Part shown: one piece after another, positions 1-64,000 of the stretch
Layout of the letters: every line of letters begins with the position of its first letter
How positions within the stretch are numbered: position 1 is the stretch's first letter
DNA from: Parcubacteria group bacterium Gr01-1014_8
GTDB taxonomy: Bacteria > Patescibacteriota > Minisyncoccia > Phycocordibacterales > UBA2100
Length of the DNA stretch: 64,000 bases
Assembly (NCBI GenBank): GCA_007376385.1
Contig: VMGC01000001.1
Location: 96,001 to 160,000 of the forward strand
Reading direction: 5' to 3'
Notes under the pieces: model-generated
What the model saw: the letters and a program-made list of their open reading frames with translations, nothing else
What the model was told of the DNA's origin: nothing
The model's database searches: none
Position numbers and translations under genes: made by a program

Positions 1-369
1 CCGTTCCTGCAAGAAGCATAAGGGAAATGAAAGAAACGCCTGCCTTGCCGCGTCCAATCCTTCGTATGGTCTGAAGATATCCCCTTTGGGCTACTCCAGA
101 ACGTGTTTTTTTGTACAAAATATGCCCTTTACGGTCTGTTAACCCGTCTCGTGCGAAAGATGTAGGCCTCTGTCTGAATCTCCTATGAAGGCCTGCACGA
201 CAGGCCGGAGGATGATTGCCTAAATCTTCAATAACGATTGCGGTACAAAGCCGTTTTTTTGGGGTAGCTGGCCAGAAATGCGGGATTCTTTGGCTCAAAA
301 TCTCACTTTTTTGAGATTCTCGCCTGACTGGAAAATCAGAATCGCTACCGCCTCTATAACTGTAGCCGG

Positions 370-2400
370 ATGGAGTGGGGAGTCAACAACCCTTATATTT
401 CACAAGGGGATAACTATTTTGTCAAATTAAGCTGTCGATCATGCTATAGTGCGCCAGTGAAGCACTTGCATGGCTTAAATGAAAGACAAATGGAGGCAGC
501 CCTCCATACAGAAGGGCCTCTCCTCATCGTCGCGGGGGCGGGGGCTGGCAAGACAAAAACCATTACACACCGCATTGCACACCTCATGTCAAAGGGGGTA
601 TCAGGAGCAAGCATCCTCGCTGTCACATTCACTAACAAGGCTGCCGGGGAGATGAGGGGGCGCATCCGAAAACTCCTTAGCAATAGTGTCCACGAGATGC
701 CATACGTAGCTACCTTCCATTCGCTGGGGGTAAGGCTCCTCCGAGAGTTTGCAAACAAGGCTGGAATATCACGGCAATTCGTCATTTGGGATAGGGACGA
801 CAGCACACGGGCGCTAAAAAAAGTCCTAAAGGATAAGAGTCTGGATGAAAGATACAATCCAAGAGCAATCTTGAGCGTGATCTCGCGGGAGAAGGGCGAA
901 GGAAGGGTCGCCGAAACATATGGCGAAAGCACGCGGACTCCGTTTGAAAAGGCCGTTGCGGAAGCTTGGACACAGTACGAAAAGGATGCCGCAACGGAAC
1001 ATGCGCTCGATTTCGATGACCTTCTCCTACGTACGCTCTTGCTGCTGCAGAAAGATATCGATGTCTTATCCGAACTGCAACAGCGATGGTCATATATCAC
1101 TATTGACGAATACCAGGATACAAACCGCGTGCAATATGAGTTGGCACGCCTCCTTGGGGGAGCGCGGATGAATGTCTGTGCGGTCGGCGATGTCGACCAG
1201 AATATCTACAGCTGGAGAGGGGCTGATATCGCACATCTGCTTTCGTTTGAAACAACATACCCGCACACAAAGACAATTCTCCTCGAAAAAAACTACCGCT
1301 CTACGCAAACCATTCTCACGGCAGCAAACGCAGTCATAGCAAAAAATACGCGCCGCTATGCGAAGAACTTGTACACCGACAACCCGACGGGGGAGGCCAT
1401 CACCCTCTATGGCGCGCCAGATGAACGAATGGAAGCGCAGTTCGTTGTTAGGAGTGCGAGGGAACTCATGTCAAGCGGCGTGGATGCCTCCGAAATTGCG
1501 GTGCTATATCGGGAAAATTTTCAATCTCGATCTCTGGAAGAAGTGTGTATCGAGCTTGGGATCCCGTATCGCGTGCTCGGAGTGCGCTTCTTTGAACGCA
1601 CTGAAGTGAAAGATTTGCTTTCGTATCTGCGTGCTGCACTAAATCCAGCAAGTCGGATGGATATTTCACGCATCATAGCCTCGCCGCCTCGCGGCATCGG
1701 CAAGCAGACATTAGAAAAGCTATTTTCCGGAAATGAGACGCTGCTGCAGGCCAGCGCTCGCGCAAAAATATTGGTTTTTCGCACACTACTCTCGAAGATA
1801 CGGGAAAAAATCGAAACAGCAAGCGCTTCCAAGGCCGTGCACTTTGCCTTCATCGAGAGCGGACTCGAAAAACATTTTAAGGAAGGGGACGAAGAAGACA
1901 GAGAGCGGTTCAACAACGCTCGGGAACTCGTCTCACTCGCAACAAAATATGATGCGCTCCCAGCGCCCCTTGGCATCGAACATTTGCTTGAGGACGCTGC
2001 GCTTATGAGCGAACAGGATTCTCTTGATCCAGCTCTTTCCGGGGGCAAAACTAAACAGAGCGCGATATCACTCATGACCGTTCATGCTTCAAAAGGGTTA
2101 GAATTCGACGCAGTATTCATAACTGGCCTCGAACAAGGTCTTTTCCCATCGATGCACGAATCAGACGACAGGGACCCGGAAGAGGAGCGGCGTTTATTTT
2201 ATGTTGCGCTCACTCGGGCACGAAAACACCTTTTCCTCTCGTACGCGGCAAGCAGATTAAAATATGGCTCTCGCGAATATACGATGCCTTCAGAGTTTCT
2301 CGAAGATATTGATACCCGGCTTTTTGCTCCAGCACCAAGCCCATTTGTGCATCGAAAACGCGGGCTTCTCGACACCTGGAGTGAAGACGCTATTACATGA
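370..2400 (+). CDS. ATP-dependent DNA helicase, UvrD/PcrA (SF1) family
   Basis: All SF1 motifs readable: GAGAGKTKT (Walker A), TFTNKAAGEM, DEYQDTN, VGDVDQNIYSWRGA, NYRST, TVHASKGLEFDAVFI, VALTRARKHLFLSY. Confidence 0.9.
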   Translation: MEWGVNNPYISQGDNYFVKLSCRSCYSAPVKHLHGLNERQMEAALHTEGPLLIVAGAGAGKTKTITHRIAHLMSKGVSGASILAVTFTNKAAGEMRGRIRKLLSNSVHEMPYVATFHSLGVRLLREFANKAGISRQFVIWDRDDSTRALKKVLKDKSLDERYNPRAILSVISREKGEGRVAETYGESTRTPFEKAVAEAWTQYEKDAATEHALDFDDLLLRTLLLLQKDIDVLSELQQRWSYITIDEYQDTNRVQYELARLLGGARMNVCAVGDVDQNIYSWRGADIAHLLSFETTYPHTKTILLEKNYRSTQTILTAANAVIAKNTRRYAKNLYTDNPTGEAITLYGAPDERMEAQFVVRSARELMSSGVDASEIAVLYRENFQSRSLEEVCIELGIPYRVLGVRFFERTEVKDLLSYLRAALNPASRMDISRIIASPPRGIGKQTLEKLFSGNETLLQASARAKILVFRTLLSKIREKIETASASKAVHFAFIESGLEKHFKEGDEEDRERFNNARELVSLATKYDALPAPLGIEHLLEDAALMSEQDSLDPALSGGKTKQSAISLMTVHASKGLEFDAVFITGLEQGLFPSMHESDDRDPEEERRLFYVALTRARKHLFLSYAASRLKYGSREYTMPSEFLEDIDTRLFAPAPSPFVHRKRGLLDTWSEDAIT

Positions 2401-3200
2401 TACGAAACATCAAGAGAAAAGGAGCGCGGCTGGGACAACATTTTCTCAAATCGTCCTCCGTTGCGGCAGCCCTCGCCGACAGCGCACACATAGCGAACAA
2501 TGATACGGTTTTAGAAATAGGACCTGGCACAGGTGCCTTAACAGGAGAATTATTGCGGCGCGGCGCGCGTATCGTCGCAGTTGAAAAGGATGAGGCATTG
2601 GCTCACATACTAGGGACAACATTCAAAAATTCCCTCGCGAATGGCGCTCTCACCATTGTTGTCGATGATATCCGCAATGTCACACCAGAATCTCTACAAC
2701 TTTCGGAGGGACAATACATACTTGCTGCAAATATCCCGTACTACATCACCGGAGAAATTATCCGGCAATTTCTGTCAGCACACTCACAGCCAAAGACAAT
2801 GGCGCTCCTTATACAAAAAGAGGTCGCTGAGCGGATCGCGAAAAGTAAAAAGGAGAGCATTCTTTCTCTATCTGTAAAAGTGTATGGAATTCCGCACCTT
2901 GCTAAAGCCGTCGGGCGCGGCAATTTTTCCCCGCCTCCGTCGGTCGATTCTGCTATCCTCGCTATCACTGATATTTCACGAGCAAATTTTAAACACATGT
3001 CCGAAGAACAATTTTTCCGTACGGTACGTGCCGGCTTCGCCTCCAAGAGAAAAGTGCTCCGAGCAAACCTTGCCAAAATCTCGTCCGCCCCACGCGTCGA
3101 ACATGCATTTTCCGTCTGCAACCTTCCATTCAATGTTCGTGCGGAAGACGTGCCACTTCAATCATGGCTCGAACTTGCAAAAGCGATTGAACACGACTGA
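2397..3200 (+). CDS. rsmA: 16S rRNA (adenine1518/1519-N6)-dimethyltransferase RsmA/KsgA
   Basis: GQHFLKS, LEIGPGTGALT SAM motif, NIPYYITGEI. 4-bp ATGA overlap with upstream helicase stop. Confidence 0.9.
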   Translation: MIRNIKRKGARLGQHFLKSSSVAAALADSAHIANNDTVLEIGPGTGALTGELLRRGARIVAVEKDEALAHILGTTFKNSLANGALTIVVDDIRNVTPESLQLSEGQYILAANIPYYITGEIIRQFLSAHSQPKTMALLIQKEVAERIAKSKKESILSLSVKVYGIPHLAKAVGRGNFSPPPSVDSAILAITDISRANFKHMSEEQFFRTVRAGFASKRKVLRANLAKISSAPRVEHAFSVCNLPFNVRAEDVPLQSWLELAKAIEHD

Positions 3201-4145
3201 TTACCGTCCCGGCGTGGGAGACGCTTTATCTATCCAGTCTGACGCAGTGTCGGTGTCTCTTGTCGGCAAGCTTCTTGCCATTGAGTGCCCGTCAGGTACA
3301 ACAGGAACCGACGGACTGAACGCATTCGTGTTCGTGCCCCACGACGCTGCATCTGCGGGCGATGCAGAAATTGAACTGCGAATTCGTACCACATCTCCTC
3401 CATTCGTGAGTCCATTTCCGATGGAGCTACCTAGTATTACGACAACAGTGTCCGAAGGAATATTCCATTTATTCTTTGTATTTTCATTTGCGACAATGAG
3501 CATGTATTTTCCGGGCGCAAGCGTTGTGTTACTTGGCAGAGTATCGGAACCTCCTGCATTTTGGATGATCCAGCCTGAAAGATTTACCGTATTCCCAGTG
3601 CCGTTGTACAACTCCACCCATTCATTATCAGGATCGTCTCCATGTGCCCAGTCGACATCGTAGTAAATTTCATTGATCACAAGCTTCGGTGTCTCCGGAG
3701 GCGGCACAGGACTTGGCGATGGAGAGGGAGATGGCGAAGGTGACGGACTCGGGCCTGGGCTTGGACTTGGTGATGGATTTGGCGGCGGCCTGTATGCTGG
3801 CGCAGCCGGACCGCTCGAGCCCATCATCATTATGGAAATAGCAGGCTGCACATAAATGGGACTGACGGACCACAAGCAGTCATATGGAATACCCGTTAAC
3901 CCTAATAGCCACTGTCCTACATTGCGCGGCGGTCCGAACTGGTACGTTCTTGTCGAGCGCGTCCACACATAATCTCCGGGGACTGGCGGTGAGAGCCTTG
4001 TAAAAATTGTTTCGTTGTAGCAGACGTGATAGACCGTGATGCGCCCGCCGAACGGAAATGCAAGCGCGGGGGCGCTGAACAGCGCCCAGAAAAGCAGAGA
4101 CATCAATATGAACAAGGAAAGCTTCGACGCTAAAGCCATATGCAT
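3201..4145 (-). CDS. Secreted protein with PSPSPS low-complexity linker and C-terminal lamin-tail-domain (LTD)-like fold
   Basis: N-terminal signal/TM (LSLFILMSLLFWALFSAPALA), (PS)n repeat, VINEIYYD...EWVELYNGTGNTVNLSGWII LTD-like signature. Confidence 0.6.
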   Translation of the reverse strand: MHMALASKLSLFILMSLLFWALFSAPALAFPFGGRITVYHVCYNETIFTRLSPPVPGDYVWTRSTRTYQFGPPRNVGQWLLGLTGIPYDCLWSVSPIYVQPAISIMMMGSSGPAAPAYRPPPNPSPSPSPGPSPSPSPSPSPSPSPVPPPETPKLVINEIYYDVDWAHGDDPDNEWVELYNGTGNTVNLSGWIIQNAGGSDTLPSNTTLAPGKYMLIVANENTKNKWNIPSDTVVVILGSSIGNGLTNGGDVVRIRSSISASPADAASWGTNTNAFSPSVPVVPDGHSMARSLPTRDTDTASDWIDKASPTPGR

Positions 4146-4283
4146 AGTCTAGCATCCACAAAATTACTCGATGCTCTACGCCGTGAGATAGGTGTAGATA
4201 TCGCTCTAAGCGAGTTTAACCGCGTCACAACAAAAAACTGTATATAACAAAACCTCACCTATATCTCATGGGGTATAATAGTT

Positions 4284-5180
4284 GTGCATATGCATTGGAT
4301 GGTCGCGCATATATATGTGACCGCACTCGTCGTTGTCGGACTTCTCCTCATCGCAGGTACCGCCCTCGTCACATCACGAACGCCTGTCGGCTCATCCCAA
4401 TCAGAAACAACGTGGGGAGGTGCAGGAGGCATCGCATTTTTGAATGCAATCGGGGGAAGAGCTGGTTCTTCACAAGGCCGCATAAAAACACAGCAACTGC
4501 TGGAACAGCAAGCGCAAGATCATACGCCAGTGAGCATCATACCCACAGATGGATCTGAAATATCACAGGGATATGCCGACATCGAATGGCAGTCGCTCCT
4601 CACACAACTGGTAAGACCGAAATCGACAACAGATGAAGTTGCGACAGAACCGGACGGGACTCCGAGCCTCTATTCTTTCATCCCAAGCGGTCTCATGAGT
4701 ACGACCGGTTCTGCGAAACAAAGAACGCCAGCGCAAGATGAGCTTTTCGAGTACGGAAACAGCGTCGGTTCATATATCCAAGGCTTTGATGATCTGCATG
4801 GGAACATGATACAAGTTTTGAAGGACGCATATGAAGATAGAAAAGATCCAGAAAAAATTGCACGCGCGATGCAAATAGGGGCAGATTATGTTCAATTGGG
4901 AAAAGAACTCGAAGAAATGGAAGTTGGACCTAAAGTGGTGCGATCAGCTCATCTTGCTCTTGCAAAAGCGTACCAGGTCGCGGGTTCGAATATGATCGCG
5001 AAGATGAAAACATCGAGCGACGAAGATTTCATTGCGGCAGTGAACACGTACAATCAGAGCGTCGAGGACTTTACAAAACGCTACATCGCACTCGTCACCA
5101 TATTTGAAGTGGCAGAGGTTCAATTCAGCCAAGACGATCCAGGAAAAGTATTCATGTTTCAGTCCGCACCGTCCCTCTAG
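4284..5180 (+). CDS. Hypothetical membrane-anchored protein
   Basis: Long ORF, N-terminal TM helix (VTALVVVGLLLIAGTALV), tataat just upstream. Confidence 0.5.
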   Translation: MHMHWMVAHIYVTALVVVGLLLIAGTALVTSRTPVGSSQSETTWGGAGGIAFLNAIGGRAGSSQGRIKTQQLLEQQAQDHTPVSIIPTDGSEISQGYADIEWQSLLTQLVRPKSTTDEVATEPDGTPSLYSFIPSGLMSTTGSAKQRTPAQDELFEYGNSVGSYIQGFDDLHGNMIQVLKDAYEDRKDPEKIARAMQIGADYVQLGKELEEMEVGPKVVRSAHLALAKAYQVAGSNMIAKMKTSSDEDFIAAVNTYNQSVEDFTKRYIALVTIFEVAEVQFSQDDPGKVFMFQSAPSL

Positions 5181-5215
5181 CCAAAGACACGCGAAAGCGC
5201 TGGTATAATTCAAGC

Positions 5216-6055
5216 GTGGAAGGCGGAAGACCATCCTCCATTGTTATTACTGCCGGGCTTGCGGCAGCGATTTTGCTTTCCGCCATCGGCTGGCAGCTCG
5301 GCGGATACTGGGCCAAACATCACGTCGTAAAAAAACCAATTCAATTTGATAGAGCGCCAGATGAGACATCGAAAGCGCCCGTCATCGGCTCGATAAGCAA
5401 CGACTGGCGCGATGAGTTAGCGAGACTCGGACTAGTAAATACCACGACGGACGCAGCCGTTGCGACCTCCTCGGATCCACTCGCGACATTTGGCGATACC
5501 ATTGCTCAAGAATTCCTTACCACCTACCTGTCACTCAAACAATACGGCAGCTATTCCCCGGAAAAAGCTGCGCAACTAGGCAAAGCGCTCGGAAGTAATG
5601 CTCATGTTCCGACAAATTTCACATTACACGCAAGCAGCGAGCTGACCCTTGCTTCCGATACGTCAAAGGAGCGTATCTTGAAATATCGAAGCGAAATGCG
5701 AGATGCCTTACGCATGTTGGTAAATGGCTCGCCGCCAGAATTCGAAACATTGGCGCTCTATATTGAGACAAAAAACCCCGAGCGTCTCATTGAACTCTCG
5801 GAAGCGGCCGAACGCTATCGAGATGCGGAGAAAAATGCCCTCGCCGTGGTCGTGCCAAGCGATGCTGCTGAGCTTCACATCCGGGTCGTTAATGCGCTCG
5901 GTGCATATGGAAGCGCAGTGGATCAACTTGTCCGCAGTATGGCGAGCCCCGTCACCACTTTAGCGGTTTTGAGAACGTATAATGAGGCTGAGCGCGAAAT
6001 GCTCTACGCATTTGACGCGCTTGCTAGCTATTATGTACGAAAGAGTAGTCAGTAA
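5216..6055 (+). CDS. Hypothetical membrane-anchored protein
   Basis: Long ORF with N-terminal TM (ITAGLAAAILLSAIGW), tataat -10 near 5203. Confidence 0.5.
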   Translation: MEGGRPSSIVITAGLAAAILLSAIGWQLGGYWAKHHVVKKPIQFDRAPDETSKAPVIGSISNDWRDELARLGLVNTTTDAAVATSSDPLATFGDTIAQEFLTTYLSLKQYGSYSPEKAAQLGKALGSNAHVPTNFTLHASSELTLASDTSKERILKYRSEMRDALRMLVNGSPPEFETLALYIETKNPERLIELSEAAERYRDAEKNALAVVVPSDAAELHIRVVNALGAYGSAVDQLVRSMASPVTTLAVLRTYNEAEREMLYAFDALASYYVRKSSQ

Positions 6056-7697
6056 TTTTTACGGTGCCGCATTGCTGCTTCTTCTTGTAGCAATGATCTT
6101 TGGTTTTGACCTTCCGAATGCCCATGCCGCAGAATGCCGAGACGGAAAACTCTATGAAAAACTCGCCGACGGCACTGAAGTTCAAGCGGGCACGTGTGCA
6201 GACGGCAAAGATGTACCCGCATCCCAAAATGCACTTTTAAGAGACGGCATCTTTGGATGCAATGCGAGCAAATACGCAAACATCGGCACACTTTCTGCAG
6301 TTGGCGGCATCTATGTACCGGTCAACGACGCCGCGGTGACCATCAACACTGGTTATTTGGTTTACAAAGAGTGTATTCTCGACGGGGTTGTTTCAAAAAT
6401 AAGCGAAGCGGCCCGCACCGAGCTTGCAGGCACCATTATTCGCCAAATCAATACCGGCCGTGCGGGGCAAGCTCTCTTTGTAAAAAATATCGCGAAAGAA
6501 TTGGACGCACGCGCTGACAGGGTTGCCCTCACGGCTGTAGACAACGCGAATATCGGGGTGATGTGCCCGGCATTTCGCGATGATGTTCGTCGTATTCAGA
6601 TCCGCCGCTACTTGTCCGCCCGCAACTCTCCTAACTCCAGCTTTGCCTGCTCGGTTCCCGTTTCGGCAACAGACCATATAACTGCAATTCGCGCTGGGAT
6701 ATACGCGCCCGACGTACTCGATGCGCTCATCACGCCGGGAAATGACCCGTACACGGCTGATATGATCTTCAACGAATATATGAACGCTTCGATAGCAGAA
6801 GACGCCTATAACCAATATGCGCAGTGGGGATGGGGAAACGGCTTCTACCCGGTGACAACCGAAACAGATAATCCATTCGATGAAGAAACAATGACACCGG
6901 GCCATCTCGTCGCTCAAGGCGCCGCGCAGGTCATCACCGGCGGTTTTCGTTGTCTTGAAGAGGCAGACGAGCCGAGCAAAATATGCGGACCGATGTTCAA
7001 CGCGCTCGCTCAAGCAGCTCTTGACCGCGGTCTCACAGGATTAACACAGGCGCAGAACGGCTTGCCCTCGTATGTAAGCCGCATGGTGTCTGAAGCATCC
7101 GCTGCCGTTCGTCAAGAAGCGGTGAACGCCGCGCTCAATATACTCCTCACATCGAGGCAGATAGAAGCGGCGTACAAACGCGCAAAAGAGGGAATAGCGG
7201 AAGTTTTGACGGGGGCTATAAACAGACTTCGGAGTGCAGAACGAGCTTGTTGGGAGCTCATCATTCCTAAGGTAGAAGAATACGCGAGCACGCAAGGCGC
7301 CCAAATACAGGTCGCAACGACCACCGAATTCTCCCAGGCAGTCATCAACGACCAAATATTGCCCATCGCAGAGTTGGTCGCAGCAGACTTGCAAAAAGCA
7401 GAAAGGGCACTGCAGCAAATTGATAGCCTGATCGCGAGCGTATCGAATAGCGCATCTGCAACAAACCAGAGGGCCGCCCTTGAGCGGCTTGACACCATGG
7501 TCGCAAACGGCCAGCTTCACACTTCGAGTGATGCGACGAACGCTAATAAGCAATTAGAGGATGTGACTGCAAGCGCGAACACTCTCGTTGAAGAGACATT
7601 ACGGGCGTGGGGCGACTCAACTGACCCAAATGTCGGCTGGTGCAACGTGAACAACCCCGCCGTCATCGAGAAGTGGTTCAACAAATGGAAGAAATAA
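6030..7697 (+). CDS. Large secreted hypothetical protein (T4SS-locus associated)
   Basis: Signal peptide AALLLLLVAMIFGFDLPNAHA, Cys-containing N-terminal part, 555 aa. Start chosen at internal Met 6030 to give the signal peptide. Confidence 0.5.
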   Translation: MMYERVVSNFYGAALLLLLVAMIFGFDLPNAHAAECRDGKLYEKLADGTEVQAGTCADGKDVPASQNALLRDGIFGCNASKYANIGTLSAVGGIYVPVNDAAVTINTGYLVYKECILDGVVSKISEAARTELAGTIIRQINTGRAGQALFVKNIAKELDARADRVALTAVDNANIGVMCPAFRDDVRRIQIRRYLSARNSPNSSFACSVPVSATDHITAIRAGIYAPDVLDALITPGNDPYTADMIFNEYMNASIAEDAYNQYAQWGWGNGFYPVTTETDNPFDEETMTPGHLVAQGAAQVITGGFRCLEEADEPSKICGPMFNALAQAALDRGLTGLTQAQNGLPSYVSRMVSEASAAVRQEAVNAALNILLTSRQIEAAYKRAKEGIAEVLTGAINRLRSAERACWELIIPKVEEYASTQGAQIQVATTTEFSQAVINDQILPIAELVAADLQKAERALQQIDSLIASVSNSASATNQRAALERLDTMVANGQLHTSSDATNANKQLEDVTASANTLVEETLRAWGDSTDPNVGWCNVNNPAVIEKWFNKWKK

Positions 7698-7707
7698 CAA
7701 TGAGCAT

Positions 7708-10104
7708 ATGAAGGCTTTCTTGAGAACAGCGAAATATAAAGGGAAGACCATGACGGTAATACTCTTATTATTGTTCTTGTTCCCAATTATTCTCGGAATA
7801 TTTACCCCCGCGACCGCAGCGGCGGCTGAGGAATGTCCCCCAGGCCAAATTTGGGATCCTGGTGAAGATTATGGCGCAGATGTTAGTAGACCAGGTAGGG
7901 CTCCCGGCTGTGTACCAAACACGGCCGAAAACAAAACCGTAATCGCAACGCAGGAAGCACGTCCGGACACAACGGTCGGCCCTGGCGAATGTACTCGCTG
8001 GTGGCATCCCCTCACGCAGCCCATCAACTGCGCGTTCATACCGCTCGCAAGCTGGTCTGGGGCACTCTTCATGTCATTTGGAGCCGCGCTACTGCAGGCG
8101 TCCGGGGCTGTTTTCAATACTCTGGTGAAGTGGATAGTTGTCGAGTTCGGCAGCACCATACAAACGCTCGGCCTCTTGGACGGAATACACCAGGCATGGG
8201 AGATCTTGCGTGACATTTCGAACATCGTCATCATCGGCATGTTCGTCTTTATTGCCATATCGATGATACTGGGGAACGAGACATTCGGAGCAAAAAAATT
8301 AGTCGCGCACGTCCTCATCATCGCCGTCCTGATAAATTTTAGCTTGCTTTTCTCGAAGCTCATTATTGATGCTGGAAACTTTACTGCATACCAATTTTAC
8401 AAAGCCATGGGGGGTACCGCAGACGATGAGTTCGACATTGCGGGCAGATTTTACAGCGTCGTCGGTATAACAAGCGCATGGGACAGCTTTGCCGTTGCCG
8501 AACGCTTCGCGCGCGGCTCGCAAAAAGCAGGTACAAAGCCAGGAGAAAGTAGCACGACGGGTAACAATTTTGCCGCCGGCGTAAGCGGTTTCTTGTACGG
8601 CATATTCGGCGGGATGCTGCTCATCGCATCCGCTATCGTTTTATTCTACGGCTCATATCTCATCATCGTCCGAGCCGTCCTCCTCGTTTTTCTTATGCTT
8701 GTTTCCGCACTCGCATTCGCATCATGGCTCGTACCAAAAATGAACAGTGGCAGCATCAGTTTCAGTGCATGGTGGAAATCGCTCATCAATGCTTCAGTGT
8801 TCGCGCCGCTCCTTATGATCATGCTCTACGTATCACTCCTCATCATGAACCCTGCAGCAGGAAAACGAGAAGGGAGCTTAGGCGCTATCGCAGGTAACCC
8901 GGAAAAAGTGGGGCAAAACTGGAAGACGCTTATCATTTTTATCTTCGGCATCGGCATGCTCTACGTGTCGTTCAAGGTCGCGAACACATTCTCGAGACAG
9001 ATAGCCGGGTTTAGCGTAGCGAGCGGCGCCGTCGGCAAGGCATTTGGAGCAACGGCGGGTACAGCCGGACTTTTTGGCCGCTACTCGCTGGGACTCCTAG
9101 GCTCACAGCTCGCTGCGAGAACTGGGCTTGGCACAATGGACGGCCTCAAAGGCAGGATAGCGCGTGCTGGATTAAGTTCTCTTGCTACAGGCAGTTTTGA
9201 CGTGCGTCGCATCCCTGGCGTTGCCTCCGGCGCAAAATACGGCGTAGATTTTGGTAAAGCAAAAGGAGAAGGCGGATACCTCAAGGCTGTTTCCGATAGA
9301 GAAAAGAGAATAATCGCAACGGAAGCAGGATATCGCCAGATGGTGACCACAAAAACAAACTCCGACTTTAAGGAAGAGCGTTTGCTTGAAGAACAGAAGC
9401 AGGCTGCCGCGAAGCGAATTAGAGAACAAGAAGCTCGTGCGGCAGAGCTTTCTAAACACCCTGCAGTCGCAGGCAAGCCTGCTGAAAAAGCTCAGCCAAC
9501 TCCAGCACCAGCCACGCAAGGCGCTTACGGTAGAACGCAGACCGCGCGCGATATCGCGGACGCTCAGCAACGGCAAGCGCAAACTGCAGCAGCTGGAAAA
9601 GAAGAAGGAAAGATCTCGACAGACGCAGAAACGGCTCGAATTGCTCGCATCGAACGGGGTCTACGAGCAGAAGAGAAACAAAGCTATCTTACCGAAGGCC
9701 AAGTAAGGTCTGCCGCACAAGCTACTCTTGCCGCAGGCGTTGCACCGACCGATGAAAACAGGGCAGTCGTTGAGGAATTACGAAAGGTGCGAGAATCCAT
9801 CACTGCCGAAAAAGAATTGCTAGCGCGTCTGGAAAAAACACCCACATCAAGAGATATCCGTGGACAGAAGTTCGATGACGCTATGAGGAATAGCTTCTAC
9901 TTCTTGGACTTCAGCAAACACCGCACGGCTGCTCGCGCAGAAAAGATAGCAGAGACGGCACGCAAGACAGACTATCAGAAGCTTGCTGAACGATTGGCAA
10001 AAGATATGGAGGATGTCGCCAAAAAAGAAGGAAAAAAGACTGCCGACGTAGTAAAAGAGGCAGTCGAAAAAGCGGCAGGGCCTGCTAAGGAGGCCGGACA
10101 CTAA
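7708..10104 (+). CDS. Polytopic membrane protein, VirB6/TrbL-like T4SS channel component with long charged/coiled C-terminal tail
   Basis: Signal peptide, Cys-rich periplasmic N-terminal segment, at least 6 TM helices (res ~120-420), then ~350 aa A/E/K/R-rich hydrophilic tail. Sits immediately upstream of PrgI-like and VirB4. Confidence 0.5.
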   Translation: MKAFLRTAKYKGKTMTVILLLLFLFPIILGIFTPATAAAAEECPPGQIWDPGEDYGADVSRPGRAPGCVPNTAENKTVIATQEARPDTTVGPGECTRWWHPLTQPINCAFIPLASWSGALFMSFGAALLQASGAVFNTLVKWIVVEFGSTIQTLGLLDGIHQAWEILRDISNIVIIGMFVFIAISMILGNETFGAKKLVAHVLIIAVLINFSLLFSKLIIDAGNFTAYQFYKAMGGTADDEFDIAGRFYSVVGITSAWDSFAVAERFARGSQKAGTKPGESSTTGNNFAAGVSGFLYGIFGGMLLIASAIVLFYGSYLIIVRAVLLVFLMLVSALAFASWLVPKMNSGSISFSAWWKSLINASVFAPLLMIMLYVSLLIMNPAAGKREGSLGAIAGNPEKVGQNWKTLIIFIFGIGMLYVSFKVANTFSRQIAGFSVASGAVGKAFGATAGTAGLFGRYSLGLLGSQLAARTGLGTMDGLKGRIARAGLSSLATGSFDVRRIPGVASGAKYGVDFGKAKGEGGYLKAVSDREKRIIATEAGYRQMVTTKTNSDFKEERLLEEQKQAAAKRIREQEARAAELSKHPAVAGKPAEKAQPTPAPATQGAYGRTQTARDIADAQQRQAQTAAAGKEEGKISTDAETARIARIERGLRAEEKQSYLTEGQVRSAAQATLAAGVAPTDENRAVVEELRKVRESITAEKELLARLEKTPTSRDIRGQKFDDAMRNSFYFLDFSKHRTAARAEKIAETARKTDYQKLAERLAKDMEDVAKKEGKKTADVVKEAVEKAAGPAKEAGH

Positions 10105-10108
10105 ATCT

Positions 10109-10657
10109 ATGGCTGACGATATAAAAAAGGTACTTGAGGAGCGTTTCAATTCACTGCCAGATGCCGTGCAAAAGGCCATTCTTTCCGGCCATATCCAGGA
10201 AAAATTTCAGGAGTTGGCAAGAAAGCACCAGCTGCATGTCGACGCGTGGCAACAAGTCGAGAACAAAATAATGCTGACGGTGCTCGGCGTCATACAGCCT
10301 GAAGAGCTGGTCGACAAAATAGTGAACGAAACCAATGTTGGTGCGGAGAAGGCGGCTACCATCGTGAGCGACATCGCTCTTTCAGTCTTTAAGCCAATTC
10401 GGGAAGAACTTGAGAGAGAGTTGGGACATCCTCAAGCGAGAGAAGAAGTCATATCGGACATAGAGAAAGTCCGACAAGAAGTGTTATCACAGGCGCCTGC
10501 ACCCCAAGTAGCGGCTCCTGTACCTGCAACACCCCCAAATCCGCTGCCGACTGAAAAAGTTGCCCGCGCTCCCGCTTCAGGCGCATACAAACCAGGAGAG
10601 ACGAGCGTCGAGAGAGCAGATGTTCACGACGACCCTTACAGGGAGCCGCCTCTCTGA
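10109..10657 (+). CDS. Hypothetical soluble protein with Pro-rich C-terminus
   Basis: ORF starts 5 bp after the preceding stop. No recognised domain. Confidence 0.4.
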   Translation: MADDIKKVLEERFNSLPDAVQKAILSGHIQEKFQELARKHQLHVDAWQQVENKIMLTVLGVIQPEELVDKIVNETNVGAEKAATIVSDIALSVFKPIREELERELGHPQAREEVISDIEKVRQEVLSQAPAPQVAAPVPATPPNPLPTEKVARAPASGAYKPGETSVERADVHDDPYREPPL

Positions 10658-10797
10658 AGAGTTTGCTCACAATACGTACAGAAGATGCGTAACGTACTAA
10701 ACTCATTGTAGTACAATGGTGAGACTGCTAGGGAAATCGAGCATACGCTGCTTGTTGGTCAGCAGTATCTTCTGTGTTGCTCCCTAGGCTTTGATAC

Positions 10798-11298
10798 ATG
10801 CAATTTCAAGTACCCCAATTTATTGAGGTCGAGGATAAGATATTCGGTCCACTCACCTTTAAGCAATTCGTCTATGTCGCAGGAGGCGGCGGATTGGCCT
10901 ACCTCATCTGGCGGGTACTCCCCATCTATCTCGCGGCGCCGCTCGTCGCAGGCTCCCTTGGTCTCGGAGCAGCCCTCGCTTTTATGCAGTACAACGGGCG
11001 CCCCTTCATTCTCGCTCTTGAGCACGGCTTTTATTTTTTTCTGCGTTCGAAACTCTACTTATGGAATAATCAGCGGCGAAACAAGAAGCTGGCGGCGTCT
11101 GCAAACGAGCAACATCAACAGACACCAGAAATTTATGTGCCGAAGCTGTCGGAGAGCAGGTTGCACGAACTTGCGTGGAGCCTCGACATCAAGGAGCGGA
11201 TCGCTGCTGGTGTTGCGAATGAGGATGATAGAAATGAAATGCCTCGTTCCCGGCTCGTTGCTCCTATTCGAACCGCCCGCAGCGCTTTAGTGCAATAA
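10798..11298 (+). CDS. PrgI-family protein (VirB3-like) of Gram-positive-type T4SS
   Basis: MQFQVPQFIEVEDKIFGPLTFKQFVYVAGGGGLAYLI...MQYNGRPFILALEHGFYFFLRSKLYLW: N-terminal VP..ED.IFG.LT.RQF motif, two TM helices, NG.P...Y pattern. Position directly before VirB4. Confidence 0.6.
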   Translation: MQFQVPQFIEVEDKIFGPLTFKQFVYVAGGGGLAYLIWRVLPIYLAAPLVAGSLGLGAALAFMQYNGRPFILALEHGFYFFLRSKLYLWNNQRRNKKLAASANEQHQQTPEIYVPKLSESRLHELAWSLDIKERIAAGVANEDDRNEMPRSRLVAPIRTARSALVQ

Positions 11299-11304
11299 TA
11301 GAGT

Positions 11305-11976
11305 ATGTCAGAGATCACATCATCAATACCGCGCGTGAGCAGCAAAGCAACCCAAGATTTTGTGCCCGTGCATGAAGTTCGGGATGGCGTCGTTGTCCTC
11401 AAAGATGGAGGCCTTCGAGCAATACTCCTAGCCTCGTCATTGAACTTCGCACTGAAATCCGAGGACGAGCAAACCGCATTTATCGTTCAATTCCAGAATT
11501 TTCTCAACTCACTGGATTTTTCCGTACAGATATTCGTGCAATCACGAATGCTCGACATACGCCCCTACATCGCCACCTTGGAGTCACAGTTCAAACAACA
11601 ATTGGACGACCTTATGCGCATACAGATACGCGAATACATCGGCTTCATAAAAAGCTTCACTGAAGCCGCTAACATCATGACGAAGAATTTCTTTATCATC
11701 GTGCCGTACTCGCCCGCGATCATCCAAACCGGTCAAGGAATACTCGGCAAATTGCCCTTTACCGGCAAAAAGAAAAATTCTGAAGAAGAGAACCGCACTT
11801 TTGAAGAACAAATATCGCAGCTCGAGCAGCGCATCTCCATCGTCCAGCAGGGGCTCATCCGCACCGGCGTCCGCACCGTCCAGCTTGGAACTGAGGAAGC
11901 GATAGAATTGATGTACAAAATGTTCAACCCCGGTGAAGAAGGGAAGCCAATGGCCGTTCCTGAATCGCAAAAATAG
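11305..11976 (+). CDS. VirB4 (TraE/Orf16-type) N-terminal domain, encoded as a separate ORF
   Basis: VRDGVVVLKDGGLRAILLASSLNFALKSEDEQTAFIVQFQNFLNSLDFSVQIFVQ...KNFFIIVPY matches the characteristic N-terminus of Gram-positive VirB4 homologues. Ends TAG at 11974-11976, one nt before the ATG of the ATPase ORF. Confidence 0.55.
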   Translation: MSEITSSIPRVSSKATQDFVPVHEVRDGVVVLKDGGLRAILLASSLNFALKSEDEQTAFIVQFQNFLNSLDFSVQIFVQSRMLDIRPYIATLESQFKQQLDDLMRIQIREYIGFIKSFTEAANIMTKNFFIIVPYSPAIIQTGQGILGKLPFTGKKKNSEEENRTFEEQISQLEQRISIVQQGLIRTGVRTVQLGTEEAIELMYKMFNPGEEGKPMAVPESQK

Positions 11977-11977
11977 T

Positions 11978-13969
11978 ATGGCGCTCCTCGATCTATTCAA
12001 GAAAAAAGGGCCGCAGTCCGTAGTCTTGCCCGTATTGCCTGAAGAGATATTCCGCACGGGAGTTCTTGACCTTCAAGACGTCATCGCACCTCACGCTCTC
12101 CGCATTTCACCTCGCGAACTCGACCTTGGGGAAAAGATCGCACGCACATTCTTCGTTATCTCGTATCCGCGTTTTCTTACGACAGGATGGTTCGCGCCCA
12201 TCATTAACATGGATAAAATAATCGACATTTCGATATTCATTCACCCGATGGATACGAATGAAATGCTTCGAAAATTCCAAAAGAAAGTGGCAGAGGTTCA
12301 GAGCCAGATATCAACGCGGGAAGGGAAGGGCATGGTCAGAGACCCTATGCTTGACACCGCCTACGCTGACCTTGAAAAATTGCGTGATTCACTCCAGCAA
12401 GCACAGGAGCGCATCTTTGAAGTAGGATTGTATCTCACCATTTACGGCTCCACTCGCGAAGAAGTTGATAAGATAGAAAGCGAGGTACGCTCAATTCTTG
12501 AATCGCGCCTTGTGTATATCCGTCCCGCGCTATTCCAGCAAGAGCAAGGCTTCAGAAGCGTTCTGCCGACGGCAACCGATGAACTGAATGTGCACACAAA
12601 ATTGAATTCAGCCCCTCTTTCATCGGTATTTCCGTTCATTTCCTTCGACCTGACGTCCGACCGGGGAATTCTATATGGCATAAACCGCCATAATTCATCT
12701 CTCATTCTTTTTGATCGCTTCTCGCTTGAGAACTACAATTCAGTGACCTTTGCCAAGTCCGGTGCGGGAAAATCCTACACGACAAAACTTGAGATCCTGC
12801 GTTCGTTGATGTTCGATACAGAAGTCATCGTCATCGACCCCGAACGTGAATACGAATATCTCGCAGAGACGGTCGGCGGACGTTATTTCAATATCTCACT
12901 CTCCTCGGAGCACCACATCAATCCCTTTGACTTGCCGATACCGCGAGAAGATGAGAACCCCGGGGATGTGCTGCGCAACAATATCATCACGCTTGTCGGA
13001 CTTTTCCGTATCATGCTCGGAGGTTTGACGCCCGAAGAAGACGCCATCATCGACAAGGCCATCACCGAAACGTATGCCCTGAAAGACATCACGCAAGATG
13101 CGAATTTCGCAGCAGTCGAGCCGCCGCTTCTTTCCGACTTCGAACTCGTACTCTCCGGCATGGAGGGCAGCGATTCACTGGTTCAGAGACTCTCGAAATA
13201 TACAAAGGGCACGTGGTCAGGATTTATGAACCGCCCGACGAACGTTGACATGAATAAAAAATTGGTCGTCTTCTCGGTGCGAGACATGGAGGACGACCTG
13301 AAACCTGTCGCTATGTACATCATCACGCACCACATCTGGAATACCGTGCGAAAGGAACTCCGTAAACGACTCCTGGTGATCGATGAGGCATGGTGGATGA
13401 TGCGTTCCCAAGATACTGCGTCTTTCCTGTTTTCAATCGCAAAACGTGGACGTAAATACTATCTTGGAATCTCTACCATCACGCAAGACGTATCAGACTT
13501 TTTGAACTCCCCGTATGGAATACCGATGATAACCAACTCTTCTATCCAGCTCCTGCTCCGCCAATCGCCAACATCGGTCGACCTCGTGCAACAGACATTC
13601 AAATTGTCAGACGAGGAAAAATACCTGCTCTTGGAATCCGATGTAGGTGAAGGCATTTTCTTCGCAGGGCTGAAGCACGTAGCCATAAAAGTCATTGCTT
13701 CGTATACGGAAGACCAAATAATCACGTCCGACCCATCGCAGATACTTGCCATCCGCAAAGCGAAACAGGAACTGGTCTTGGCAAACGAGCCACAGAATGT
13801 AGCCCAGACGACCCCGATATCTCAAACCAAGGAAGCGGCCGCTATACTCCAAAGCTCGGCGTTAAAACCCGCTGAAGTGCCAAATACGCCAACGCCGCAG
13901 GCATCACCAACATCCGCGCCAAATACTACCCGACAAGTAGCATCAATTTTGGAGAGACCGGGTAATTGA
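11978..13969 (+). CDS. VirB4-family T4SS ATPase (ATPase domain ORF)
   Basis: Walker A FAKSGAGKSYTTK, Walker B RLLVIDEAWWMM, conserved YPRFLTTGWFAPII segment. Start taken at MALLDLF (11978), immediately after the upstream ORF stop. Confidence 0.85.
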   Translation: MALLDLFKKKGPQSVVLPVLPEEIFRTGVLDLQDVIAPHALRISPRELDLGEKIARTFFVISYPRFLTTGWFAPIINMDKIIDISIFIHPMDTNEMLRKFQKKVAEVQSQISTREGKGMVRDPMLDTAYADLEKLRDSLQQAQERIFEVGLYLTIYGSTREEVDKIESEVRSILESRLVYIRPALFQQEQGFRSVLPTATDELNVHTKLNSAPLSSVFPFISFDLTSDRGILYGINRHNSSLILFDRFSLENYNSVTFAKSGAGKSYTTKLEILRSLMFDTEVIVIDPEREYEYLAETVGGRYFNISLSSEHHINPFDLPIPREDENPGDVLRNNIITLVGLFRIMLGGLTPEEDAIIDKAITETYALKDITQDANFAAVEPPLLSDFELVLSGMEGSDSLVQRLSKYTKGTWSGFMNRPTNVDMNKKLVVFSVRDMEDDLKPVAMYIITHHIWNTVRKELRKRLLVIDEAWWMMRSQDTASFLFSIAKRGRKYYLGISTITQDVSDFLNSPYGIPMITNSSIQLLLRQSPTSVDLVQQTFKLSDEEKYLLLESDVGEGIFFAGLKHVAIKVIASYTEDQIITSDPSQILAIRKAKQELVLANEPQNVAQTTPISQTKEAAAILQSSALKPAEVPNTPTPQASPTSAPNTTRQVASILERPGN

Positions 13970-14027
13970 CCTCCAAAACATACTGAAGCTAAGGATTAAC
14001 ATCAGACGTTGAAAAACGACTCAATTC

Positions 14028-14468
14028 ATGGATGAAAATCCTCTAGACCAGGTACCAAGTGACGAGGTCGCTGAGTTATCGGTCATGGATCCGCAAGAGG
14101 AGCCTGACTTTCCATTCGTCATCGTGGCAACGGCCGTTCTAAAAGACCTGCTAGACGGATTGGATCTATCTATCATCTTCATAATCCTGACGACTGTATT
14201 ATCCGTTCTGCTGACAATAATTTTGTTCCTATGGGTTGTCGGTAAATTGGGTGGCGGCTGGTGGAAGCGGCAGTTAATAAGATGGTTGTGGACTCGGTAC
14301 GTAGCAACAATTCTTTTAGAATTTATCCCGTTTCTCAAGATGGTACCAGCGGCCACAATTTTCGTTCTCATGGCCCATCACCACGAGAAAAAATCTGTGA
14401 AATTATTCAATGCAGCCTTGGAAGCCTTCCGCGACGGATTATTCAAGGCGCTGCGACAAAAAAACTGA
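14028..14468 (+). CDS. Small polytopic membrane protein (T4SS-locus associated)
   Basis: 3-4 hydrophobic helices, acidic N-terminus. Confidence 0.45.
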   Translation: MDENPLDQVPSDEVAELSVMDPQEEPDFPFVIVATAVLKDLLDGLDLSIIFIILTTVLSVLLTIILFLWVVGKLGGGWWKRQLIRWLWTRYVATILLEFIPFLKMVPAATIFVLMAHHHEKKSVKLFNAALEAFRDGLFKALRQKN

Positions 14469-14569
14469 ACGCCTGAAGGGACCCCCTGGTGGCTGCAGAT
14501 CGTTTGCCAATTGCCTGGAATTCACCGCCCTAACATGCAAAACAAATAAGGGATGAAGTCGGCTGTATA

Positions 14570-15619
14570 ATGATGCCAATGTCATCGCGGTTGTTCTTCA
14601 GTATTCCGGCGTTCGCTCTTTTGTTACTTTTTGCTGCGCCCGTATACGCACAATACATCCTTCCTCCTTCTGCTGACCCAATATTATTCAAGCTTAGTCC
14701 TTCGAATCCCGAGCCCGGCTCAATCGTCCATATTTTTGCAAATAGTCTGACATTTGACCTCAAAAAGACTCACGTAACATGGTACGTAAATGACGCTCTG
14801 CTACTTGAAGGCGACGGTCTTACGGAAGTTGATGTGACGCTTGGCTCAACAGGTTCTGCAACTCACGTCATTGCTCTCGCTGAGAAAGACGGCGAGACGC
14901 TGGCCAGCGCAGAAGTATTCATGCGCCCCGCAGAAGTTGATCTCTTGTGGGAAGCGAATTCATATGTTCCCCCCTTCTATAAGGGGAAACATCTCGCTTC
15001 ACCAAATTCGGTAGTTCGTGCAGAAGCCTATGCGCGATTGCGCGATCAAGAGGGAAATCTGATACTGCCTTCCGAAATCGAGTATACATGGCACCGTAAC
15101 GGCGCACTGCTCGCGTCCCAATCCGGCCGAGGGAAATCTTACGCCTCTTTCCCTGCTCCGCTCCTATTCGGAAGCGACACAATATCAGTCGAGGTAACCT
15201 CGATAGATGAGAGTGTGAGTGCTAGCGCGACAACTATTATTCCCTCCGTGGACCCATTTGTCGTCCTCTATCAGGAACATCCTCTGTTTGGGATCTTTTA
15301 TCACGCAGCTGTTGCACGTGCTGCATTCCTGCCAGACGTCGAAGCGACGTTCGTTGCCATTCCATATTTTGCGAGCAGCATCACGAGCCACTCCGACGCA
15401 AGACTATTATATGCCTGGCGCGTGAACGACAGGCCAATAACAGTGGATGGAGCAGAGCCTCATCGCTTGACCATCAATGCTGAAAATTCAACGGGAGAAG
15501 CGCACGTCGAAGTCGCTGTTTCGCACCTCACTAACTACTTTATGGACGCTCGCGGAGCGTGGGACATAGCATTCGACAGAATACCGGGCGGGGACCCATT
15601 CTCCACAAACGGACTATGA
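14570..15619 (+). CDS. Secreted hypothetical protein
   Basis: Signal peptide MMPMSSRLFFSIPAFALLLLFAAPVYAQ. Stop overlaps next start (ATGA). Confidence 0.5.
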   Translation: MMPMSSRLFFSIPAFALLLLFAAPVYAQYILPPSADPILFKLSPSNPEPGSIVHIFANSLTFDLKKTHVTWYVNDALLLEGDGLTEVDVTLGSTGSATHVIALAEKDGETLASAEVFMRPAEVDLLWEANSYVPPFYKGKHLASPNSVVRAEAYARLRDQEGNLILPSEIEYTWHRNGALLASQSGRGKSYASFPAPLLFGSDTISVEVTSIDESVSASATTIIPSVDPFVVLYQEHPLFGIFYHAAVARAAFLPDVEATFVAIPYFASSITSHSDARLLYAWRVNDRPITVDGAEPHRLTINAENSTGEAHVEVAVSHLTNYFMDARGAWDIAFDRIPGGDPFSTNGL

Positions 15620-16980
15620 TTCATACGGATATTTCCCGCATATTCAAGTACGCAAGTATCGGGCTCATCTTCGTTCTTATTATAGGGCTTGGCGGATGGT
15701 ACATATACTTGCGCACGCAAACATCATCAATTGACGCGGCGTCAAGCGGACGCGGGTTCCGCGCGAGCATTCCCACTTCAAGTTCGCTGGGGAGTACTTT
15801 CACCAACATAATTTCCGGATTCAGAAGAACCCCCAGTGAAGCGAGCGAAAATCCGCCAGGAATAAGCCCGCAAAGCTTTTCGAGTGGTATTTCTAACTTT
15901 TCCGAAGGCGTAAAAACTGCGTTCGGTAACTTGATATCAGGACTCGGCTCCCTCGTCCCTGGTTCCGCAAGCTCAACGCCGATAAAACAAACCCCTCGTC
16001 TTTGGCAGGTGCAAAAAAGCCCCGTCGCTGGATTCAGGTTCATCGCTGCAACAACGACAACGCTTCGCTTTATGGAACGCTCAAGCGGCTATATTTTCGA
16101 CGTGAACCCGGCGACAGGGAAAACAACGCGAGTAACAAATACTCTTATCCCGAAAGTATATGATGCACGGTTCGCCAGGGACGGTTCTCCGGTTATAAAA
16201 ACTCTTGAAAACGACGTGCGGACAACCTATAGCGCGACATTAGCATCAAGTTCGAACGAAACTCTTGCCACACTCGTTCTAACGCCGCTAGGAAATAACG
16301 TGGCAGATGCAGTACCAAACGCTACATCACGCGAGCTTCTCTCGCTCATCGAAAGTGAGAATGGATCCTCTATTGTGCGCTCAGGATGGAACGGCTCTAA
16401 ACCAACGACGCTCTTTAGCTCATCGCTCTCGGGATGGAGAATGTACTGGACCTATGACAACAAGGTCTACATCGCGCAAAAAGCGGCGACAGGAGTCCCA
16501 GGTAACGCGTACGAACTTCTTGGCAATGGAGAACTTGTTCCACTAGCGCGTTCTGTTTCGGGGCTCACGATAGTGCCAAAAGCAACTTCTACTGCTCTGC
16601 TTATTGCTTCTGATGCTGGCGTTGTGTCTACCCTTGTCAGGCCAAATGCTGACACAGCGTTCATAATACTACCCGTGAAGACGATAGTCGACAAATGTCT
16701 ATGGGCTCCAGGAAATAATCTGATCGCGTATTGCGCAGTGCCATCGAGCATTCCTTCAAAACAATTCTTGGATGAGTGGTATCGAGGGGAGATACATACG
16801 GCTGACTCGTGGTGGCGCGTTGACGCGAGCGCAGGCTCGGCGCAATTGCTGTTTTCGCCCGCGCGCGAGAGCGGCTCTTCGCTTGATGCGGAAACCCCGA
16901 GAATAGACAATAGCGGGACGTACATAGCATTCCTCGATTCACATGACAAGTCACTGTGGATACTGCGCATCAATGAATAG
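15616..16980 (+). CDS. Membrane-anchored hypothetical protein, possibly beta-propeller-like
   Basis: Start MIHTD with ATGA overlap, single N-terminal TM (IGLIFVLIIGLGGWYIYL), Ser/Thr-rich linker, long extracytoplasmic domain. Confidence 0.5.
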   Translation: MIHTDISRIFKYASIGLIFVLIIGLGGWYIYLRTQTSSIDAASSGRGFRASIPTSSSLGSTFTNIISGFRRTPSEASENPPGISPQSFSSGISNFSEGVKTAFGNLISGLGSLVPGSASSTPIKQTPRLWQVQKSPVAGFRFIAATTTTLRFMERSSGYIFDVNPATGKTTRVTNTLIPKVYDARFARDGSPVIKTLENDVRTTYSATLASSSNETLATLVLTPLGNNVADAVPNATSRELLSLIESENGSSIVRSGWNGSKPTTLFSSSLSGWRMYWTYDNKVYIAQKAATGVPGNAYELLGNGELVPLARSVSGLTIVPKATSTALLIASDAGVVSTLVRPNADTAFIILPVKTIVDKCLWAPGNNLIAYCAVPSSIPSKQFLDEWYRGEIHTADSWWRVDASAGSAQLLFSPARESGSSLDAETPRIDNSGTYIAFLDSHDKSLWILRINE

Positions 16981-16982
16981 CC

Positions 16983-17138
16983 ATGAAAAAAGTTGCATCT
17001 AAGGTGCGCAGCGCGCGGAAGACGTTCGCATTTATCTCCCTTTCCGGCCTGAATGGTCCGGAATTCGCTCCGTTCCTCACCGCCGCGTTCAATAGCCAGA
17101 ATTTTCCCACATTCGTGAACGCTCTCTTTAAGGGTTGA
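16983..17138 (+). CDS. Small ORF (51 aa) carrying repeat copy 1, paralogue of 17590..17871
   Basis: MKKVASKVRSARKTFAFISLSGLNGPEFAPFLTAAFNSQNFPTFVNALFKG. ATG 2 nt after upstream stop. Confidence 0.3.
   Translation: MKKVASKVRSARKTFAFISLSGLNGPEFAPFLTAAFNSQNFPTFVNALFKG
17035..17133. repeat. Perfect 99-bp direct repeat, copy 1
   Basis: tctccctttccggcctgaatggtccggaattcgctccgttcctcaccgccgcgttcaatagccagaattttcccacattcgtgaacgctctctttaagg, identical at 17645-17743. Confidence 0.9.
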
Positions 17139-17589
17139 ACATTGTGGGCAGGATGAAGCCACTTCCTGCCGCTCCGAGGCTTCCTACGAGCACCGCGCCT
17201 GCGGAAAGCACTTTTACCCCGCCAGACCCGGATCAAACTGTGGTCGCCCCCGTGAATAGCAACGTTGATCGATGGTGTACAACATCAAGTTCTGGAGGAG
17301 CCACACTATGTTTTACCGGGCCTCAAGCGCAGCGAAATTGCAACGCGCAATACGCATCAAGAGGCATCGATAGGCAGTGCACGTCCTTCCCAGCTCAATA
17401 AAGGTTCCTCGGAGCAAGCTCTGAGGTATTGAACCTGTGTTTGCGCATATTGCCCATTTAAAAATAATCATACATCGCTAGAGATGCCCTGCACTCGCGA
17501 TATAATAGAACTGCAGACAACTATAGTGCCTTGCTGCCAGACATTACGACATGCGTAAAGATATGTGTTCGCGACCTGCCTCGCGTACA

Positions 17590-17871
17590 ATGAAAAAAAT
17601 ATTGTCCAAGTTTCGGGAGCTGCCTCACGCGTTCCAGGGTTTCGTCTCCCTTTCCGGCCTGAATGGTCCGGAATTCGCTCCGTTCCTCACCGCCGCGTTC
17701 AATAGCCAGAATTTTCCCACATTCGTGAACGCTCTCTTTAAGGAACAATTCACGCAACCGCCTGCACAGAATTCGTTCTTCGGAGGAGCAGGCGGACAAT
17801 TTGATCCTTCGCTCAATGGAGTTGGCGTCTCAGGTAATGAAATAGGGAACCCAAACCCATCATCACCGTAG
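17590..17871 (+). CDS. Small ORF (93 aa) carrying repeat copy 2, Gly/Pro/Asn-rich C-terminal tail
   Basis: MKKILSKFRELPHAFQGFVSLSGLNGPEFAPFLTAAFNSQNFPTFVNALFKEQF... tataat-like at ~17503. Confidence 0.35.
   Translation: MKKILSKFRELPHAFQGFVSLSGLNGPEFAPFLTAAFNSQNFPTFVNALFKEQFTQPPAQNSFFGGAGGQFDPSLNGVGVSGNEIGNPNPSSP
17645..17743. repeat. Perfect 99-bp direct repeat, copy 2
   Basis: Identical to 17035-17133, flanks diverge immediately outside. Confidence 0.9.
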
Positions 17872-17872
17872 T

Positions 17873-18376
17873 TTATACATCGCTCGTATATCTAATCACG
17901 ACTCGTCGACTGCGTCCCTCCCCTTGTGATTCTGTTTTAACGTTCGGAGAATCTGCGAGCGTCGTGTGCACAATGAGGCGCTCATAGGCACTCATGGGAG
18001 AGAGCTCCACATCGTATTGAAATGAACGAGCTCGTTCTGCCATCATCAAGGCTTTCGCCTGCAAGTCCTTTATCTGTTTTGAACGATAGTCATTTACGTC
18101 CACCAAAAAATGAGTCTCGTTTGAATTTTCATCAGGTGCGATCGGGACAGTGCGATTGCCCATGAGTCGCTTTTCGACTATTTTTTTTACCAGCTGATCT
18201 ATCGCATGTACCGTATCTCCGTGCATCCCGATAAGGGAGCGCGCATCGTCCGCCTGGATAGCAAATACCGATTGCCCGGCTATTTCTTCGTACTTGACAC
18301 CGGAGTACGCCGCACCCATCGCTGAAAGCGTCTCTTTTAGGACTGATCCGACGATCTCATTGAGCTCAGACTTCAT
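17873..18376 (-). CDS. jag: Jag/KhpB-like RNA-binding protein (KH + R3H domains)
   Basis: C-terminal R3H signature LSPMSAYERLIVHTTL...GEGRSRRVVI. Downstream of yidC in the conserved rpmH-rnpA-yidC-jag order. Confidence 0.8.
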   Translation of the reverse strand: MKSELNEIVGSVLKETLSAMGAAYSGVKYEEIAGQSVFAIQADDARSLIGMHGDTVHAIDQLVKKIVEKRLMGNRTVPIAPDENSNETHFLVDVNDYRSKQIKDLQAKALMMAERARSFQYDVELSPMSAYERLIVHTTLADSPNVKTESQGEGRSRRVVIRYTSDV

Positions 18377-18420
18377 CCAGCATTCTTATCACAAAAAGAG
18401 AGCGCCTCCAAATTTCGCCC

Positions 18421-19188
18421 TCAAACCCCCGGCGCCGTAGGCTGCCTGACCTGTTCTGTTGCTTTTTTTTCTTTAAGACGTCGTCCCATGGCAAGCTCCT
18501 GCAGAATCATGAACGTGTTGCTCGCGACCCAGTATAACGGAACAGCAGCGGAAACGGTGTATGCGATGCCACCGATCATGATAGGGAGCACGTAACGGGC
18601 CTGCAGATCGAAACTCCGCGCCATATCCGCAGAGAAAGAGCCGTCCGATTGCGTGGCAGGTTTGCGCGGTCCCATCGAGAGCCGTGCATATATCAATTGC
18701 GTAATCCCGGCAAAAAACGCGAGCAGAATGCTATGCGAACCCATGTTGATGAGACCCAGAAATTCCATGTTCACACTTTCCGGGGTGGGTACGAATGAAT
18801 ACAGATATTCTGGGTGCACATTCGGCAACCCTCCCTTCCAAAAAACCCAGTAGAGGCCGAACAAAATGGGCAGCTGTAAAAGTACTAGAAAAAAGGAGGC
18901 GAACGGACGAATGCTTTTCTCACGATACAGAGCAAAGATGGCGCGCGCCTGTTCCTCCTGCTTGTCCTTGAATTTCTTTTTTATTTCGTCGATTTCCGGA
19001 GCGACTTCTCTCATCGCCGCTTGCGTGCGCACAGCTTGGCGCGAAAGGGGAAAGAGAATGACGCGGACAACGAGGGTCAGAATGACGACCGCGATACCAA
19101 CATCATGCAGAGGAACAACATCTACAAAAAAAACAAGCCCGTTGTAGAGCGGGGTGTAAACGAGTGCGTTGAATATAGCAGAGATCAT
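18421..19188 (-). CDS. yidC: Membrane protein insertase YidC/Oxa1 family (short form)
   Basis: Five TM segments, conserved LPILFGLYWVF and PLYWVASN motifs, synteny with rnpA. Confidence 0.85.
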   Translation of the reverse strand: MISAIFNALVYTPLYNGLVFFVDVVPLHDVGIAVVILTLVVRVILFPLSRQAVRTQAAMREVAPEIDEIKKKFKDKQEEQARAIFALYREKSIRPFASFFLVLLQLPILFGLYWVFWKGGLPNVHPEYLYSFVPTPESVNMEFLGLINMGSHSILLAFFAGITQLIYARLSMGPRKPATQSDGSFSADMARSFDLQARYVLPIMIGGIAYTVSAAVPLYWVASNTFMILQELAMGRRLKEKKATEQVRQPTAPGV

Positions 19189-19529
19189 TCGGCGTATTGT
19201 ACTGCCTCTCGTATCAGCGACGCAATGTCCTTCGAGAGTTCCGCTCTCGGCGCCTTCAGGGCAGCGGGTTTAATGTGCAACACGAACGCAACAGGTCTTT
19301 TAATGTGGGCAAGCGCTGCACGAGCTAATTCTCTGCACGCGCGTTTCGCAGAATTTCTGTCTACTGCACGCTTCGCGGTTTTTTTTGAAATAACACACGC
19401 GCACTTAGGGCCCGCCGCCTCTTGGAGGATGATTGTCATCAACGAATAGTACTTGCCGCGAAAATGTGCCGAACGAACGCTTGAAAGATGTTTCAAGTCA
19501 CTCCGGCTAATGCGTCTTGCAGCAGGCAT
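19185..19529 (-). CDS. rnpA: Ribonuclease P protein component
   Basis: Basic ~114 aa protein, VISKKTAKRAVDRNSAKRACRE motif, directly follows rpmH. Confidence 0.85.
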   Translation of the reverse strand: MPAARRISRSDLKHLSSVRSAHFRGKYYSLMTIILQEAAGPKCACVISKKTAKRAVDRNSAKRACRELARAALAHIKRPVAFVLHIKPAALKAPRAELSKDIASLIREAVQYAE

Positions 19530-19664
19530 CTAGAGCGCCAACGTGGCTCGGCCCTTCCTGCGGCGGCGCATAATGATGCGTCTGCCGTTCTTGGTCTTTA
19601 GTCGCGCTCGAAATCCGTGTGTCCGCGCGCGTTTGCGCTTCTTTGGTTGGTATGTTCGTCGCAT
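19530..19664 (-). CDS. rpmH: 50S ribosomal protein L34
   Basis: Hand translation of minus strand gives [44 protein letters not shown] (44 aa, below ORF-track cutoff). Confidence 0.9.
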
Positions 19665-19816
19665 CGGGCCAACATATCATAATGAAGAATATTTGACCAC
19701 TCCGAAAATACACGTCGACCAAATATCCCCACTCTATCCACAGCTTGTGAACATACCTCCTTGAGCGCGTATGCGCTTCACGTCTCCTACTTCACGCGTA
19801 TAATGACTCAACTCTC
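19665..19816. promoter_or_regulatory. rpmH/dnaA divergent intergenic region with DnaA box
   Basis: cTATCCACA at 19734-19742, ttgtgaaca nearby, tataat at ~19797 before dnaA. Confidence 0.5.
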
Positions 19817-21175
19817 GTGCGTATGATGTCCAATCGTGAACTTTGGCAGAATGCTTTGGTGCAAATTGAATTGGGCACGTCTGAAGCAAGTTTCAGAACG
19901 TGGTTTCGGGGAACAGACATAATTGGCAGAGAGGGAGGCTCCGTAAACATCGCGGTCCCCAGCAAAATCGTTAAGGAATGGCTTTCCGACAAGCACAACA
20001 AGCTCATTTTGGGCATATTGCGTACCCTAGACAGTACAATTCGCTCAATAGAGTATTCAGTGCATCGCTCCGCAATACCGGTAGAGAGAAAGAACGAGAA
20101 ATCCCCACAACCGCCCCAAAATGCCTCGCTTGACCTTCAGTCTCTGTACATAGATAAACGAGACAATCTGAACCCTCGCTACACCTTTGAGACGTTCGTA
20201 GTAGGGCCATTCAATCAACTAGCGCATGCCGCGGCGAAAGCTGTCATAGAAAGACCCGGGCTCGCTTATAATCCGTTATTCATCTACGGCTCGACCGGAC
20301 ACGGTAAAACGCACCTCATTCAGGCAATAGGCAATTACTTTAAAAAAACGCATGCGAATAAAAAAGTCTTTTACGTGACGTCTGAACGCTTTACGACTGA
20401 TTTTTTGAACGCAATACGCGCTGGAAAAGCAAGCGGATTCAAGGATCAGTACCAGCAATACGATGTTCTCATCATGGATGACGTGCAATTCATCGCAAAT
20501 ACAGAAAAAACACAAGAGGAACTATTCCACGTCTTCAATCGACTGCACGATGACAACAAACAGATAGTATTTTCGTCAGACAAACATCCGAACATGATGC
20601 CCGGCTTCGAAGACAGGCTCAAGGGACGATTCAGCGCGGGTATGATAGCGGAAATTCCAGAGCCTGATGTCGAATCGCGCATCTCCATCATCCGCGCCAA
20701 AATAGAACAGCTCGGGTTTAACATCCCGGACGACATTATCTCTTACATTGCAGAAAGCGTGCGCGGAAATATCCGCGAACTGGAGGGTATTTTGAATATG
20801 ATCGTGTGCAAATCACAGCTCAAGGGCAAGGTTATATCGCACGCAGACGTCCGGATGCTGATAAAACACAACGTGCGGCCGAATAAAGGCGTTTCTATGG
20901 ATGAAGTAGTGAGACGCATCGCGCAATACTACGAAGTAGCGGAGAAAAGCATTTACGAGAAGACAAGAAAGAAAGAGGTGGTGAAGCCGCGCCAGGTCAT
21001 TATGTATATTTTGCGCGAAGAATTCAGTGTTTCATATCCTTCTATCGGAGAAAAACTCGGGGGACGCGATCACACGACGGTCATCCATTCATGCGAGAAG
21101 ATAAAAGAAGAGGCAAAAAGAAATCCATCACTCGAACAAGAGTTGGAGCATGTGCGTTCGCTGGTGCATGCATAA
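19817..21175 (+). CDS. dnaA: Chromosomal replication initiator DnaA
   Basis: GSTGHGKTHLIQAIG Walker A, VLIMDDVQFI Walker B, domain IV KLGGRDHTTVIHSCEKI. Confidence 0.95.
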   Translation: MRMMSNRELWQNALVQIELGTSEASFRTWFRGTDIIGREGGSVNIAVPSKIVKEWLSDKHNKLILGILRTLDSTIRSIEYSVHRSAIPVERKNEKSPQPPQNASLDLQSLYIDKRDNLNPRYTFETFVVGPFNQLAHAAAKAVIERPGLAYNPLFIYGSTGHGKTHLIQAIGNYFKKTHANKKVFYVTSERFTTDFLNAIRAGKASGFKDQYQQYDVLIMDDVQFIANTEKTQEELFHVFNRLHDDNKQIVFSSDKHPNMMPGFEDRLKGRFSAGMIAEIPEPDVESRISIIRAKIEQLGFNIPDDIISYIAESVRGNIRELEGILNMIVCKSQLKGKVISHADVRMLIKHNVRPNKGVSMDEVVRRIAQYYEVAEKSIYEKTRKKEVVKPRQVIMYILREEFSVSYPSIGEKLGGRDHTTVIHSCEKIKEEAKRNPSLEQELEHVRSLVHA

Positions 21176-21394
21176 CGCATGTGGATAACAACTGTATGAA
21201 CACTGGATGGAATTGGGGAGAAGAAAAATAAAATACTATCCACATCTTCTTCATGTCACCATTACATTATCTATCCACAAACCAAAATATAAAATATCCA
21301 AGGAGCAGGTCATAAAAATCACTTATTCACCTATCCACACTACCAACAACAGCAACAGTATTTATATACAATAAGTATTAATACGATCTCTACT
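21176..21394. promoter_or_regulatory. Probable oriC: DnaA-box cluster plus AT-rich unwinding element between dnaA and dnaN
   Basis: TGTGGATAA 21180-21188 (perfect, rc), cTATCCACA at 21237, 21281, 21331, TTATtCACc at 21324, AT-rich tract 21355-21390. Confidence 0.7.
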
Positions 21395-22495
21395 ATGCAT
21401 TTCACGGTCACAAAAGAAAAATTACAGAATGCCGTTGTACTGGCGGAAAGGGTTGTCGGAAAAAAAGAATCATTACCAGTCCTTTCGTGCGTGCTTCTTA
21501 GTGCGAATAAGGATTTTTCCGTTCGTGCCACAAACCTTGAAGCAGGTATCGAAGTGCATGTACCGGGAGACGTAGGAGAAAAGGGGGTTGTCGCAGTGCC
21601 TGTTTCGGTATTTTCTCAAACACTGCGGGCCATAGCGGGCGACAAGGTTAGTCTAAAAGTTGAAAGTGAAAATTTACTCGTTGAATCGCGAGGAAGCAAA
21701 ACTCTTATTAAGGCGATCCCCCACGGAGAATTTCCAGATCTTTCGTCTTCGGAGAAAGGGAAGTATGGCGTGAATATCCATCGTCAGACTCTACTGCAGG
21801 CATTGCAAGCGGTTTCATACGCGGCATCGCCTTCAATGATCCGACCAGAGCTTGGTTCAGTGTTTGTGTCAATAAAAAACGGCGCTCTCATTACAGCTGC
21901 AACAGACTCATTCCGACTTGCGGAAAAGACATTTCTGAAAGCGGCGGACGATGATGACAAGGAAGTTCTCATCCCACTTAAGCACGCACTCGAAGTAAGT
22001 CATATCCTTGAGCGCATACCCGATGAGCAGATCTCGCTTATAGCGGATGAATCGCAGCTCGTGTTGCGTGCAAGTGGCCTTGAGTATGTTTCGCGCGTCG
22101 TCGAAGCATCATTTCCAAATTATAAAGAGATCGTCCCTAAAACGTTCACGACCGAAGCAACACTTCTCAAAGCTGATCTCATTGAGATGCTGCGCAAAGC
22201 ACGCGTTTTTTCGGGCTCGGAACAAAAAGTGGGATTGCATGTATATCCAAAGAAAAAGATATTCGATGCAACGGCTCAGAGCGCCGCAATAGGCGAAATG
22301 TCTGATTCTATCGATGCGGCGCTTTCAGGGGAAGATATCGACATCAATTTTAATATTGCGTATCTCTCGGATTGCCTGCCGCTCATTCAATCAGAAAGTG
22401 TTACCCTCGGGTTTTCCGGAGGGGGGAAACCGCTCGTTATACGAAGTGCGTCGGACCTCACCTTTACGTATCTGGTGATGCCGCTGAATCGTTAG
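21395..22495 (+). CDS. dnaN: DNA polymerase III beta sliding clamp
   Basis: 366 aa, MHFTVTKEKLQNAV start, three-domain length, follows dnaA. Confidence 0.9.
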   Translation: MHFTVTKEKLQNAVVLAERVVGKKESLPVLSCVLLSANKDFSVRATNLEAGIEVHVPGDVGEKGVVAVPVSVFSQTLRAIAGDKVSLKVESENLLVESRGSKTLIKAIPHGEFPDLSSSEKGKYGVNIHRQTLLQALQAVSYAASPSMIRPELGSVFVSIKNGALITAATDSFRLAEKTFLKAADDDDKEVLIPLKHALEVSHILERIPDEQISLIADESQLVLRASGLEYVSRVVEASFPNYKEIVPKTFTTEATLLKADLIEMLRKARVFSGSEQKVGLHVYPKKKIFDATAQSAAIGEMSDSIDAALSGEDIDINFNIAYLSDCLPLIQSESVTLGFSGGGKPLVIRSASDLTFTYLVMPLNR

Positions 22496-22746
22496 GGATT
22501 ATTATCGGTGAGGGCTGTGAGAGACATGAACATGTCCGCATGTTTATTTGGAGCGGGGAGACACAAAGTGTCGAAGACCCTTTACTGGGCGGACGTCGAG
22601 AATGCCCCGCAGCTCTGCTGCGGGGATGAATCGGCGCCGGTTCAAATGAGTGCGCCCGGCGGGCGCTCCTCTTCCAGCAAAAACGCCACGGTGGTTTTCC
22701 GCAAATGCCCCGACGCCCGCATCGGGGATCGACGGAAAACCCGTTT

Positions 22747-25146
22747 TTACTGAGCGCCGAACGAGACGCTATTCTCGCGGGGTCCCAGCAGCGTGTCAGC
22801 GACGGCTTTTAAGACAGCAGGCCCGGCGGTCGGGATGAATTCCAGTTCGAACGGTGCCTCTGTAGCCGAACCTATCAGCGCGTCATTGAGATAGTACGTA
22901 ACTTTTTTTATGGAAAGTGATGATTCATACTCTACCGCCGCAGTGATGCGCGTTCCTGCTTTGTACACTTGTCCCCCACTTGGGGAGGCGACAACGAAAT
23001 CTATCACCCCCGTTCCTCCCGGATTTATAGGTTGCTGGTTCGCCCACAGTGATACTGGGTACTCCCACAGTACGAATTGCGGATCTGCGGACGGATTCGA
23101 CGGAGGACCGGAGCGAGGATTGTCTTTATTCACCCAGAAGAGAATTTCATGGACTCCGCGAGAAGGGTCGCTATTCCAATTACCACGGAGGACCGGCGGG
23201 AGAGAATCATATTCCGGGTCCGGCGGGACGGGGGCGAAATCCTCAGACGGGTATTTCTCCAGCGCGTATCGCATGAATTCATTCCATATCGGGGCGATGA
23301 TAAAACCTGCAACTTTCTTTTCCATCACCGAATTGTCGTTGTTTCCTGCCCATGCTCCTGCAGCAAGTCCGGGCGTGTAGCCGATTATCCATGCATCGCG
23401 ATAATCGTTGGTGGTTCCTGTTTTTGCAGCAACATTATGGCCTGGAACTGTGAGCGCAGAGTTCGCTCCGAACGCCGGGATTTTTGCGTTGTCGTCCGAG
23501 AGAACGTCGTTGAGCGTCCGTGCTATTTGCGGCTCGACAACCCGACTCCCCTTGTCCTCATATTTTTCCAACACGTCCTCACCCTCCTTGATTTCCAGAA
23601 TTCCCGTCGGCGGGTTCAAGATTCCGTCGTTCGCGTATCCTGCGTAGGCCCCAGTCATTTCAAGGAGCGTAACCTCGCCGCCGCCAAGAACTAATGTGAG
23701 GCCATAGCGGCTCTTGTCGACAAGTGTCGTTATTCCCATACGCTTGGCCATGTTCAGCGCGTCATCGAGTCCAACCAGGTACAGCACTTTTACTGCAACG
23801 ACGTTGATAGATTGTGCGAGCGCATCGCGCAGACTCATCGGTCCGCGGTATTTTTCATCGTAGTTGCCCGGGGAATAGCAATTATCGTGCGTTGCGAGGT
23901 CATTTGGAGAGCAATAACCGGTGAATTGCGTTGCGAGGTCAAAAAGAATTGTTTCGGGCGTGTATCCTTTCTCAAATGCCGCCGCGTAGACGAACGGCTT
24001 GAATGAGGAGCCAGGTTGGCGCTTCGCAAGAGTGACGTTTACTTTTCCGTCGATCTCCTCGTCAAAGTAGCCGCGCGATCCAACCATACTGAGGATCTGT
24101 CCCGTCTTTGGATCGATGGCGACAAGTCCCGCATTTTCTGCGTTGAAGTTTTTCTTATTTGCGAGCGCGCCTTTTTCCACAACTACTTCAGCTTTTTTTT
24201 GCAGATCATAGTCAAGTGTCGTGATGACGCGAAGTCCGCTGTTCGAGACGACGTCTGCTCCGTACTTTTCTTCCAAATATTCTCGGATAAAGAAGACAAA
24301 GTGCGGCGCTTTGATGCCGGCCTCTGTTTCTTGCTTGAATTCCACTGTTTCCTTCATTGCGGCCTCGTACTCCTCGGCGCTAATGACGCCTAATTTTTGC
24401 ATTTGCGCTAGGACAAGATTTTTTCTGTCTTCCAACTCATCGCGATGATTTCCGTACGGTGAATACCGCGTCGGTGCTCGCGGTAATGCGGCCAAATACG
24501 CAGCTTCTGCAAGCGTTACATCTTTTGCGAGCTTGCCGAAAAAAAATTCGCTTGCTTCCTCGATGCCGTAAATAGTGCCGCCGTATGGATTTTCATTCAG
24601 ATATATCTCCAGGATCTTGTCCTTTGTCGTTGCGCGCTCGAGTTTTATGGCAAGCACCCACTCTTTCATCTTGCGGATGATGGTTTTGTCTTGCGTCAGA
24701 AGAGTGTTTTTCACAACCTGCTGCGTAATGGTGGAACCTCCTTGGCTGAAACCGCCCGACGTAATGTTCGCCCATACGGCTCGCAAGATGGAGAGCGGTC
24801 GTATGCCCTTGTGTTGATAGAACGTGTCGTCCTCTATCGCGATGGTGGCATTCTGGATGAAAATAGAAATTTCGCTCAAGGGGACGTCGGTGCGGCGCAT
24901 CGAACCGTGAACGTCGTAGAGAAGTACATTGCCGGTGCGGTCGTATATCTTGGTTGATTCGGATACCTTGCGGTTCTCAAAGCTATCTACCGAGGGAATA
25001 GAAACGACCATCGCCCACGCGAAAAAAACGCCGAGGGCGCCTATGATGGAGAAGCTGATTATCTTGGTCGATGTCCGCACTTCAGGATGGAATGAACGCC
25101 ACATTTTCCGCAGGGTTCTGGGTGTCTTAAAATCGCTCTCGGGCAT
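22747..25146 (-). CDS. Bifunctional class A penicillin-binding protein (transglycosylase/transpeptidase) with C-terminal extension
   Basis: N-terminal TM, GT motifs EDDTFYQHKG...GGSTITQQ, TP motifs SSFKPF, SINV, KTGTT. ~120 aa extra C-terminal domain. Confidence 0.9.
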   Translation of the reverse strand: MPESDFKTPRTLRKMWRSFHPEVRTSTKIISFSIIGALGVFFAWAMVVSIPSVDSFENRKVSESTKIYDRTGNVLLYDVHGSMRRTDVPLSEISIFIQNATIAIEDDTFYQHKGIRPLSILRAVWANITSGGFSQGGSTITQQVVKNTLLTQDKTIIRKMKEWVLAIKLERATTKDKILEIYLNENPYGGTIYGIEEASEFFFGKLAKDVTLAEAAYLAALPRAPTRYSPYGNHRDELEDRKNLVLAQMQKLGVISAEEYEAAMKETVEFKQETEAGIKAPHFVFFIREYLEEKYGADVVSNSGLRVITTLDYDLQKKAEVVVEKGALANKKNFNAENAGLVAIDPKTGQILSMVGSRGYFDEEIDGKVNVTLAKRQPGSSFKPFVYAAAFEKGYTPETILFDLATQFTGYCSPNDLATHDNCYSPGNYDEKYRGPMSLRDALAQSINVVAVKVLYLVGLDDALNMAKRMGITTLVDKSRYGLTLVLGGGEVTLLEMTGAYAGYANDGILNPPTGILEIKEGEDVLEKYEDKGSRVVEPQIARTLNDVLSDDNAKIPAFGANSALTVPGHNVAAKTGTTNDYRDAWIIGYTPGLAAGAWAGNNDNSVMEKKVAGFIIAPIWNEFMRYALEKYPSEDFAPVPPDPEYDSLPPVLRGNWNSDPSRGVHEILFWVNKDNPRSGPPSNPSADPQFVLWEYPVSLWANQQPINPGGTGVIDFVVASPSGGQVYKAGTRITAAVEYESSLSIKKVTYYLNDALIGSATEAPFELEFIPTAGPAVLKAVADTLLGPRENSVSFGAQ

Positions 25147-25193
25147 ATGCTCGTGGTAGAGGACGCAGTTGTCTCTAGCAAATTACAGACATT

Positions 25194-25679
25194 TTAGCCG
25201 ATTTTGCGTGCGTGAGCCAGATGAGTGACGCCGACGGCGATAGCATCGTATTCATCGTCGTGTTGTATGTCTTTTTCTATCTTGATGAGCGCATGAAGCA
25301 TCGTCGCGACTCCTTTTTTATCTGCTCTCCCAGAGCCAGTCGTCGCCGATTTCACCTGTCCCGGCGTGTATTCAAAAACGGGCACGTTCGCGAGTTCAGC
25401 GACGTGCAAGATGGCGCCTCGTACTTCCGCGACTTGCATCGCTGTCTTTTGATTTGAGTTGAAAAACAGTCTTTCCATTGCGAGCGCCTGGGGAGAGTGT
25501 TTTTTCAAGAGGCGCGAACATTCGTCCGCGACGTGTGAGAGTCTTTCGCCGAAGGAAGAAGAGGCGGATGTTTCGATGCATTCAGAATAGAGAAGTGTCT
25601 CCTTACCGTTCTCCCTTTCCAATACGGCAACGCCGCATCGTCCGTACCCGGGGTCGATGGCAAGCACTTTCATACGCAT
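25194..25679 (-). CDS. ruvC: Holliday junction resolvase RuvC
   Basis: MKVLAIDPGYGRCGVAVLE start motif. ATG at 25679 overlaps upstream stop by 1 nt (alternative GTG start at 25682). Confidence 0.85.
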   Translation of the reverse strand: MRMKVLAIDPGYGRCGVAVLERENGKETLLYSECIETSASSSFGERLSHVADECSRLLKKHSPQALAMERLFFNSNQKTAMQVAEVRGAILHVAELANVPVFEYTPGQVKSATTGSGRADKKGVATMLHALIKIEKDIQHDDEYDAIAVGVTHLAHARKIG

Positions 25680-26290
25680 CACTCAAGCGGTACCAGGTAG
25701 TGAGTCACCGTTTTTCTCTCCTCTCCTTCCATTTCAGTTTCCGTACGCATGACGCTGCCCTGATTTAGTTCTATGCCCAGCTTTTTGACCAAGGCTTCGC
25801 TCGCTTTATTTCCTTCAACAACAGGAAAAATCAATCTTTCGATAGGCGCTCCTCGCGCTTTTTGTTCTTTTGCGAGTCTGACAACTGCATGAAGCATTTC
25901 GATGCCGTATTTCTTGTTTCGCAATTCCGGAGCAACCCACAACGTTATCTTGTATTCATTGGCGCGTTTGGTCGGGAAGATACCACATCTTCCTATCAAT
26001 TTATTGGTCATCGGGTGCAACGCAACGAGATCAAAGAGCGTTTTTCCTCTGCGCTCGACACGATCGCGTGTTTCCGCGATAGAGGCTTCTATCTCTGAAA
26101 TCGTCTGGGGACGCTTGCCATCAACCCATCTGTCAGCAACCTCCTCAGTGAATGTCGGAAGAATACGAGCTGCATCTTCGTTCCGGATAAATCTGAGTTT
26201 TAAATGCAAACGGGGCGTGTCGATTTTTGTACCTAAAAGGCTCTTGTCTACGACCGGATCTACGTCCATGTCTTCCGGGTGCTGTCTCAT
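25679..26290 (-). CDS. GNAT family N-acetyltransferase (RimJ/RimL-like)
   Basis: TPRLHLKLRFIRNEDAARI N-terminal pattern and LIGRCGIFP...GIEMLHAVV acetyl-CoA fold pattern. Confidence 0.6.
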   Translation of the reverse strand: MRQHPEDMDVDPVVDKSLLGTKIDTPRLHLKLRFIRNEDAARILPTFTEEVADRWVDGKRPQTISEIEASIAETRDRVERRGKTLFDLVALHPMTNKLIGRCGIFPTKRANEYKITLWVAPELRNKKYGIEMLHAVVRLAKEQKARGAPIERLIFPVVEGNKASEALVKKLGIELNQGSVMRTETEMEGEERKTVTHYLVPLE

Positions 26291-26820
26291 TGAGCATTAG
26301 TATACACCTCCTGCACGTCGTCGTGCGAGTCGATCTGTTCCATTATTTGCATGAGCGTTGCGTCGTCTGTCTCCGACAGGGGAACCGTTGTTTTTGGGTT
26401 GTATGTGCCATCCGGGGTCTTTTCAAATGCCCAGAGGGCACTGCCGGGGGCGGCCAGAGCCAAGCCATTTTTGGAAAGGAGGTGTTTTATTTCCTGGGCC
26501 GTGCGGTTACGGTTGTCAGTCAGAGCATCAATGACAATGGCAGCCCCGCCGGGTCCGTACGCTTCGTAAGTAATAGATTCAAGTTCACCAGCGTCCGCTG
26601 AAGTTCCCTTAGCGATGGCCCGTTCGATAGTGTCTTTCGTCATGTTCGCCGCCTTTGCGGTATCAATAATGGCCCGGAGACCGGCGGAATTCACATCGCC
26701 ATTCGCTTTCTTGCTCTCCACCGCGATGCGTCGCGCGAGCTTGCCCCATACGTTGCTCTTCGCAGCGTCATTCGCGCCTTTCTGTCTCTTTATCTGCGCC
26801 CATTTGTTATGTCCTGCCAT
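26287..26820 (-). CDS. YebC/PmpR family DNA-binding regulator (short form)
   Basis: MAGHNKWAQIKRQKG start, EAYGPGGAAIVIDALTDNRNRTAQEI core. Shorter than typical YebC (178 aa). Confidence 0.8.
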   Translation of the reverse strand: MAGHNKWAQIKRQKGANDAAKSNVWGKLARRIAVESKKANGDVNSAGLRAIIDTAKAANMTKDTIERAIAKGTSADAGELESITYEAYGPGGAAIVIDALTDNRNRTAQEIKHLLSKNGLALAAPGSALWAFEKTPDGTYNPKTTVPLSETDDATLMQIMEQIDSHDDVQEVYTNAQ

Positions 26821-26890
26821 GATTCGGCCACTATACCGCAGAGACCGCGAAAAAAGCAAAATACTCCGCGAATGTTTGTATACTGGGCCT

Positions 26891-27454
26891 ATGGTAGTCA
26901 TGTCACTTCGCGGCTGGATATTGGCGGGCTTTGCACTCATTGGAGTGCAAGCTCTTGCTCTCTACTTCATGGGGCAGCCGTTAATAAGTGCGAGTGGAAT
27001 GGTGAAGCTGTGGCACGGAGCTGTACTCAGTTCTGACAATTCACAGCAGATATCGGATTGGTACACGTTTTCGCATGTCATCCACGGATTCCTTTTTTAT
27101 CTGGGGCTGTGGTTTTTCTTTCCGCGCATGCCGATAGCGATGCGCTTTGCGCTTGCATCCGGGATTGAAGTAGGGTGGGAACTATTCGAGAATACTGACT
27201 TCATCATAAGCCGCTATCGCGAACAGGCGCTCGCACAAGGATACATAGGAGACAGCGTCATCAATTCAATCTGCGACACGCTTGCGATGGTTGTCGGGTT
27301 CGTTCTCGCATGGCGATTACCCGTATCTGCATCCATTGCCGTCATCATTTTCATTGAAGCGTTCATGTTGAATTGGATACGCGACAGCCTCACGTTGAAT
27401 ATCATCCAGCTCATTCATCCTCTTGAAGGAGTAACGAACTGGCAAAGTAGTTAA
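26891..27454 (+). CDS. Hypothetical polytopic membrane protein
   Basis: Start trimmed to MVVMSLRGW to avoid overlap with yebC. 5-6 TM helices. Confidence 0.45.
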   Translation: MVVMSLRGWILAGFALIGVQALALYFMGQPLISASGMVKLWHGAVLSSDNSQQISDWYTFSHVIHGFLFYLGLWFFFPRMPIAMRFALASGIEVGWELFENTDFIISRYREQALAQGYIGDSVINSICDTLAMVVGFVLAWRLPVSASIAVIIFIEAFMLNWIRDSLTLNIIQLIHPLEGVTNWQSS

Positions 27455-28370
27455 CAAAGCTCTTCACGGCAAGCAAACTGTCGAGGACCTTAATACCAAG
27501 ATCATAAAGCCGTGTTCCGATGCTTGTGCGAGACGGACGATCATGTGGCTGGACCCAGTCTTGGAGATTCACGGTTACCTCGATCATTCCGTCGTGTGAC
27601 GTATAGTCGGATGTAAATGGCTCGAGCGCGTATCCAATGATTCGACCACTTTCGAGCGCTTTCATGCCGGCCCCTGGTGTCGTGCGAGAAATGGTGATCG
27701 CATCGCCAATAGATACGCCGCCGCCGTCAAGTGTCATGCGCACAGGAACGTGACCAGAAAGGCCAATAGGCTGCGGGTGTTTAGCGACGGAGAGAATATC
27801 AACACCAATTATCTGTGCAGGCTGGGTCGCGACAACACCGAGTGCGTTGTTTCGTGATGCGTAGTCGGCTTTTCTCATAATAGGCGTGCTAACGATGTAT
27901 GTTTCCCCGGTCTTCTTTTTCGTTAGCGGATCTCTAATTTCGATTTCACGCGAGACAAGTCCGTCGCTCGGTACGATAATGTCACCGCGAATAACATCGC
28001 TTCTCGTCTCGTGCCATTCCGCGATGTCGCCGTCAGTAATATCGCTGCAGCCGCTCATCACAACATTGCTTTTCCAAAGTTTTCCGTCGCTATCTACACA
28101 CACCGGCTTCAGACCCGTTCCTTGATCGGTCACGGCTTGCGGCAATCCGGCAAAATACACATATGCATCTGCCTCGACATCGTTCTGTACATATAGTTCT
28201 CCGTTTCCTGTGGCATTAGAATTTATACCTCCGGATCCAATTCGTACTGAAAAGGGGAGTGTAACAGCAGAAACATTTTTTGGAAAAATAAGAAAAAGCG
28301 CGGACAATACGAGTGCCGCGCAAATGTAGAAATAGGTGCTACTCCGCCCACGATATGCCGAGACGCTCAT
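27411..28370 (-). CDS. Secreted hypothetical protein
   Basis: Signal peptide ICAALVLSALFLIFPKNVSA, 319 aa. Confidence 0.5.
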   Translation of the reverse strand: MSVSAYRGRSSTYFYICAALVLSALFLIFPKNVSAVTLPFSVRIGSGGINSNATGNGELYVQNDVEADAYVYFAGLPQAVTDQGTGLKPVCVDSDGKLWKSNVVMSGCSDITDGDIAEWHETRSDVIRGDIIVPSDGLVSREIEIRDPLTKKKTGETYIVSTPIMRKADYASRNNALGVVATQPAQIIGVDILSVAKHPQPIGLSGHVPVRMTLDGGGVSIGDAITISRTTPGAGMKALESGRIIGYALEPFTSDYTSHDGMIEVTVNLQDWVQPHDRPSRTSIGTRLYDLGIKVLDSLLAVKSFVNYFASSLLLQEDE

Positions 28371-28518
28371 GCAGATTACTGTTACATAGTTTCGAAACTA
28401 TGCAACAAGGAACTGTTAACATATGCCTCATATCCCAACGTGCATAAAACAGTACACTGGTGTTTCTCTGTGACATTTGTCCATTGTTCGTATAGTATGT
28501 TTTTAAAGTTGCGATATC

Positions 28519-28830
28519 ATGAAATCTTCTCTTCCGAAAACCTCGTACGCGCGTAACGCCTCTATATATAAAATTCTCGCGCACCCCACGCGTCTTGAGA
28601 TCCTTAATTTACTGAAGTACAGAGAAATTTCCGTGGAGGAATTGGTTAAAATTCTACGTCTGCCGAAGGCCAATGTTTCTCAGCATCTGGCTCTCTTAAG
28701 GCATACGCGCGTCGTGTCAGTGAGGCGCAACGGTCTTAGAGCATATTACAAGCTAGTTGATCCTCGAATTGTCGAACCTTGTAAGATCCTTCATGAATTG
28801 TGGAAGTCAAAGACCTGGCAGACACCTTGA
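28519..28830 (+). CDS. ArsR/SmtB family transcriptional regulator
   Basis: HPTRLEILNLL...ISVEELVKILRLPKANVSQHLALLRHTRVV wHTH signature. Confidence 0.8.
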   Translation: MKSSLPKTSYARNASIYKILAHPTRLEILNLLKYREISVEELVKILRLPKANVSQHLALLRHTRVVSVRRNGLRAYYKLVDPRIVEPCKILHELWKSKTWQTP

Positions 28831-29021
28831 TTAACCAGAACCCATCTCAAAATAAACCGCAGAATATCTGGACAATAGCACTTGGCTACTACGAGGGTTT
28901 TTGCGCGGCTGCGTCACAAAACGGCTCGGTCTCAATGTATCGCGGATACATTTTGTGCTCCACCGCGCTGTCTCGCTCGCACAAAAACCCTCTCGTTACG
29001 CCATGTATTTTGAGATGTGTT

Positions 29022-30044
29022 CTAGATGCTTCGGATGCCAAGTAACTGTTTCTGGGGGACTTCAAACCCCAGATGTTGATGGCCTTTTTCGGTAACCATA
29101 CGTCCTCGCGGGGTGCGTTCAAGGAGGCCAAGTTGCATAAGGTACGGTTCGTGCACTTCTTCGAGCGTTGCTTCTTCTTCAGAAAGTGCTGCAGCGAGAG
29201 TTTTTAAGCCCGCTGGTCCACCTTTAAATTTTTCCACGAGGACAGTAAGAAGGTCGCGGTCTGTCTGATTGAGTCCTATTTCATCTATCTCAAGAAGCGC
29301 GAGTGCCTTTTTTACTGTTTTCAAATTAAGCGGTTCGCCGGATACTTCTGCGAAATCGCGCGCTCGTTTCAAAAGGTAGTTCGCGGTGCGAGGCGTCGCG
29401 CGGCTTCGTTTCGCAATTTCTTGTATCGAATCATCGTCGGTAGCAATACCGAGAATTTTTGCTGAGCGTTTAAGGATGGTCCGGATCTCGTCCTCGGTGT
29501 AGTAGGTAAGTCTGAACGTGCCGCCGGAAAAGCGCGAGCGTAGCGGTGCCGAGAGCATAGAGACGCGCGTTGTTGCTGCGATAAGCGTGAACGCCGGGAG
29601 CTCCAATTGTACGGTGCGAGCGGATGGACCTTTGCCGATGACGATGTCGAGAACGCCAGCTTCCATGGCAGGGTACAGAACCTCTTCAATAGTGCGATTC
29701 AAGCGGTGGACCTCGTCTATAAAAAGAACATCGCCGGGGGAGAGGTTCGTGAGGATGGATGCAAGGTCGCCAACGCGCTCGATAGCAGGGCCGGAAGTCG
29801 CGCGCAGGGATGCTCCAATTTCCCGTGTCATCAAATGGGCGAGCGTTGTCTTGCCCAAACCGGGCGGTCCGTATAAAAGCACGTGTTCCGGCTGTTGTTT
29901 TCGTCCTTTTGCGGCAGTAAGGAGGATGCGAAGGTTCTCTTTAATGCCTGCTTGGCCGACGTATTCCTTCCAATCGGCGGGTCGAAGCGCATGATCGAGC
30001 GTTTTAGCACTTCGTTCAATTGGGTTTGTTTCTTTTGTGGTCAT
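29022..30044 (-). CDS. ruvB: Holliday junction branch migration ATPase RuvB
   Basis: LLYGPPGLGKTTLAHL Walker A, LFIDEVHRLN Walker B. Confidence 0.95.
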   Translation of the reverse strand: MTTKETNPIERSAKTLDHALRPADWKEYVGQAGIKENLRILLTAAKGRKQQPEHVLLYGPPGLGKTTLAHLMTREIGASLRATSGPAIERVGDLASILTNLSPGDVLFIDEVHRLNRTIEEVLYPAMEAGVLDIVIGKGPSARTVQLELPAFTLIAATTRVSMLSAPLRSRFSGGTFRLTYYTEDEIRTILKRSAKILGIATDDDSIQEIAKRSRATPRTANYLLKRARDFAEVSGEPLNLKTVKKALALLEIDEIGLNQTDRDLLTVLVEKFKGGPAGLKTLAAALSEEEATLEEVHEPYLMQLGLLERTPRGRMVTEKGHQHLGFEVPQKQLLGIRSI

Positions 30045-30142
30045 ATTTCAAGCCCTTAATGGTGAGCTCCAAGCTCATGAAAGGGGTTGACAAAGCTATA
30101 TTTTATGCTAAAGTCCTGGCTGCTTAAATTGTACGCGCGGAG

Positions 30143-30279
30143 GCGCGAATTTCGCAGCGATATAGGACTTTGCCGAGGATGTAGGCGGTTCCCAGTCTTA
30201 CGATTGGGAGTGCTACCTCTCCCCTTAGGTTCGGATCCACTTTTGATGCATTTCGAAAGCATCGCTGCGAAATTCGCGC
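30143..30279. repeat. 19-bp perfect inverted repeat flanking a 99-nt loop, upstream of ruvB
   Basis: gcgcgaatttcgcagcgat (30143-30161) and atcgctgcgaaattcgcgc (30261-30279). Confidence 0.8.
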
Positions 30280-30576
30280 TTTCGCGTTTCGCTCCACTTC
30301 CAAACATATCACCTCGTTCCCACTTCACAACTTGCCCGTCACACGAAAAGACACGGTTGCCTACTATGTCAATGTTGTGTGCTAAACATATTCGGTAGAT
30401 CCAATTTTTTTGTTTTGCTAATATTTTGCAACATGCAGAGAATATCTTTTCGTGTGTGCGGGCTTGCCAAACGGCATTTTTGTTCGTTATTGGTGACGTA
30501 GAGTGAGTGAAATGAAAATGTAGCCGTTTTCATTTCCGAGCCGAGGAGTCAAAATAGATTGTCCTAACGGCAATCT

Positions 30577-31437
30577 TTATAGAGATATTGAAATAATGCC
30601 GACCACAACACATCCAAGCGCAGCCACTTTTAAATAGACATGATGCTCTTTGAAGTAGATCGAGCCGGAGCAAATAGCCCAGAACACAGAAAGAGCGCGT
30701 TTGGCGGCTGTTGCGACGGACGCCGGCATGTAGAGAATGGCAAAACTGAACATGCCGTTGGCTATCGCCCCCGTCGCAAATTGCGCTAATTGAGCAGGGT
30801 GAAATATTCGGTGCAGCGGCCGCTCTCTCTTCATGGTTGCCATTGTAAAAAAGAAGACAACCAACACAAACAGTATGATGCCCTGTTCTGCTTCGACCGA
30901 GTTGTAGTATGTGATGTCGTATTTATAGAGTGAGATGGTGACGACGGCATTCAGCGCGGTGAAAAGAACGAGGAGAGAGCCTCTTTTTTTTATGCCATGA
31001 TACCCAAAAAGGAGGGCGAGCGAGGCGACGATGGCAACGGTGCCAAGTATCTGCGCGCTGGTCATCGCGTACCCGAGCACAAGGTCAGCGACAAGGAGGA
31101 GCGGGATCGTTAGAACGCGGAGGAATGCAAATGTGCTTCGGTCTGCTCGAATGACGGCAAAAAGAGTGACGTATGATTGCGCCACTTCCAAAATGACGCG
31201 CGGAATGAGCGTTGGAAGGGACGCGAGAGAGAACACAAATCCTCCGGGGAAATGCGGCGCAAAATAATTGAGAGGAAGATACAATCCAATGATGAGGATA
31301 CCAATAAGTCCCGCGAGCGTTGAGGTGAAGCCTGTTGTGAACGGCCTCTCCAAGCGCTTGGCGATGGTGTACTTGCCGACAGAGCTTCCGAGCTCTTCGG
31401 CGAACGTCGCGATCGCAACGAGGAAAGCTCCGAACAT
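30577..31437 (-). CDS. DMT-superfamily (EamA-like) transporter
   Basis: ~9-10 TM helices, C-terminal EamA-like segment AAKRALSVFWAICSGSIYFKE...GCVVVGIISISL. Immediately downstream of pilB. Confidence 0.5.
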   Translation of the reverse strand: MFGAFLVAIATFAEELGSSVGKYTIAKRLERPFTTGFTSTLAGLIGILIIGLYLPLNYFAPHFPGGFVFSLASLPTLIPRVILEVAQSYVTLFAVIRADRSTFAFLRVLTIPLLLVADLVLGYAMTSAQILGTVAIVASLALLFGYHGIKKRGSLLVLFTALNAVVTISLYKYDITYYNSVEAEQGIILFVLVVFFFTMATMKRERPLHRIFHPAQLAQFATGAIANGMFSFAILYMPASVATAAKRALSVFWAICSGSIYFKEHHVYLKVAALGCVVVGIISISL

Positions 31438-31440
31438 GAA

Positions 31441-33129
31441 TTACTCTTGTCCAAGCGTGTCGTCATGTACGTCAACGATACGGGTCAATTCTTCTAACGA
31501 AGTTACGCCTTGAAGAACTTTTACCGCTCCATCTTGCGCCATGCGACGGATCTTTTGGTGCACAGCTGCTTTCCATAGATCGCGCTCGCTGGATGAATGC
31601 CGAACGGCTTCTTCCATTTCTTTATCCATCAAGATAACCTCAACGATGCCTATTCGTCCTTTGTATCCAAGGCCACCGCATTTTTCACAGCCTTTTGCCT
31701 TCCACATGGTCTCGCGATTTGCCGGCAAGTCTTCTTCGTGTGGAATATTTTTTAGAAGCCTGTCCATAACGATCTTGTCTTCGCCCTGGATGACGGCGGA
31801 TTCTCGGCATTTCTCGCACAATCGCCGGACGAGCCGTTGTGCCATAGCAACAGTCACCGCCGCGCCCAAAATATCTGCGTTCACGCCCATGTCGATGAGG
31901 CGAGGAAATGTGCCCGCGGCGTCGTTAGTGTGAAGTGTCGAGAATACGAGGTGACCTGTCAGCGACGCATGAACGGCAGTCGAAGCGACTTCTGCGTCTC
32001 GGATCTCGCCCACCATGATGACGTCTGGGTCCTGGCGAAGAGTCGAACGAAGACCCGAGGCGAACGTGTAGTCCCGCGAGACCTGGGTTTGCACGATGCC
32101 GGGGAGGTGATACTCGATAGGGTCTTCGATAGTGACTATCTTAATGCCGGGATTATGCACTTTTCGGAGGAACGCATACAGCGTCGTCGTTTTACCAGAG
32201 CCGGTGGGACCAGTGTTCAGTATCATGCCGTTCGGTTTCGCAATTTCTTTGTCAAAGATGTCCATCAGGTACTTATCAAAGCCGAGTTTTTCCATCGGGA
32301 GTGCGATGGTAGAAGGATCCAAAATACGCATGACGCATGTTTCAGCGTATGCGCCGGGGAGTATTGAAGTACGAATTTCTATTTCTTTTTTATTTATGAC
32401 GATAGAAAAGCGCCCGTCTTGGGCGGCATTCTTTATGTTCAGTTTTAATCCGGACAAGAGTTTAATGCGCGATGAAATGAGCGCGTATGTAGCGTGGTCG
32501 AACATGGTCACTTCAATGAGAACTCCGTCGAGGCGATAACGCATACGCACTGCTTCATCTTCCGGTTCCAAGTGCACGTCGGATGCGCCGAGTGAGAGTG
32601 CGCCTGCCATGATGACCTCAAGGACGCGAGAAATACGGTGTACGTCCTTGCTTCCCATGTGGCCTTTTATCTCAACGCCCACATCGGCCAACACTTTTAA
32701 TTTTTCGAGCATTTCTTGAATGGTCTCGTTCGAGAGCGTCAAAACGCCTGCCTCTGTTTCTGTTGCGTAGGAAAGGTCGTGGTAGCGATCCCAGGCATGA
32801 TCAAGCGATGCGCGCGAGACGATGAAACGGCGCGTCTCGTAGCCGAGCCGCTCAAGGGATTGAATGGCTTGAACGGAATCTTGCCGCTCGGGCGCACGCA
32901 TTGCGACGAATAGTTTTTTATTGATCTTGCGGAATGCGGCAACCTCGGCAGCCCGTGCGTCTTTTTCCAGGATGAGGCGAAGCGAATCAGTGTCAATGGA
33001 TTTATTCGTAAGGTCTATATATTCAACGCCGTATTTTGTCGCGAGCATTTCTGCGAGCTGCTCTTCTTCTTTGCGGTGCAATTCTTCGAGTCTGTCTGCT
33101 TGTTTTTTATCATCTGTGAACTGAGCCAT
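31441..33129 (-). CDS. pilB: Type IV pilus assembly ATPase, GspE/PilB family
   Basis: N-terminal GSPII_E-N-like region, Walker A GPTGSGKTTTLYAFL, IMVGEIRDAE, tetra-Cys CEKC...CEKCGGLGYKGRIG. Confidence 0.9.
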   Translation of the reverse strand: MAQFTDDKKQADRLEELHRKEEEQLAEMLATKYGVEYIDLTNKSIDTDSLRLILEKDARAAEVAAFRKINKKLFVAMRAPERQDSVQAIQSLERLGYETRRFIVSRASLDHAWDRYHDLSYATETEAGVLTLSNETIQEMLEKLKVLADVGVEIKGHMGSKDVHRISRVLEVIMAGALSLGASDVHLEPEDEAVRMRYRLDGVLIEVTMFDHATYALISSRIKLLSGLKLNIKNAAQDGRFSIVINKKEIEIRTSILPGAYAETCVMRILDPSTIALPMEKLGFDKYLMDIFDKEIAKPNGMILNTGPTGSGKTTTLYAFLRKVHNPGIKIVTIEDPIEYHLPGIVQTQVSRDYTFASGLRSTLRQDPDVIMVGEIRDAEVASTAVHASLTGHLVFSTLHTNDAAGTFPRLIDMGVNADILGAAVTVAMAQRLVRRLCEKCRESAVIQGEDKIVMDRLLKNIPHEEDLPANRETMWKAKGCEKCGGLGYKGRIGIVEVILMDKEMEEAVRHSSSERDLWKAAVHQKIRRMAQDGAVKVLQGVTSLEELTRIVDVHDDTLGQE

Positions 33130-33187
33130 TCCTCACATTGTACCCCATCGTATTATGTTATCGTGCCGTTATGCGCACTATTTTTAT

Positions 33188-35587
33188 ATGGCCAAAGGGT
33201 TAAAAAAAGATAAGAAATTGAAGCGGCTCGTTCTCCTTGATTCTCATGCGGTTCTGCACCGCGCATATCATGCGATACCGGATTTTGCGACATCGAAGGG
33301 AGAGCCGACCGGCGCTCTCTACGGGCTCGTCTCGATGCTCCTGAAGATGATAGCCGATCTTCAGCCAGACTATGTTGTTGCAGCGCGAGATCTGCCTGGG
33401 GGTACGCACCGTCATCAATTGTTCGAGGAATATAAGGCGACGCGAGCAAAAGCTGACGATGAATTGATCGCACAGCTCGAGAGGGCGCCGCGCGTATTCG
33501 AGGCGTTCGGCATACCCGTGTGTGAAGCGCCTGGATACGAAGCAGACGACGTTCTTGCGACCATCGTGAAGCAGCTCTCAAAGAAAGAAGATGTTGAGAT
33601 AATCATCGTGACAGGCGACATGGATACCTTGCAGCTTATAGATGATGAGCGAGTTCGCGTATACACGCTTAAGCAAGGAATATCAGATACTATTCTGTAT
33701 GATGAGGATAGGGTGAAGGAGCGATATGGTTTTGGGCCGGAGATGATACCGGATTATAAAGGCTTGCGCGGCGATCCGTCTGACAATATCAAAGGTATCG
33801 CCGGTATCGGCGAGAAAACAGCAACTGAGCTTATAGAGAAGTTCGGTTCGATAGATGACATCTATAAGGCACTGAAGAAAACACCAAAAGAATTTGAAGA
33901 GAGGGGAGTGAAACCACGAATCGTCCAGCTTCTTATCTCGGGGGAGAAAGATGCTAGATTCTCGAAAGAACTCGCCACGGTAAAATATGATGCCCCTGTT
34001 AATTTTCACATACCTAGAGAGGTATGGAGCCTGAAAGAGCATGCGCAGAGTATCGTGGCATTGTGCGAAGAGTTCGAATTCCGTTCCCTTGGAGAACGCG
34101 TCAAGGCACTTACTGAACAAAAAGCGGCAATCGAACAGGAAAAGATCCCCGTCGCGACCGTTCTTCCTGCTGACCTTCGCGAGGTCGCGATCGCGCTTTG
34201 GCTCATACGATCTGATGTTACAGACCCAAGCCTCGAAGATATCTTGCAATTCGCGAAGACCGATGATTTTGAGACAGCCCGAGAAATCATCTTCAAGACT
34301 CTGCGGAAGACCGGTTCTCTCGGCGAAGTTTTCGATGGGATAGAAAAGCCACTTATACCCCTCGTCGATAGGATGAACAGAACAGGAGTCGAGCTCGACA
34401 CGAAATACTTGAAAGAACTCTCTCGCGAATATACAAAAGAACTTGGCATCATCGCGGGCCGCATCTACTCGCATGCGGGCAGGGAGTTCAACATCAGTTC
34501 TCCAAAGCAGTTAGGGGTCATACTTTTTGACGAATTAAAACTCGCACTCCCGCGGCAAAAAAAGACAGCGACCGGCGCTCGAACCACGAAGGAAGAAGAG
34601 CTGGCAAAGATGAGCGACCAGCACCCGATCATTGCCGATGTGCTTGCGTTCAGAGAACTGCAGAAGCTGCTCTCGACGTACATTGAAAGCATGACCGAGT
34701 TTGTCGGAGATGACGGGAGACTGCACGCAGAATTTTTACAGGCAGGAACAACAACAGGAAGAATGTCGAGCAAGAATCCGAATATGCAGAATGTTCCTAT
34801 TCGCACGGAATATGGGAAAAGAATTCGTCGAGCATTCATCGCAAAAAAAGGCTTTGTTCTTTGCTCGCTCGATTACTCACAGATAGAGCTCCGCATTGCC
34901 GCCGGCCTTTCCGGCGATGAGAAACTCATCGGAGTTTTCAAGGAAGGAAAGGATATTCATGCAGCAGTAGCGGCTCAGGTATTTGCGGTTCCACCGGAAC
35001 TTGTGGATTATGAAATGCGCCGTCGCGCGAAAGTCATCAATTTCGGCATTATTTACGGCATGGGAGTGAATGCGCTTCGGCAAGCGCTTGGCGACAATGT
35101 AACGCGCGAGGAGGCTGCAAAATTCTTATCTGATTACTTCGCCAACTTTCCCGGCCTTGCTCGGTATATCGAACGCACAAAACAATCTGCGGCGAGTCTC
35201 GGATATACGGAAACATTGTACGGACGGCGACGATATTTTTCCGGGTTCAAATCGACGCTGCCGAGCCTCCGCGCGCAAGCGGAGCGCATGGCCATAAATG
35301 CACCCATACAAGGTACGCAATCCGACATCATCAAGCTTGCGATGGTGGAAGCGGACCAACTTATAGAAAAGAGAGACTGGCGAAACAAGGCGGCACTGGT
35401 GCTCCAAGTGCATGACGAGTTGGTGTACGAACTTAAGGAAGAGGAAGCGGAGATGATAGCCCGAGAGATAAAGAACATTATGGAATCTTCGCATGCGGAG
35501 GAAAAGTTAGGCGGCGTGCCTATCATTGCGGAAGCCTCCATCGGAAAGAATTGGGGCTCGCTTGAGAAGTTACCTCAGGAGGGATGA
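33188..35587 (+). CDS. polA: DNA polymerase I (5'-3' exonuclease + polymerase domains, no recognisable 3'-5' exonuclease motifs)
   Basis: LLDSHAVLHRAYHA FEN domain. Pol motifs DYSQIELRIAA (A), RRRAKVINFGIIYGMG (B), LQVHDELVYE (C). Start at MAKGLKK (33188). Confidence 0.9.
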   Translation: MAKGLKKDKKLKRLVLLDSHAVLHRAYHAIPDFATSKGEPTGALYGLVSMLLKMIADLQPDYVVAARDLPGGTHRHQLFEEYKATRAKADDELIAQLERAPRVFEAFGIPVCEAPGYEADDVLATIVKQLSKKEDVEIIIVTGDMDTLQLIDDERVRVYTLKQGISDTILYDEDRVKERYGFGPEMIPDYKGLRGDPSDNIKGIAGIGEKTATELIEKFGSIDDIYKALKKTPKEFEERGVKPRIVQLLISGEKDARFSKELATVKYDAPVNFHIPREVWSLKEHAQSIVALCEEFEFRSLGERVKALTEQKAAIEQEKIPVATVLPADLREVAIALWLIRSDVTDPSLEDILQFAKTDDFETAREIIFKTLRKTGSLGEVFDGIEKPLIPLVDRMNRTGVELDTKYLKELSREYTKELGIIAGRIYSHAGREFNISSPKQLGVILFDELKLALPRQKKTATGARTTKEEELAKMSDQHPIIADVLAFRELQKLLSTYIESMTEFVGDDGRLHAEFLQAGTTTGRMSSKNPNMQNVPIRTEYGKRIRRAFIAKKGFVLCSLDYSQIELRIAAGLSGDEKLIGVFKEGKDIHAAVAAQVFAVPPELVDYEMRRRAKVINFGIIYGMGVNALRQALGDNVTREEAAKFLSDYFANFPGLARYIERTKQSAASLGYTETLYGRRRYFSGFKSTLPSLRAQAERMAINAPIQGTQSDIIKLAMVEADQLIEKRDWRNKAALVLQVHDELVYELKEEEAEMIAREIKNIMESSHAEEKLGGVPIIAEASIGKNWGSLEKLPQEG

Positions 35588-35600
35588 TAGAGTTGTGCAT

Positions 35601-36248
35601 ATGTTGTACGTGTATACGGGGACCGATAGAGAGAAAGCAAAAAGCGCCATGCAGAAAGAAGTAGAGCGTGTCGCGAAAAAAGAGAAGGCATCGATCGTGC
35701 GCATCAGCGATGCGCATACGATCGCAGATCTTCGTGCAGCGTTGCAAGGCGGCGGAATGTTCGGCGGGAAAAGAGTTGTTGTCTTGGAGGGAGTGTTAGC
35801 GAATGAAGATATGAACCCAATTCTTAGTGATGCATTTCCGTTACTCTCTGAGAGTGCAGACCCTTTTTTCATTTTCGAAGAAAGATTGGACGTTGCAACT
35901 CGTAAGCGCGTGGAAAAATATGCGAAGGAGTCAGAACGTTTCGATGCAGGAAAAAAGTGGGAAGATAGATCGGTGTTCTTGCTAGGAAATGCGCTGAAGA
36001 GGGAAGACAAAAAAGCGCTGTGGGTCGGATATCTAAGGGAGGTAGAAAAGGGAAGCGCGCCGGAGATGCTTCATGGAATTCTTTTCTGGGCGGCAAAATC
36101 AATGCTTCTTGCCGCGCGCGAGAGAAGCGCAGAACAGACGCGCGCGGCGCTTCTTGTTGGGCGACTTGCGGAGCTTCCGCATGAATCAAGAAGAAAAGGG
36201 ATGGACATGGAACTCGCGCTAGAGCACTTTGTGCTCTCCACGGCGTAG
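35601..36248 (+). CDS. Putative DNA polymerase III delta subunit-like protein (short)
   Basis: MLYVYTGTDREKAKSAMQ N-terminus and overall size resemble reduced HolA. Weak call. Confidence 0.35.
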   Translation: MLYVYTGTDREKAKSAMQKEVERVAKKEKASIVRISDAHTIADLRAALQGGGMFGGKRVVVLEGVLANEDMNPILSDAFPLLSESADPFFIFEERLDVATRKRVEKYAKESERFDAGKKWEDRSVFLLGNALKREDKKALWVGYLREVEKGSAPEMLHGILFWAAKSMLLAARERSAEQTRAALLVGRLAELPHESRRKGMDMELALEHFVLSTA

Positions 36249-36273
36249 CGGACGTGGTACGATACTGCTATCT

Positions 36274-37599
36274 ATGCGGGAGGCAGGGAAACGTATCCCG
36301 AGTATTCTTTTTTCAACTGGTGCGTTGGCGATTTCTCTGATTCTTATCCTGCCGTTGTTTGCTCATGCACAGTTCGGTTCAGGGAACGTAAAATATTGTA
36401 CCGGTATCGCGTGCCCATGCGACATGGGGCCCGGACCAAATTGCGCCTGCTGCAAGAAAACTCCCAGGCCAGCTGGTGGGGTTATAGGTTGTTATTGTGA
36501 AGAATCAGCGAATGGTAAAAAGTCGACAGGCACCTGCGTTGCGCCTGTGAATTGTAGTGCGTCGGCGTCGGAGGGATTGGGGGGCGACATGAAAGGTTTG
36601 ATGGATGCGTTGAAATTGCTTCAGGAGCTATTCAAGAAAAAAGAAGGTGGCGGAGGCGGAGGAGCCCCACCCCCGCCGCCTGGCGCACAAGAACCGCCGC
36701 CTTGCGTCGTAAATCCCGCAACAAAAACAAAGTCGCCGATTCCCTGCAAGGAAGCGAACGGGATGATCAATTATGGAGATGGAACCGACTTGAGCGGGTT
36801 TGGTTCTTCCGGCACGGGGTTAGGCGGGGATGGCAGTCTTGCCGATACACTCCTTAAAGCGCTCGGCGGCACCGTGTCGAGTTCGGGAGATGATTCGGAT
36901 GGAAGTAGCGAGGAGACATCGGATGACACGGGTGGTGCTGGGACCGGTGGTGGTAGCGCAGCCGGGGGTGGTGGTGCAAAGGCGGGAGGAAGCGCCGCAT
37001 TTGATCCGAAGAAATTGGAAGGCGATATTCGTGTCGGCGTTTCCGGTGGCACAATTTTTGCGCGCTCGCGTGACCCGGGCAGCAATACGGAAGTTGCGGG
37101 CTTTTTCGGAGGCAATGCGTTCAATGCAAATGCGTCGCGAAGCTTGGTCGGACGTCTTTGTGCTGCGCGCCCGTGGGCAGGCGGTATCATCGGGAGCATC
37201 ATCCCGCCTTCTTTCTTTGATGGATTGTGTAGGCGTGGTGGGTATCAGGTAGGTATAGTTGCTCTTCAGCCAGGTTCAGCAAAAGGCGGTAAAAAAGGCA
37301 CTATAACCATCACCGGCCAGAAGCAGCAGCGTCAAACGGTGGACTCGTCCACTATTGAAGCTGAAGTAGACATTTGGGCGGAGCCAGCGAGCGTACGTCT
37401 TGGCACACGGACATACATTTTCTGGACATCGAAAGGCGTCGAGTCATGCAAAGAGTCAGGTCCAAGCTTTTCGCAGAACAGTCCTTCCGGCGGCGCATCG
37501 ACTGTCCCGCTGTCGGGTAAAAGTATATTTACTATCGTCTGCTTGACTATAGCGAGCACAACAGTCGAAGATAGCGTCACGGTGAACTTGGCTTTATAG
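36274..37599 (+). CDS. Secreted Cys-/Gly-rich low-complexity protein
   Basis: Signal peptide ILFSTGALAISLILILPLFAHAQ, CxxC-rich segment, GGGGGAPPPPPG and GGAGTGGGSAAGGGGAKAGG tracts. Confidence 0.5.
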   Translation: MREAGKRIPSILFSTGALAISLILILPLFAHAQFGSGNVKYCTGIACPCDMGPGPNCACCKKTPRPAGGVIGCYCEESANGKKSTGTCVAPVNCSASASEGLGGDMKGLMDALKLLQELFKKKEGGGGGGAPPPPPGAQEPPPCVVNPATKTKSPIPCKEANGMINYGDGTDLSGFGSSGTGLGGDGSLADTLLKALGGTVSSSGDDSDGSSEETSDDTGGAGTGGGSAAGGGGAKAGGSAAFDPKKLEGDIRVGVSGGTIFARSRDPGSNTEVAGFFGGNAFNANASRSLVGRLCAARPWAGGIIGSIIPPSFFDGLCRRGGYQVGIVALQPGSAKGGKKGTITITGQKQQRQTVDSSTIEAEVDIWAEPASVRLGTRTYIFWTSKGVESCKESGPSFSQNSPSGGASTVPLSGKSIFTIVCLTIASTTVEDSVTVNLAL

Positions 37600-37609
37600 A
37601 ATTCTTAAG

Positions 37610-38080
37610 CTAGCGGTGCGTTGAAAAAAGAATGATTCCCGCTGCGACCGCGACGTTCAGGGATTCTTTAGAACCATGCATAGGAATTTCAATGAGAGTG
37701 TCGCAGGCGTTGCGGAGTTGCGATGAGATCCCCTTGATCTCGTTGCCAAAGATAAAGAATGTTTTTTTGCTCTGCTTGAAGCGACGGTAATCAATTGACC
37801 TTGTATCTTGTTCGACGCCGACGATGCGCCAGCCGTTCCTCTTGAGTTTTTTTATAAGGTGCGCAGGGGACGAACAGTATTTCCATGGGAGAGCATGCTC
37901 AGCGCCAAGCGCAGTTTTTGCGATATCTTTCCGTACGCGCCCAAAGCGGTCGATCGGCCTCGGCGTGTAGCCAGAAAGAAAAATGCGTTCAACGCCTGCT
38001 GCGTCAGCGCTGCGGAATATTGAACCGACATTATGGGTACTTCGAATGTTGTGAAGAAGAACCGCTCTCCTAGTTTTCAT
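37610..38080 (-). CDS. SpoU/TrmH-class RNA 2'-O-methyltransferase (TrmL-like)
   Basis: LLHNIRSTHNVGSIFRSADAAGV, IEIPMHGSKESLNVAVAAGIILF SPOUT motifs. Confidence 0.8.
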   Translation of the reverse strand: MKTRRAVLLHNIRSTHNVGSIFRSADAAGVERIFLSGYTPRPIDRFGRVRKDIAKTALGAEHALPWKYCSSPAHLIKKLKRNGWRIVGVEQDTRSIDYRRFKQSKKTFFIFGNEIKGISSQLRNACDTLIEIPMHGSKESLNVAVAAGIILFSTHR

Positions 38081-38208
38081 AATGATCCCACTGTAATCTC
38101 TATGCCCTTCACTGTATACCCCGTGAGATAAAACAAGAATGACTTCCTTTAGAAATCTTTGATCGATGAATATTTTGCGCGTGCTGGGACATTTTCGCTA
38201 CCTATCTC

Positions 38209-38571
38209 ATGGGGTATACTGTCCGTATGCTGTCGCTTTTTCCAGAATTACTGTTTCTTGCGCCGTTCTCCGCGCTCGTCATTCGAGTAGCGGTTGCTGT
38301 CATCTTTGCGTTCAGTGCGTGGACGAGGATGCAAAGTGAGCAGACGCTATTGAAAGTCTTTGGAGCGATTGACGCGATACTTGCTGTCATGTTTCTCTCT
38401 GGCGGCTACACGCAGCTTGCCGCACTCATTGGCGCGGTGTGCGCGATTGCGTGGCTTTCTCGCACTTCGATACGGCCGCTTCCGGTGAGCACCGTGTGGC
38501 TCGCCCTTATAATGTGTATCTCCCTTCTCGTTACCGGTGCCGGTCCATTTGCGTTCGACCTGCCATTGTAA
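38209..38571 (+). CDS. Small membrane protein (DoxX-like?)
   Basis: Four hydrophobic helices in 120 aa. Confidence 0.4.
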   Translation: MGYTVRMLSLFPELLFLAPFSALVIRVAVAVIFAFSAWTRMQSEQTLLKVFGAIDAILAVMFLSGGYTQLAALIGAVCAIAWLSRTSIRPLPVSTVWLALIMCISLLVTGAGPFAFDLPL

Positions 38572-38777
38572 AGAACCCTGCGCCAGAGAACGTAGGGTGT
38601 TAAGAAACGTCTTTCAATGCAGGACCGGGAGACCTTTCCCGGAATAGGAACGACCCGCCGGTCGCACGTATTTGAAAGCGCGTCCATTCATTCTTGCGGT
38701 AAAGCGCAACGTTCTGGATGCGACCAGTAGGAAATTGCGATAGACGTTTCGCGCGCTGCCTGTTATAAGACTAGTAC

Positions 38778-38848
38778 CCCCTGGTAGCTCAATGGTAGAG
38801 CAGCTGCCTTTTAAGCAGTTGACGGAGGTCCGATTCCTCCCCGGGGGA
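38778..38848 (+). tRNA. tRNA-Lys (anticodon TTT)
   Basis: Cloverleaf folds by hand: acceptor cccctgg/ccggggg, D arm gctc-aatggta-gagc, anticodon arm gctgc-cttttaa-gcagt, T arm ggagg-tccgatt-cctcc. Closely resembles E. coli tRNA-Lys. Confidence 0.7.
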
Positions 38849-39024
38849 AAGTTTTTTAAACTTCACACGGGAGAAGCGTGCAATGCACGCTTCGTGAAGA
38901 ATCGGACGCCGGAGCGATGTTTTGTCAGCAGACAAAACCGCGAGGCGGTGCCCAGACAAACTTTTGCGACGGCAAAAGTTTAGTCGCGGGAGATTCCTCC
39001 CCGGGGGAAAGTTTTTTAAACTTT
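38849..39024 (+). other. tRNA-linked structured element copy 1: ~145-nt hairpin-rich segment closed by a 33-bp direct duplicate of the tRNA-Lys 3' end
   Basis: Direct repeat gattcctccccgggggaaagttttttaaactt at 38832-38864 and 38992-39024. Internal conserved motifs acgccggagcgatgt, accgcgaggcggtgcccagac, agtcgcgggaga shared with copy 2. Confidence 0.6.
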
Positions 39025-39081
39025 GTATTCCGCGAAACGGGAATTTCCTATGCGAGCGTTAGCGAACAGGAAATAGGGATT

Positions 39082-40068
39082 TTAGTACACGTACGCATCA
39101 ACAGTTCGCCCGTCGTCATCAAGCAGCCGAACAACATCACGCTGGTCGCGCCAGAGTGCAGAGTCCGACTCCAGATACAAACGCCACGCCTCACGATCAA
39201 ATGAAGAGCGCATGTAGTGGCGATTCATGCATCCATTGTAGGAGAGTGTATTTTGCAAGAATGAGCGACACGCGGGGGATACAATCGATGGGACTTGCTT
39301 AGGAAACTCACACGTCGGAATGCTGTATATAAAATCGAAACACGCATCGCCATATTGGGAAAGATTTTCGGGCGTAAGCGGCAATTCACCGGAGGGGGAT
39401 GGGCAATTCAACGAGAGTGCTGGTTCAAATGTCTGGAACTGCGATATGTAACCGGTGCAAATATTTTCTCTGAAAGAAACGCCAACCGGGGAGGCGCCGC
39501 TTGCGATTATCGCGTACGCACCCGGTTCGAGCGATACCGAATTAACGGCGTTCACTGAGCCTCCTCGAAGTGGAGATGCGGCGGGAGGAAGTGCGATCCG
39601 AACCCCGGTAAGGGCGCTTTGCAAGGACCATCCTTCAAGTGAAATAGGGGTTGTGTTTTCGGCGCTTGCTTCGATGACAATATATTCGGCAGGTATGTCG
39701 GATGTTTGAGGATTTGAATATGCGCCAGAAATGTGCACGCTCCGGAAATACGGAGACGGGTCGCCGAATGTCATAACATCGTTAGGATTGCCGATGATCT
39801 CTCCGTACTGTCCTCCGGTATTTTCGGATGTTTGATCCGGGTTTGCGTTTGCCCCCGCGGCGTCCGGTCCAAATAAATCTTCTTCCTCAATGAATGAAAA
39901 AATGTTCGATGGCTGCCAGGGAAGTGCAAAATCCGTGGATGTCGAACCGGCGAAAGAGAAACTTTTTACCTGCGCGAAAATGCGTTGCGGGCCTTTATTC
40001 AATATCCATATGACAACGAGCGAGAGAATAATGAAGGCGAAGAGAGCAAGGATTATTTGCCGTATCAT
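39082..40068 (-). CDS. Membrane-anchored secreted protein with lamin-tail-domain-like segment
   Basis: N-terminal TM IILALFAFIILSLVVIWIL. PAEYIVIEASAENTTPISLEGWSLQS resembles the LTD E-[YW]-VEL-N...L-GW-L signature. Confidence 0.5.
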   Translation of the reverse strand: MIRQIILALFAFIILSLVVIWILNKGPQRIFAQVKSFSFAGSTSTDFALPWQPSNIFSFIEEEDLFGPDAAGANANPDQTSENTGGQYGEIIGNPNDVMTFGDPSPYFRSVHISGAYSNPQTSDIPAEYIVIEASAENTTPISLEGWSLQSALTGVRIALPPAASPLRGGSVNAVNSVSLEPGAYAIIASGASPVGVSFRENICTGYISQFQTFEPALSLNCPSPSGELPLTPENLSQYGDACFDFIYSIPTCEFPKQVPSIVSPACRSFLQNTLSYNGCMNRHYMRSSFDREAWRLYLESDSALWRDQRDVVRLLDDDGRTVDAYVY

Positions 40069-40072
40069 GCAC

Positions 40073-41338
40073 TTATACTACCGCACTCACGCCGCTCTTT
40101 TGCAGTTTCTCCAGCTCTTCCCTGGCAACTCCTGAATCGCTCCATGGTATTTTTGTTCCGCGCGGACCGTATATGCAGGGATCGGTACCTTTTCCTGTTA
40201 TAAGCACCGTATCGCTAGAGCGCGCGAGCTGGAGCGCATGCCTGATTGCTTCGCGGCGGTCCATACGAATTTCAGGAGACCTTTTCATGCCACGAGCAAG
40301 GCCCTCTACTATCGAGCGAGGATCTTCATCGCACGGGTCTTCGTTCGTCAAAATGACTGTTTCGCACATCCCATCAGCAATACTCCCCATCACGGGCCTT
40401 TTCCATATATCCCTGCCGCCGCCCATAGAACCGAGCACACAAATCTTTCGGCCGCGATATGCGCTGTAAATGGCGGCCAGGGAATCCGGCGTGTGCGCGT
40501 AATCAACAATGACGGTGAAATTTTGTCCTGCTTCCACGCGCTCCGCGCGCCCGGGTATATGCTTTAGCGAATCGAGGCCGCGAGCGATGACAGACGTTTT
40601 TATCTTCATAAGACGCGCCAGTGTCGCTGCCGCGAGGGCATTCGTTATGGAAAATGCACCGGGCAAATGTATGCGCAGTTCCTCTGTATCAAATTGGAAT
40701 ACGCCGCCGCGTTCATCCGTTGTCCATGAATCAAGAGAAGAAAGAGCGAATGGGATACAATGCTCTACTTGTAATCCCAGGAAACGAGAAGCCTGCGCGT
40801 CATCGGAGTTTGCCAGCATGTAGCGAGGTCTTTTGTGCGAACGTTCAAGCTGCAGTCCCAGCTGGAGTTTTGCATTGGCGTACTTTTGCAGTGACCCGTG
40901 GGATTCAATGTGTTCCGGTGCAAGGTTCAGAAAGATAAGCGCGTTCAGTTCGATTGCGCGATGACGATGTTGCCGGGCGCCTTCTGATGTCATTTCAATA
41001 AATGCAATGTTGCATCCTGCCCTCGATGCCAGGTAGAGGAATTTTTGGGTGAAAAAACGGCCCCCCATTGTCATGCGCATTAGATTCGGCTCAGAGTGCG
41101 AATCGATTTTCATTCTGATAGTGCTCACGAGCGCAGTTTTGTAGCCGGCTTCTTCAAAAATGGCGTTCAAAAATTCGATAGTGCTGGACTTGCCTTTCGT
41201 GCCAGTTACACCGACAACCATAAGTTCACGAGACGGAAACGCATACAGAGCGGCAGCGAACCACGCGAGAATGAAGTGATATGCAGAAAAAATTGGCGAT
41301 GGTATGACAGCGTGCAGGAGATTCTTCAAGGATCCCAT
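40073..41338 (-). CDS. Mur ligase family protein (MurE/MurF-like UDP-N-acetylmuramoyl-peptide ligase)
   Basis: VVGVTGTKGKSST P-loop. Start trimmed to MGSLKNLL (41338) to avoid overlap with ruvA. Central and C-terminal Mur-ligase domains by length. Confidence 0.65.
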   Translation of the reverse strand: MGSLKNLLHAVIPSPIFSAYHFILAWFAAALYAFPSRELMVVGVTGTKGKSSTIEFLNAIFEEAGYKTALVSTIRMKIDSHSEPNLMRMTMGGRFFTQKFLYLASRAGCNIAFIEMTSEGARQHRHRAIELNALIFLNLAPEHIESHGSLQKYANAKLQLGLQLERSHKRPRYMLANSDDAQASRFLGLQVEHCIPFALSSLDSWTTDERGGVFQFDTEELRIHLPGAFSITNALAAATLARLMKIKTSVIARGLDSLKHIPGRAERVEAGQNFTVIVDYAHTPDSLAAIYSAYRGRKICVLGSMGGGRDIWKRPVMGSIADGMCETVILTNEDPCDEDPRSIVEGLARGMKRSPEIRMDRREAIRHALQLARSSDTVLITGKGTDPCIYGPRGTKIPWSDSGVAREELEKLQKSGVSAVV

Positions 41339-41342
41339 ACGT

Positions 41343-41915
41343 TTATGCTGAGCCCAATATCTTAAGCGCTTCGCGCAGACGCTCGTTTGATTTTTCAATG
41401 CTGGACGGGACTTTTCGGAGCGCATCTCGCGCCTCCTGCGTCGAATATCCAAGAGCGCGCATAGCATCGAGTGCTTCCTCGTCGCCTTTAAGAGAGGCGC
41501 TTGTGCTCTCTGTTGCGCTGCCAACCTTGTCCCGTAATTCGAGCACTATCTTTTCCGCTGTTTTTTTGCCGATGCCTGATACCTTCGTCATATATTCTGC
41601 TTTTCCATGGACGATTGCGGAGCGGAGCGTCTCTATGGATGCGACATCAAGGATGGCAAGGGCGGATTTAGGACCGATCCCAGAGACAGTAAGAAGCAGC
41701 TCAAAAAAACGAAGCTCTTCTTCTTGCTCAAAGCCGTACAGGTCTAACGCGTCCTCGCGCACCGCAAGGTGCGTCCATAGGGATGCCTTCGCGCCTACGG
41801 AGAGGAGGGAAAGTATCTGTTTTGTTGCGGCGACCTTATAGCCCACTCCTCCGACGGAAATAATGGCACGTCCATCTCGGAGCGCTTTCACGATGCCTTC
41901 AAGGTGAGCGATCAT
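41343..41915 (-). CDS. ruvA: Holliday junction DNA helicase RuvA
   Basis: MIAHLEGIVK...ISVGGVGYKV N-terminal OB domain signature, HhH region. Confidence 0.85.
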   Translation of the reverse strand: MIAHLEGIVKALRDGRAIISVGGVGYKVAATKQILSLLSVGAKASLWTHLAVREDALDLYGFEQEEELRFFELLLTVSGIGPKSALAILDVASIETLRSAIVHGKAEYMTKVSGIGKKTAEKIVLELRDKVGSATESTSASLKGDEEALDAMRALGYSTQEARDALRKVPSSIEKSNERLREALKILGSA

Positions 41916-41996
41916 AGTTGTAAGTATCGAGTATCGCACCGTAAGTATCAAGCAGGCATTGCAAGGTACAGTGATATTAGGTAGTATCCCGCTGTT

Positions 41997-42260
41997 ATGG
42001 CGATCACAAGTTCCGCAAAGAAAGCCCAGCGCTCATCCCTAAAGCGGCGCGTTTTTAACGCTCGCAGAAAGAAAGCAATGAAGGATGTCGTGAAGGATGT
42101 CGCCCAATTGGTATCGAAGAAGGACTTGAAAGAGATTGCGCTGCTTCTTCCGAAGGTGTACCAGAACATTGATAAAGCGGCAAAGCGCGGCGTCATCAAG
42201 GCGAACGCAGCTGCCCGCATCAAATCGCGTCTCTCAAAGCGTATCGCGGCACTCTCCTAG
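41997..42260 (+). CDS. rpsT: 30S ribosomal protein S20
   Basis: MAITSSAKKAQRSSLKRRVFNARRKKAMKD...KANAAARIKSRLSKRIAAL. Confidence 0.85.
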   Translation: MAITSSAKKAQRSSLKRRVFNARRKKAMKDVVKDVAQLVSKKDLKEIALLLPKVYQNIDKAAKRGVIKANAAARIKSRLSKRIAALS

Positions 42261-42285
42261 ATTTTTTGCGTGAGATAATAGGTGC

Positions 42286-43374
42286 GTGAAAATCAACAAA
42301 GCGCTTGTGGTGCTTATTTTGGTTTCGCTGCTCATTTTCTTGAGCGTTGCTCTCGTTGTGTTGGCGTTTTCGAATAAGGTTTCCATTGAGAGTTTCTTTA
42401 CTGGCAGAAAAGCATCAAAAGAGCTGAAAACAACGATCGCATCGTCGCAGCCGGAAAAGTGCCCGCAGGACTCTACACATTTCGAATGCCTTGAGCGCTA
42501 CTACAGTGCGCTCGTCACACTAAACGGTGTCACTGCTGCGTTTGATGATTTGCGCATGCGTCAAGAAAAAGACGAGTTCATACGAGACCAGTGTCATCCT
42601 CTTGCGCACGTGATAGGACGAGCGGCGGCGATGCTCTATCCTTCGGTGTGCGAAGCGTTCAATGACGGCGATGCAACGTGTTGGTCAGGTTATTACCACG
42701 GGGTGATGGAAACAACCGCAGAAAATATCGGACGAGACGGTATTGAACAGCAATTGAATGATATGTGCGCAGGAATTCCGCGCGATGGAAATAATTGGCT
42801 GCACTATTTTTACTGTGTCCATGGGCTTGGACATGACATCATGGCTATTTTAAATGACGAACTCTTCGAGTCGCTTGAAATATGCGACACATTGCGCGGT
42901 TCCTGGGAGCGGGATTCATGTGTAGGCGGTGCATTTATGGAAAATGTCATTGCCGATCATAGTGGCCACAAAACAAAATACTTAGACGCCGAGCGGCCGC
43001 TATATCCATGCACCGATGTACAGGAGCGATTCAAGGAGCAGTGTTATTTGAATCAAAGCTCGTACATGCTCAAGATACTTGGAGGAGATTTCGTGCAAGC
43101 CTTTGATCTATGTGGATCGGCGGGAGAACCGTATGCCAACAGGTGCTATGAATCGCTTGGGCGGGATGCCGTAAGTTACGGAAAAAGCGAGCCTTCACTT
43201 ATTTTTGAACTATGTGACAAGGCGATAACGGACGAGCAGCGTGCGCACTGCGTCATAGGAGTCGTCGATTTTCTTGTTACCTACGAACCTAAAGAACACG
43301 CGGAACAATTTTGCGCAATTTTTTTAGGCTCTTTGCAGAGCGAGTGTACGGCTCGCATCGAATCGCATCTCTGA
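42286..43374 (+). CDS. Membrane-anchored Cys-rich hypothetical protein
   Basis: GTG start, N-terminal TM LVVLILVSLLIFLSVALVVLAF, ~14 Cys in ectodomain. Confidence 0.5.
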   Translation: MKINKALVVLILVSLLIFLSVALVVLAFSNKVSIESFFTGRKASKELKTTIASSQPEKCPQDSTHFECLERYYSALVTLNGVTAAFDDLRMRQEKDEFIRDQCHPLAHVIGRAAAMLYPSVCEAFNDGDATCWSGYYHGVMETTAENIGRDGIEQQLNDMCAGIPRDGNNWLHYFYCVHGLGHDIMAILNDELFESLEICDTLRGSWERDSCVGGAFMENVIADHSGHKTKYLDAERPLYPCTDVQERFKEQCYLNQSSYMLKILGGDFVQAFDLCGSAGEPYANRCYESLGRDAVSYGKSEPSLIFELCDKAITDEQRAHCVIGVVDFLVTYEPKEHAEQFCAIFLGSLQSECTARIESHL

Positions 43375-43433
43375 AAGCCCATGAAGCCTCTCTCGTGATT
43401 ATTTCTGAAAAAAGTCCGTGTTAGTGTGTTTAG

Positions 43434-44924
43434 GTGGTAACTTCAACGTTCGCGAAGTTTCGGCTTCCTCGCGTTGCGACGCTCGATGACCTTTTTGGCA
43501 TTGACGTTCGTTCATTGGCGCTTGTTCGTGTTTCGATAGGTGCGCTTATCCTCTACGATCTTTTTGTGCGGGCCATCTCCCTCACGGAACATTATGGAGA
43601 CAACGGCGTTTTTTCAAGTGCGCTCATCCAATCGTACTGGCCGTTCGAATATGCTTGGTCGCTTCATCTGCTGGCGGGCGGGCCGCTCGTCGTGGTCGTT
43701 ACATGTTTCATCGTACATGCATGCGCAACCGCGGCTCTCTTGGTGGGATATAAAACACGCATCGCAACATTTCTGACTTTCATGCTCCAAATATCGCTGT
43801 ACCACGCGAATCCGATACTTTTATACGGAGTAGACGATATCATTCGCACGGTTTTATTCGTTGGGATCTTTTTGCCGTGGGGCGCTGCGTACTCCTTCGA
43901 TAGTTACTTTCGGCAAACTGCCTCACCCCATAAGCGAGCGTTATCCATGTGGACGGCGGCTTTTTTGCTTCAACTCGGTTTTTATTACTTGTTCGCCGCG
44001 TCAACAAAAATTGGTCCCGAATGGCTAGACGGCAGCGCCGTCTATTACGCCCTTTCATTTATTCCGGACCAGACATCGCTCGGCGTCTTTATGATGCAGT
44101 TCCCACATCTGCTAACGCTTGCCACGTTCGGTGTTCTGATCCTGCAAAGCATCGCGCTCATTCTCTTATTCAGTCCTATTTTTACAATGTCGCTACGTTT
44201 GCTCGCTCTCGGAGCGCTTATCGGTATGCACGCCTCATTCGGCGTTTTACTTCAGCTCGGGATCTTTTCCTGGGTTGCGATAGCTGCGCTCCTTGCTTTC
44301 ATGCCCTCTTTTTTTTGGGATGCAATCGAACATTACCTCGGAAGAAACCCGCCAATAGCAAAAACTCTTAAAAGTGAGGAACAAAAAACGATTTTCCAGG
44401 CGTTATGTGAGGCGACAGCAGCTATGCTCGGCTTTTTATACATCGTGTACATTTTCACGTGGCAAGCGAGCAATTCCACTTTTTTTCAGTCAGATGTTCA
44501 TTTTCCGAATGGATTGGTTGTTGTTGCAAAAGTACTTAGAATCGATCAGACATCCGGACTTTTTGCTCCCTCCCCACCTCGTTCGAGCGGGTGGTATGTC
44601 ATTTCTGGACAATTGGCGGATGGCGAAGAAATTGATCTTCTTCGGGATGGTGCGCCGGCAACATATGAGCGCTCTGATAGCATGGAAGCTGTTCATCGAA
44701 CGTATCGAGTACAGTCGTTTATGTTGAACACCATGAGCTGGCGATATCCAGAGTATCGCCCAACGTACGCAGCATATTTGTGTAAAAAGTGGAATGAAAA
44801 TAATTTTGAGTCTCGAAGACTCCTGCAGGTAAAATTAATTTATATGGCAATCGAGACTCCGGAGCCGGGAATACCGCCGTCTCCCGTCGAGCGTGTAACA
44901 TTGTATGAACAGACGTGCAGTTAG
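43434..44924 (+). CDS. HTTM-domain (vitamin K-dependent gamma-carboxylase-like) polytopic membrane protein
   Basis: N-terminal LDDLFGIDVRSLALVRVSIGALILYDL is the hallmark HTTM opening motif, followed by many TM helices. Confidence 0.6.
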   Translation: MVTSTFAKFRLPRVATLDDLFGIDVRSLALVRVSIGALILYDLFVRAISLTEHYGDNGVFSSALIQSYWPFEYAWSLHLLAGGPLVVVVTCFIVHACATAALLVGYKTRIATFLTFMLQISLYHANPILLYGVDDIIRTVLFVGIFLPWGAAYSFDSYFRQTASPHKRALSMWTAAFLLQLGFYYLFAASTKIGPEWLDGSAVYYALSFIPDQTSLGVFMMQFPHLLTLATFGVLILQSIALILLFSPIFTMSLRLLALGALIGMHASFGVLLQLGIFSWVAIAALLAFMPSFFWDAIEHYLGRNPPIAKTLKSEEQKTIFQALCEATAAMLGFLYIVYIFTWQASNSTFFQSDVHFPNGLVVVAKVLRIDQTSGLFAPSPPRSSGWYVISGQLADGEEIDLLRDGAPATYERSDSMEAVHRTYRVQSFMLNTMSWRYPEYRPTYAAYLCKKWNENNFESRRLLQVKLIYMAIETPEPGIPPSPVERVTLYEQTCS

Positions 44925-45224
44925 GAACGCACCTCTCTGTGCAGTATTCTTGAATTAGTCCGAACGCACTTTTCCGAAAAAATCCTCCCGCGAAAATTCG
45001 GAAAGGCGGCGCCTGCCCGCCGAAGCCTCGGCGCAGGCGGGGAGCCGCACCGCTGTAGATTTTCTTGCGTAAAGTATATATCTCATATTGTTTGTGGATC
45101 AAGGATCAAAAAATTTTCTTCCCCCAAAATGCGAAACCGTGAATTTGTTTTTACCCCCAAAATCCAATACAAATTAGTCGCCGAGCGAAGCGAGGCGAAC
45201 CAAAACTCTTTGACTTTTCCTTTC

Positions 45225-45299
45225 TGGTGCCCTCGGCAGGAATCGAACCTGCATTTCTTCCTTCGCAGGGAAGTGTCCTATCCATTGAACGACGAGAGC
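45225..45299 (-). tRNA. tRNA-Arg (anticodon GCG), CCA encoded
   Basis: rc folds: acceptor gctctcg/cgagggc, D arm gttc-aatggata-ggac, anticodon arm cttcc-ctgcgaa-ggaag, T arm gcagg-ttcgatt-cctgc, 3' acca. Confidence 0.6.
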
Positions 45300-45985
45300 G
45301 GAGCGCCAGCAATCTTTTCCTGAATCGCGTACGCAAAGCCGAGTATCTCCTTTCTTATACTGCTGTCAAGGTAACAGATAAAACAGAGACCCATGAAATT
45401 CTGTCGGAATTTCCTCATCTTACTTCTCGGTTTGATCCAAATCTTGCCAGTTTGAGATAGCGGAATTTTTGTTAGTTTTGACCAGTAGTTCTTCGTCTTT
45501 TCTATATCGTGGTAGTGATGGACATGAATCCGCAATCGTAACCTTTTTTCGTCGATCGTGTAACACTTTCGGAGCAAAGCCATGTAAAGGAATATCATTT
45601 TAGGATCGGTGTTTGCGAAGCGGAGTCCCGAAACCTTGTTGTGTTTTGTCCCCTCCGCCCAATACAGCATCGCAAGAAGAGATTTCATATATGTCATATC
45701 TTTGTGCGTGATTAGTTTTGCCATTTCTTTTCCGCGCAAAACATAAACCTTGTCACGTTTTTCTTTTGCGGCTCGTAGAGAAGAGGCCGAGATTGTACGG
45801 GCACGTTTGAGATGTTCCAAGCGCAATGTTTCGGTAAATACTCCGGGGTATTTATGACCAAGCCATGTACACAATGTGCTCCTTGGTATCGACAGTTCTC
45901 TTTGAATTTGCAAATATGATTTTCCACTTCTGCGCAATTTTGCGGCAGTTTCTTTTACTGCTTCAGAATAAAAAGTACCACGCAT
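45278..45985 (-). CDS. HTH + LAGLIDADG-like (single-motif) putative homing endonuclease / DNA-binding protein
   Basis: N-terminal HTH KSYLQIQRELSIPRSTLCTWL. LAMLYWAEGTK...GLRFANTDPKMIFLYMALLRK resembles a degenerate LAGLIDADG motif and its following helix. 3' end overlaps tRNA-Arg 5' end by ~22 nt. Confidence 0.45.
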   Translation of the reverse strand: MRGTFYSEAVKETAAKLRRSGKSYLQIQRELSIPRSTLCTWLGHKYPGVFTETLRLEHLKRARTISASSLRAAKEKRDKVYVLRGKEMAKLITHKDMTYMKSLLAMLYWAEGTKHNKVSGLRFANTDPKMIFLYMALLRKCYTIDEKRLRLRIHVHHYHDIEKTKNYWSKLTKIPLSQTGKIWIKPRSKMRKFRQNFMGLCFICYLDSSIRKEILGFAYAIQEKIAGAPLSSFNG

Positions 45986-46109
45986 AAAAACAATACGCTT
46001 CCAATCGTACAGTATAGATACACTACAGGTCAGTATCTATATTCGTTCTTTGTGGATAGCTGCGGTTTCCACAGATGTTCATTGCGCGAGGAACTTGTAG
46101 GGCGCATCA

Positions 46110-47984
46110 TTGGGGCACATGTCCCCCGGGAACTCTCTTGTTGCTGGAGTTGTTTTGGTTGGCCTCTTGGGTTCTCTTGCGGTTGCGCTGCAATCTTCTA
46201 ATCCCAATGTAGAATCCGTCGAACAAGTGGCTGCAGCAAAGTTTGCTGAAGGTCCGCCTCCGGCGATCAAGACAAAAACCGGTGGGACACAAGTCGGAAA
46301 AATGGAACAATGTGATTCTGGGACCGAGCATCGAATTATCGAGACGGGGACAGGACAAGGGTATAGATTTGAGCGAAAAGTGACAGATGCACAGTTAAAA
46401 AAAGATTGCGAAGAGAAAAAAAAGACAGGAGATATTTGCAAAGGCACGGTTAAGTTTTGCCTTGATCCAAGATTGCAAGGCGATGCGAAAGCAAAATCTG
46501 ACGCGGGCAAGGGCCCCGAAGTTGATTGCGGCAATATTAATGAAAAATGTGTCCCAGGAGCAGCAATAAATCCGAATGAGGTACGAAAGAGTCACGCGCC
46601 GGGTGTTTTGAAGGATAATTACTTGGCAGCGGTGAAGGCCGGAGACAAACAGATGGCGGATGCAATTAAGACAGCTGCGCAAGCGAATCCGGAATATAGT
46701 AAAGTGCTCGATTCGTTTATAGATGAGGATATAAAAGCCGTCGATGAAGATAAGGGACTTAAAGTTAAAGATTTAAATAGCGTTGAAGAGCAGCTTGCTA
46801 ATCTTAACGCGCAAGCAAATTGTGCCGGCGAGACAACCGATGAAGGGTATTCGGCCTGCATGATGAAGCAAGGACAAATGAAAGATGATCTTTTGAAACA
46901 ACAGTCAGATCTCAAAAAGCAGATTGTGGATCTTGAAGAACAAAAGAAACGACTTGCTGAGGCAAAAGTTGCCTTAAAGGCGCCTGCTGCCCCTCAAAGT
47001 CCACAATCACCTCAGAGTCCTCAATCTCCGCAAAGTCCACAGGCTCCCCAGTCGCCGCAAAGTCCTCAGAGTCCTTACAATCCGCAGTCACCGCAAAGCC
47101 CTCAATCGACGTTCCCTCAGCAAGGACAGCAACCGCAGGCGGGAAAAGGCGGCCAGCAAAAAGGTGGAGGCGGTGGGAGCCAACCACAGCCGCGGCCAAA
47201 CCCTGTCCAGCAGTGCCAGCAAGGGCAATATCAGTCGGTACAACAACAGCAGTATTCGTATTGTACGAACGGCGAGAATGGTCCCGGGATATACACGTAC
47301 AACAGCTACACGTGTAAGTATCAACTCGCGCAGCAGTGCCCGTACGGCTGCGCCGGCGTCGGCTCCGCTTCGAATCCGACTTACTACGTGACCAATCCCG
47401 GCGGGCAAAGCAATTCCTGTGCGCCTGCTCCAAACACGCAACCGCAACAGCCGACTGCGGAATTGAAATGCGGCGGCTCGGGCAAGCGTGATGTGGGCAT
47501 GAAGGTGCCAATCTCGTATACGTGCGGCAATTCGGTGAAAGCAACGGCAAGCGGATTCACGATCTCGAGCGAGACGACTTTGTCGGGCTCTGCTGAGCCG
47601 GAAATCAAGAAGCCTCCGCGAGGAACGAACATTGTCACCTACGGGCTTACGTGCACATCTTCAAATGGTCAGACTGCGACCGGAAAATGTGACGTCGAGA
47701 TAAACGTTACGTCGCTCATTTTTGTCTCAAACCCACAGAAACTTGATCTAAGCGAAGATGAAGATGACAAGGCGTTACTCGGATGGGTTACCAAAGGTAT
47801 GAAATCATGCCATGTCAGCAGCGATGCGTTCTCTGAATTCACGCAGGAGAACGAGAGTAACGATAGTGTGTCAGGCACAGTGAAAACTCCTGTCTTGACG
47901 GGTGACGCAACATTTGAATTGACGTGCGAGACGAATGGCGGTCAAGAAAAGTCGATTGAGCTCACCATCGACGTCGAGGCGTAA
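46110..47984 (+). CDS. Secreted coiled-coil protein with (SPQ)n tandem repeat and Q-rich linker, Cys-containing C-terminal domain
   Basis: N-terminal TM/signal LVAGVVLVGLLGSLAVAL. APAAPQSPQSPQSPQSPQSPQAPQSPQSPQSPYNPQSPQSPQS encoded by a 9-nt periodic DNA repeat at ~46990-47110. Confidence 0.55.
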   Translation: MGHMSPGNSLVAGVVLVGLLGSLAVALQSSNPNVESVEQVAAAKFAEGPPPAIKTKTGGTQVGKMEQCDSGTEHRIIETGTGQGYRFERKVTDAQLKKDCEEKKKTGDICKGTVKFCLDPRLQGDAKAKSDAGKGPEVDCGNINEKCVPGAAINPNEVRKSHAPGVLKDNYLAAVKAGDKQMADAIKTAAQANPEYSKVLDSFIDEDIKAVDEDKGLKVKDLNSVEEQLANLNAQANCAGETTDEGYSACMMKQGQMKDDLLKQQSDLKKQIVDLEEQKKRLAEAKVALKAPAAPQSPQSPQSPQSPQSPQAPQSPQSPQSPYNPQSPQSPQSTFPQQGQQPQAGKGGQQKGGGGGSQPQPRPNPVQQCQQGQYQSVQQQQYSYCTNGENGPGIYTYNSYTCKYQLAQQCPYGCAGVGSASNPTYYVTNPGGQSNSCAPAPNTQPQQPTAELKCGGSGKRDVGMKVPISYTCGNSVKATASGFTISSETTLSGSAEPEIKKPPRGTNIVTYGLTCTSSNGQTATGKCDVEINVTSLIFVSNPQKLDLSEDEDDKALLGWVTKGMKSCHVSSDAFSEFTQENESNDSVSGTVKTPVLTGDATFELTCETNGGQEKSIELTIDVEA

Positions 47985-47990
47985 CTCTTT

Positions 47991-48467
47991 CTAGAAGCCA
48001 AAGAATTCCAGTATTTTGTGTGCGAGAGGCTCTTTCATCGGGACTTCAGGCGCGCGTTCGCGCAAATATGCGCGTATTTCCTCGGGGTTTGCGCCGCCGA
48101 TGGGTATGACGAGATTCGGCGACATGAATTTAACCGTATCAACAAGAAGAAGCGGCTCTTCTTCTTGGTTTTCGGTCTCGACCCAGAACGCAAGTATTTC
48201 TTCGTATGTGTGCAATGTAGAGCTGACCGTGATGCCGCGCTCCGATATCTCGAAATCATGCAATTCGGGCGGGGTCTGCGCGATAAGCGCGATAACGCCT
48301 GCCGCAACAATAATGAGAAGTGCAAAGAGAACATTTCCAAAGAGGAGAGAGGTTACTGCCGCACACACTGCTATGATACCGAGCGCCCAAAACCAATCGC
48401 TCGAGCGTTCGATGTGTTCGTGTTCATATGCGCTCCAGCGTATCGGAGAAGCGGAAGATTCCGGCAT
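47991..48467 (-). CDS. Hypothetical two-TM membrane protein
   Basis: WFWALGIIAVCAAVTSLLFGNVLFALLIIVAAGVIALIA hydrophobic hairpin. Convergent with upstream gene. Confidence 0.45.
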   Translation of the reverse strand: MPESSASPIRWSAYEHEHIERSSDWFWALGIIAVCAAVTSLLFGNVLFALLIIVAAGVIALIAQTPPELHDFEISERGITVSSTLHTYEEILAFWVETENQEEEPLLLVDTVKFMSPNLVIPIGGANPEEIRAYLRERAPEVPMKEPLAHKILEFFGF

Positions 48468-48542
48468 GACAACATTGTACTATGAGAAAAATTCCTCTTT
48501 TGATGTTGGTGCCGAGAATGTGAGCATGGTACAACAATCCGT

Positions 48543-48628
48543 GGAGGGGTCGCATAGCGGTCTAGTGCAGCGGTCTTGAAAACCGCCAGGTCTAATAGGC
48601 CTCGCGAGTTCGAATCTCGCCCCCTCCG
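48543..48628 (+). tRNA. tRNA-Ser (anticodon TGA)
   Basis: Acceptor ggagggg/cccctcc, anticodon arm gcggt-cttgaaa-accgc, long variable arm ggtct-aat-aggcc, T arm gcgag-ttcgaat-ctcgc. Confidence 0.7.
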
Positions 48629-48638
48629 CAGAAAACGT

Positions 48639-49049
48639 ATGACCCGGATCATGGTGTTTGGAACTTTCGATATGGTCCACGAGGGCCATGTAAATCTTTT
48701 TCAGCAAGCACGCTCTCTTGCGCCTGCCCCATTCTTGATTGTTTCAGTCGCCCGTGATGCTGTCGCGACGCGTATCAAGGGCTTCGCGCCGCAGCACCTT
48801 GAAGATGAGCGTCGCGCCCTTGTCAAGAAAAATGTGCTCGTAGATAAAGCAGTTCTCGGAGATAAAAAAGGTTTCGTTGAACATATTGCGCATGAAACTC
48901 CAGACATTATTGCGCTCGGATATGACCAGAGCGGTGAATACGTCGACGGGCTTGAAGCAAAACTAGGAGAGATGGGACTTTTCCCAAAGATAGTTCGGTT
49001 GCAGCCGTACAAGCCGGAGACTTTCAAAACGTCTATACTTCGGCAATAG
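48639..49049 (+). CDS. Cytidylyltransferase-like nucleotidyltransferase (FMN adenylyltransferase/RibL-like)
   Basis: [20 protein letters not shown] = (H/T)xGH nucleotidyltransferase motif. 137 aa. Confidence 0.6.
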
Positions 49050-49057
49050 TATCGGGT

Positions 49058-49447
49058 ATGCGTTATCTTGGAATTGATTATGGGACGAAGGGCGTCGGGC
49101 TCGCAATCTCTGACGAGAGTGCGCAGTTTGCATTTCCATTCGCTGTTTTTCCGAATGATCAAAAACTCCTCGAAAATATCTTGGACGTTATACACGATAT
49201 GAATATCGCTCAGATAATTGTCGGCGACACTCGTGCGGAAGGCGGAGCTTCGAATAGGATAACTGAAGAAGCGGAACAATTCATGTCTGACCTTGCTGGT
49301 GCGATCAACCTTCAAGTGCACCGTGTGCGCGAGGCGTGGAGCTCTGTCGAAGCGTCTCGTTTTGCACCGAAGGGAAAAGAAAGAGATGATGCGGCTGCTG
49401 CCGCGATCATTCTTCAGCGATTTTTAGATGTCCACAAAGCAGTGTAG
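49058..49447 (+). CDS. yqgF: YqgF/RuvX putative Holliday junction resolvase / pre-16S rRNA nuclease
   Basis: MRYLGIDYGTKGVGLAISD start, RNase H-like fold length. Confidence 0.8.
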   Translation: MRYLGIDYGTKGVGLAISDESAQFAFPFAVFPNDQKLLENILDVIHDMNIAQIIVGDTRAEGGASNRITEEAEQFMSDLAGAINLQVHRVREAWSSVEASRFAPKGKERDDAAAAAIILQRFLDVHKAV

Positions 49448-49471
49448 CTACTTCCACTGTAGTGATACGAT

Positions 49472-50404
49472 GTGAGAGTGAAAACCGCATCGTCAGGGCG
49501 AGTGCTCTCGGCTCATGTGTGGGGTTTTGTATTGGTTGCCACAATCAGTGTCGTCTTGGGTGCAGCACTGATACGCAACACCGTTCAAGCCGCACCGGCG
49601 ACTACAGACCCAGGGGCAAAATGCGGGGACCCGAAGTTTACGATACCGGACCCTCCATCAATGGAGTTGGTGAACGATGAACACTACAGCAAGGCAAAAT
49701 GGAAAGAATGCATCAAAAAAAGTTGCGAGAAGAAGATAGAAGGAAATTCGGGCTGTTTTGATAAAGACAGTGCAAAATGCAAAGAATACTGTAATAACAA
49801 GTTGACAACGAAAGGCAAAATTACAGGGCAGTGTTGCTCTGAGGTGGTTGAGAAGGGTGGAAAGGATATATGTACCGACGGGCCATGCCAGCCGCCACCG
49901 GGCAAGAAAGCGGGAGGTGAAAAACCTCCGACTGGGGGCGGCAAACCGCCTCCGGGAGGAGGCGAAAAGAAACCTGGGGGAGGTGAAGAGAAACCGCCCG
50001 GCGGTTTACCAGAGATTCCCAAAGGTGGCGGAGAAAAGAAAGAGACGCCGCCTCAAACTACACCTCAAGACCCGTGCGCAGTCGGTGGGGTAGATTGGAG
50101 TACTTCTAAGTGTCGAAATACGGCGCTCGATAAATTAACGGATCTTGCCGGAGATGCCTCGTCTGCGGTCACAGAATCGGCAAAAAAACTTGGCATGATG
50201 ATCATTGGTCCGGTACAGCATTTGTTGACAGGCGATGGACAAAATACTGCGGAACCCGCAACGTACAATGACGTGCCGTTTGCAGGGGTAACGGGCTTTG
50301 GAAATACCGGGACGTCGGGGACGGATGAGAGTTTTCTGCAAAGCGTGGCGGCTAGCCTTAGCCAGCTCTACGGCGCTCTCAATGATCTGTTCACCTGGTT
50401 CTGA
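49472..50404 (+). CDS. Secreted Cys-rich protein with Gly/Pro/Lys-rich low-complexity region
   Basis: TM/signal VWGFVLVATISVVLGAAL, GGKPPPGGGEKKPGGGEEKPPGG tract. Confidence 0.5.
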   Translation: MRVKTASSGRVLSAHVWGFVLVATISVVLGAALIRNTVQAAPATTDPGAKCGDPKFTIPDPPSMELVNDEHYSKAKWKECIKKSCEKKIEGNSGCFDKDSAKCKEYCNNKLTTKGKITGQCCSEVVEKGGKDICTDGPCQPPPGKKAGGEKPPTGGGKPPPGGGEKKPGGGEEKPPGGLPEIPKGGGEKKETPPQTTPQDPCAVGGVDWSTSKCRNTALDKLTDLAGDASSAVTESAKKLGMMIIGPVQHLLTGDGQNTAEPATYNDVPFAGVTGFGNTGTSGTDESFLQSVAASLSQLYGALNDLFTWF

Positions 50405-50419
50405 TCGCTGGTTGTTTGT

Positions 50420-50752
50420 ATGGATGCCATACAGTACGAGGATTTTGCAAAGTTGGATATTAGAGTAGGAACGATACTTGCCGCAGAACGCGTCCCGGAG
50501 ACCGACAAACTTATTAAGTGCACCGTCGATCTCGGAGAGTTGGGCCAAAGAACGATCGTTTCCGGCATCGCACAATTTCGAACACCCGAACAATTGGTCG
50601 GCAAACAGTGTCCGTACATCGTGAATTTAGCGCCTAAAACTTTGCGGGGCATTGAAAGTGAGGGGATGCTGCTGGCGGCTGCGCCTGAAGGGATCGGTCT
50701 TGCACTTTTGCATCCTGATGTTCAGCTTCCTCCCGGCACGAAACTTCGATAG
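50420..50752 (+). CDS. tRNA-binding domain protein (CsaA/EMAP-like OB fold)
   Basis: FAKLDIRVGTILAAERVPETDKLIKCTVDLGE...IVSGIAQF matches the Myf/CsaA tRNA-binding domain. Confidence 0.75.
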   Translation: MDAIQYEDFAKLDIRVGTILAAERVPETDKLIKCTVDLGELGQRTIVSGIAQFRTPEQLVGKQCPYIVNLAPKTLRGIESEGMLLAAAPEGIGLALLHPDVQLPPGTKLR

Positions 50753-50786
50753 AAAAAATACTGGGGATGAGAATATTTTGCGTGAG

Positions 50787-51905
50787 ATGCGGCAGGTTAT
50801 AATCCACGGTATGAATCTTACGCGCGGCCTAGCGCGGTGGTTCCCGACGCCCTCTCTTTTGGCACCACGCGCAGCAGGCATCGACATCACCGACGGTTCG
50901 ATCAAATGGGTCACGCTGGCCAAAATTCGCGGTGCGACGCGCGTTGCGTCGTATGGCTACGAGACGCTCTCGCCTGGCATTGTCGTGAACGGCGCAGTGC
51001 GCGACGTCAAAGCGCTCGCGTCGGCGCTTTCTGGGCTTAAAAAGAAGCTTGGTGCATCGCACGCGCACGCCGCACTTCCAGAAGAAGGTGCGTATGTTTT
51101 TAGCATGAGTGCAGCGGAGGGGTCCTCAAGGCGAGACATACGGAGCACTATCGAGTTTGAGCTCGAGGGACGGGTGCCGATTCCTATTTCGCAAGCAGTG
51201 TACGATTACGACCATATAGAAGATCATCATGATGGAAGCGGATCAGAAATTGCAGTTGCAGTTTTTCCGCGAGAACTTGCAGACGGGTATGCTGCCGCCT
51301 TTGAAGGAGCGGGCATCCACTTATCCTCGCTTGAAATAGAGGCGCGCTCCATCGGGCGGGCTATATCGGAAGGTGCAGGAGAACCGATAACGATGCTTGT
51401 TGACGCAGGCAAGGCGCGTACCGGCATTTCAATCCTTAAGCGAGGCATTCCGATCTTTACCTCTACTGTTGAAGTTGGTGGGGGAAACATGTCGGAAGTG
51501 ATCATGCAGACCCTCGCACTTTCCGAACCGGACGCAGAGAAATTCAAAAATGAGCAGGGTCTTATTGTGACAGACAAAAATAATGCAAAAGGTGCGGAAG
51601 CACTGGAGAAGATAGCTGCCGCGCTCGCGGCAGAAGTGGTTCGTCACTACCATTTTTGGGATACTCGCCGCAACGAACATGGAGAGAGGGTCACACCCAT
51701 CGAGCAAGTATTACTGGTCGGCGGGAGTGCGAACCTCAAAGGCATTACCGATTACATCGCGGGAAAGGTGCAAGCACCGACAGACCGCCCCAATGTGTGG
51801 CGTAACGTGTGTTCGTTTGATGACTATATTCCGCCGATAGATAGACGCGTATCTCTGCAATATGCGACATCCATCGGGCTCGCGCTTCGCGGTGTATCTG
51901 TATGA
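50787..51905 (+). CDS. pilM: Type IV pilus assembly protein PilM (actin-like ATPase fold)
   Basis: GIDITDGSIKWVTL opening, ~370 aa, followed by PilN/PilO-like genes. Start could be 50811. Confidence 0.65.
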   Translation: MRQVIIHGMNLTRGLARWFPTPSLLAPRAAGIDITDGSIKWVTLAKIRGATRVASYGYETLSPGIVVNGAVRDVKALASALSGLKKKLGASHAHAALPEEGAYVFSMSAAEGSSRRDIRSTIEFELEGRVPIPISQAVYDYDHIEDHHDGSGSEIAVAVFPRELADGYAAAFEGAGIHLSSLEIEARSIGRAISEGAGEPITMLVDAGKARTGISILKRGIPIFTSTVEVGGGNMSEVIMQTLALSEPDAEKFKNEQGLIVTDKNNAKGAEALEKIAAALAAEVVRHYHFWDTRRNEHGERVTPIEQVLLVGGSANLKGITDYIAGKVQAPTDRPNVWRNVCSFDDYIPPIDRRVSLQYATSIGLALRGVSV

Positions 51906-52432
51906 GTAACATTCTCCCTCCAGAAGCACTTGCTCGCATTCGCTCCAGTCTGTGGGTGAAGTTTATCCTTGCAACAGGCCTCGTTCTCTCCGGCGCCGCG
52001 GTTGCGGGCATCATTTCGCTCATGCCGGCGTTCTTTCTGGTTTATTTTCCTCACGTTGCGCCGGCCGAAGGACCGGCGAGCAGTACCGAAAATGAAACGC
52101 AACGGCGGGCAGACCAAGATACTGCGATGCGTATTCGGACGTTACTTACGGAAGTTACCGTCATCACTGACAAAAAAGTATCGCCGGTTGAAATGATTGC
52201 TGAAGCATATGCGCTTAAACCCGCGGGGGTGACTGTCGGCGGCGCAACGTACACCAAAGGTACGCCAAATACGATCACTCTCGTCGGCGTAGCAAAAACC
52301 AGGGATGATGTAGGGGCGTTTCGAGACGTTCTCGCGAAGGATGCACGTTTCGAGAAGGTTTCTGTTCCTGTTGCGGCCCTTGTCGGTGCGCTTGAAGGAA
52401 ATTTCACGATAACGATATCAGGACAATTTTGA
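51902..52432 (+). CDS. pilN: PilN-like type IV pilus assembly protein
   Basis: ATGA overlap with pilM, single N-terminal TM, ~176 aa bitopic. Confidence 0.55.
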   Translation: MSNILPPEALARIRSSLWVKFILATGLVLSGAAVAGIISLMPAFFLVYFPHVAPAEGPASSTENETQRRADQDTAMRIRTLLTEVTVITDKKVSPVEMIAEAYALKPAGVTVGGATYTKGTPNTITLVGVAKTRDDVGAFRDVLAKDARFEKVSVPVAALVGALEGNFTITISGQF

Positions 52433-52433
52433 T

Positions 52434-52997
52434 ATGAGCAAACTATTCACATTGGCTTCGTGGGGGTCGTTTCTGCTCGCTATTTTGTTGTGGGCGGGAT
52501 ACGGTTATTTGATCATCAAGCTCGCGGACGAACGGACGCTGTTCTCTGCAACTGAAGTGGAAGCTATCCAAAGCGCGGAACGTAACGCCGCCTCGTCACG
52601 ACTCCACTCACTTATTCGCGATGTAAAATCGGAGCAGGAGCTCCTCGAAGAACTTGCGCGCACTGATGTCTTAACTGCAGTAAAGACGATAGAAGCGGCG
52701 GGAAAATCCGCTGGGGCAAAAGTTACGGTGAGTAATGCGACAGCGTCGCAGCTTGTGAACAAGGCGAACTCGCAATCGGTGAAGGACTTGCGCTCAGTTA
52801 CCGTTACGGTGAATGGAGAAGGTTCGTTTCAATCTTTGATCCGCGCCGCCAAACTTCTTGAAGCGCTTCCCTTTATTGCCTCGGTGCAGAATTTGCAGTT
52901 CGAGGAACTTCCGCTCTCTGCTGACGGTAAAAGAAGGGGAGATGCATGGCGCATGTCGGTCGGCATGCGCATTATTACGACGTCACCCGGCATATGA
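52434..52997 (+). CDS. pilO: PilO-like type IV pilus assembly protein
   Basis: Single N-terminal TM, coiled segment, periplasmic domain. Position after pilMN. Confidence 0.5.
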   Translation: MSKLFTLASWGSFLLAILLWAGYGYLIIKLADERTLFSATEVEAIQSAERNAASSRLHSLIRDVKSEQELLEELARTDVLTAVKTIEAAGKSAGAKVTVSNATASQLVNKANSQSVKDLRSVTVTVNGEGSFQSLIRAAKLLEALPFIASVQNLQFEELPLSADGKRRGDAWRMSVGMRIITTSPGI

Positions 52998-53290
52998 GAG
53001 ATATTCATGTGAAATCATTGCGGGAGACGTACAGGCTTGCGCATGAACCAGAAAGCATGCGACGTCTCGCCGATGTGTATTGGCTGTTCATCGTCTGTAT
53101 AGGTACGCTTGCTATGCTTGGCAGCGTAGGGTACGGCATGTGGTTGCTCTTCGTGCCGCCGAGCCGGGAAGTGTCAGAAGCGGTTGTTGGCAGCGGTCGC
53201 ACATCCGGGTTTGATAAAGCGGAACTGCAAAAAGCTGTTCAGGAATTGCAGAAGCGGCAAGATGAGTTCAATGCGATGATGACAAACTAG
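52994..53290 (+). CDS. Small single-TM protein (PilP-like?)
   Basis: ATGA overlap with pilO. TM VYWLFIVCIGTLAMLGSVGYGMWLLF. Confidence 0.35.
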   Translation: MRDIHVKSLRETYRLAHEPESMRRLADVYWLFIVCIGTLAMLGSVGYGMWLLFVPPSREVSEAVVGSGRTSGFDKAELQKAVQELQKRQDEFNAMMTN

Positions 53291-53318
53291 GGTTAGAATT
53301 GAGTGTTATAATCCTCGG

Positions 53319-53627
53319 ATGCCATACAAATATCGAAAAGATTTGTACGCTGCTCAAAAGAGGCATCGTATACGAGTACGAGAAAAACTGCTCGGATTTC
53401 TTAGTACGAAACAGTGCATCGATTGCGGCGAGAAAGATCCAATTGTTTTGGATTTTGATCATATTGATAGAGCGAGTAAATCCAGAAATGTTGCGGGATT
53501 TTTATCGGGGCATTGGTCTTGGGAGTCTGTTCTAACAGAGATTCGTAAATGCGAAATCAGATGCGCCAATTGTCACCGGCGAAAAACCTATCATCAATTC
53601 GGTTCTTTTGGTAGAACTATCAAGTAG
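53319..53627 (+). CDS. HNH endonuclease
   Basis: CIDCGEKDPIVLDFDHIDRAS...CANCHRRKTY HNH/zinc motif. Ends at first nt of tRNA-Arg. Confidence 0.75.
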   Translation: MPYKYRKDLYAAQKRHRIRVREKLLGFLSTKQCIDCGEKDPIVLDFDHIDRASKSRNVAGFLSGHWSWESVLTEIRKCEIRCANCHRRKTYHQFGSFGRTIK

Positions 53628-53698
53628 CCCCCGTAGTTTAATGGATAAAACAGCGGACTTCTAAGCCGTTGATCGAGGTTCGATTCCTCGCGGGGGCA
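53627..53698 (+). tRNA. tRNA-Arg (anticodon TCT)
   Basis: Acceptor gcccccg/cgggggc, D arm gttt-aatggata-aaac, anticodon loop cttctaa (one A.G mismatch in stem), T arm cgagg-ttcgatt-cctcg. Confidence 0.6.
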
Positions 53699-53720
53699 AA
53701 AAAATGTATAGTAGGAGTTC

Positions 53721-53793
53721 GGGCGGTTAGCTCAGTTGGTAGAGCAACCCCTTTACACGGGGAAGGTCACAGGTTCGAGTCCTGTATCGCCCA
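53721..53793 (+). tRNA. tRNA-Val (anticodon TAC)
   Basis: Acceptor gggcggt/atcgccc, D arm gctc-agttggta-gagc, anticodon loop tttacac, T arm acagg-ttcgagt-cctgt. Confidence 0.7.
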
Positions 53794-53960
53794 CAAAATA
53801 GTAAACTATTTTGTGGCGGTAAGTGCGCAAACTGATTTGCGCACGTCAGGACGAGAACGCCGGAGCGATGTCGCGCGAGGACGCGCGACCGCGAGGCGGT
53901 GCCCAGACCGAGGCGAGCGGCGGCGAGCGGAGAGTCGCGGGAGAGTCCTGTATCGCCCAC
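53794..53960 (+). other. tRNA-linked structured element copy 2: ~150-nt hairpin-rich segment closed by an 18-bp duplicate of the tRNA-Val 3' end
   Basis: gagtcctgtatcgcccac at 53777-53794 and 53943-53960. Same three conserved motifs as copy 1 in the same order. Hairpins gtgcgcaaactgatttgcgcac and gtcgcgcgaggacgcgcgac. Confidence 0.6.
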
Positions 53961-54004
53961 TCTGGTTTGATAATGGTCCAGCGGTGTGTTACAGTCCTGG
54001 CCGT

Positions 54005-54451
54005 ATGGTTGCTAATAAAGTCGTTGTTTCTCCAGTCGACATGACCGCGCGAAAGGCGCTTGACGTGCGTCCGGGTGATACCGTGCGCGTGTTCCAAAAG
54101 ATAGAGGAGGAAAAGGGGAAGTACCGTCTTCAAGCGTTTGAAGGGTTGGTGTTGGCGCGAAAACACGGCACTGAAGCTGGCGCGACGTTCACTGTGCGAA
54201 AAGTGACAAGCGGTGTCGGTGTTGAAAAGATATTTCCGCTCTATTCTCCAATGATAGATAAAGTCGAGATAGTAAAGCGTGCTCGAGTGCGCCGTGCGAA
54301 GCTCTATTATATTCGAGACAAAGTTGCTCGCGAAGCGCGCCGACAACTTCGCCGCGCGAAAGTCGTGGTCCCGTTGCAAGGCGAAGTGGTTCTCGACGAT
54401 GCGGCCGAACCTGTCGCTGAAGAAGTTGGAACTCCAGAGAAAAGTGAGTAA
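54005..54451 (+). CDS. rplS: 50S ribosomal protein L19 with C-terminal acidic extension
   Basis: GDTVRVFQKIEEEKGKYRLQAFEGLVLARKH...FTVRKVTSGVGVEKIFPLYSPMIDKVEIVKRARVRRAKLYYIR. Start trimmed to MVANKV. Confidence 0.85.
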   Translation: MVANKVVVSPVDMTARKALDVRPGDTVRVFQKIEEEKGKYRLQAFEGLVLARKHGTEAGATFTVRKVTSGVGVEKIFPLYSPMIDKVEIVKRARVRRAKLYYIRDKVAREARRQLRRAKVVVPLQGEVVLDDAAEPVAEEVGTPEKSE

Positions 54452-54521
54452 TCAGGGGGCCTCTTTTTATTTGTCCACAACTGGTAGACGCTATATACTT
54501 GAGTTATGTTATATTTGTGCG

Positions 54522-55199
54522 ATGGGGAAGCGAGGACCCAAGCCTGGATTCAAAATTACACGTCGTGTCTCAGAGAAATGGACGCCGGAATTAGCATATG
54601 CGATCGGGCTTCTTGCGACAGACGGTTGTCTTGCGCGGCACCAGTCGCTAATTGATCTGACGTCAAAAGATCAGGAGCAATTGAAGAATTTCTCAAAGTG
54701 TATTGGAATTCCACTTTTCATCGGCACGAAATTTGGTAGTCACCATAAGGGCGTATATTACAGAGTTCAATTTAAGAATCTCATCTTCTATAACTTTCTC
54801 CTCTCCGTTGGTCTGACGCCGGCAAAATCGAAAACGATGGGAGCGCTTGGGGTTCCGAAAGAATATTTCTGGGACTTTCTTCGCGGATCTTACGATGGTG
54901 ATGGATGTTCATATTCATATTGGGATCCACGATGGAAATCGAGTTTTATGTTTTACACGAGTTTTGTTTCCGCGAGTCGAGAGCATATTGATTGGTTGCA
55001 AAAAGAGATTTTTGCGCGGCTCAAAATCACTGGGCACATCACGCAGGCTAAAAGAAATATCTTGTACCAACTTAAGTACGCAAAAAGTGATTCCCTGAAG
55101 TTACTGAAAAAAATGTATCACTCGAGTAAAGTTATTTGTCTTTCGCGAAAAAGATTGAAAATAGAGCGAATTTTGAGTACAGTTAGCGAGAAGCTGTAA
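54522..55199 (+). CDS. Free-standing double-motif LAGLIDADG homing endonuclease
   Basis: LAYAIGLLATDGCL (motif 1) and FLRGSYDGDGCSY (motif 2). Lies between rplS and tRNA-Leu. Confidence 0.75.
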   Translation: MGKRGPKPGFKITRRVSEKWTPELAYAIGLLATDGCLARHQSLIDLTSKDQEQLKNFSKCIGIPLFIGTKFGSHHKGVYYRVQFKNLIFYNFLLSVGLTPAKSKTMGALGVPKEYFWDFLRGSYDGDGCSYSYWDPRWKSSFMFYTSFVSASREHIDWLQKEIFARLKITGHITQAKRNILYQLKYAKSDSLKLLKKMYHSSKVICLSRKRLKIERILSTVSEKL

Positions 55200-55208
55200 A
55201 GCTTTGAT

Positions 55209-55293
55209 GCGCAGGTGGCGAAATTTGGTACACGCACTACCTTGAGGTGGTAGCGCCCTAACGGGCATGGGAGTTCGAGTCTCCCCCTGCGCA
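55209..55293 (+). tRNA. tRNA-Leu (anticodon GAG)
   Basis: Acceptor gcgcagg/cctgcgc, anticodon arm ctacc-ttgaggt-ggtag, long variable arm, T arm gggag-ttcgagt-ctccc. Confidence 0.7.
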
Positions 55294-55476
55294 CAGAATT
55301 GGACTCTTTGAGTATTTTTCTCGAATCTGTCGTTGTTTTGCGGCGTTTTTTGGCGGTTCTAACATCGTCTAATCCACAGGAGGTTGAAAATTGCAACTTT
55401 TTGAAAATAGCCCCAACTATAAAAGTGTTTGGGCGGTTCTAACTGTCTTGGCAGATTTCCTATAAGATATCTAAGT

Positions 55477-56301
55477 ATGGGGTTCTTTGTTGTTGGTCTA
55501 ATTCTTGTGGCAGGGTCATGGTTTTTGGCATGGACGCAGATATCTCCTATCGCGGTGTATCATTTCCCGCCTTTGTGGCTTGGCTACATTCTCACTGTAA
55601 ATGGACTATGCGAATTGTTGTTTAAGGACTCCACAATTCGGCGAATGGGGCGGGGATTTCTTCTGCTGTTCATTTTTTCTATCCCACTATGGTGGTTTTT
55701 TGAATATCTAAATACCATTGTCCAAAACTGGTATTATGTATTTCCTCAGGACTGGTCGCAACCAACTCAGATTTTCTTGAAAACTATTAGTTTCTCAACT
55801 GTTATTCCCGCCGCATATTCGAGCGCCTTTTTTGTCTACCAGCTTTTAAAAAATACATTGAGTGCTTGGAGTACCCGCATCTTGCTCAATCGATCTTTAA
55901 TTTTTGGAATGGGCATTTTTACTTTTCTGCTTATAGTTTTGTATCCAAAATTGTTCTTTCCGCTTGTTTGGATTGCGCCATTACTGATGCTTGAAGCCTT
56001 TAACAGCCGGTTTGGATTTTACTCTCTACTGGACGAGCTTAAAGAAGGTAAATGGTCTATGATTGTCGCATTTTCTCTAGGCACTCTACTAACGGGTTTC
56101 TTTTGGGAAATGTGGAACTTCTACGCATTTCCAAAATGGTATTACACAATTCCACTTTTCGATTTTTGGAGGGTCTTTGAAATGCCAATACTCGGGTATG
56201 GCGGATACCTGCCGTTTGGGCTTTTTGTTTTTACCTTTTCAGCCACGGCCGCTGGTTTACTGCGAAAAATTGGAGTTCAGTCGATAATCCCGCGGTTCTA
56301 A
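55477..56301 (+). CDS. Hypothetical polytopic membrane protein
   Basis: ~8 TM helices. Flanked by gcggttctaac motif copies at 55433 and 56293. Confidence 0.5.
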   Translation: MGFFVVGLILVAGSWFLAWTQISPIAVYHFPPLWLGYILTVNGLCELLFKDSTIRRMGRGFLLLFIFSIPLWWFFEYLNTIVQNWYYVFPQDWSQPTQIFLKTISFSTVIPAAYSSAFFVYQLLKNTLSAWSTRILLNRSLIFGMGIFTFLLIVLYPKLFFPLVWIAPLLMLEAFNSRFGFYSLLDELKEGKWSMIVAFSLGTLLTGFFWEMWNFYAFPKWYYTIPLFDFWRVFEMPILGYGGYLPFGLFVFTFSATAAGLLRKIGVQSIIPRF

Positions 56302-56334
56302 CTTCGCTCATGATGATATGTTACACTGTGAGCT

Positions 56335-56544
56335 ATGAAAGTTGAATTTGAAAAAGAGACGGATGGTCGCTGGATCGCAGAAATACCGGAGTTGCCAGGA
56401 GTTATGGCGTATGGCAAGACAAAACAGGAAGCTCAGCGAAAAGTGTATGCCGTGGCTTTACGCACCCTCGCCGATACGGTAGAGCGTGGCACTACTCCGG
56501 CACCTGTCTCTCGAATCTTCAAGTATGGAATGGCCAGCCGTTAA
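56335..56544 (+). CDS. hicB: HicB-family antitoxin (UPF0150)
   Basis: MKVEFEKETDGRWIAEIPELPGVMAYGKTKQEAQRKV matches HicB N-terminal RNase-H-like fold. Confidence 0.7.
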   Translation: MKVEFEKETDGRWIAEIPELPGVMAYGKTKQEAQRKVYAVALRTLADTVERGTTPAPVSRIFKYGMASR

Positions 56545-56734
56545 GGCTTCGAAGGTTCTTAAGGCGCTTATTAATCTCGGCTGGAACATCAAGCGACAGA
56601 AAGGCTCACATCGGATTTTAGGAAAGTCGGGCTGGAAAGATATTACGTTTGCTTTTCATGATAGAGAAGAAATAGGGCCGCGTATGCTCGCCCGTATTGC
56701 AAAACATACTGACTTAACACCGGAAGATTTATAA
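56525..56734 (+). CDS. hicA: HicA-family mRNA interferase toxin
   Basis: KASKVLKALINLGWNIKRQKGSHRIL...ITFAFHDREEIGPRMLARIAK dsRBD-like HicA signature. Overlaps hicB by 20 nt. Confidence 0.7.
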   Translation: MEWPAVKASKVLKALINLGWNIKRQKGSHRILGKSGWKDITFAFHDREEIGPRMLARIAKHTDLTPEDL

Positions 56735-57002
56735 AACGTTTACAACTTACTCAAAAGTCTGCACATTGGTGATTTCTCACTTCGTTCATTAATCCGCACC
56801 AAATGTAACTTGTTCGGAAATGACTGCTCCGCGCGGCGGCTTCCTTAGTTCCGTTCAAAGTAGGTTCGCGCAAAGTGTATAATTACAGCACAAAAAGATA
56901 AGCGTTGCCGTCGTTTGCTATGATTGCGTCATGGCACTCTTTACCCCGGTTAGATAGCTTCGCATCTAATGGGGCAGGCGGGGGAAAGGGTTTTACATTT
57001 TT

Positions 57003-57560
57003 ATGGCGTTATTTACCGGCAAAGGCGATCAGGGCACAACGAAACTCTTTGATACGCAATCTGGTGCGCGGGTGTCGAAAGCGTCGCCAATTTTTGAGAC
57101 GTTGGGGATGCTCGATGAGTTGAACACGCTGGTCGGGTGGTGCAAGGTAGCCGTCCCTGACGATTTTGTTGTGCAGGGACGTACGGTGAAAGAGAGGCTA
57201 CACGAAGTACAGGATTTTTTGTTCACGATACAGGCGGAAGTTGCCGGCGCTGGGAAATTTGTCCCGCAAGAAAGTGTTGATGCGCTAAGCATGTTTATCA
57301 ACGAGATTGAAAAAGAATTGCCTCCTATCAAAACCTTTTTAGTTCCCGGCGGGACGGAATTATCTGCGCGGTTTGATGTAACACGTGCAGTGTCGCGCAG
57401 AGCGGAGAGGCGGCTGGTGAATGTCCACGAATCAGGCGAGAGAACTGTTTCAGGATCAAGTCGCGCATATGCAAACAGGCTTTCCTCTTTATTCTATGCG
57501 CTTACGAGACTTACAAATCATCGAGCGGGCGTCAGCGAAAGTCCTCCACATTACAAATGA
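57003..57560 (+). CDS. ATP:cob(I)alamin adenosyltransferase, PduO-type
   Basis: MALFTGKGDQGTTKLFDTQSGARVSKASPIFETLGMLDELN matches the PduO/MMAB N-terminal signature. Confidence 0.75.
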   Translation: MALFTGKGDQGTTKLFDTQSGARVSKASPIFETLGMLDELNTLVGWCKVAVPDDFVVQGRTVKERLHEVQDFLFTIQAEVAGAGKFVPQESVDALSMFINEIEKELPPIKTFLVPGGTELSARFDVTRAVSRRAERRLVNVHESGERTVSGSSRAYANRLSSLFYALTRLTNHRAGVSESPPHYK

Positions 57561-58654
57561 TACGACGCTATCTACCAAGAAGTACGGAAGAACTCATATC
57601 GTGGTACGAACGATATATTTCGCCATTTTCTCTCTTGGTGGGATTCACCATAGATAATCTTGCGATACGTCAAATAGATCTGTGGCTCTCAAGTTTGGTG
57701 CTCGCAGGGTATCTTTCGCTTGCTGCTATCGGGACCATACTCATCAATCTTGTTGGATCGGGGAGATTGCGGCATCAAGTCGCTCTTACTGTCGCTCCAT
57801 TTATTCCAGTCGTTGTGCAATTCGCTTTCGGAGGGCTCTTTAGTGGTTTTGTGATCCTCTACTCACGCAGTGCAGCGATCGCAGTAAGCTGGGTCTTCGT
57901 AGTTCTTCTTGCAGCACTGCTCTTAGGGAACGAGCGTTTTCGCACATTTTATACCCGCTTTCCTTTCCAAATAGGGATCCTCTTTTTCGGCTTGCTCTCG
58001 TTCATGATATTTTATGTGCCGTTCATCACGAAAACGATAGGTCCGTGGATGTTTGTCATCAGTGGTGCGGTCAGCGTTACGCTGATAGCACTCTATTTAT
58101 ACATATCCTCGTTTTATATCCGCGAGCTTGTAAAAGAGACACGCACTACGGTTGCACGGACGATAGCCGGCATATTCTTTTTCATCATGATCCTTTATTT
58201 TCTCGGCGCTATTCCGCCGCTCCCTCTCTCCCTTCGAGATGTTGGCGTGCTCCACTCGATCCAGAGGACAGGCGATACATATGCAGTCACGTATGAATCC
58301 AGAACATGGTACGAAATGTATTTTCGTTACAAACAGGTGTACCATCTTGCGCCCGGCGAGGTTGTGTACGTGTACACCGCTATTTTTGCACCCAGTGGTA
58401 TATCTACCGGCATCGTCCATGAGTGGCAGAAATACGATGCGCTGAAGGGCAGTTGGGTCACTGAACATGTGCTCACCTTTCCAATACAGGGTGGTCGTGA
58501 AGGGGGTTACCGTGGGTACTCTCTAAAACGGGATGTAAGCCCGGGGGAATGGCGTGTGAATGTGATGACGGACTATGGGCAGCTGATCGGCCGTGTTGGG
58601 TTCCGAGTCGAAAAGGTTGATGCTCCCGTGGCTCTACAGAGCGATAAGTTCTAA
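57557..58654 (+). CDS. Polytopic membrane protein with C-terminal DUF2914-like beta domain
   Basis: ATGA overlap with upstream gene, ~7 TM helices, C-terminal FPIQGGREGGYRGYSLKRDVSPGEWRVNVMTDYGQLIGRVGFRV. Confidence 0.45.
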   Translation: MIRRYLPRSTEELISWYERYISPFSLLVGFTIDNLAIRQIDLWLSSLVLAGYLSLAAIGTILINLVGSGRLRHQVALTVAPFIPVVVQFAFGGLFSGFVILYSRSAAIAVSWVFVVLLAALLLGNERFRTFYTRFPFQIGILFFGLLSFMIFYVPFITKTIGPWMFVISGAVSVTLIALYLYISSFYIRELVKETRTTVARTIAGIFFFIMILYFLGAIPPLPLSLRDVGVLHSIQRTGDTYAVTYESRTWYEMYFRYKQVYHLAPGEVVYVYTAIFAPSGISTGIVHEWQKYDALKGSWVTEHVLTFPIQGGREGGYRGYSLKRDVSPGEWRVNVMTDYGQLIGRVGFRVEKVDAPVALQSDKF

Positions 58655-58807
58655 CCCCCTCCTGTACACCTGCATATCTTGACGCTGTTGTAGGGGGGTT
58701 CACAATCAATCCAGGTCGACGTATTGGAGCGGCAGTAGATTGCACATGTTGCGATTCCGAATTCCAATATTGGTTACATTTTAATAACATAAAGACATAT
58801 AACCAGT

Positions 58808-59197
58808 ATGGTTCAGACACTTGCGTGGGTTTTCGGGGTCGTTTTGACACTTGTCGGTGTTCTCGGATTCGTTCCGGGCATCACGAGTGATGGGATGCTT
58901 CTCGGTATCTTCATGGTGGATGGATTGCACAGTGTGATACACCTTGTCTCCGGTCTCGCAGCGCTCGCTGCAGCGTGGGGCATATGGAGTACACGTATGT
59001 ATTTCCAGGTGTTCGGTGTCATCTACGGTCTTGTAACTGTCATTGGATTCCTTCAGGGGGATACGGTGCTCGGCCTCATTGGAATTAACATGGCGGATAA
59101 CGTGCTTCATCTTTTGATAGCTGCAGTCGCGCTTTATGCGGGCTTCGGTATGAAAGAAGACGGTATGGGTATGAGTACGCCTCGGCCGGCGATGTAG
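58808..59197 (+). CDS. DUF4383-like small membrane protein
   Basis: VLTLVGVLGFVPGIT...LLGIFMVDGLHSVIHLVSGLAALAAAWG pattern. Confidence 0.5.
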   Translation: MVQTLAWVFGVVLTLVGVLGFVPGITSDGMLLGIFMVDGLHSVIHLVSGLAALAAAWGIWSTRMYFQVFGVIYGLVTVIGFLQGDTVLGLIGINMADNVLHLLIAAVALYAGFGMKEDGMGMSTPRPAM

Positions 59198-59326
59198 CCT
59201 CTCTGCGAAAGGTTAGTATACACACCGCCCAGGAAGGGCGGTGTTGTCGTAGGGAGCACACGCACGATTGTGGTATATCCACAAGTATATGTAGTAATCG
59301 ATGGTACTTGGAGGAATAATTAATGA

Positions 59327-59824
59327 GTGGCTCTTCTGAACTGCATTGTATGTGACAAGGAATTCAAAAGAAAACCTTTTCTCATACGCCGCAGTGGAGG
59401 TAAATATTGCTCAAATACTTGCCATTATTCGGATGCCCGCACTGGTAAAAAGATTTCCTGCTCAACTTGCGGCAAAGAGGTCTACAGGACTCCACGCAGA
59501 CTTAAACTCTCAAAAAGTAAAACTTATTTTTGCAACAAATCCTGCCAAACGTTATGGCGGAATCAATACTTTGTTGGGCGGAGACATAAGAACTGGATCC
59601 ATGGACGTGCTGCGTATCGCACAGTGCTCGCTCGAATAGGCCGAGAGAAAATATGCGAATCGTGTAAGACAAAAGATACTCGTGTTCTTGCAATTCATCA
59701 TATTGATCGAGTAAGAACGAACATTGATCCAAGCAATCTGGTGTGGCTTTGCCATAATTGCCATTTCCTCCTTCATCATTATGATGTGGGACGAGAGCGT
59801 GGTTTACTGAGATCGCATTCTTGA
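59327..59824 (+). CDS. HNH endonuclease with N-terminal Cys-rich zinc-ribbon repeats
   Basis: CIVCDKEF...CSNTCHY...CSTCGKEV...CNKSCQ then HHIDRVRTNIDPSNLVWLCHNCHFLLHH. Ends 4 nt before tRNA-His. Confidence 0.7.
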   Translation: MALLNCIVCDKEFKRKPFLIRRSGGKYCSNTCHYSDARTGKKISCSTCGKEVYRTPRRLKLSKSKTYFCNKSCQTLWRNQYFVGRRHKNWIHGRAAYRTVLARIGREKICESCKTKDTRVLAIHHIDRVRTNIDPSNLVWLCHNCHFLLHHYDVGRERGLLRSHS

Positions 59825-59828
59825 TGAT

Positions 59829-59902
59829 GGTGGTCGTAGCTCAACTGGTAGAGCTCCTGGTTGTGGTCCAGGCGGTTGTGGGTTCAAGTCCCATCGATCA
59901 CC
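59829..59902 (+). tRNA. tRNA-His (anticodon GTG) with encoded G-1
   Basis: G-1 at 59829, acceptor gtggtcg/cgatcac, discriminator C, anticodon arm cctgg-ttgtggt-ccagg, T arm gtggg-ttcaagt-cccat. Confidence 0.7.
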
Positions 59903-60033
59903 CTGATATTGGTGAAAGAAATATGAAGCGGGAGCGTCTGTACACACGGACACTTTTACCGTTCTGCTATAATGGGGTCAAATAGTGGCCCTAATCGTAG
60001 CCTTATAAATTATTAAGCTTATATAATTACTCT

Positions 60034-60852
60034 ATGGAACCAGACAAAAAAGAGATACGCATAATGCCGCCGGACTTGATAGTCAAAGTAGGCGCTACAG
60101 CTCTCGGTATGCTTGCGCTGTTTCTCCTCGTCATGACCGTCTCTCAATTAAAAGAATTTCGATATATTGGAAGCGGCGTGACTGCGACAAATACAATCAG
60201 TGTTTCGGGCATGGGCGAGGTTTTTGCGATACCTGATACCGCGACATTCACTGTGTCAGTGCATGAAGAAGCCGAAACAGTGACGTTTGCTCAAGAAGAA
60301 GCGGCAAAAAAGATAAACGCCATTAAAGCGTATCTATTGGAGGCCGGAGTAGAGGAGAAAGATATCAAGACTGTCTCATACAACGTGAATCCCAAGTATG
60401 AGTGGGAAACTGTTGCGTGTCGTGAAGGTTATTGCCCGGGAGGAAAGCAGACACTCATCGGATTTGAGGTCTACCAATCTTACTCGGTGAAAGTGAAAGA
60501 TACGAAAAAGGCCGGGGAACTTCTCTCGGGTGTTGGAGGGAAAGGCGCATCCGATGTAAGCGGTCTCTCATTTACGATCGAGGACGAAGATACGTTGAAG
60601 GCGGAGGCGCGTAAGCAGGCGATACAGGAGGCGCAAGTGAAGGCGGACGCACTCGCTTCGCAGCTTGGCGTCAAAATCGCCCGCGTCGTAGGATTCTATG
60701 AAGATAGCGGCGGTTACCCACCGCCGTACGCATACGGCATGGGAGGGGACGCAGCAATGTCGAGAGTGGAATCAGCAAAGGTGGCGCCAGAGTTACCTGT
60801 CGGTGAGAACAAGATAGTATCGAACGTGAACGTGACATACGAGATACGCTAA
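60034..60852 (+). CDS. SIMPL-domain (DUF541, BP26/OMP28-like) secreted protein
   Basis: N-terminal TM, then SVSGMGEVFAIPDTATFTVSV...AQEEAAKKINAIKAYL typical SIMPL opening. Confidence 0.65.
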   Translation: MEPDKKEIRIMPPDLIVKVGATALGMLALFLLVMTVSQLKEFRYIGSGVTATNTISVSGMGEVFAIPDTATFTVSVHEEAETVTFAQEEAAKKINAIKAYLLEAGVEEKDIKTVSYNVNPKYEWETVACREGYCPGGKQTLIGFEVYQSYSVKVKDTKKAGELLSGVGGKGASDVSGLSFTIEDEDTLKAEARKQAIQEAQVKADALASQLGVKIARVVGFYEDSGGYPPPYAYGMGGDAAMSRVESAKVAPELPVGENKIVSNVNVTYEIR

Positions 60853-61048
60853 AAGCAAAAGCGAAAGTAAAAACAAACAGAAGCAACCGCCTCATTTTTC
60901 TGAAATGAGGCGGTTTTTCGGGATATTGACGTTTATCGCCTTGTGAGTACAATGACCGGCATAAGCCCCGCAAGGGGTTTTTAGATTGGAGTGATTAACT
61001 CATGGGATATAGGGTAAAGAAAACGCGCTAAACCTAGCATAAACGTAT

Positions 61049-61315
61049 ATGTCATTTCTACAATATTTGAAGGATACAAGGGGTGAGTTGCATCACGTAG
61101 CGTGGCCTACGAGAGTTCAGACCATCGTCTATACGGCGCTTGTAATGGCGCTCTCTATAGGTGTCGCTCTTTACCTCGGTGTATTCGATTATTTGTTTAC
61201 GACTGGGCTTAGCAAGAGCTTGGAAATGCTTCCGCAGCAGGAGAGCGGCATTCAGCTTAACAGCGATCTTGACTTCCAGCCGAACCTCGTCGTTTCTACC
61301 ACGACGACTGAGTAG
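61049..61315 (+). CDS. secE: Preprotein translocase subunit SecE
   Basis: QYLKDTRGELHHVAWPTRVQTIVYTALVMALSIGVALYLGVFDY, directly upstream of nusG. Confidence 0.85.
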   Translation: MSFLQYLKDTRGELHHVAWPTRVQTIVYTALVMALSIGVALYLGVFDYLFTTGLSKSLEMLPQQESGIQLNSDLDFQPNLVVSTTTTE

Positions 61316-61320
61316 TTTTT

Positions 61321-61866
61321 ATGGCGAAACAAACCTATGGAACAGAACGGCAGTGGTATGCAGTGCACACATACTCCGGGTACGAGGATGCCGTTGCGCG
61401 CAACTTAAAGCAGCGCGTCGAGTCCTTTGGCATGCAAGACAAGATATTCAACGTCGTCGTGCCGACTGAAAAGAAGATAAAGATAAAAGGAGGCCGCAAG
61501 ACAGAAGTTCGCGAGAAAACATTTCCCGGTTACGTTCTCGTCGACATGATAGCAACGGATGATGCATGGAGCGTTGTTCGGAACACGCCGCAAGTAACTG
61601 GTTTTGTGGGGACAGCGAATCAGGCCGTGCCGCTTTCACCGGAAGAAGTGGAACAAATATTGAAGCGAGCGGGGGGAGAGACCGTACGACACGCGATTGA
61701 TCTCTCCGAAGGGGATGCGGTCATCATCATTGACGGGCCGTTCAAAGACTTGGAAGGTAAGGTTGGAGAGATTGACGAAGAGCGCGGAAAGGTTAAGGTA
61801 TTGGTTCCGATGTTCGGACGCGAGACTCCAGTAGAACTCGAGGCCGATCAAGTACAGCGAGTATAA
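61321..61866 (+). CDS. nusG: Transcription termination/antitermination factor NusG
   Basis: RQWYAVHTYSGYE NGN domain, C-terminal KOW (GDAVIIIDGPFKDLEGKV). Confidence 0.9.
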   Translation: MAKQTYGTERQWYAVHTYSGYEDAVARNLKQRVESFGMQDKIFNVVVPTEKKIKIKGGRKTEVREKTFPGYVLVDMIATDDAWSVVRNTPQVTGFVGTANQAVPLSPEEVEQILKRAGGETVRHAIDLSEGDAVIIIDGPFKDLEGKVGEIDEERGKVKVLVPMFGRETPVELEADQVQRV

Positions 61867-61868
61867 AT

Positions 61869-62003
61869 TCGAAGCACGAAGCACGAAGCACGAAATCCGA
61901 AAAAATATGAAATCCAAAATTAAAAATCGAACGAATTCAGAGTCATTTAGTTGTTTAAAATTTAGTGCTTTTTCGAATTTCGAATTTCGAATTTCGAATT
62001 TTT
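61869..62003. repeat. Heptamer tandem repeats in nusG-rplK leader
   Basis: (cgaagca)x3 at 61869-61889 and (cgaattt)x4 at 61973-62000, partially self-complementary. Confidence 0.8.
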
Positions 62004-62012
62004 CATAAATTT

Positions 62013-62435
62013 ATGGCAAAAGCAGTCGCAAAACTCATAAAATTACAGCTTCCTGCGGGGCAGGCCACGCCAGCTCCGCCGGTAGGAACAGTTCTTGGAC
62101 CAGCAGGCGTGAATATTGGCGAGTTCGTCAATCAGTTCAACAGCCAAACACGGGACAAAATGGGCAGCATTCTTCCGGTTCTTATGACCGTCTACACGGA
62201 CCGAACGTTCACGTTCGTCATCAAGAAGCCGCCGGCATCGCGTTCGATCTTGAAAATATTGGGCCTTGAAAAAGGCTCCGGCACGCCGCATTCGAGCAAA
62301 GTAGGGAAGCTCTCAAAACAGCAGCTTGAACAGCTCGCAACGGACAAAATGGAAGACTTGAATGCGAACGATTTGGAACAAGCAAAGAAGATAATCGCAG
62401 GAACAGCGCGGTCAATGGGCGTGGATGTGGGATAA
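62013..62435 (+). CDS. rplK: 50S ribosomal protein L11
   Basis: [43 protein letters not shown]. Confidence 0.9.
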
Positions 62436-62500
62436 GGAACATCCACGAGCCGGAGGCTGACGAGCCGAGGCGGGCTCGCACAAATTTTCAGGAGAAAAGT

Positions 62501-63199
62501 ATGCGTGGGTCGACACAGAATCCTAAAACTATGAAGATCGATGTCATCTTCTTACGCTCTGACGTCGACTTCACGGCAAAAGAAAAATCTGAGATCCAAC
62601 GGGCCCTTGTACCGCATGTTAGAAGAGCTGCAAAAATCCTGCGCTACAGTCCGCGAACCTTCACGATTACGATTCACCCTAGTTGGCCACGACGAGACCG
62701 GCAAGGAATGCCCGCCTATACTCAATTGAGAGACTGGATTTGGATAGCCGTCAATCATAGGCAATTCCGTTCGAGCAAACATCACGCGCGACTCATGGAG
62801 CGGCTCAAGTACCTTGCATACCACGAAACACACCATGCGGCGCGTGATTATGCGGGCTTCTTGTCGGGGAAGCGTCATCACATACTGCTTAACTCCGTCG
62901 TATCCGAAGGGTTGGCCGACACATTTGCACTCGAACAATACCCGAGTGATTACGTTTGTTCATATGTGATTTATGACGAGTACGAAGCGCGGCGTTGGTT
63001 CAAGAAGATGAAGAAAATGCACCAGACAGAATATCCATCATCGTGGCTTTTCGGAGGGGATGGGAAACCGAAGTTCGTGGCGTACAAAGTAGGGCGCTAC
63101 ATTGTTGCCGAAGCGAAAAAACGATATCCGAAATTAAATGCCACAAAGTTGCTTCATGTAGACTATAGGCGCGTGATAAGACTCGCGGGTCTGAAATAA
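62501..63199 (+). CDS. Hypothetical protein with HExxH motif (putative Zn-dependent peptidase-like)
   Basis: LAYHETHHAARD HExxH. Occupies the slot where rplA usually follows rplK. Confidence 0.35.
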   Translation: MRGSTQNPKTMKIDVIFLRSDVDFTAKEKSEIQRALVPHVRRAAKILRYSPRTFTITIHPSWPRRDRQGMPAYTQLRDWIWIAVNHRQFRSSKHHARLMERLKYLAYHETHHAARDYAGFLSGKRHHILLNSVVSEGLADTFALEQYPSDYVCSYVIYDEYEARRWFKKMKKMHQTEYPSSWLFGGDGKPKFVAYKVGRYIVAEAKKRYPKLNATKLLHVDYRRVIRLAGLK

Positions 63200-63242
63200 A
63201 TTTTGGGGGCGGCGCTTTCTATGCTCCCGAATCAGGGGCATA

Positions 63243-63869
63243 ATGCGCTCTATGAAGGGCTTATTCATTGTTATCGACGGTCTTGGCGGATCCGGCAAAA
63301 CGACGCAGCTCGCACTCTTGAAAAAGCGTTTTGGAAAGAATGCGCTCTTCACGCATGAGCCGGGGGGTGCACCACGTGCTGAACGAATCAGAAACATCCT
63401 CAAAAGCGGCAAAGGGCCAAAACCAGACCCGCTTACAGATTTTTTCCTTTTTTGGGCGGCTCGTGCTGAACATATGAGCAGAGGAATTGTGCCCGCGCTC
63501 CGGAAGGGAAAACTTGTTATTTGTGATCGTTTTGATTCTTCGACATTTGCGATGCAGATTCGTGGGGACGAGCAAAAAAATTCGGAGAAACTGTTCTGGC
63601 AATGTCGTGAACATACCCTTGCCGATAATAAGCCCAATCTGTATATAATTCTTGATACGCCAGCTGCTCTTGCACGTTCTCGCCGCAAAAGTAGGAGAGG
63701 AGAGGATAGATTCGACGAGAGAAAGGGCACGTACCAAAGACGTGTGCGAACAGGATATTTGGAATTTGCGAAGCGCATGGGCACGCGTGCCATTGTTGTA
63801 GATGCGTCGATGCCTGTCCTCGAAGTTCACGAGAAGATATTGGAACTGATCCAGAAGGTGCGTTCATAG
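63243..63869 (+). CDS. tmk: Thymidylate kinase
   Basis: LFIVIDGLGGSGKTTQ P-loop, DRF motif (ICDRFDSS). Confidence 0.9.
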   Translation: MRSMKGLFIVIDGLGGSGKTTQLALLKKRFGKNALFTHEPGGAPRAERIRNILKSGKGPKPDPLTDFFLFWAARAEHMSRGIVPALRKGKLVICDRFDSSTFAMQIRGDEQKNSEKLFWQCREHTLADNKPNLYIILDTPAALARSRRKSRRGEDRFDERKGTYQRRVRTGYLEFAKRMGTRAIVVDASMPVLEVHEKILELIQKVRS

Positions 63870-64000
63870 CATACAATTAGTGCATGGATCCAGTTTTAAA
63901 CGTTCGAGAGAAGTTAGTTGATGCTCTGAAAGACATCGGCGTTTCGATAACAGTTACTGATATCACGCTGGGGCTCACCGATAATCTGTCGTTTGGCGAC

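Follow-up and report, generated by a model that had tools for sequence, protein, structure and literature searches.

Seven tRNA genes are carried in the 64-kb stretch of DNA analyzed here (the window), and two of them are followed by a non-coding element that ends in a repeat of the host gene's own 3' end; all features described below lie on the + strand. The first host gene, tRNA-Lys(ttt), occupies positions 38778–38848 (ARAGORN; 70 bits with the Rfam tRNA model) and has an unusual T-loop, G53-U54-C55-C56. The sequence from G57 of this loop to position 73, together with a 15-nt trailer containing a T-run, makes up a terminator-like site at 38832–38863 and recurs exactly at 38992–39023, where it forms the tail of the element. 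A previous sequence-only reading of this DNA had placed an exact 33-bp repeat here at a spacing of 160; both the repeat and the 160-nt spacing stand, but its length is 32 nt, the next bases being c at 38864 and t at 39024. The second host gene, tRNA-Val(tac), lies at 53721–53794 (ARAGORN; Rfam tRNA) and the same architecture, as that reading had proposed, is found behind it: an exact 18-nt repeat (53777–53794 and 53943–53960, 166 nt apart) also begins at G57 and runs to the 3' end of the tRNA, its second copy again constituting the tail.

Between host gene and tail the parts follow in a fixed order, namely a spacer hairpin, a 5' arm, and a conserved core folded around a three-way junction. The arm is the Watson–Crick complement of the 3' strand of the adjoining tRNA, which it covers from position 53 through the 3' end and a few bases into the trailer. 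A conserved hairpin, hairpin B, interrupts the arm in most lineages, at the junction of T-stem and acceptor. Behind tRNA-Lys, the hairpin in this position (GAAGCGUGCA/UGCACGCUUC, 38873–38893; identified by inverted repeat, fold, and alignment) is an atypical variant without the ACUGCU loop, and it is followed by the second part of the arm (GAAGAATCGGAC, 38896–38907; an inverted repeat), which is antisense to tRNA-Lys positions 53–64 and whose GGAC matches the rare GUCC of the T-loop. Behind tRNA-Val, a spacer palindrome (CCACAAAATAGT/ACTATTTTGTGG, 53791–53821; inverted repeat and fold) leads into a degenerate first arm part (GTGGCGGTA) antisense to the acceptor 3' strand; hairpin B (GUGCGCAAA-CUGA-UUUGCGCAC, 53823–53844; fold and alignment, with covarying pairs) and the second arm part (CAGGACGAGAAC, 53847–53858), antisense to tRNA-Val 53–64 with two central mismatches, come next. 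These 12-nt stretches ahead of the first shared motif, antisense to the T-loop and T-stem of their own tRNA, had been overlooked in the sequence-only reading. The key feature of the element is this target-matched antisense arm, which together with hairpin B yields a tRNA-like scaffold.

The cores of both inserts belong to one family, family 1. In the Lys copy the core spans 38904–38992 (105.9 bits with covariance model R1; supported by covariation) and comprises helix P2 (38907–10/38944–47), the P3 hairpin (38914–38941), a GUG junction strand (38948–50), helix P4 (38951–57/38983–90), and hairpin D (38958–38981). The Val core (53855–53943; 81.5 bits) is a GC-rich version in which hairpin D contains tandem G.A pairs. 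That the two inserts share motifs had been noticed before and is borne out by the 20-mer CCGCGAGGCGGTGCCCAGAC, which the window contains exactly two times and which 100 shuffled versions all lack, even with three mismatches allowed. The three motifs had been described as single-stranded; they are mostly paired, corresponding to helices P2 and P4 and the strands of the three-way junction. The Val segment cgaggcgagcggcggcgagcggag likewise forms a hairpin, of 10 bp with tandem G.A pairs.

Covariance model R1, built from relatives, finds just two sites in the 64 kb, 38904–38992 (E 1.7e-21) and 53855–53943 (E 4e-16). Further copies in related CPR genomes, which the sequence-only reading had suggested looking for, number about 80 and lie behind tRNAs and tmRNA; these matches (E<=3e-4) are spread among 66 Patescibacteria (CPR) contigs. 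Within the family, 89.7% of the cells at paired positions are paired as against 69.0% after shuffling, and cells in which both bases have changed number 358 as against 122, neither value being reached in any of 500 shuffles; when partners are slid along the alignment as a control, pairing falls to about 40%. Double changes affect 23 of the 31 base pairs, and the covariation score of 0.564 exceeds both the shuffled value (0.192; 0/500 as high) and the slid controls (<=0.15). The earlier suggestion that the variable hairpins covary is confirmed by these controls, and with compensatory changes above them the element family qualifies as a structured RNA. The + strand is the folded one, as G.U combinations outnumber A.C (32 vs. 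16) and tandem G.A cells are common (107), and the minus strand was rejected as the functional strand on the same grounds. Junction nucleotides are invariant across CPR classes. Kissing between the loops of hairpin B and P3 was also considered and was not supported, no covariation between them being apparent by eye.

Elements of the family measure about 130–190 nt, in which no open reading frame (ORF) fits. The 89-nt two-armed core described above is one of at least three unrelated core types that occupy the same scaffold of arm, hairpin B, and tail, and a search with the 24 nt of hairpin B alone matched at least 120 metagenome contigs. The family is a superfamily across Patescibacteria and not a two-copy oddity. 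Copies follow at least 29 different tRNAs (29 anticodons) as well as tmRNA, for which the independent hairpin-B sample provides direct evidence, and they always lie on the strand of the tRNA. A same-strand tRNA ends 35–96 nt upstream of 46 of 58 true copies; the remaining ones stand second in an array, come after an intron-containing tRNA or a tmRNA-like 3' end, or are preceded by sequence that is masked or unresolved. At the 23 loci with a repeat of at least 14 nt, the repeat begins at position 57 in 14 and at positions 59–60 in nine, and it ends within -2 to +3 nt of the tRNA end in 19. Elements are also located between tRNAs within tRNA clusters, and tandem arrays occur. In about half of the copies the tail has decayed and the arm has not, implying either that the arm/tail helix is not always needed or that the arm serves otherwise. 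Among about 200 copies there is no tRNA interrupted by the element (1–56/element/57–74).

The arm follows its tRNA closely. It is Watson–Crick even where the tRNA itself has G.U (loci L008, L057, and L033), and it extends into the trailer, two properties on which the idea that it is a copy of the tRNA 5' strand left by tandem tRNA duplication was rejected. Rare T-loops are tracked as well, including GUCC, GUUCAAG, and the tmRNA sequence GUUCAACU. Where tRNA and tail differ, the arm matches the tRNA at 64 positions and the tail at one, although many of these positions fall in the T-loop, where the tail has the core junction instead; joint arrival of the tRNA 3' end and the arm, with the tail as the displaced resident copy, would give such a pattern. 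Copies at tRNAs without an encoded CCA have an arm that matches the genomic trailer and not the CCA end, indicating that mature tRNA was not the template. The tRNA 3' end, spacer, and arm can form perfect palindromes of up to 25 bp, and hairpin B cuts the arm into pieces of 9–13 nt. Spacers repeatedly contain GCGAAGC, a sequence that forms a very stable DNA mini-hairpin.

Known families do not account for the element. Searches of both window copies against Rfam 15 matched only tRNA, with nothing else at E<=10, and in 20 further loci the elements had no match at E<=0.05, the loci themselves containing only tRNA, rRNA, and true group I introns. Two pattern searches of viral contigs and a search of phage records gave no element match, and a literature search that included motif strings found nothing describing it; the sole related paper, PMC13011429, deals with group I introns in anticodon loops. 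The element family is apparently undescribed, and it is very widespread in CPR. Identity with tmRNA, SRP RNA, RNase P RNA, or 5S rRNA was rejected given the multiple copies, variable presence, and lack of a model match, and a riboswitch was rejected because different copies precede unrelated genes. A relationship to IS110 bridge RNA or omega RNA was dismissed, there being no adjacent recombinase or TnpB/IscB ORF, as was a MITE, since the terminal arms differ from copy to copy and match the local tRNA and the duplication is 18–32 nt. All-against-all clustering of ORFs around about 180 loci recovered housekeeping genes only (LepA, L19, SmpB, ParB, FtsH, a CCA-adding-enzyme-like protein, and a YraN-like protein recur), and no recombinase recurred within 4 kb of these loci. 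No promoter-like site was found between tRNA and element.

Several observations bear on mobility. A Kaiserbacteria relative has a tRNA-Lys gene identical at 71 of 71 positions without the element, so that the empty site anticipated by the sequence-only reading exists as regards the gene but not its downstream flank, which is rearranged. An empty allele with the same downstream flank, sought through the neighboring LTD protein and L19, was not found; relatives lack the element and both loci are rearranged, for which reason the exact insertion boundaries are those that we infer. Presence at the same tRNA varies between close relatives, and copy number varies. Sister genomes with flanks 93–97% identical differ within the element by compensatory changes. 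Saccharibacteria and Parcubacteria share an identical 24-nt hairpin D, and such sharing of variable hairpins between CPR classes points to horizontal transfer. Tandem arrays and decayed tails are further signs of mobility.

Each copy carries the host gene's 3' end in both antisense and sense form, which gives the element the appearance of a small mobile element of a new kind. The explanation we favor, tentatively and with somewhat less than even confidence, is that both sites hold a non-autonomous cassette that spreads horizontally among Patescibacteria at tRNA and tmRNA 3' ends and is transcribed into a trailer RNA resembling tRNA. On its two sides, the complete tRNA (left) and the tail (right) would act as direct repeats of some of the most conserved sequence in a genome, so that DNA consisting of tRNA, element, and tail could enter any genome with a similar tRNA. 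Insertion would require a crossover in the tRNA body and a second within positions 57–74 and would leave the tRNA intact, while a single crossover between the repeats could excise the element; uptake of foreign DNA and host homologous recombination may suffice, making an element-encoded enzyme unnecessary. As it has no promoter of its own and always lies on the tRNA strand, the element would be made as a tRNA trailer. Arm and tail are predicted to pair into a minihelix of the acceptor/T-arm type whose elbow carries hairpin B, and from this scaffold tRNA-processing enzymes could release the element with neighboring tRNAs unharmed, and the interchangeable core modules may constitute the functional payload, a putative ribozyme or protein-binding RNA. 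A miniature integrative element and a structured trailer RNA, the two possibilities raised by the sequence-only reading, would then both be possible and are probably two faces of one thing.

The cassette model nevertheless leaves several features unexplained. It offers no account of the way in which an arm comes to match each new tRNA, the arm pieces being too short for RecA-type conversion, or of the perfect palindromes at the tRNA 3' end. Against it also stand the right homology arm, which at 18 nt is short for homologous recombination, the decay of about half of the tails beside intact arms, and arm pairing that takes in the discriminator and trailer, which a normal RNase P/Z substrate does not show.

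A miniature site-specific integrative element, mobilized in trans by a chromosomally encoded tyrosine-type recombinase with its crossover site in the T-loop of tRNA and tmRNA genes, possibly on a folded single strand, would be an alternative that we regard as unlikely. The T-loop reportedly defines a class of integrase target sites in tRNA and tmRNA genes, with which the span of the repeat from G57 to the tRNA 3' end and the use of tmRNA agree; the duplicated segment thus does have the geometry of tRNA-targeted integration, as had been recognized beforehand. Arm and tail of the folded strand would rebuild the right half of the tRNA-gene duplex, much as in integron attC or the CTX-phage attP hairpin, and the tandem arrays adjoining tRNAs, the fixed orientation, the GCGAAGC-bearing spacers, and the conservation of structure over stem sequence (G.A and G.T pairs being tolerated in folded DNA too) can all be read in this way. 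Against this, the flanking direct repeat is present but no integrase gene was found within the elements or near the ~180 loci, no match occurs in viral contigs or phage records, the core/tail junction lacks a local inverted half-site, and duplex recombination would have to act on a very small circle of about 160 nt. One core family at 29 or more tRNAs would further mean that the site is read by shape or base pairing. Of the integrative element first proposed, the repeat geometry is retained and the plain attL/attR integrase model is not, as it leaves the arm, the RNA-type covariation, and the 29 or more targets unexplained.

A further reading, also unlikely in our estimation, takes the scaffold of hairpin B, arm, and tail as a natural re-programmable system for targeting tRNA genes, in which about 22 nt of base pairing could address any tRNA or tmRNA 3' end and a small RNA or folded single strand would insert itself by means of host enzymes alone or its own catalytic core, the guide arm being re-templated from the new target at each jump. 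It would represent a new class of enzyme-less, guide-bearing mobile RNA with interchangeable ribozyme-like payloads.

Rather less credence is given to a guide-bearing element moving through RNA, in which the trailer RNA, trimmed at both ends by tRNA 3' processing, would be copied by a reverse transcriptase acting in trans. On a tRNA gene with nicks at its 3' end and in the T-loop, the bottom strand would be bound by the tail of this RNA and the top strand by its arm; copying of the RNA into the gap would create the 57–74 duplication, and the arm, resembling a primer-binding site, would be re-templated by the target. The presence of both target-antisense and target-identical sequence, boundaries that coincide with the tRNA 3' end, an arm faithful down to rare T-loop variants, palindromes reminiscent of snap-back synthesis, and strong conservation of RNA structure are all compatible with such a route. 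No reverse transcriptase is linked to the ~180 loci, however, and the arm's match to the genomic trailer where CCA is not encoded also speaks against it, as does the 15-nt trailer in the Lys repeat, which looks like a DNA-level duplication; hairpin B within the arm would be hard to template. Group II introns are reported in PMC13011429 to be absent from Patescibacteria.

To a similarly small degree, the element may be a non-coding RNA module serving the host, a tRNA-like scaffold made from tRNA operons whose core binds a protein or acts on tRNA metabolism; it might, for instance, help to process trailers, serve as a decoy for toxins that attack tRNAs, or sense the partner tRNA by way of the arm. 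Invariant junction nucleotides across CPR classes, the strong conservation of the hairpin-B sequence, the location on the tRNA strand inside tRNA operons, and an arm that matches the tRNA even after tail decay would suit such a role. Its patchy occurrence does not, given that close relatives differ at the same tRNA, only two of the seven window tRNAs carry it, and copy number varies, with arrays and decayed copies; nor do variable hairpins identical across classes, a pattern pointing to horizontal transfer, or at least three unrelated cores for one type of scaffold.

An intron-like small ribozyme is very improbable. Group I introns use a P10/P1 guide arrangement, which the order of segments pairing with the 3' exon and the 5' exon, core, and 3' exon resembles: the arm would be an internal guide whose GAAC pairs with positions 53–56 before a splice site lying exactly at C56/G57, with the rest pairing with the downstream exon (the tail), so that tRNA 1–56 would be joined to the tail and reverse-splicing into T-loops might be possible. 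CPR tRNA genes are rich in group I introns according to PMC13011429, and such introns are present in tRNA genes at loci L054 and L139. The 89-nt two-armed core nevertheless lacks the P3–P9 core with a G-binding P7 (usually ~200 nt or more) on which a group I intron was rejected, with no Intron_gpI or ribozyme match at E<=10, although the same Intron_gpI model finds the true introns in L139. Splicing would serve no need, since the tRNA upstream is complete as it stands; tails have decayed in half of the cases, and the roughly 200 copies include no interrupted tRNA.

Comparison with known systems places the element between several of them. T-loop genomic islands and integrative elements, together with the cis-mobilisable elements (CIMEs) derived from them by loss of the enzyme, share the T-loop-to-3'-end repeat flanking an insert, the intact tRNA, the targeting of tmRNA, and arrays beside tRNAs, but the element has only 130–190 nt, no linked integrase, an RNA-type conserved fold, an antisense arm for each target, and one family at 29 or more targets. 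Integron attC and the CTX-phage attP hairpin are likewise small units in which structure is kept while stems vary and a hairpin rebuilds a target-like duplex; in contrast, the element shows no IntI/Xer link, has strongly conserved junction sequences, and always lies behind a tRNA. Structured RNAs with stretches complementary or identical to a target are known from IS110 bridge RNA, omega/TnpB RNA, group I/II intron guides, and the retroviral primer-binding site, but here there is no adjacent recombinase, nuclease, or reverse transcriptase and no Rfam match, and the two target-matched stretches pair with each other. Viral 3' tRNA-like structures, mascRNA, and YrlA also present a minihelix of acceptor/T-arm type that bears a side hairpin and may be a substrate of tRNA-processing enzymes, whereas the stems of the element copy the adjoining tRNA, a 90-nt module replaces the T-loop, and the discriminator is paired. 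REP/BIME, Correia elements, and other MITEs are similarly non-coding, multi-copy, co-transcribed, and hairpin-forming, yet the ends of the element are re-written for each target and are not constant inverted repeats, and its site is strictly the tRNA or tmRNA 3' end.

If real, the family would add a large unannotated class of structured RNA to Patescibacteria, a major share of bacterial diversity that is still little understood. The puzzle it poses is that of an element without genes whose antisense arm is matched to each of 29 or more tRNAs, and possible answers are a novel route for horizontal transfer with the most conserved genes as landing pads, a new family of small ribozymes, or a programmable, nucleic-acid-guided insertion system. 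There are practical consequences for assemblies and synteny as well: contigs break at the repeats, and both window copies sit at synteny breakpoints.

Two of the seven tRNA genes in the window, tRNA-Lys(ttt) at 38778-38848 and tRNA-Val(tac) at 53721-53794, are followed by a non-coding element that occurs across the CPR, is variably present, moves horizontally and carries a fold selected as a single strand. It is invariably preceded by a tRNA or tmRNA gene, from which its antisense arm and its sense tail derive. The 3' end of tRNA-Lys recurs as an exact 32-nt direct repeat (38832-38863 and 38992-39023, spaced 160 nt) and that of tRNA-Val as an exact 18-nt repeat (53777-53794 and 53943-53960, spaced 166 nt), both starting at T-loop position G57. 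A sequence-only reading of this DNA had reported duplicated tRNA 3' ends behind both genes together with motifs shared by the inserts, and the repeats, a 20-mer common to both inserts and a covariance model bear this out; the Lys duplication is exact as claimed but measures 32 nt instead of 33, base 38864 being c and base 39024 t. The shared 20-mer is confined to these two sites in the window and occurs in none of 100 shuffles, indicating that the observation is real and not due to chance. Overlooked in that reading were the 12 nt directly before the first shared motif, which run antisense to the adjoining upstream tRNA across its T-loop and 3' T-stem (GAAGAATCGGAC against GTCCGATTCCTC in the Lys copy, CAGGACGAGAAC against GTTCGAGTCCTG in the Val copy); tRNA-Lys has the rare T-loop GUCC rather than GUUC, and GGAC in its insert matches.

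Between arm and tail lies a core that is of the same type (family 1) in both window copies and folds as a three-way junction. P2 comprises 4 bp; of its middle two pairs, one occurs as 2 pair types with 20 double changes and the other as 3 with 26. Beyond a GGA/GA internal loop that never varies come the variable hairpin P3, a GUG junction strand, and P4, in which CCC-A-GAC pairs with GUC-GC-GGG. Hairpin D, of 10 bp with a GACG-type loop, exists in an AU-rich version and a GC-rich version with tandem G.A pairs, and the core ends 3' in AGUCGCGGGAGA. Observed pairing (89.7% of cells versus 69.0% when shuffled) and double changes (358 cells versus 122) were reached by none of 500 shuffles, and slid-partner controls gave about 40% pairing. 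The core alignment contains 32 G.U against 16 A.C pairs and 107 G.A/A.G cells; since G.U outnumbers A.C and the G.A cells would be C.U mismatches on the opposite strand, the plus strand is the folded one. In this covariation-supported fold the motifs once described as single-stranded are mostly helix strands and junctions, and a seemingly unstructured Val segment proves to be hairpin D in its form with tandem G.A pairs; the covariation-like changes noticed in the variable hairpins are genuine, all 11 pairs of P3 covarying.

The full anatomy was derived from about 55 genome copies. The element begins directly after the tRNA with a spacer, usually a hairpin between an A-run and a T-run, after which arm part 1 complements the acceptor 3' strand, the discriminator and 2-10 trailer bases. 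Next to it stands AGC-hairpin B-GCG (consensus AAGCNAACUGCUUNGCUU), with a covarying stem and a conserved loop; arm part 2, the complement of tRNA positions 53-65, ends 3' in UCGAAC and is followed by the core and then by the tail, the last segment, running from tRNA G57 through the 3' end. Arm and tail can pair into a minihelix like that of acceptor and T-arm with hairpin B at the elbow, and the topology is that of a tRNA with the core in place of the T-loop. The window copies are somewhat atypical, with a degenerate arm part 1 and, in the Lys copy, a hairpin B without its usual loop. In a Saccharibacteria subfamily hairpin B is missing from its usual place, the arm is contiguous and the spacer is conserved, which marks the spacer as part of the element. 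An optional small hairpin, with a covarying 3-4 bp stem (AUG/CAU, GCG/CGC, GUG/CAC) and a conserved UACU loop, may separate the core end GGGAGA from the tail (loci L005, L030, L033, L057, L059, L073, L074 and many of L094-L213 among the numbered loci from other genomes and metagenome contigs). GCGAAGC, an unusually stable mini-hairpin in single-stranded DNA, or GAGCGGAGCGAA recurs between tRNA and arm in the spacers of L015, L030, L033, L050, L066 and L075.

When two core motifs were searched for in one genome per species, 83 loci came up. About 60 are true copies, every one of them in Patescibacteria (Saccharibacteria, Paceibacterota, Kaiser-, Nomura-, Taylor-, Woese-, Yonath-, Vogel- and Lloydbacteria); the others are chance matches in high-GC genomes in which the remaining motifs are absent. 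A covariance model of 49 cores, a check that the sequence-only reading had proposed, gave exactly two matches in the window, the two copies (105.9 and 81.5 bits); across the fetched loci it gave 81 at E<=3e-4, several per contig being common. Among the 58 true copies with sufficient upstream sequence, a same-strand tRNA ends 35-96 nt (median 68.5) before the core in 46, and five are second units of tandem arrays; the remaining seven lie behind tRNA 3' ends missed by ARAGORN (L024, L039) or tmRNA-like 3' ends (L053, L068), have masked upstream sequence (L031, L036) or have no assigned upstream gene (L051). The preceding tRNAs represent 29 different anticodons. A repeat of >=14 nt is present at 23 loci; its start is position 57 in 14 of them and 59-60 in 9, and it ends within -2 to +3 nt of the tRNA end in 19 and 5-15 nt farther in 4, including the window Lys copy.

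At least two more, unrelated cores occur within the same arm/hairpin-B/arm and tail frame: family 2 begins 5' with UCGAAAGACUUUUCG and includes a CCCCC-GUA-GGGGG-type hairpin, and family 3 keeps P2 and P3 with P4 replaced by GGUCGCGA...UGUGACC. Hairpin B alone, used as a metagenome query, matched in at least 120 contigs, a sample independent of the genome copies. Of the 110 usable matches among those listed, 79 have a same-strand tRNA 4-68 nt upstream, 13 more are second units, and at least 6 follow tmRNA; a matching arm part 2 is found in 55 of the 79 tRNA-linked matches listed, and an intact tail 117-336 nt past the tRNA end in 40.

The bases of the arm indicate that it is templated by the tRNA 3' strand. 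It is Watson-Crick where the acceptor stem has G.U (L008, L057, L033) and runs on into the trailer, which rules out a copy of the tRNA 5' strand. Rare T-loops are tracked as well, among them GUCC (window Lys; tRNA-His of L027), GUUCAAG (tRNA-Leu of L076) and GUUCAACU (tmRNA of L152). Where tRNA and tail mismatch, 64 positions of the arm match the tRNA and 1 matches the tail, many of these lying in the T-loop, where the tail has the core junction. In L076 and L152, perfect palindromes as long as 25 bp are built from the tRNA 3' end, the spacer and arm part 1. The GTCCGA T-loop (G53-U54-C55-C56, instead of the near-universal GTTCGA) is present at window 38778-38848, at 4926-4996 of L087 and in L027; with C55, no pseudouridine is possible at position 55, and the variant is kept in both the window and a Kaiserbacteria relative.

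Of the kind of site without the insertion that the sequence-only reading had suggested seeking, relatives provide candidates: JACRFI01 (Kaiserbacteria) has an identical tRNA-Lys (71/71) followed directly by TTTTTG and a rearranged downstream flank, two further relatives also lack the element, and the covariance model found no match in the loci of any of the three. The Lys copy shares its 24-nt hairpin D, base for base, with copies in Saccharibacteria, Kaiserbacteria and other Patescibacteria, while stems elsewhere in the family are quite different; such identity is difficult to account for without horizontal transfer. Within one genome, copies behind different tRNAs can have near-identical cores and differing arms (L015/L031; L076), and two sister genomes with 93-97% identical flanks and an identical tRNA differ in the spacer hairpin and P3 by compensatory changes that occur in clusters. 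Roughly half of the tails remain intact, the others being truncated or diverged, and arrays in L002, L004, L008, L056, L060 and L077 retain partial tRNA 3' ends. On the minus strand of L002, an intact tRNA-Pro(tgg) about 460 nt before the core is preceded by a diverged copy of its 5' half and followed by an equally partial, diverged copy of its 3' half (variable loop to 3' end), looking as if a new copy had inserted in an older one.

Both alternatives offered by the sequence-only reading, a miniature integrative element or a trailer RNA, pointed in the right direction, but a classic attL/attR scar is insufficient: the target-matched arm, tRNA-like scaffold, modular cores and CPR-wide spread are the decisive features and exceed it. 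We tentatively favor, short of calling it probable, spread of the element as a cassette between two direct tRNA repeats, the left one being the complete gene and the right one positions 57-74. Such a cassette could be inserted by host recombination behind the same tRNA of another genome, the gene staying undamaged; the tRNA 3' end and arm would come in together, and the tail would be the displaced resident copy. As RNA, the element could form a tRNA-like trailer removable by processing enzymes, with the core as payload. Host recombination fits the repeat geometry, an arm closer to the tRNA than to the tail, and the lack of a linked enzyme, no recurring recombinase, transposase, reverse transcriptase or nuclease having been found among genes near the copies. 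It does not explain the re-writing of the hairpin-B-split arm for each tRNA or the perfect palindromes at the tRNA end, and for this reason three rivals remain. Site-specific recombination acting in trans on the folded strand is unlikely, RNA-guided retro-insertion is somewhat more doubtful again, and a small intron-like ribozyme is very improbable. An RNA role serving the host, about as doubtful as retro-insertion, is weakened by the presence/absence pattern. Rfam searches gave no matching family, at E<=10 for the two window copies and at E<=0.05 for the elements of 20 further loci, no copy was found in the viral contigs and phage records searched, and the literature searched, motif strings included, yielded nothing on the element; the two window sites are the visible tip of a class that is large and apparently undescribed.

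Elements in tRNA clusters are placed between tRNAs, and for that reason co-transcription with the tRNAs is most likely; no promoter-like site was found in the tRNA-element interval. The most recurrent non-ribosomal neighbor is a predicted endonuclease (L034, L158 and 9 others; at least 7 metagenome and 4 genome loci), which we take by eye from its sequence to be YraN-like (UPF0102), and its recurrence is probably synteny with a tRNA gene. The tRNAs upstream of two elements are called tRNA-Ser(act) by ARAGORN (L029, L074), act being an anticodon not normally used.

Both element-bearing tRNAs lie at synteny breakpoints (window 37610-41524 and 53319-55294) relative to the close relatives L084-L088 and L091-L093. 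The SpoU-ORF-tRNA-Lys block has the opposite orientation with respect to Mur ligase-LTD, and in relatives tRNA-Val is on the opposite strand with a 234-aa ORF between it and rplS; the inverted tRNA-derived arms might favor such rearrangements. Independent same-species assemblies stop exactly at the Lys direct repeat (L089, end 3575; L090, end 1418), so the elements appear to break short-read assemblies. Just 3' of the Val tail, at 53967-53995, a sigma-70-like promoter (TTGATA-17-TACAGT) precedes rplS (ribosomal protein L19; 54041-54451), whose upstream region is homologous in L091, which has no element. LAGLIDADG_3-domain ORFs adjoin tRNA genes in the window (54279-55199), L086 (3477-4343), L091 (1692-2363) and L092 (1728-2399), beginning at the first base past tRNA-Lys in L086 and lying between rplS and tRNA-Leu(gag) in the other three. 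Directly upstream of elements in L054, L024, L141 and L139 are tRNA genes with group I introns of about 200 nt in the anticodon loop, that of L139 matching Rfam Intron_gpI at 62 bits, and these agree with the Patescibacteria tRNA introns reported in PMC13011429.

Follow-up and report, generated by a model that had tools for sequence, protein, structure and literature searches.

Four open reading frames (ORF1–4) in the 64,000-nucleotide stretch of DNA analysed here (the window), which derives from the tiny genome of Parcubacteria group bacterium Gr01-1014_8 (Patescibacteria), are probably free-standing homing endonuclease genes (HEGs) of four families, each family being a specialist for the 5′ leader of a single tRNA gene. 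This assignment draws on sequence comparison. The pairings recur patchily in relatives and in phages, and the four ORFs therefore look like selfish homing genes with tRNA landing sites. Direct observation covers the anatomy of the pairings, the specificity of each family for its tRNA, the polymorphism of presence, absence and remnant, a decoupling of nuclease from host divergence in pairwise identity, and phage loci built in the same way. An earlier sequence-only reading had taken tRNA genes as preferred targets or landing pads for mobile DNA in this genome; the idea held, but its scope was too narrow, as the phenomenon is phylum-wide, specific to each family and extends to phage tRNA clusters.

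Seven tRNA genes were located in the window by ARAGORN, all seven of which were also found by Rfam. Four of them have an ORF partner: tRNA-Arg(GCG) (45225–45299, − strand; Rfam 63.7 bits), tRNA-Arg(TCT) (53627–53698, + strand), tRNA-Leu(GAG) (55209–55294, + strand; Rfam 50 bits) and tRNA-His(GTG) (59830–59903, + strand). The others are tRNA-Lys (38778–38848), tRNA-Ser(TGA) (48543–48629) and tRNA-Val (53721–53794, 22 nt past tRNA-Arg(TCT)), all on the + strand. Each of ORF1–4 is the immediate 5′ neighbour of a tRNA gene and shares its strand, the spacing ranging between an overlap of 22 nt and a gap of 9 nt, and all four pairings were recovered where the sequence-only reading had placed them. 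No further homing-type nuclease genes were detected by Pfam scans of 44 other ORFs in the window. Under random placement of the nuclease genes over the ∼71 ORFs of the window, the chance of all four falling into the seven slots immediately 5′ of a tRNA would be C(7,4)/C(71,4) = 3.6 × 10⁻⁵. The ORFs are flanked directly by housekeeping genes and are neither intron- nor intein-borne; a search for introns near them, which the sequence-only reading had proposed, found neither group I nor group II introns in the window (Rfam), and the tRNA genes are uninterrupted. The window also contains small elements that lie between duplicated 3′ ends of tRNA genes.

Judged by its motifs and profile matches, ORF3 (54522–55199, + strand, 225 aa) is a bona fide member of the LAGLIDADG homing endonuclease family. 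It contains two motifs in one chain, LAYAIGLLATDG and FWDFLRGSYDGDG, each of which closes with an acidic residue and then Gly, and the corresponding D34/G35 and D127/G128 are invariant in nine family members. The protein matches Pfam LAGLIDADG_3 over two stretches (27.1 bits, cut-off 22.5) and the PADLOC ‘HEase’ model (1.4 × 10⁻⁵), and its family profile matches I-Tsp061I (1.3 × 10⁻⁷) as well as I-CreI, I-DmoI and I-AniI. Family profiles were required for such comparisons; direct phmmer searches of PDB sequences with ORF1 and ORF3 were unproductive, and no NCBIfam family was found for ORF1–3. ORF3 lies between rplS and tRNA-Leu(GAG), as had been noted, with its stop 9 nt rather than 10 nt before the tRNA, and relatives occupy the position 5′ of tRNA-Leu(GAG) at eight loci.

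The rplS–tRNA-Leu locus exists in three states. A conserved 5′ leader (54452–54521, + strand, as defined by alignment) is common to the occupied alleles; it carries TTGTCC-17-TATACT (54471–54499, + strand) and TGTTATATT (54507–54515, + strand), the last base of which lies 6 nt ahead of the ATG. Empty alleles consist of the rplS stop, ∼15 nt and then the tRNA. Remnant alleles retain only the final 60–75 nt of an ORF3-type gene. A promoter-like TTGAAA-17-TACAGT sits inside the 3′ end of ORF3 (55155–55183, + strand), and the remnant alleles keep its counterpart, TTGAAA-17-TATAGT. That the remnant segment is a native leader read through by the ORF is less likely, because it encodes the invariant C-terminal LSRKRLKI helix.

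ORF2 (53319–53627, + strand, 102 aa) is an HNH protein whose motif is complete on direct reading (CIDC...DFDHID...N...CANCH); its Pfam HNH score (17.0 bits) is below the cut-off of 21.4. Its TAG stop overlaps tRNA-Arg(TCT) by a single base, the G being base 1 of the tRNA, exactly as the sequence-only reading had it. More than 1000 homologs were found, with identity of ∼70% throughout, and all four whose context was looked up end −5 to +15 nt from tRNA-Arg(TCT). The cassette begins with a conserved 5′ leader (53290–53318, + strand) of the form GGGTTAGAA-N8-TATAATCC-N4, which is common to the window and five loci of distant lineages (L092, L118, L119, L121 and L122). The TATAAT of this leader (53307–53312) ends exactly 6 nt ahead of the ATG, and the mRNA is therefore probably leaderless. 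All six ORF2-bearing tRNA-Arg(TCT) genes contain GTAGTTTAATGGATAAAAC, compared with 10 of 37 empty ones (hypergeometric p = 0.0013, with relatives that are not independent), and this string is a possible signature of the ORF2 target. D-arm variants read TTCAATGGATAGAAC.

ORF2 homologs are also present in ∼475 phage records. Of 90 homologs on viral contigs, 53 have a tRNA within 150 nt, and at least 20 stand directly 5′ of tRNA-Arg(TCT). The HNH endonuclease gp109 of phage JimJam is 51% identical to ORF2 (2 × 10⁻²⁸), and phages hold ORF1 relatives as well.

ORF4 (59327–59824, + strand, 165 aa, GTG start) combines two CxxC zinc-ribbon (TRASH-like) units with a C-terminal HNH domain. The description of an HNH protein with zinc ribbons in front of tRNA-His was confirmed, with a gap between stop and tRNA of 5 nt instead of 4 nt. 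Its HNH motif is likewise complete (CESC...IHHID...N...CHNCH), its Pfam HNH_3 score (20.2 bits) is below the cut-off of 24.8, and it matches the HNH domains of IscB (2.2 × 10⁻⁵) and ZorE (3.7 × 10⁻⁵). Homologs were found 5′ of tRNA-His at four loci (L014, L100, L114 and L121) and 5′ of tRNA-Ser(TGA) at two (L033 and L045). Membership of ORF4 in the T5 hegD family was considered and rejected, the similarity being confined to the HNH core (E = 0.012).

ORF1 (45278–45985, − strand, 235 aa) contains an N-terminal HTH and one LAGLIDADG-like domain with an invariant MLYWAEGxK. It runs 22 nt into tRNA-Arg(GCG), where the D-loop GGATAG provides its TAG stop. The overlap and the HTH reported by the sequence-only reading were thus both found; the assignment to LAGLIDADG is of moderate strength. 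Pfam gives a weak HTH match only, and neither Pfam nor NCBIfam contains a LAGLIDADG match for the protein. The family profile matched the N-terminal HTH and nothing else among PDB sequences, and hhalign placed the ORF1 and ORF3 motifs in register without significance (probability 0.3%, E = 0.19). Foldseek searches of the ORF1 model against the PDB returned weak OmpA-like and IspF-like matches, no LAGLIDADG protein and nothing significant; the top structural match of ORF1 is WhiA. The family has nine invariant residues. E111 and G112 of the MLYWAEG motif are invariant in 30 diverse members, and in the structure model the motif is predicted to lie at the end of helix 97–111.

The ORF1 family is large, with 3980 clusters at E ≤ 10⁻¹⁰ (∼4000 clusters at 50% identity). 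Among 80 species-representative genomes retrieved by the ORF1 motif, and thus picked for ORF1 presence, the ORF stop lies −62 to +50 nt from a tRNA in about 72. Clustering of ORFs ending at tRNA 5′ ends yielded 74 family members, paired with tRNA-Arg(GCG) (40), Arg-TCT (20), Arg-CCG (3), Arg-CCT (2) and a few Ser, Lys, Trp, Tyr, Ala and Gly tRNAs; several loci carry two paralogs at different tRNAs. ORF1 is present at most sampled tRNA-Arg(GCG) genes, in a sample biased to ORF1 carriers, and its strong conservation and frequent presence there would also fit a host-useful protein. One locus (L003) first taken as a split, degenerate ORF1 copy was rejected as such, its DNA reading as an intact full-length ORF. 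A LAGLIDADG family linked to the 3′ side of tRNA-Lys, seen at locus L006, has no trace in the window.

To estimate occupancy, 30 syntenic loci were chosen solely by the neighbouring PilM gene (50–66% identical). ORF2-type genes were present at 1 of 19 tRNA-Arg(TCT) sites, ORF3-type genes at 2 of 10 tRNA-Leu(GAG) sites (three more with 3′ remnants), ORF4-type genes at 2 of 5 tRNA-His sites and ORF1-type genes at 1 of 3 tRNA-Arg(GCG) sites, so that few unbiased sites (these three, two of them empty, and a handful of others) stand behind the absence rate of ORF1. Empty alleles include the rplS–tRNA-Leu junction at L088, tRNA-His at L116 and L102, tRNA-Arg(TCT) at L091 and L115 and tRNA-Arg(GCG) at L116 and L100. 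The comparison of the same tRNA loci in relatives, as the sequence-only reading had proposed, therefore revealed genes that are mostly absent, not fixed housekeeping genes. The same pairings are patchily distributed over hundreds of related genomes, and the link between family and tRNA is kept wherever a family is present. Families tied to one tRNA yet absent from most syntenic sites are as expected of site-specific mobile genes.

In pairwise identity, ORF1 and ORF2 are decoupled from host divergence, which may be a signal of horizontal spread. ORF2 is 69–77% identical between genomes whose PilM proteins are only 29–33% identical; for ORF1, identity is 48% with the closest host (PilM 73%) and 72–75% with more distant ones (PilM 56–60%). 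Among near relatives, HEG identities are little above host identities, and no recent transfer of ORF3 or ORF4 was demonstrated there.

The junctions between ORF and tRNA recur in several registers. Across loci, stop codons fall at tRNA positions 8–10 (TAG), 13–15 (TAA), 20–22 (TAG) and 36–38 (TAA). A promoter-like TTGACA-16-GATACT lies within the 3′ end of ORF1 (45342–45369, − strand), ∼40 nt upstream of tRNA-Arg(GCG); the element is kept at three other loci (L003, L006 and L029) and is a candidate promoter of the tRNA that the cassette would bring along. A sigma-70 motif matching at least 10 of 12 positions occurs in the last 75 nt of 7 of 74 ORF1-family ORFs, compared with 2 of 369 control windows, an enrichment graded as weak because most positives are close relatives and not independent. 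The overall promoter scan was not above expectation (19 found, 16.4 expected from shuffling).

The mechanism that we infer involves nuclease activity at target sites, homing by gene conversion, co-transcription with the tRNA and a promoter role for the ORF 3′ end. The enzyme would recognise conserved DNA of its own tRNA gene and the adjacent leader in a HEG-less genome and would cut or nick it. Repair by recombination with a HEG-bearing copy would then leave the tRNA intact and insert the cassette between it and the upstream gene. This donor may come from a relative's DNA that is taken up or from a phage; the genome carries a type IV pilus operon as well as genes for RuvB, RuvC and a RuvA-like protein. 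The minimal cassette would comprise a short promoter/leader and the ORF, and it lies so close to the tRNA that conserved tRNA positions often provide the stop of the ORF. ORF and tRNA are therefore proposed to form one transcription unit, and in some families the tRNA promoter is apparently carried by the ORF 3′ end. After fixation the HEG would decay, and a 3′ stub with the promoter could persist.

Among the other readings weighed, it is unlikely that the four ORFs encode domesticated, host-useful proteins, with ORF1, for instance, acting as a regulator of tRNA-Arg transcription or as an RNA chaperone or maturase of the co-transcribed precursor, and the adjacency reflecting an operon. Such a role would be in keeping with WhiA, a domesticated LAGLIDADG transcription factor, being the top structural match of ORF1, with the strictly 5′ and same-strand placement, where a terminator would not fit in between, and with the strong sequence conservation of ORF1 and of ORF2 (∼70% identical everywhere); the presence of ORF1 at most tRNA-Arg(GCG) genes of the biased sample points the same way. 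However, one and the same position is common to four unrelated folds and families, all four are missing from most syntenic relatives, remnant alleles are present, and paralogs stand at different tRNAs of one genome. Homologs in phage tRNA clusters and the incongruence between nuclease and host identity also speak against domestication. WhiA has lost the catalytic acidic residues, whereas the Glu-Gly at the catalytic position of ORF1 is invariant. WhiA has two degenerate LAGLIDADG domains and a C-terminal HTH; ORF1 has a single domain and an N-terminal HTH and is not universally present.

That the nucleases are passengers or relics of larger integrative elements or prophages with tRNA attachment sites is very unlikely. 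The insertions are single ORFs of 0.3–0.75 kb with defined and conserved boundaries, they lie on the 5′ and not the 3′ side of the tRNA and directly adjoin housekeeping genes, and integrase, att duplication and other phage genes are absent around them; these features outweigh the facts that tRNA genes are classic integration sites, that the window has small elements between duplicated tRNA 3′ ends and that relatives of ORF1 and ORF2 are found in phages. A role as defence or toxin nucleases, such as anti-phage HNH effectors exploiting strong tRNA promoters, is highly improbable. The ORF4 HNH domain does resemble that of ZorE, and co-transcription with a tRNA would make expression constitutive, but the PADLOC matches concern only the generic HNH core and come without partner defence genes, the specificity of family for tRNA is left unexplained, and ORF3 fits a ‘homing endonuclease’ model. 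Compact genomes put many genes beside tRNAs; even so, chance adjacency or spurious ORFs can practically be disregarded, given a probability of ∼4 × 10⁻⁵ in the window, recurrence of the pairings in >100 independent loci and conservation of the ORFs at the protein level.

Free-standing homing endonucleases beside tRNA genes are textbook knowledge for a few phages (T4 SegB and T5 heg). No description of tRNA-adjacent homing endonucleases as a systematic feature of bacterial chromosomes was found in the literature searched. In phage T5, the free-standing HNH genes hegC and hegD, which we take to encode F-Tfl nicking homing endonucleases, are located among tRNA genes, each on the strand of its downstream tRNA and running into the 5′ part of that tRNA, an overlap of the kind seen for ORF2 relatives in phage tRNA clusters; in the T5 record the overlap is 23 nt for hegD with tRNA-Gln2 and 14 nt for hegC with tRNA-Ser2. 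The T5 genes belong to a dense tRNA cluster of a phage genome, whereas ORF1–4 stand at single essential tRNA genes of a bacterial chromosome. Streptomyces phage JimJam gp109 lies between two tRNA-Pro genes with its stop 10 nt inside the downstream tRNA, as at loci L092 and L118; it differs from ORF2 in its partner tRNA, its length (142 aa) and an extra N-terminal zinc finger, and its HNH activity is an annotation. T4 SegB, a free-standing GIY-YIG enzyme of a tRNA cluster, has been shown to cut tRNA genes in relatives without segB, recognising a conserved tRNA motif, so that the tRNA region is preferentially inherited (PMC2330249). Such a mechanism, experimentally shown for SegB, is what we propose for ORF1–4 from their sequences. 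SegB is of another catalytic family and targets the T-psi-C arm of many tRNAs, whereas each family here seems to be tied to a single tRNA species, at whose 5′ end it lies. Patescibacteria are rich in intron-borne homing endonucleases (PMC13011429). I-Tsp061I is an example of the LAGLIDADG enzymes borne by introns of rRNA and tRNA genes of Patescibacteria and of archaea; it matches the ORF3 profile, whereas the ORF genes here are not intronic.

A broader and more tentative possibility, which we would not favour at present, is a guild of minimal, ORF-only selfish nuclease cassettes on Patescibacteria chromosomes, with at least five families, in the transcribed leaders of single-copy essential tRNA genes, taking over stop codon and promoter. 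It would include a previously unrecognised HTH–LAGLIDADG-like family, and phage tRNA clusters would serve as a shuttle between lineages. As the stop codons would be taken from the tRNA, RNase P cleavage would strip the mRNA of its stop and throttle nuclease expression; as the tRNA promoter function would be captured, complete loss of the cassette would be selected against, a promoter-capture ‘addiction’.

Annotation calls for caution, since pipelines usually trim or drop ORFs running into tRNA genes; on the Logan contig the HNH gene had been left uncalled. With ORF1–4 read as homing genes at tRNA leaders, occupied, empty and remnant alleles come in natural triplets that allow target sites to be deduced, and the families offer a source of compact nucleases, probably very specific, with targets (tRNA genes) known beforehand. 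Hundreds to thousands of ‘hypothetical proteins’ of Patescibacteria gain a concrete explanation, and the pairings likely mark a path by which genes pass between CPR bacteria and their phages.

Four small nuclease-like genes in the window, ORF1 to ORF4, each lie directly upstream of a tRNA gene and on its strand. ORF1 (45278–45985, minus strand; protein G01um10148_135) runs 22 nt into the 5′ end of tRNA-Arg(GCG), with the TAG of the D-loop sequence GGATAG as its stop codon. The last base of the ORF2 stop codon (53319–53627, plus strand) is base 1 of tRNA-Arg(TCT), and ORF3 (54522–55199, plus strand) and ORF4 (59327–59824, plus strand) are separated by 9 nt from tRNA-Leu(GAG) and by 5 nt from tRNA-His, respectively. 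All four ORFs described in a sequence-only reading were recovered at their stated positions. ARAGORN calls seven tRNA genes in the window, and Rfam finds the same seven. The surrounding DNA, from a contig of 407,897 bp, is ordinary chromosome encoding RNase P protein, YidC, RuvB, RuvC, the PilM operon, NusG, L11, thymidylate kinase and similar genes; Pfam scans of 44 other window ORFs revealed no further homing-type nuclease gene. About 1 kb downstream of tRNA-Leu, a UPF0150/HicB-like gene is paired with a HicA toxin gene (56335–56734; gene calls of locus L001).

ORF3 is clearly a two-motif LAGLIDADG enzyme by sequence, as had been claimed: two stretches score over the Pfam LAGLIDADG_3 threshold, the PADLOC 'homing endonuclease' model matches, and the family profile (n = 9 members, both Asp-Gly pairs invariant) finds I-Tsp061I at 1.3e-7 and also I-CreI, I-DmoI and I-AniI. 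The assignment of ORF2 and ORF4 to the HNH family is backed by a full CxxC...(D/H)H...N...CxxCH signature in both, although their scores fall under the Pfam HNH thresholds. ORF4, with two TRASH-like zinc ribbons N-terminal to its HNH domain, has matches in the HNH domains of IscB and ZorE; ORF2 shares 51% identity with JimJam gp109, a phage protein annotated as an HNH endonuclease. ORF1 is the weakest case among the four. Sequence methods recover only an N-terminal helix-turn-helix (HTH) of the Sleeping Beauty/resolvase type, which bears out half of the earlier guess of an HTH plus a single LAGLIDADG-like domain. The other half is moderately supported: the motif MLYWAEGxK is invariant across the family and AlphaFold models of the full-length protein and the isolated C-domain are both confident (pLDDT ∼89.5), but neither Foldseek of the model against the PDB nor hhalign against the ORF3 family gave a significant match.

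The ORF–tRNA pairings are properties of families. An ORF1-motif scan of one genome per species returned at least 581 relatives, every one in a Patescibacteria-type MAG, and searching 1.84 billion cluster representatives with a profile yielded 3980 clusters at E ≤ 1e-10. In ∼72 of the 80 loci kept from the scan, a sample thus picked by ORF1 presence, the ORF1-type stop falls between −62 and +50 nt relative to a tRNA gene, nearly always downstream and on the same strand. When all ORFs of ≥80 aa in these loci that end at the 5′ end of a tRNA were clustered, the ORF1 family formed a single cluster (n = 74), partnered with Arg(GCG) in 40 cases, Arg(TCT) in 20, Arg(CCG) in 3, Arg(CCT) in 2, and Ser, Lys(CTT), Trp, Tyr, Ala and Gly in one or two each; several loci hold two ORF1 paralogs at two different tRNAs. 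ORF3 relatives in these loci end 1–34 nt upstream of tRNA-Leu(GAG), while ORF4 relatives precede tRNA-His and ORF4 paralogs tRNA-Ser(TGA); one distant ORF3-family member precedes Leu(TAA). ORF2 homologs (>1000, ∼103 aa each) end −5 to +15 nt from tRNA-Arg(TCT) in all four contexts looked up. Intra-tRNA stop codons concentrate at +10, +15, +22/23 and +38, originating from TAG at positions 8–10, TAA at 13–15, the D-loop TAG and TAA after the TCT anticodon. Such overlap is almost never seen for ordinary genes.

Other nuclease-like genes were observed at tRNAs of the comparison loci. In L046 (∼3270–4275), a 330-aa HTH and two-motif LAGLIDADG ORF, placed in cluster C40 apart from the ORF1 and ORF3 clusters, overlaps tRNA-Ser(GCT) by 15 nt. 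A fifth family (HTH plus two-motif LAGLIDADG_3, 286 aa; L006 14931–15791, also L007, L012, L021, L030, L035 and L050) starts directly 3′ of tRNA-Lys(TTT) on the same strand and is missing from the window's tRNA-Lys site. In L008, L009, L010, L038 and L045 (∼locus position 10700), tRNA-Arg(GCG) is inverted relative to the usual arrangement and an ORF1-family gene adjoins its 3′ end from the opposite strand, reading it antisense, so that C-termini such as ...AGNRT come from the T-arm. In these Patescibacteria, tRNA-Arg(GCG) (window 45225–45299) stands in place of the usual bacterial tRNA-Arg(ACG). An encoded 3′ CCA is present in some tRNA genes and missing from others, even among close relatives, the window copy of tRNA-Arg(GCG) ending GCACCA and the L006 copy lacking it. 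The HNH ORF ending on the tRNA at L002 302–610 (window 53319–53627) was left uncalled by the gene caller of the public Logan contig; ORFs reading into tRNA genes are likely under-annotated.

Because Parcubacteria keep their tRNA genes in one conserved order (His, Leu(GAG), Val, [Leu(CAG)], Arg(TCT), Ser(TGA), Arg(GCG), [Arg(CCG)], Lys), the same sites can be compared between genomes. Among 30 syntenic metagenome loci fetched by the neighbouring PilM alone (50–66% identical), ORF2-type genes occupy 1 of 19 distinct tRNA-Arg(TCT) sites, ORF3-type 2 of 10 tRNA-Leu(GAG) sites, ORF4-type 2 of 5 tRNA-His sites and ORF1-type 1 of 3 tRNA-Arg(GCG) sites. Across all loci, the 63 Arg(TCT) sites carry an ORF1-family gene (20), ORF2 (6) or none (37), the 27 His sites ORF4 (5), an ORF1-family gene (2) or none (20), and the 21 Leu(GAG) sites ORF3 (8) or none (13). 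Alignment of the rplS–tRNA-Leu interval resolves three allele states. Occupied alleles (window, L102, L114) have a common ∼70-nt leader with a promoter-like TTGTCC-17-TATACT and a −10-like hexamer exactly 6 nt upstream of the ATG; in empty alleles (L088, L097, L111) the rplS stop is followed by ∼15 nt and the tRNA; remnant alleles (L094, L099, L105) retain only the final 60–75 nt of an ORF3-type gene, including TTGAAA-17-TATAGT. As read from the alignment, these states would be the invasion, decay and loss cycle expected for homing endonuclease genes (HEGs). The genes are not fixed housekeeping genes.

Sequence divergence also points to mobility. ORF2 homologs in L119, L121 and L031 are 69–77% identical to the window copy despite PilM identities of 29–33%, and for ORF1 the identity is 48% in L045, the closest host (PilM 73%), but 72–75% in the more distant L006, L029 and L090 (PilM 56–60%). 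In six genomes, one of them a complete Campbellbacteria chromosome, the ORF2 cassettes have in common the leader GGGTTAGAA-N8/9-TATAATCC-N4-ATG/GTG; therefore the mobile unit comprises leader and ORF, and the mRNA is probably leaderless. GTAGTTTAATGGATAAAAC occurs in 6/6 ORF2-bearing tRNA-Arg(TCT) genes versus 10/37 empty ones (p = 0.0013, relatedness ignored), a hint that the D-arm either belongs to the target or undergoes co-conversion.

A GC-rich insert of ∼130–150 nt was observed right after tRNA-Val (window 53777–53960), tRNA-Lys (∼38828–39022) and, in L116, tRNA-His (∼15512–15700). Direct repeats of the tRNA 3′ end flank it, 18 nt long at tRNA-Val (GAGTCCTGTATCGCCCAC) and ∼33 nt at tRNA-Lys. 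The copies have in common the blocks GCCGGAGCGATG, CGCGAGGCGGTGCCCAGAC and AGTCGCGGGAGA, between which hairpin stems differ with compensatory changes. The insert has no match in Rfam and resembles a small integrative element, structured and non-coding, with the T-loop/3′ end as its att site.

Phages carry ORF2- and ORF1-like genes too. At least 80 IMG/VR contigs have ORF2-like genes and 10, mostly huge phages, ORF1-like genes; these loci are extremely rich in tRNAs (386 per 509 kb), and 53 of 90 matches lie within 150 nt of a tRNA, at least 20 of them directly 5′ of tRNA-Arg(TCT). ORF2 homologs also appear in 475 phage records of GenBank, under the annotation HNH endonuclease or endonuclease VII. 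In Streptomyces phage JimJam, gp109 runs 10 nt into tRNA-Pro; hegD and hegC of the T5 reference record extend 23 nt into tRNA-Gln2 and 14 nt into tRNA-Ser2, respectively; and T4 SegB has been shown by experiment to be a free-standing homing endonuclease cutting the tRNA genes of relatives (PMC2330249). This kind of element is therefore already known in phages. A recent survey of Patescibacteria tRNA introns covers intron-borne HEGs only (PMC13011429), and the literature searched contained no account of tRNA-linked HEGs as a systematic and family-specific trait of bacterial chromosomes.

We consider it probable that ORF1–ORF4 are four free-standing HEGs, each putative endonuclease having the conserved DNA of a single tRNA gene as its target and break repair installing its gene in the tRNA leader, which would leave the essential tRNA intact. 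The mobile, homing-type interpretation first drawn from the sequence is supported by family-specific pairing, patchy occupancy, remnants and phage homologs. Domestication as tRNA-linked regulators or maturases, most plausible for ORF1 given its WhiA match, is unlikely as an account of the four genes. That the nucleases are cargo of integrative elements appears distinctly improbable, and that they serve in defence slightly more so. Chance adjacency can practically be dismissed: with ∼71 non-overlapping ORFs and seven slots immediately 5′ of a tRNA, its probability is C(7,4)/C(71,4) = 3.6e-5.

Each ORF and its partner are almost certainly co-transcribed, as predicted from the lack of room for a terminator between them; terminator-like hairpins are located after the tRNAs instead. 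Promoter-like motifs within the 3′ ends of ORF1, ORF3 and ORF4, together with the retained remnants, suggest on weak statistics that the cassette may supply the tRNA promoter. RNase P cleavage would remove the intra-tRNA stop codons of ORF1 and ORF2, a possible but purely conjectural brake on nuclease expression; RnpA is encoded by this genome.

The tRNA–nuclease pairing is more general than the sequence-only reading could know, but is the chromosomal variant of something already familiar from the tRNA clusters of phages. The large, unannotated, LAGLIDADG-like ORF1 family deserves experimental attention.

Follow-up and report, generated by a model that had tools for sequence, protein, structure and literature searches.

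Integrative elements use genes for tRNA and tmRNA as attachment sites, and their attL and attR repeats, like those of CIMEs and of tycheposon-type arrays of partial tRNAs, begin in the T-loop and leave the tRNA intact; such elements accrete in tandem and are found as filled and empty sites. Williams is said to have described, in 2002, a T-loop crossover and tmRNA targets as established features of integrase subfamilies. The known integrative satellites span kilobases, and a folded single strand is not among their defining features. Integration of the Cas1 type, as in casposons at tRNA 3' ends and in CRISPR repeats, produces a long, fixed target duplication and arrays of the form repeat-insert-repeat. 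In group I introns (IGS, P1/P10) and group II introns (EBS/IBS), one contiguous antisense segment spans both sides of the insertion point. Bridge RNA and seekRNA (IS110), the omega RNA of TnpB/IscB and the tigRNA of TIGR-Tas each combine a conserved scaffold with short target-specific segments; those of bridge RNA and tigRNA are complementary to both target strands, and TIGR systems also occur in Patescibacteria (PMC12045711). Finally, small ribozymes are known next to tRNAs, among them the theta ribozymes (PMC10879173).

Here we describe a small structured unit that lies behind tRNA-Val in the 64-kb window (the whole stretch of DNA that was analysed, 64,000 nucleotides) and that has features in common with each of these systems. 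The best explanation of the data is a family, specific to Patescibacteria among the copies recovered, of ORF-less insertion modules that occupy the segment from the T-loop to the 3' end of tRNA and tmRNA genes.

Results

A copy of the tRNA-Val 3' end closes a folded insert upstream of rplS

The window is a core chromosomal region (dnaA, dnaN, polA, ruvB, pili, rplS, nusG). The original prediction placed between tRNA-Val and rplS an 18-bp duplicate of the tRNA 3' end, 166 bp away from the tRNA's own, with hairpins and three motifs shared with a first copy in between. We found that the 18-mer GAGTCCTGTATCGCCCAC occurs only twice in the window (R1 and R2, Table 1), and none of 100 dinucleotide shuffles contained two matches, even when two mismatches were allowed. 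The upstream tRNA call was upheld by ARAGORN and by Rfam, and the location between tRNA-Val and rplS was confirmed. The repeat-to-repeat unit of 166 bases contains an insert of 148 nt, which folded more stably than each of 200 shuffles (z = -3.8), so that the strong hairpins also held. The open reading frame at 53669-54451, which runs through the tRNA and the element and had been taken for an artefact, is one, because rplS really begins at the ATG at 54005: homologues align from residues 1-8 of the 148-aa product of this start. A promoter-like site for rplS belongs to the right-hand host flank, outside the element. We also considered a ribosomal protein leader for rplS and rejected it, since for copy 1 and most members of the family the gene downstream is not a ribosomal one.

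Copy 1 lies behind tRNA-Lys(TTT) and has a longer repeat of 32 nt (38832-38863 and 38992-39023); its insert also folded more stably than shuffles (z = -5.0). The onset of the repeat is identical in both copies, at G57 of the T-loop. Three invariant blocks, ACGCCGGAGCGATGT, ACCGCGAGGCGGTGCCCAGAC and AGTCGCGGGAGA, are common to the two copies, and the hairpins between them differ with compensation, to the point that the copies differ in all hairpin tips. When a covariance model built from 58 family members was run on the window it recovered these two copies only, at 116 bits (copy 1) and 109 bits (copy 2), while everything else scored <10 bits. The shuffles, the fold z-scores and this gap in bit scores together rule out chance or low complexity as the source of the pattern.

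Table 1. Positions of the two units and adjoining features in the 64-kb window
Feature	Positions	Strand	Basis
tRNA-Val(TAC), intact	53721..53794	+	ARAGORN; Rfam tRNA 68.2 bits
Repeat copy R1, last 18 nt of tRNA-Val(TAC) (positions 57-74)	53777-53794	+	exact repeat
Trailer hairpin AAAATAGT-AAAC-TATTTT (A-run, hairpin, T-run), weakly terminator-like	53795..53812	+	sequence reading; paired in fold
GGCGGTA, complementary to TATCGCC (3' acceptor strand in R2)	53815..53821	+	paired in MFE fold
Variable hairpin hpA (GTGCGCAAA-CTGA-TTTGCGCAC), abuts helix S1	53823..53844	+	fold
Anti-T arm CAGGACGAGAAC, 5' strand of helix S1	53847..53858	+	antisense to tRNA-Val positions 64-53
Helix S2 region	53859..53908	+	pairwise and family alignments, RNAalifold, pair counts
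Block m1 GCCGGAGCGATG (in S2)	53859-53870	+	
Variable hairpin hpB (in S2)	53871-53888	+	
Block m2 CCGCGAGGCGGTGCCCAGAC (S2; 3' part opens S3)	53889-53908	+	
Helix S3 tip hpC, G·A-rich, apical GCGGCGGC	53909-53932	+	G·A to Watson-Crick swaps
Block m3 AGTCGCGGGA, closes S3, abuts tRNA copy	53933-53942	+	
R2, sense copy of tRNA-Val positions 57-74	53943..53960	+	exact repeat
Promoter-like site for rplS, TTGATA-17-TACAGT with TG	53967..53995	+	relatives have TGGTATAGTGCC there
Copy 1, behind tRNA-Lys(TTT) 38778-38848	38849..39023	+	covariance-model match 38893-39007, 116 bits
Copy 1 anti-T arm GAAGAATCGGAC	38896-38907	+	
Copy 1 core	38908-38991	+	
Copy 1 tRNA copy and trailer hairpin	38992-39023	+	

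The general order of the unit after an intact tRNA is a spacer with hairpins, an antisense arm of 12-13 nt, the core and an 18-nt sense copy of tRNA positions 57-74. The core consists of two long hairpins with sequence-invariant bases and with tips that vary by compensation and by G·A motifs. In R2 the first 8 nt form the 3' strand of helix S1 and the acceptor part lies outside the conserved helices; in the anti-T arm of copy 2 a tandem G·A replaces two Watson-Crick pairs. The spacer is the least constant part. In many family members the first tRNA copy is followed by a similar A-run, hairpin and T-run, which the empty sites L151 and L129 lack; because this terminator-like hairpin intervenes in many members, co-transcription of the tRNA with the element is not assured. 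The position of hpA is occupied in other members by hairpins of other sequence. The anti-acceptor segment is optional in the family and only weakly enriched (mean helix 5.0 with the own tRNA versus 4.6 with others), and it is clear in L078 and L103. A tRNA-like molecule with a full acceptor helix was rejected on this ground, as the segment is present in copy 2 and some other members and is not general. Whether the outer boundaries of the shared unit coincide with the tRNA-derived repeats had been put forward as a check; they do not, as copies that are nearly identical align only as far as the two arms, and beyond these their spacers frequently have nothing in common.

The two arms follow the neighbouring tRNA

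The segment just upstream of the core is antisense to tRNA positions 53-65, a feature that was absent from the original prediction. We measured the helix that this arm can form with the T-loop plus the 3' strand of the T-stem. The longest helix had a mean of 9.2 bp with the own tRNA and of 5.9 bp with other tRNAs, and it reached at least 10 bp in 30 of 52 members. The arm also tracks T-loop position 55 in all 52 members: the six tRNAs with C55 are accompanied by an arm ending in GGAC and the 46 with U55 by one ending in GAAC. Both variants occur in the window (GGAC behind tRNA-Lys, GAAC behind tRNA-Val). Positions 53-56 of the tRNA are missing from the downstream copy; because the arm nevertheless tracks position 55, its antisense match is to the real tRNA (positions 53-65) and extends over the 56|57 boundary. 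A degenerate second tRNA gene carrying an insertion was rejected, since the left arm is antisense, and not sense, to the T-loop.

The downstream copy is equally local. In 45 of 52 members it starts at the T-loop boundary 56|57, its modal length is 18 nt (57-74), and the duplicated segment is specific to its own tRNA, as had been predicted, in 45/52 members with at most two mismatches. From position 60 onward the copy matches the tRNA at 0.98-1.00 over nearly all of its remaining length; the final two nucleotides of the tRNA are down to 0.91-0.93, and one position further on identity is 0.51. The acceptor part of the copy has 9 mismatches in 408 positions (98% identical), and CCA, where it is encoded, is included (4/4). 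This weakens a fixed-ruler target duplication, since the copy runs through CCA when it is encoded. Thus, the arms are templated by the neighbouring tRNA.

The tRNA-sense strand of the core folds into a three-way junction

The consensus structure from RNAalifold is a three-way junction with 32 pairs, 21 of which are maintained by double compensatory changes. In the family alignment 94.5% of the cells were paired compared to 78% in shuffles, 307 cells carried a double change compared to 92, and the covariation score was 0.44 compared to 0.14; none of these values was reached in 500 shuffles. When the pairing partners were slid, pairing fell to 34-46% and the score to 0.07-0.10. In helix S1, 5/6 pairs covary.

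The kind of mismatch tells the strands apart. Oppositions in S2 and S3 were G·U 79 times and A·C 6 times, and purine·purine 51 times as against pyrimidine·pyrimidine 4 times; in four extra columns within the helices sheared G·A and Watson-Crick pairs switched with each other (132 versus 0). The excess of G·U and of purine·purine oppositions identifies the tRNA-sense strand as the one that folds, be it RNA or top-strand DNA. The mismatches of S1, by comparison, were unbiased (G·U 20, A·C 18), which fits a templated rather than a selected helix, and we therefore present the pairing of S1 in RNA as a prediction. A mutual-information scan revealed no pseudoknot and no long-range covariation, only the swaps from G·A to Watson-Crick within helices, and an HDV-like or other pseudoknotted ribozyme was rejected for this reason. 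The shared motifs of the original prediction are thus real: they sit at the base of the covarying helices that make up the three-way junction of the tRNA-sense strand, and they are not obvious double-strand protein sites.

The family is found behind tRNA and tmRNA genes of Patescibacteria

A scan with a two-motif pattern in one genome per species returned at least 119 loci. About 67 of the matches listed were true copies, all in MAGs or genomes of Patescibacteria, and the remainder were chance matches in high-GC genomes. The carriers among these matches are Saccharibacteria, Paceibacterota and Kaiser-, Yanofsky-, Komeili-, Jorgensen-, Taylor- and Moraniibacteria. Among the matches listed, 52 of 69 motif hits (a set in which two proved to be chance matches in high-GC genomes) have a tRNA gene on the same strand 25-136 nt upstream and close with a copy of its 3' end; at least 17 specificities are represented. 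Two further copies lie behind tmRNA genes. Interrupted tmRNA genes upstream of L037, L122 and L067 were considered and not supported. The unit measures ~115-170 nt across the family and contains no ORF.

A copy of the tRNA 3' end was present downstream of 50 of the 148 tRNAs in 65 loci of type A, a sample that is biased towards carriers. In a sample anchored on rplS, and thus independent of the element, 12/141 tRNAs (8.5%) carry the unit, or roughly 1 tRNA in 12 of the loci sampled; in the window 2 of 7 do. At least four other core types (B to E) are combined with the same arms and make up a wider superfamily, in which L179 has a core of intermediate form, between types A and D. Tandem arrays of the form R-E1-R-E2-R are present. 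With its onset in the T-loop, its tmRNA targets, these arrays and its filled and empty orthologous sites, the family has the look of site-specific insertion at tRNA genes and not of a simple dispersed repeat, in line with the original prediction.

In a scan with Rfam 15 only tRNA was found at the gathering threshold, and over 53600-54050 nothing relevant appeared at E <=10; the comparison included hammerhead, twister, pistol, hatchet, HDV-like ribozymes, group I/II introns, tmRNA, 6S, SRP and HEARO. The other core types gave no Rfam match at E <=1 over eight loci. A known RNA family was rejected on these results, and the full-text literature that was searched, which did not extend to subscription journals, contained no description of the element. 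The element is absent from Rfam and from this literature, and its features do not place it in any of the families considered.

One locus, L036, departs from the common layout: here a type-A unit of 129-131 nt splits a tRNA-Ser(GGA) gene after T55, there is no intact copy, and in silico deletion of the unit restores a tRNA that is called by ARAGORN. Such a locus raises the question whether the unit is an intron of the T-loop, an intervening sequence that is removed from the RNA by self-splicing or with the help of an enzyme. The arm would then act as a group I-like guide on the end of the 5' exon (53-56) and the start of the 3' exon (57-65), spanning the junction as a guide across ligated exons would, and the copies next to intact tRNAs would have been healed or reverse-spliced; a group I intron gene is indeed part of one related locus, L076. 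We consider this reading very improbable, as the interrupted state is seen in 1 of ~67 members and may represent a dead gene, the complete upstream tRNA in the window makes splicing unnecessary, and the ~95-nt core has neither group I/II hallmarks nor a match to an Rfam intron.

Orthologous sites are empty or hold other cores

The order tRNA-Arg(TCT) - tRNA-Val(TAC) - X - rplS - tRNA-Leu(GAG) is kept in relatives whose RplS is 70-88% identical, and this allowed us to compare what occupies X. In L151 X is an empty gap of 41 nt. In most relatives it is a small ORF of the acylphosphatase-like type, including L129, which has no element there and whose tRNA-Val is identical in its 3' half to that of the window. 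L126 and L127 have a different core together with the tRNA copy, L123 yet another core, and the window a core of type A. Conversely, L129 carries a variant core behind tRNA-Leu(GAG), a place that is without an element in the window; the closing helix of this variant is not derived from the tRNA and its own terminator follows.

Cores were also nearly identical between different genomes and behind different tRNAs, each time with arms that matched the respective own tRNA: 98.9% for Arg-TCG and Cys-GCA, 96.5% for Arg-CCT and Pro-GGG, 95.3% for Arg-CCT and Lys-CTT, 94.1% for Tyr and copy 1 of the window (Lys-TTT) and 93.1% for Pro-CGG and Val-TAC. Cores that are 93-99% identical on different tRNAs, together with orthologous loci that are empty or hold another core, indicate that the elements move or are exchanged. 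In several of the near-identical pairs the spacers are unrelated. L087 and L117 have homologous cores, hpA hairpins and spacer motifs, and their two arms alone are different. Thus, kinship of the whole unit with rewritten arms and exchange of the core only both occur, and because of the unrelated spacers the recent events may have been recombination between resident scaffolds that swapped cores, and not transposition of whole units.

The same loci bear on the question whether the unit is a structured RNA useful to the host and made from the tRNA locus, for example an sRNA, a cis-acting element for processing or stability, a ribozyme that cleaves itself, or a guide bringing a protein to the cognate T-arm. 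Its closing helix and tail would be kept matched by gene conversion or by quasi-palindrome template switching, and it would spread by recombination after DNA uptake, a role that would have to be assumed for the type IV pilus genes present in the window (a T2SSE/PilB-type ATPase and PilM). Covariation, semi-conserved loops and the extra hairpin at the S2/S3 junction of L076 and L113 are typical of functional RNAs. The L129 variant, the 98% identity of an acceptor part that lies outside the conserved helices, and a promoter-like box that is common to L037 and L122 upstream of the unit point the same way, and the use of several unrelated cores within one architecture recalls ribozyme classes that can replace one another. 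However, the unit is dispensable, since orthologous sites are often empty or hold another core. Only ~8.5% of the tRNAs in the element-independent sample carry it; in addition, neither a match to a known ribozyme or sRNA family in Rfam nor a pseudoknot or tertiary covariation was seen. On balance we regard a host-useful RNA as rather unlikely.

No partner enzyme is seen in the window

We scanned selected ORFs across the 64-kb window with Pfam, namely those of >=130 aa and those flanking the two copies. No integrase, transposase, reverse transcriptase, Cas or Nop protein was found among them, nor IntI, Cas1, Tas, an IS110 recombinase or TnpB/IscB, and no RAYT partner was seen. The element itself has no ORF, and neither the elements nor viral contigs offered an enzyme candidate. 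HNH and LAGLIDADG ORFs beside neighbouring tRNAs were rejected as partners, as they are separate, free-standing genes of the homing type with their own pattern of presence and absence. An origin from a phage or plasmid was rejected as well: the 3 and 39 pattern hits on viral contigs included no true copy, and annotated phages and plasmids gave no BLAST match to the element.

The duplication had originally been ascribed to an integrase-like mechanism. The pattern of site-specific insertion at a tRNA gene stands, whereas the 148-nt insert and the window ORFs of >=130 aa contain no integrase. According to classical integrase biology the units could still be miniature, integrase-less derivatives (attL-attR with little beyond attP) that a tyrosine integrase mobilises in trans. 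The conserved blocks would then be double-strand protein sites, and the upstream tRNA end with its terminator would be borne by the element and restore the gene, as in the Campbell model. The direct repeat of the tRNA 3' segment from the T-loop on, the tmRNA targets and tandem arrays, the terminator-like hairpin that follows the first copy and is missing at empty sites, and an identity that stops at the functional end of the tRNA, with CCA when encoded, are all as expected from such derivatives. Double-strand binding sites, though, give no reason to expect strong strand-specific covariation and its G·U and G·A motifs, and an arm that tracks positions 53-56 is needless for an integrase. Moreover, no kilobase-sized element with the same flanking repeats was present within 3 kb of 148 tRNAs, viral contigs, annotated phages and plasmids yielded no copy, and a double-stranded circle of ~166 bp would probably be a poor recombination substrate. 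Integrase-less derivatives therefore seem to us an improbable explanation.

Discussion

The reading that we favour, with a probability of roughly 0.45, is that the unit is a non-autonomous element which targets the T-loop by means of a folded single strand, probably RNA, and whose antisense arm is an internal guide. The element would act as a folded strand of tRNA-sense polarity, most likely its own RNA, which presupposes that it is transcribed. The arm would pair with the target T-loop on both sides of the insertion point 56|57, and the core would be recognised by an enzyme acting in trans or would itself be catalytic. Insertion would leave the 18-nt tRNA end on either side and so keep the upstream tRNA whole. 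Both arms would be copied from, or corrected against, the neighbouring tRNA gene; such rewriting may occur at insertion, or later, the adjacent tRNA serving as reference for gene conversion and quasi-palindrome template switching.

Two observations speak against a mobile element. The two copies in the genome of the window are not close copies of each other, unlike those of an actively bursting transposon, and the L129 variant with its own terminator fits a free-standing RNA gene equally well.

A stronger version of the favoured reading, which we put forward as possible but doubtful, is a new class of RNA-structured mobile element: a ~95-nt, possibly catalytic scaffold with a guide that would invade the T-loop of tRNA and tmRNA, either in the genes or in transcripts that are then copied into DNA, and with a guide and a 3' tail that would be rewritten for each target. 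If true, a self-retargeting element without a protein gene would be widespread in Patescibacteria, and several unrelated scaffolds would have converged on one strategy.

If the favoured reading is correct, Patescibacteria harbour a large, uncatalogued, gene-less family in which a guide copied from the target reads the most conserved loop in biology. It would represent a new type of small mobile or guide-bearing RNA, with possibly new ribozymes or protein-RNA scaffolds, it would account for many intergenic 'ORFs' and odd tRNA flanks in minimal genomes, and it would provide a marker for recombination and DNA exchange among uncultured lineages. For engineering, the attraction would be a compact scaffold that finds new targets through base pairing. 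Even the tamest reading, an integrase satellite reduced to a folded attP, would make the unit the smallest integrative unit known and would bring single-strand folding into recombination at tRNA sites.

With integrative elements of tRNA and tmRNA genes, including CIMEs and tycheposon-type arrays, the unit shares the direct repeat that begins in the T-loop, the intact tRNA, the use of tmRNA, tandem accretion and the filled and empty sites. It differs in its size of ~150 nt, in having no ORF and no integrase found nearby, in the strand-specific three-way junction and in an antisense arm templated by the target. Compared with a tyrosine integrase of the Campbell model, the tRNA 3' repeat and a defined crossover are present, an integrase in or with the element is not seen in the window, and in place of double-strand recognition without intrastrand folding there is strand-specific covariation. 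The long duplication of nearly fixed length (modal 18 bp) and the repeat-insert-repeat arrays may resemble integration of the Cas1 type; the copy runs through CCA in 4/4 cases when it is encoded. No Cas1 gene lies in the window, there are no terminal inverted repeats across copies, and the inserts are conserved structured units, not captured fragments.

MITEs, REPINs and attC sites are, like the unit, 100-170 nt long, free of ORFs and rich in strong hairpins with compensatory changes, and attC also acts as a folded single strand. In the element, by contrast, the inverted 'ends' are derived from the target and specific to the locus, copies within a genome are not near-identical, and the sites are strictly tRNA and tmRNA genes; the arms differ per locus, the window copies share no hairpin tip and the duplication is 18 nt, all unlike a MITE or REPIN. 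The likeness to attC may extend partly to sequence (left arm ending in TCGAAC and T-loop GTTCGA, compared with RYYYAAC and GTTRRRY); attC folds its bottom strand, with extrahelical bases, the element folds the tRNA-sense strand, and no IntI is present in the window. Small ribozymes next to tRNAs (theta or HDV-like, hammerhead) have in common with the unit a structured RNA directly 3' of the tRNA and several unrelated cores per context; those ribozymes have no tRNA-derived arms, and the unit has no match to a ribozyme model at E <=10 and no signal of a nested pseudoknot.

Bridge RNA and seekRNA, omega RNA and tigRNA come closer in principle, with their conserved scaffold and short target-specific segments. 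The element differs from these guides in that it has no protein gene, with no guide beside an effector gene of the TIGR-Tas, bridge or omega type in the window, and in that its two target-derived segments pair together as a helix instead of forming open loops. It is also unlike tigRNA with its 36 nt, 9-nt spacers and arrays, and unlike omega guides, which are not duplications. From group I and group II introns it is set apart by a core of much too small a size, in which the conserved helices of introns are missing and which Rfam does not match, and by an upstream tRNA that is complete in nearly all members; in the window the tRNA next to the guide-like arm is uninterrupted, and no intron model matches. 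With these introns, nevertheless, it shares a contiguous antisense segment that spans both sides of the insertion point (53-56 and 57-65), and in L036 one member interrupts its tRNA as an intron does.

Further cores in the same architecture

Type A, the ORF-less family with a three-way-junction core to which both window copies (behind tRNA-Lys and tRNA-Val) belong, was not the only core found in this arrangement. At loci from other genomes (L-numbers) we observed at least four further cores, apparently unrelated, with the type-A architecture, in which an anti-T arm (antisense to positions 53-65 of the local tRNA and ending in ..TCGAA) is followed by the core and, after that, by the tRNA 3' end repeated in sense orientation. 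These cores, types B to E, stand in some cases in tandem with type A, and L179 has a core that falls between types A and D. A scan of eight loci with other core types gave no Rfam match for types B to E. In L076, the element array at tRNA-Met has a group I intron (5372-5608, minus strand; Rfam, 54 bits) a few kb away.

Features of the window and of related loci
Feature	Locus	Position	Remark
Small HNH-type ORF	window	53319-53627	ends at or ≤6 nt from tRNA-Arg-TCT start
Small HNH-type ORF	window	59327-59824	ends at or ≤6 nt from tRNA-His start
LAGLIDADG_3-domain ORF	window	54522-55199	between rplS and tRNA-Leu(GAG)
Type-A unit	L037	~1050-1400	tRNA/tmRNA-like 3' copy
Type-A unit	L122	~1-330	tRNA/tmRNA-like 3' copy
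Type-A unit	L067	~5570-5920	tRNA/tmRNA-like 3' copy
Interrupted tRNA-Ser(GGA) gene	L036	2160-2400	holds a type-A unit
Variant core	L129	3557-3760	behind tRNA-Leu(GAG)
Type B core	L014, L076, L052		
Type C core	L051, L008, L123, L142		
Type D core	L106, L056, L126/127, L149, L188, L189		
Type E core	L047		

An interrupted tRNA gene and units with deviant ends

In L036, a type-A unit of 129-131 nt splits the tRNA-Ser(GGA) gene after T55, and the locus has no intact copy of this tRNA upstream of the unit. Deleting the unit in silico restored a canonical tRNA; the split gene is either in an intron-like state or dead.

Upstream of three other type-A units (L037, L122 and L067) no tRNA or tmRNA was found, even when in-silico splicing was included. 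Two of them, L037 and L122, have in common a promoter-like box, CTTTTTGRTAYAATGACCAC, ~70 nt upstream of the arm. The variant core in L129 has no tRNA copy; its closing helix (TTTTGTG/CACAAGAAAA) is not tRNA-derived, and a terminator-like hairpin of its own follows.

Instead of the near-universal U, T-loop position 55 is C (GGTCCGATTCC) in the window tRNA-Lys (38778-38848) and in tRNAs of L009, L048, L086, L110 and L111. A purine-rich CGAACGAAGTGAG-like motif recurs in the spacers of L012, L018, L026, L044, L045, L087 and L117, directly 3' of the tRNA end and before the variable hairpin hpA. L004 carries an insert of ~420 nt (~3590-4020) with a small membrane/zinc-ribbon-like ORF (CPACG...CPECG), flanked by a ~30-nt repeat made up of the end of m3, the last conserved core block, and the tRNA-Glu copy.

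Neighbourhood of the window element

Between tRNA-Val and rplS most relatives (L129, L132, L137, L138, L140, L128, L124, L133 and L135) have a small acylphosphatase-like ORF; the window lacks it and has the element in its place. Elsewhere in the window, a perfect 99-nt direct repeat (17035-17133 and 17645-17743, 610-nt spacing) lies downstream of an unannotated ORF block and a TraG/VirB4-like ATPase gene (11933-13969).

The LAGLIDADG_3 ORF has a same-site counterpart in ~15 relatives (44-64% identity) and is missing from others, e.g. L151 and L126. Same-site orthologues or pseudogene fragments of the HNH-type ORFs occur in some relatives (L198, L166, L132/134/145), and the two HNH-type ORFs of the window look like free-standing homing-type genes.
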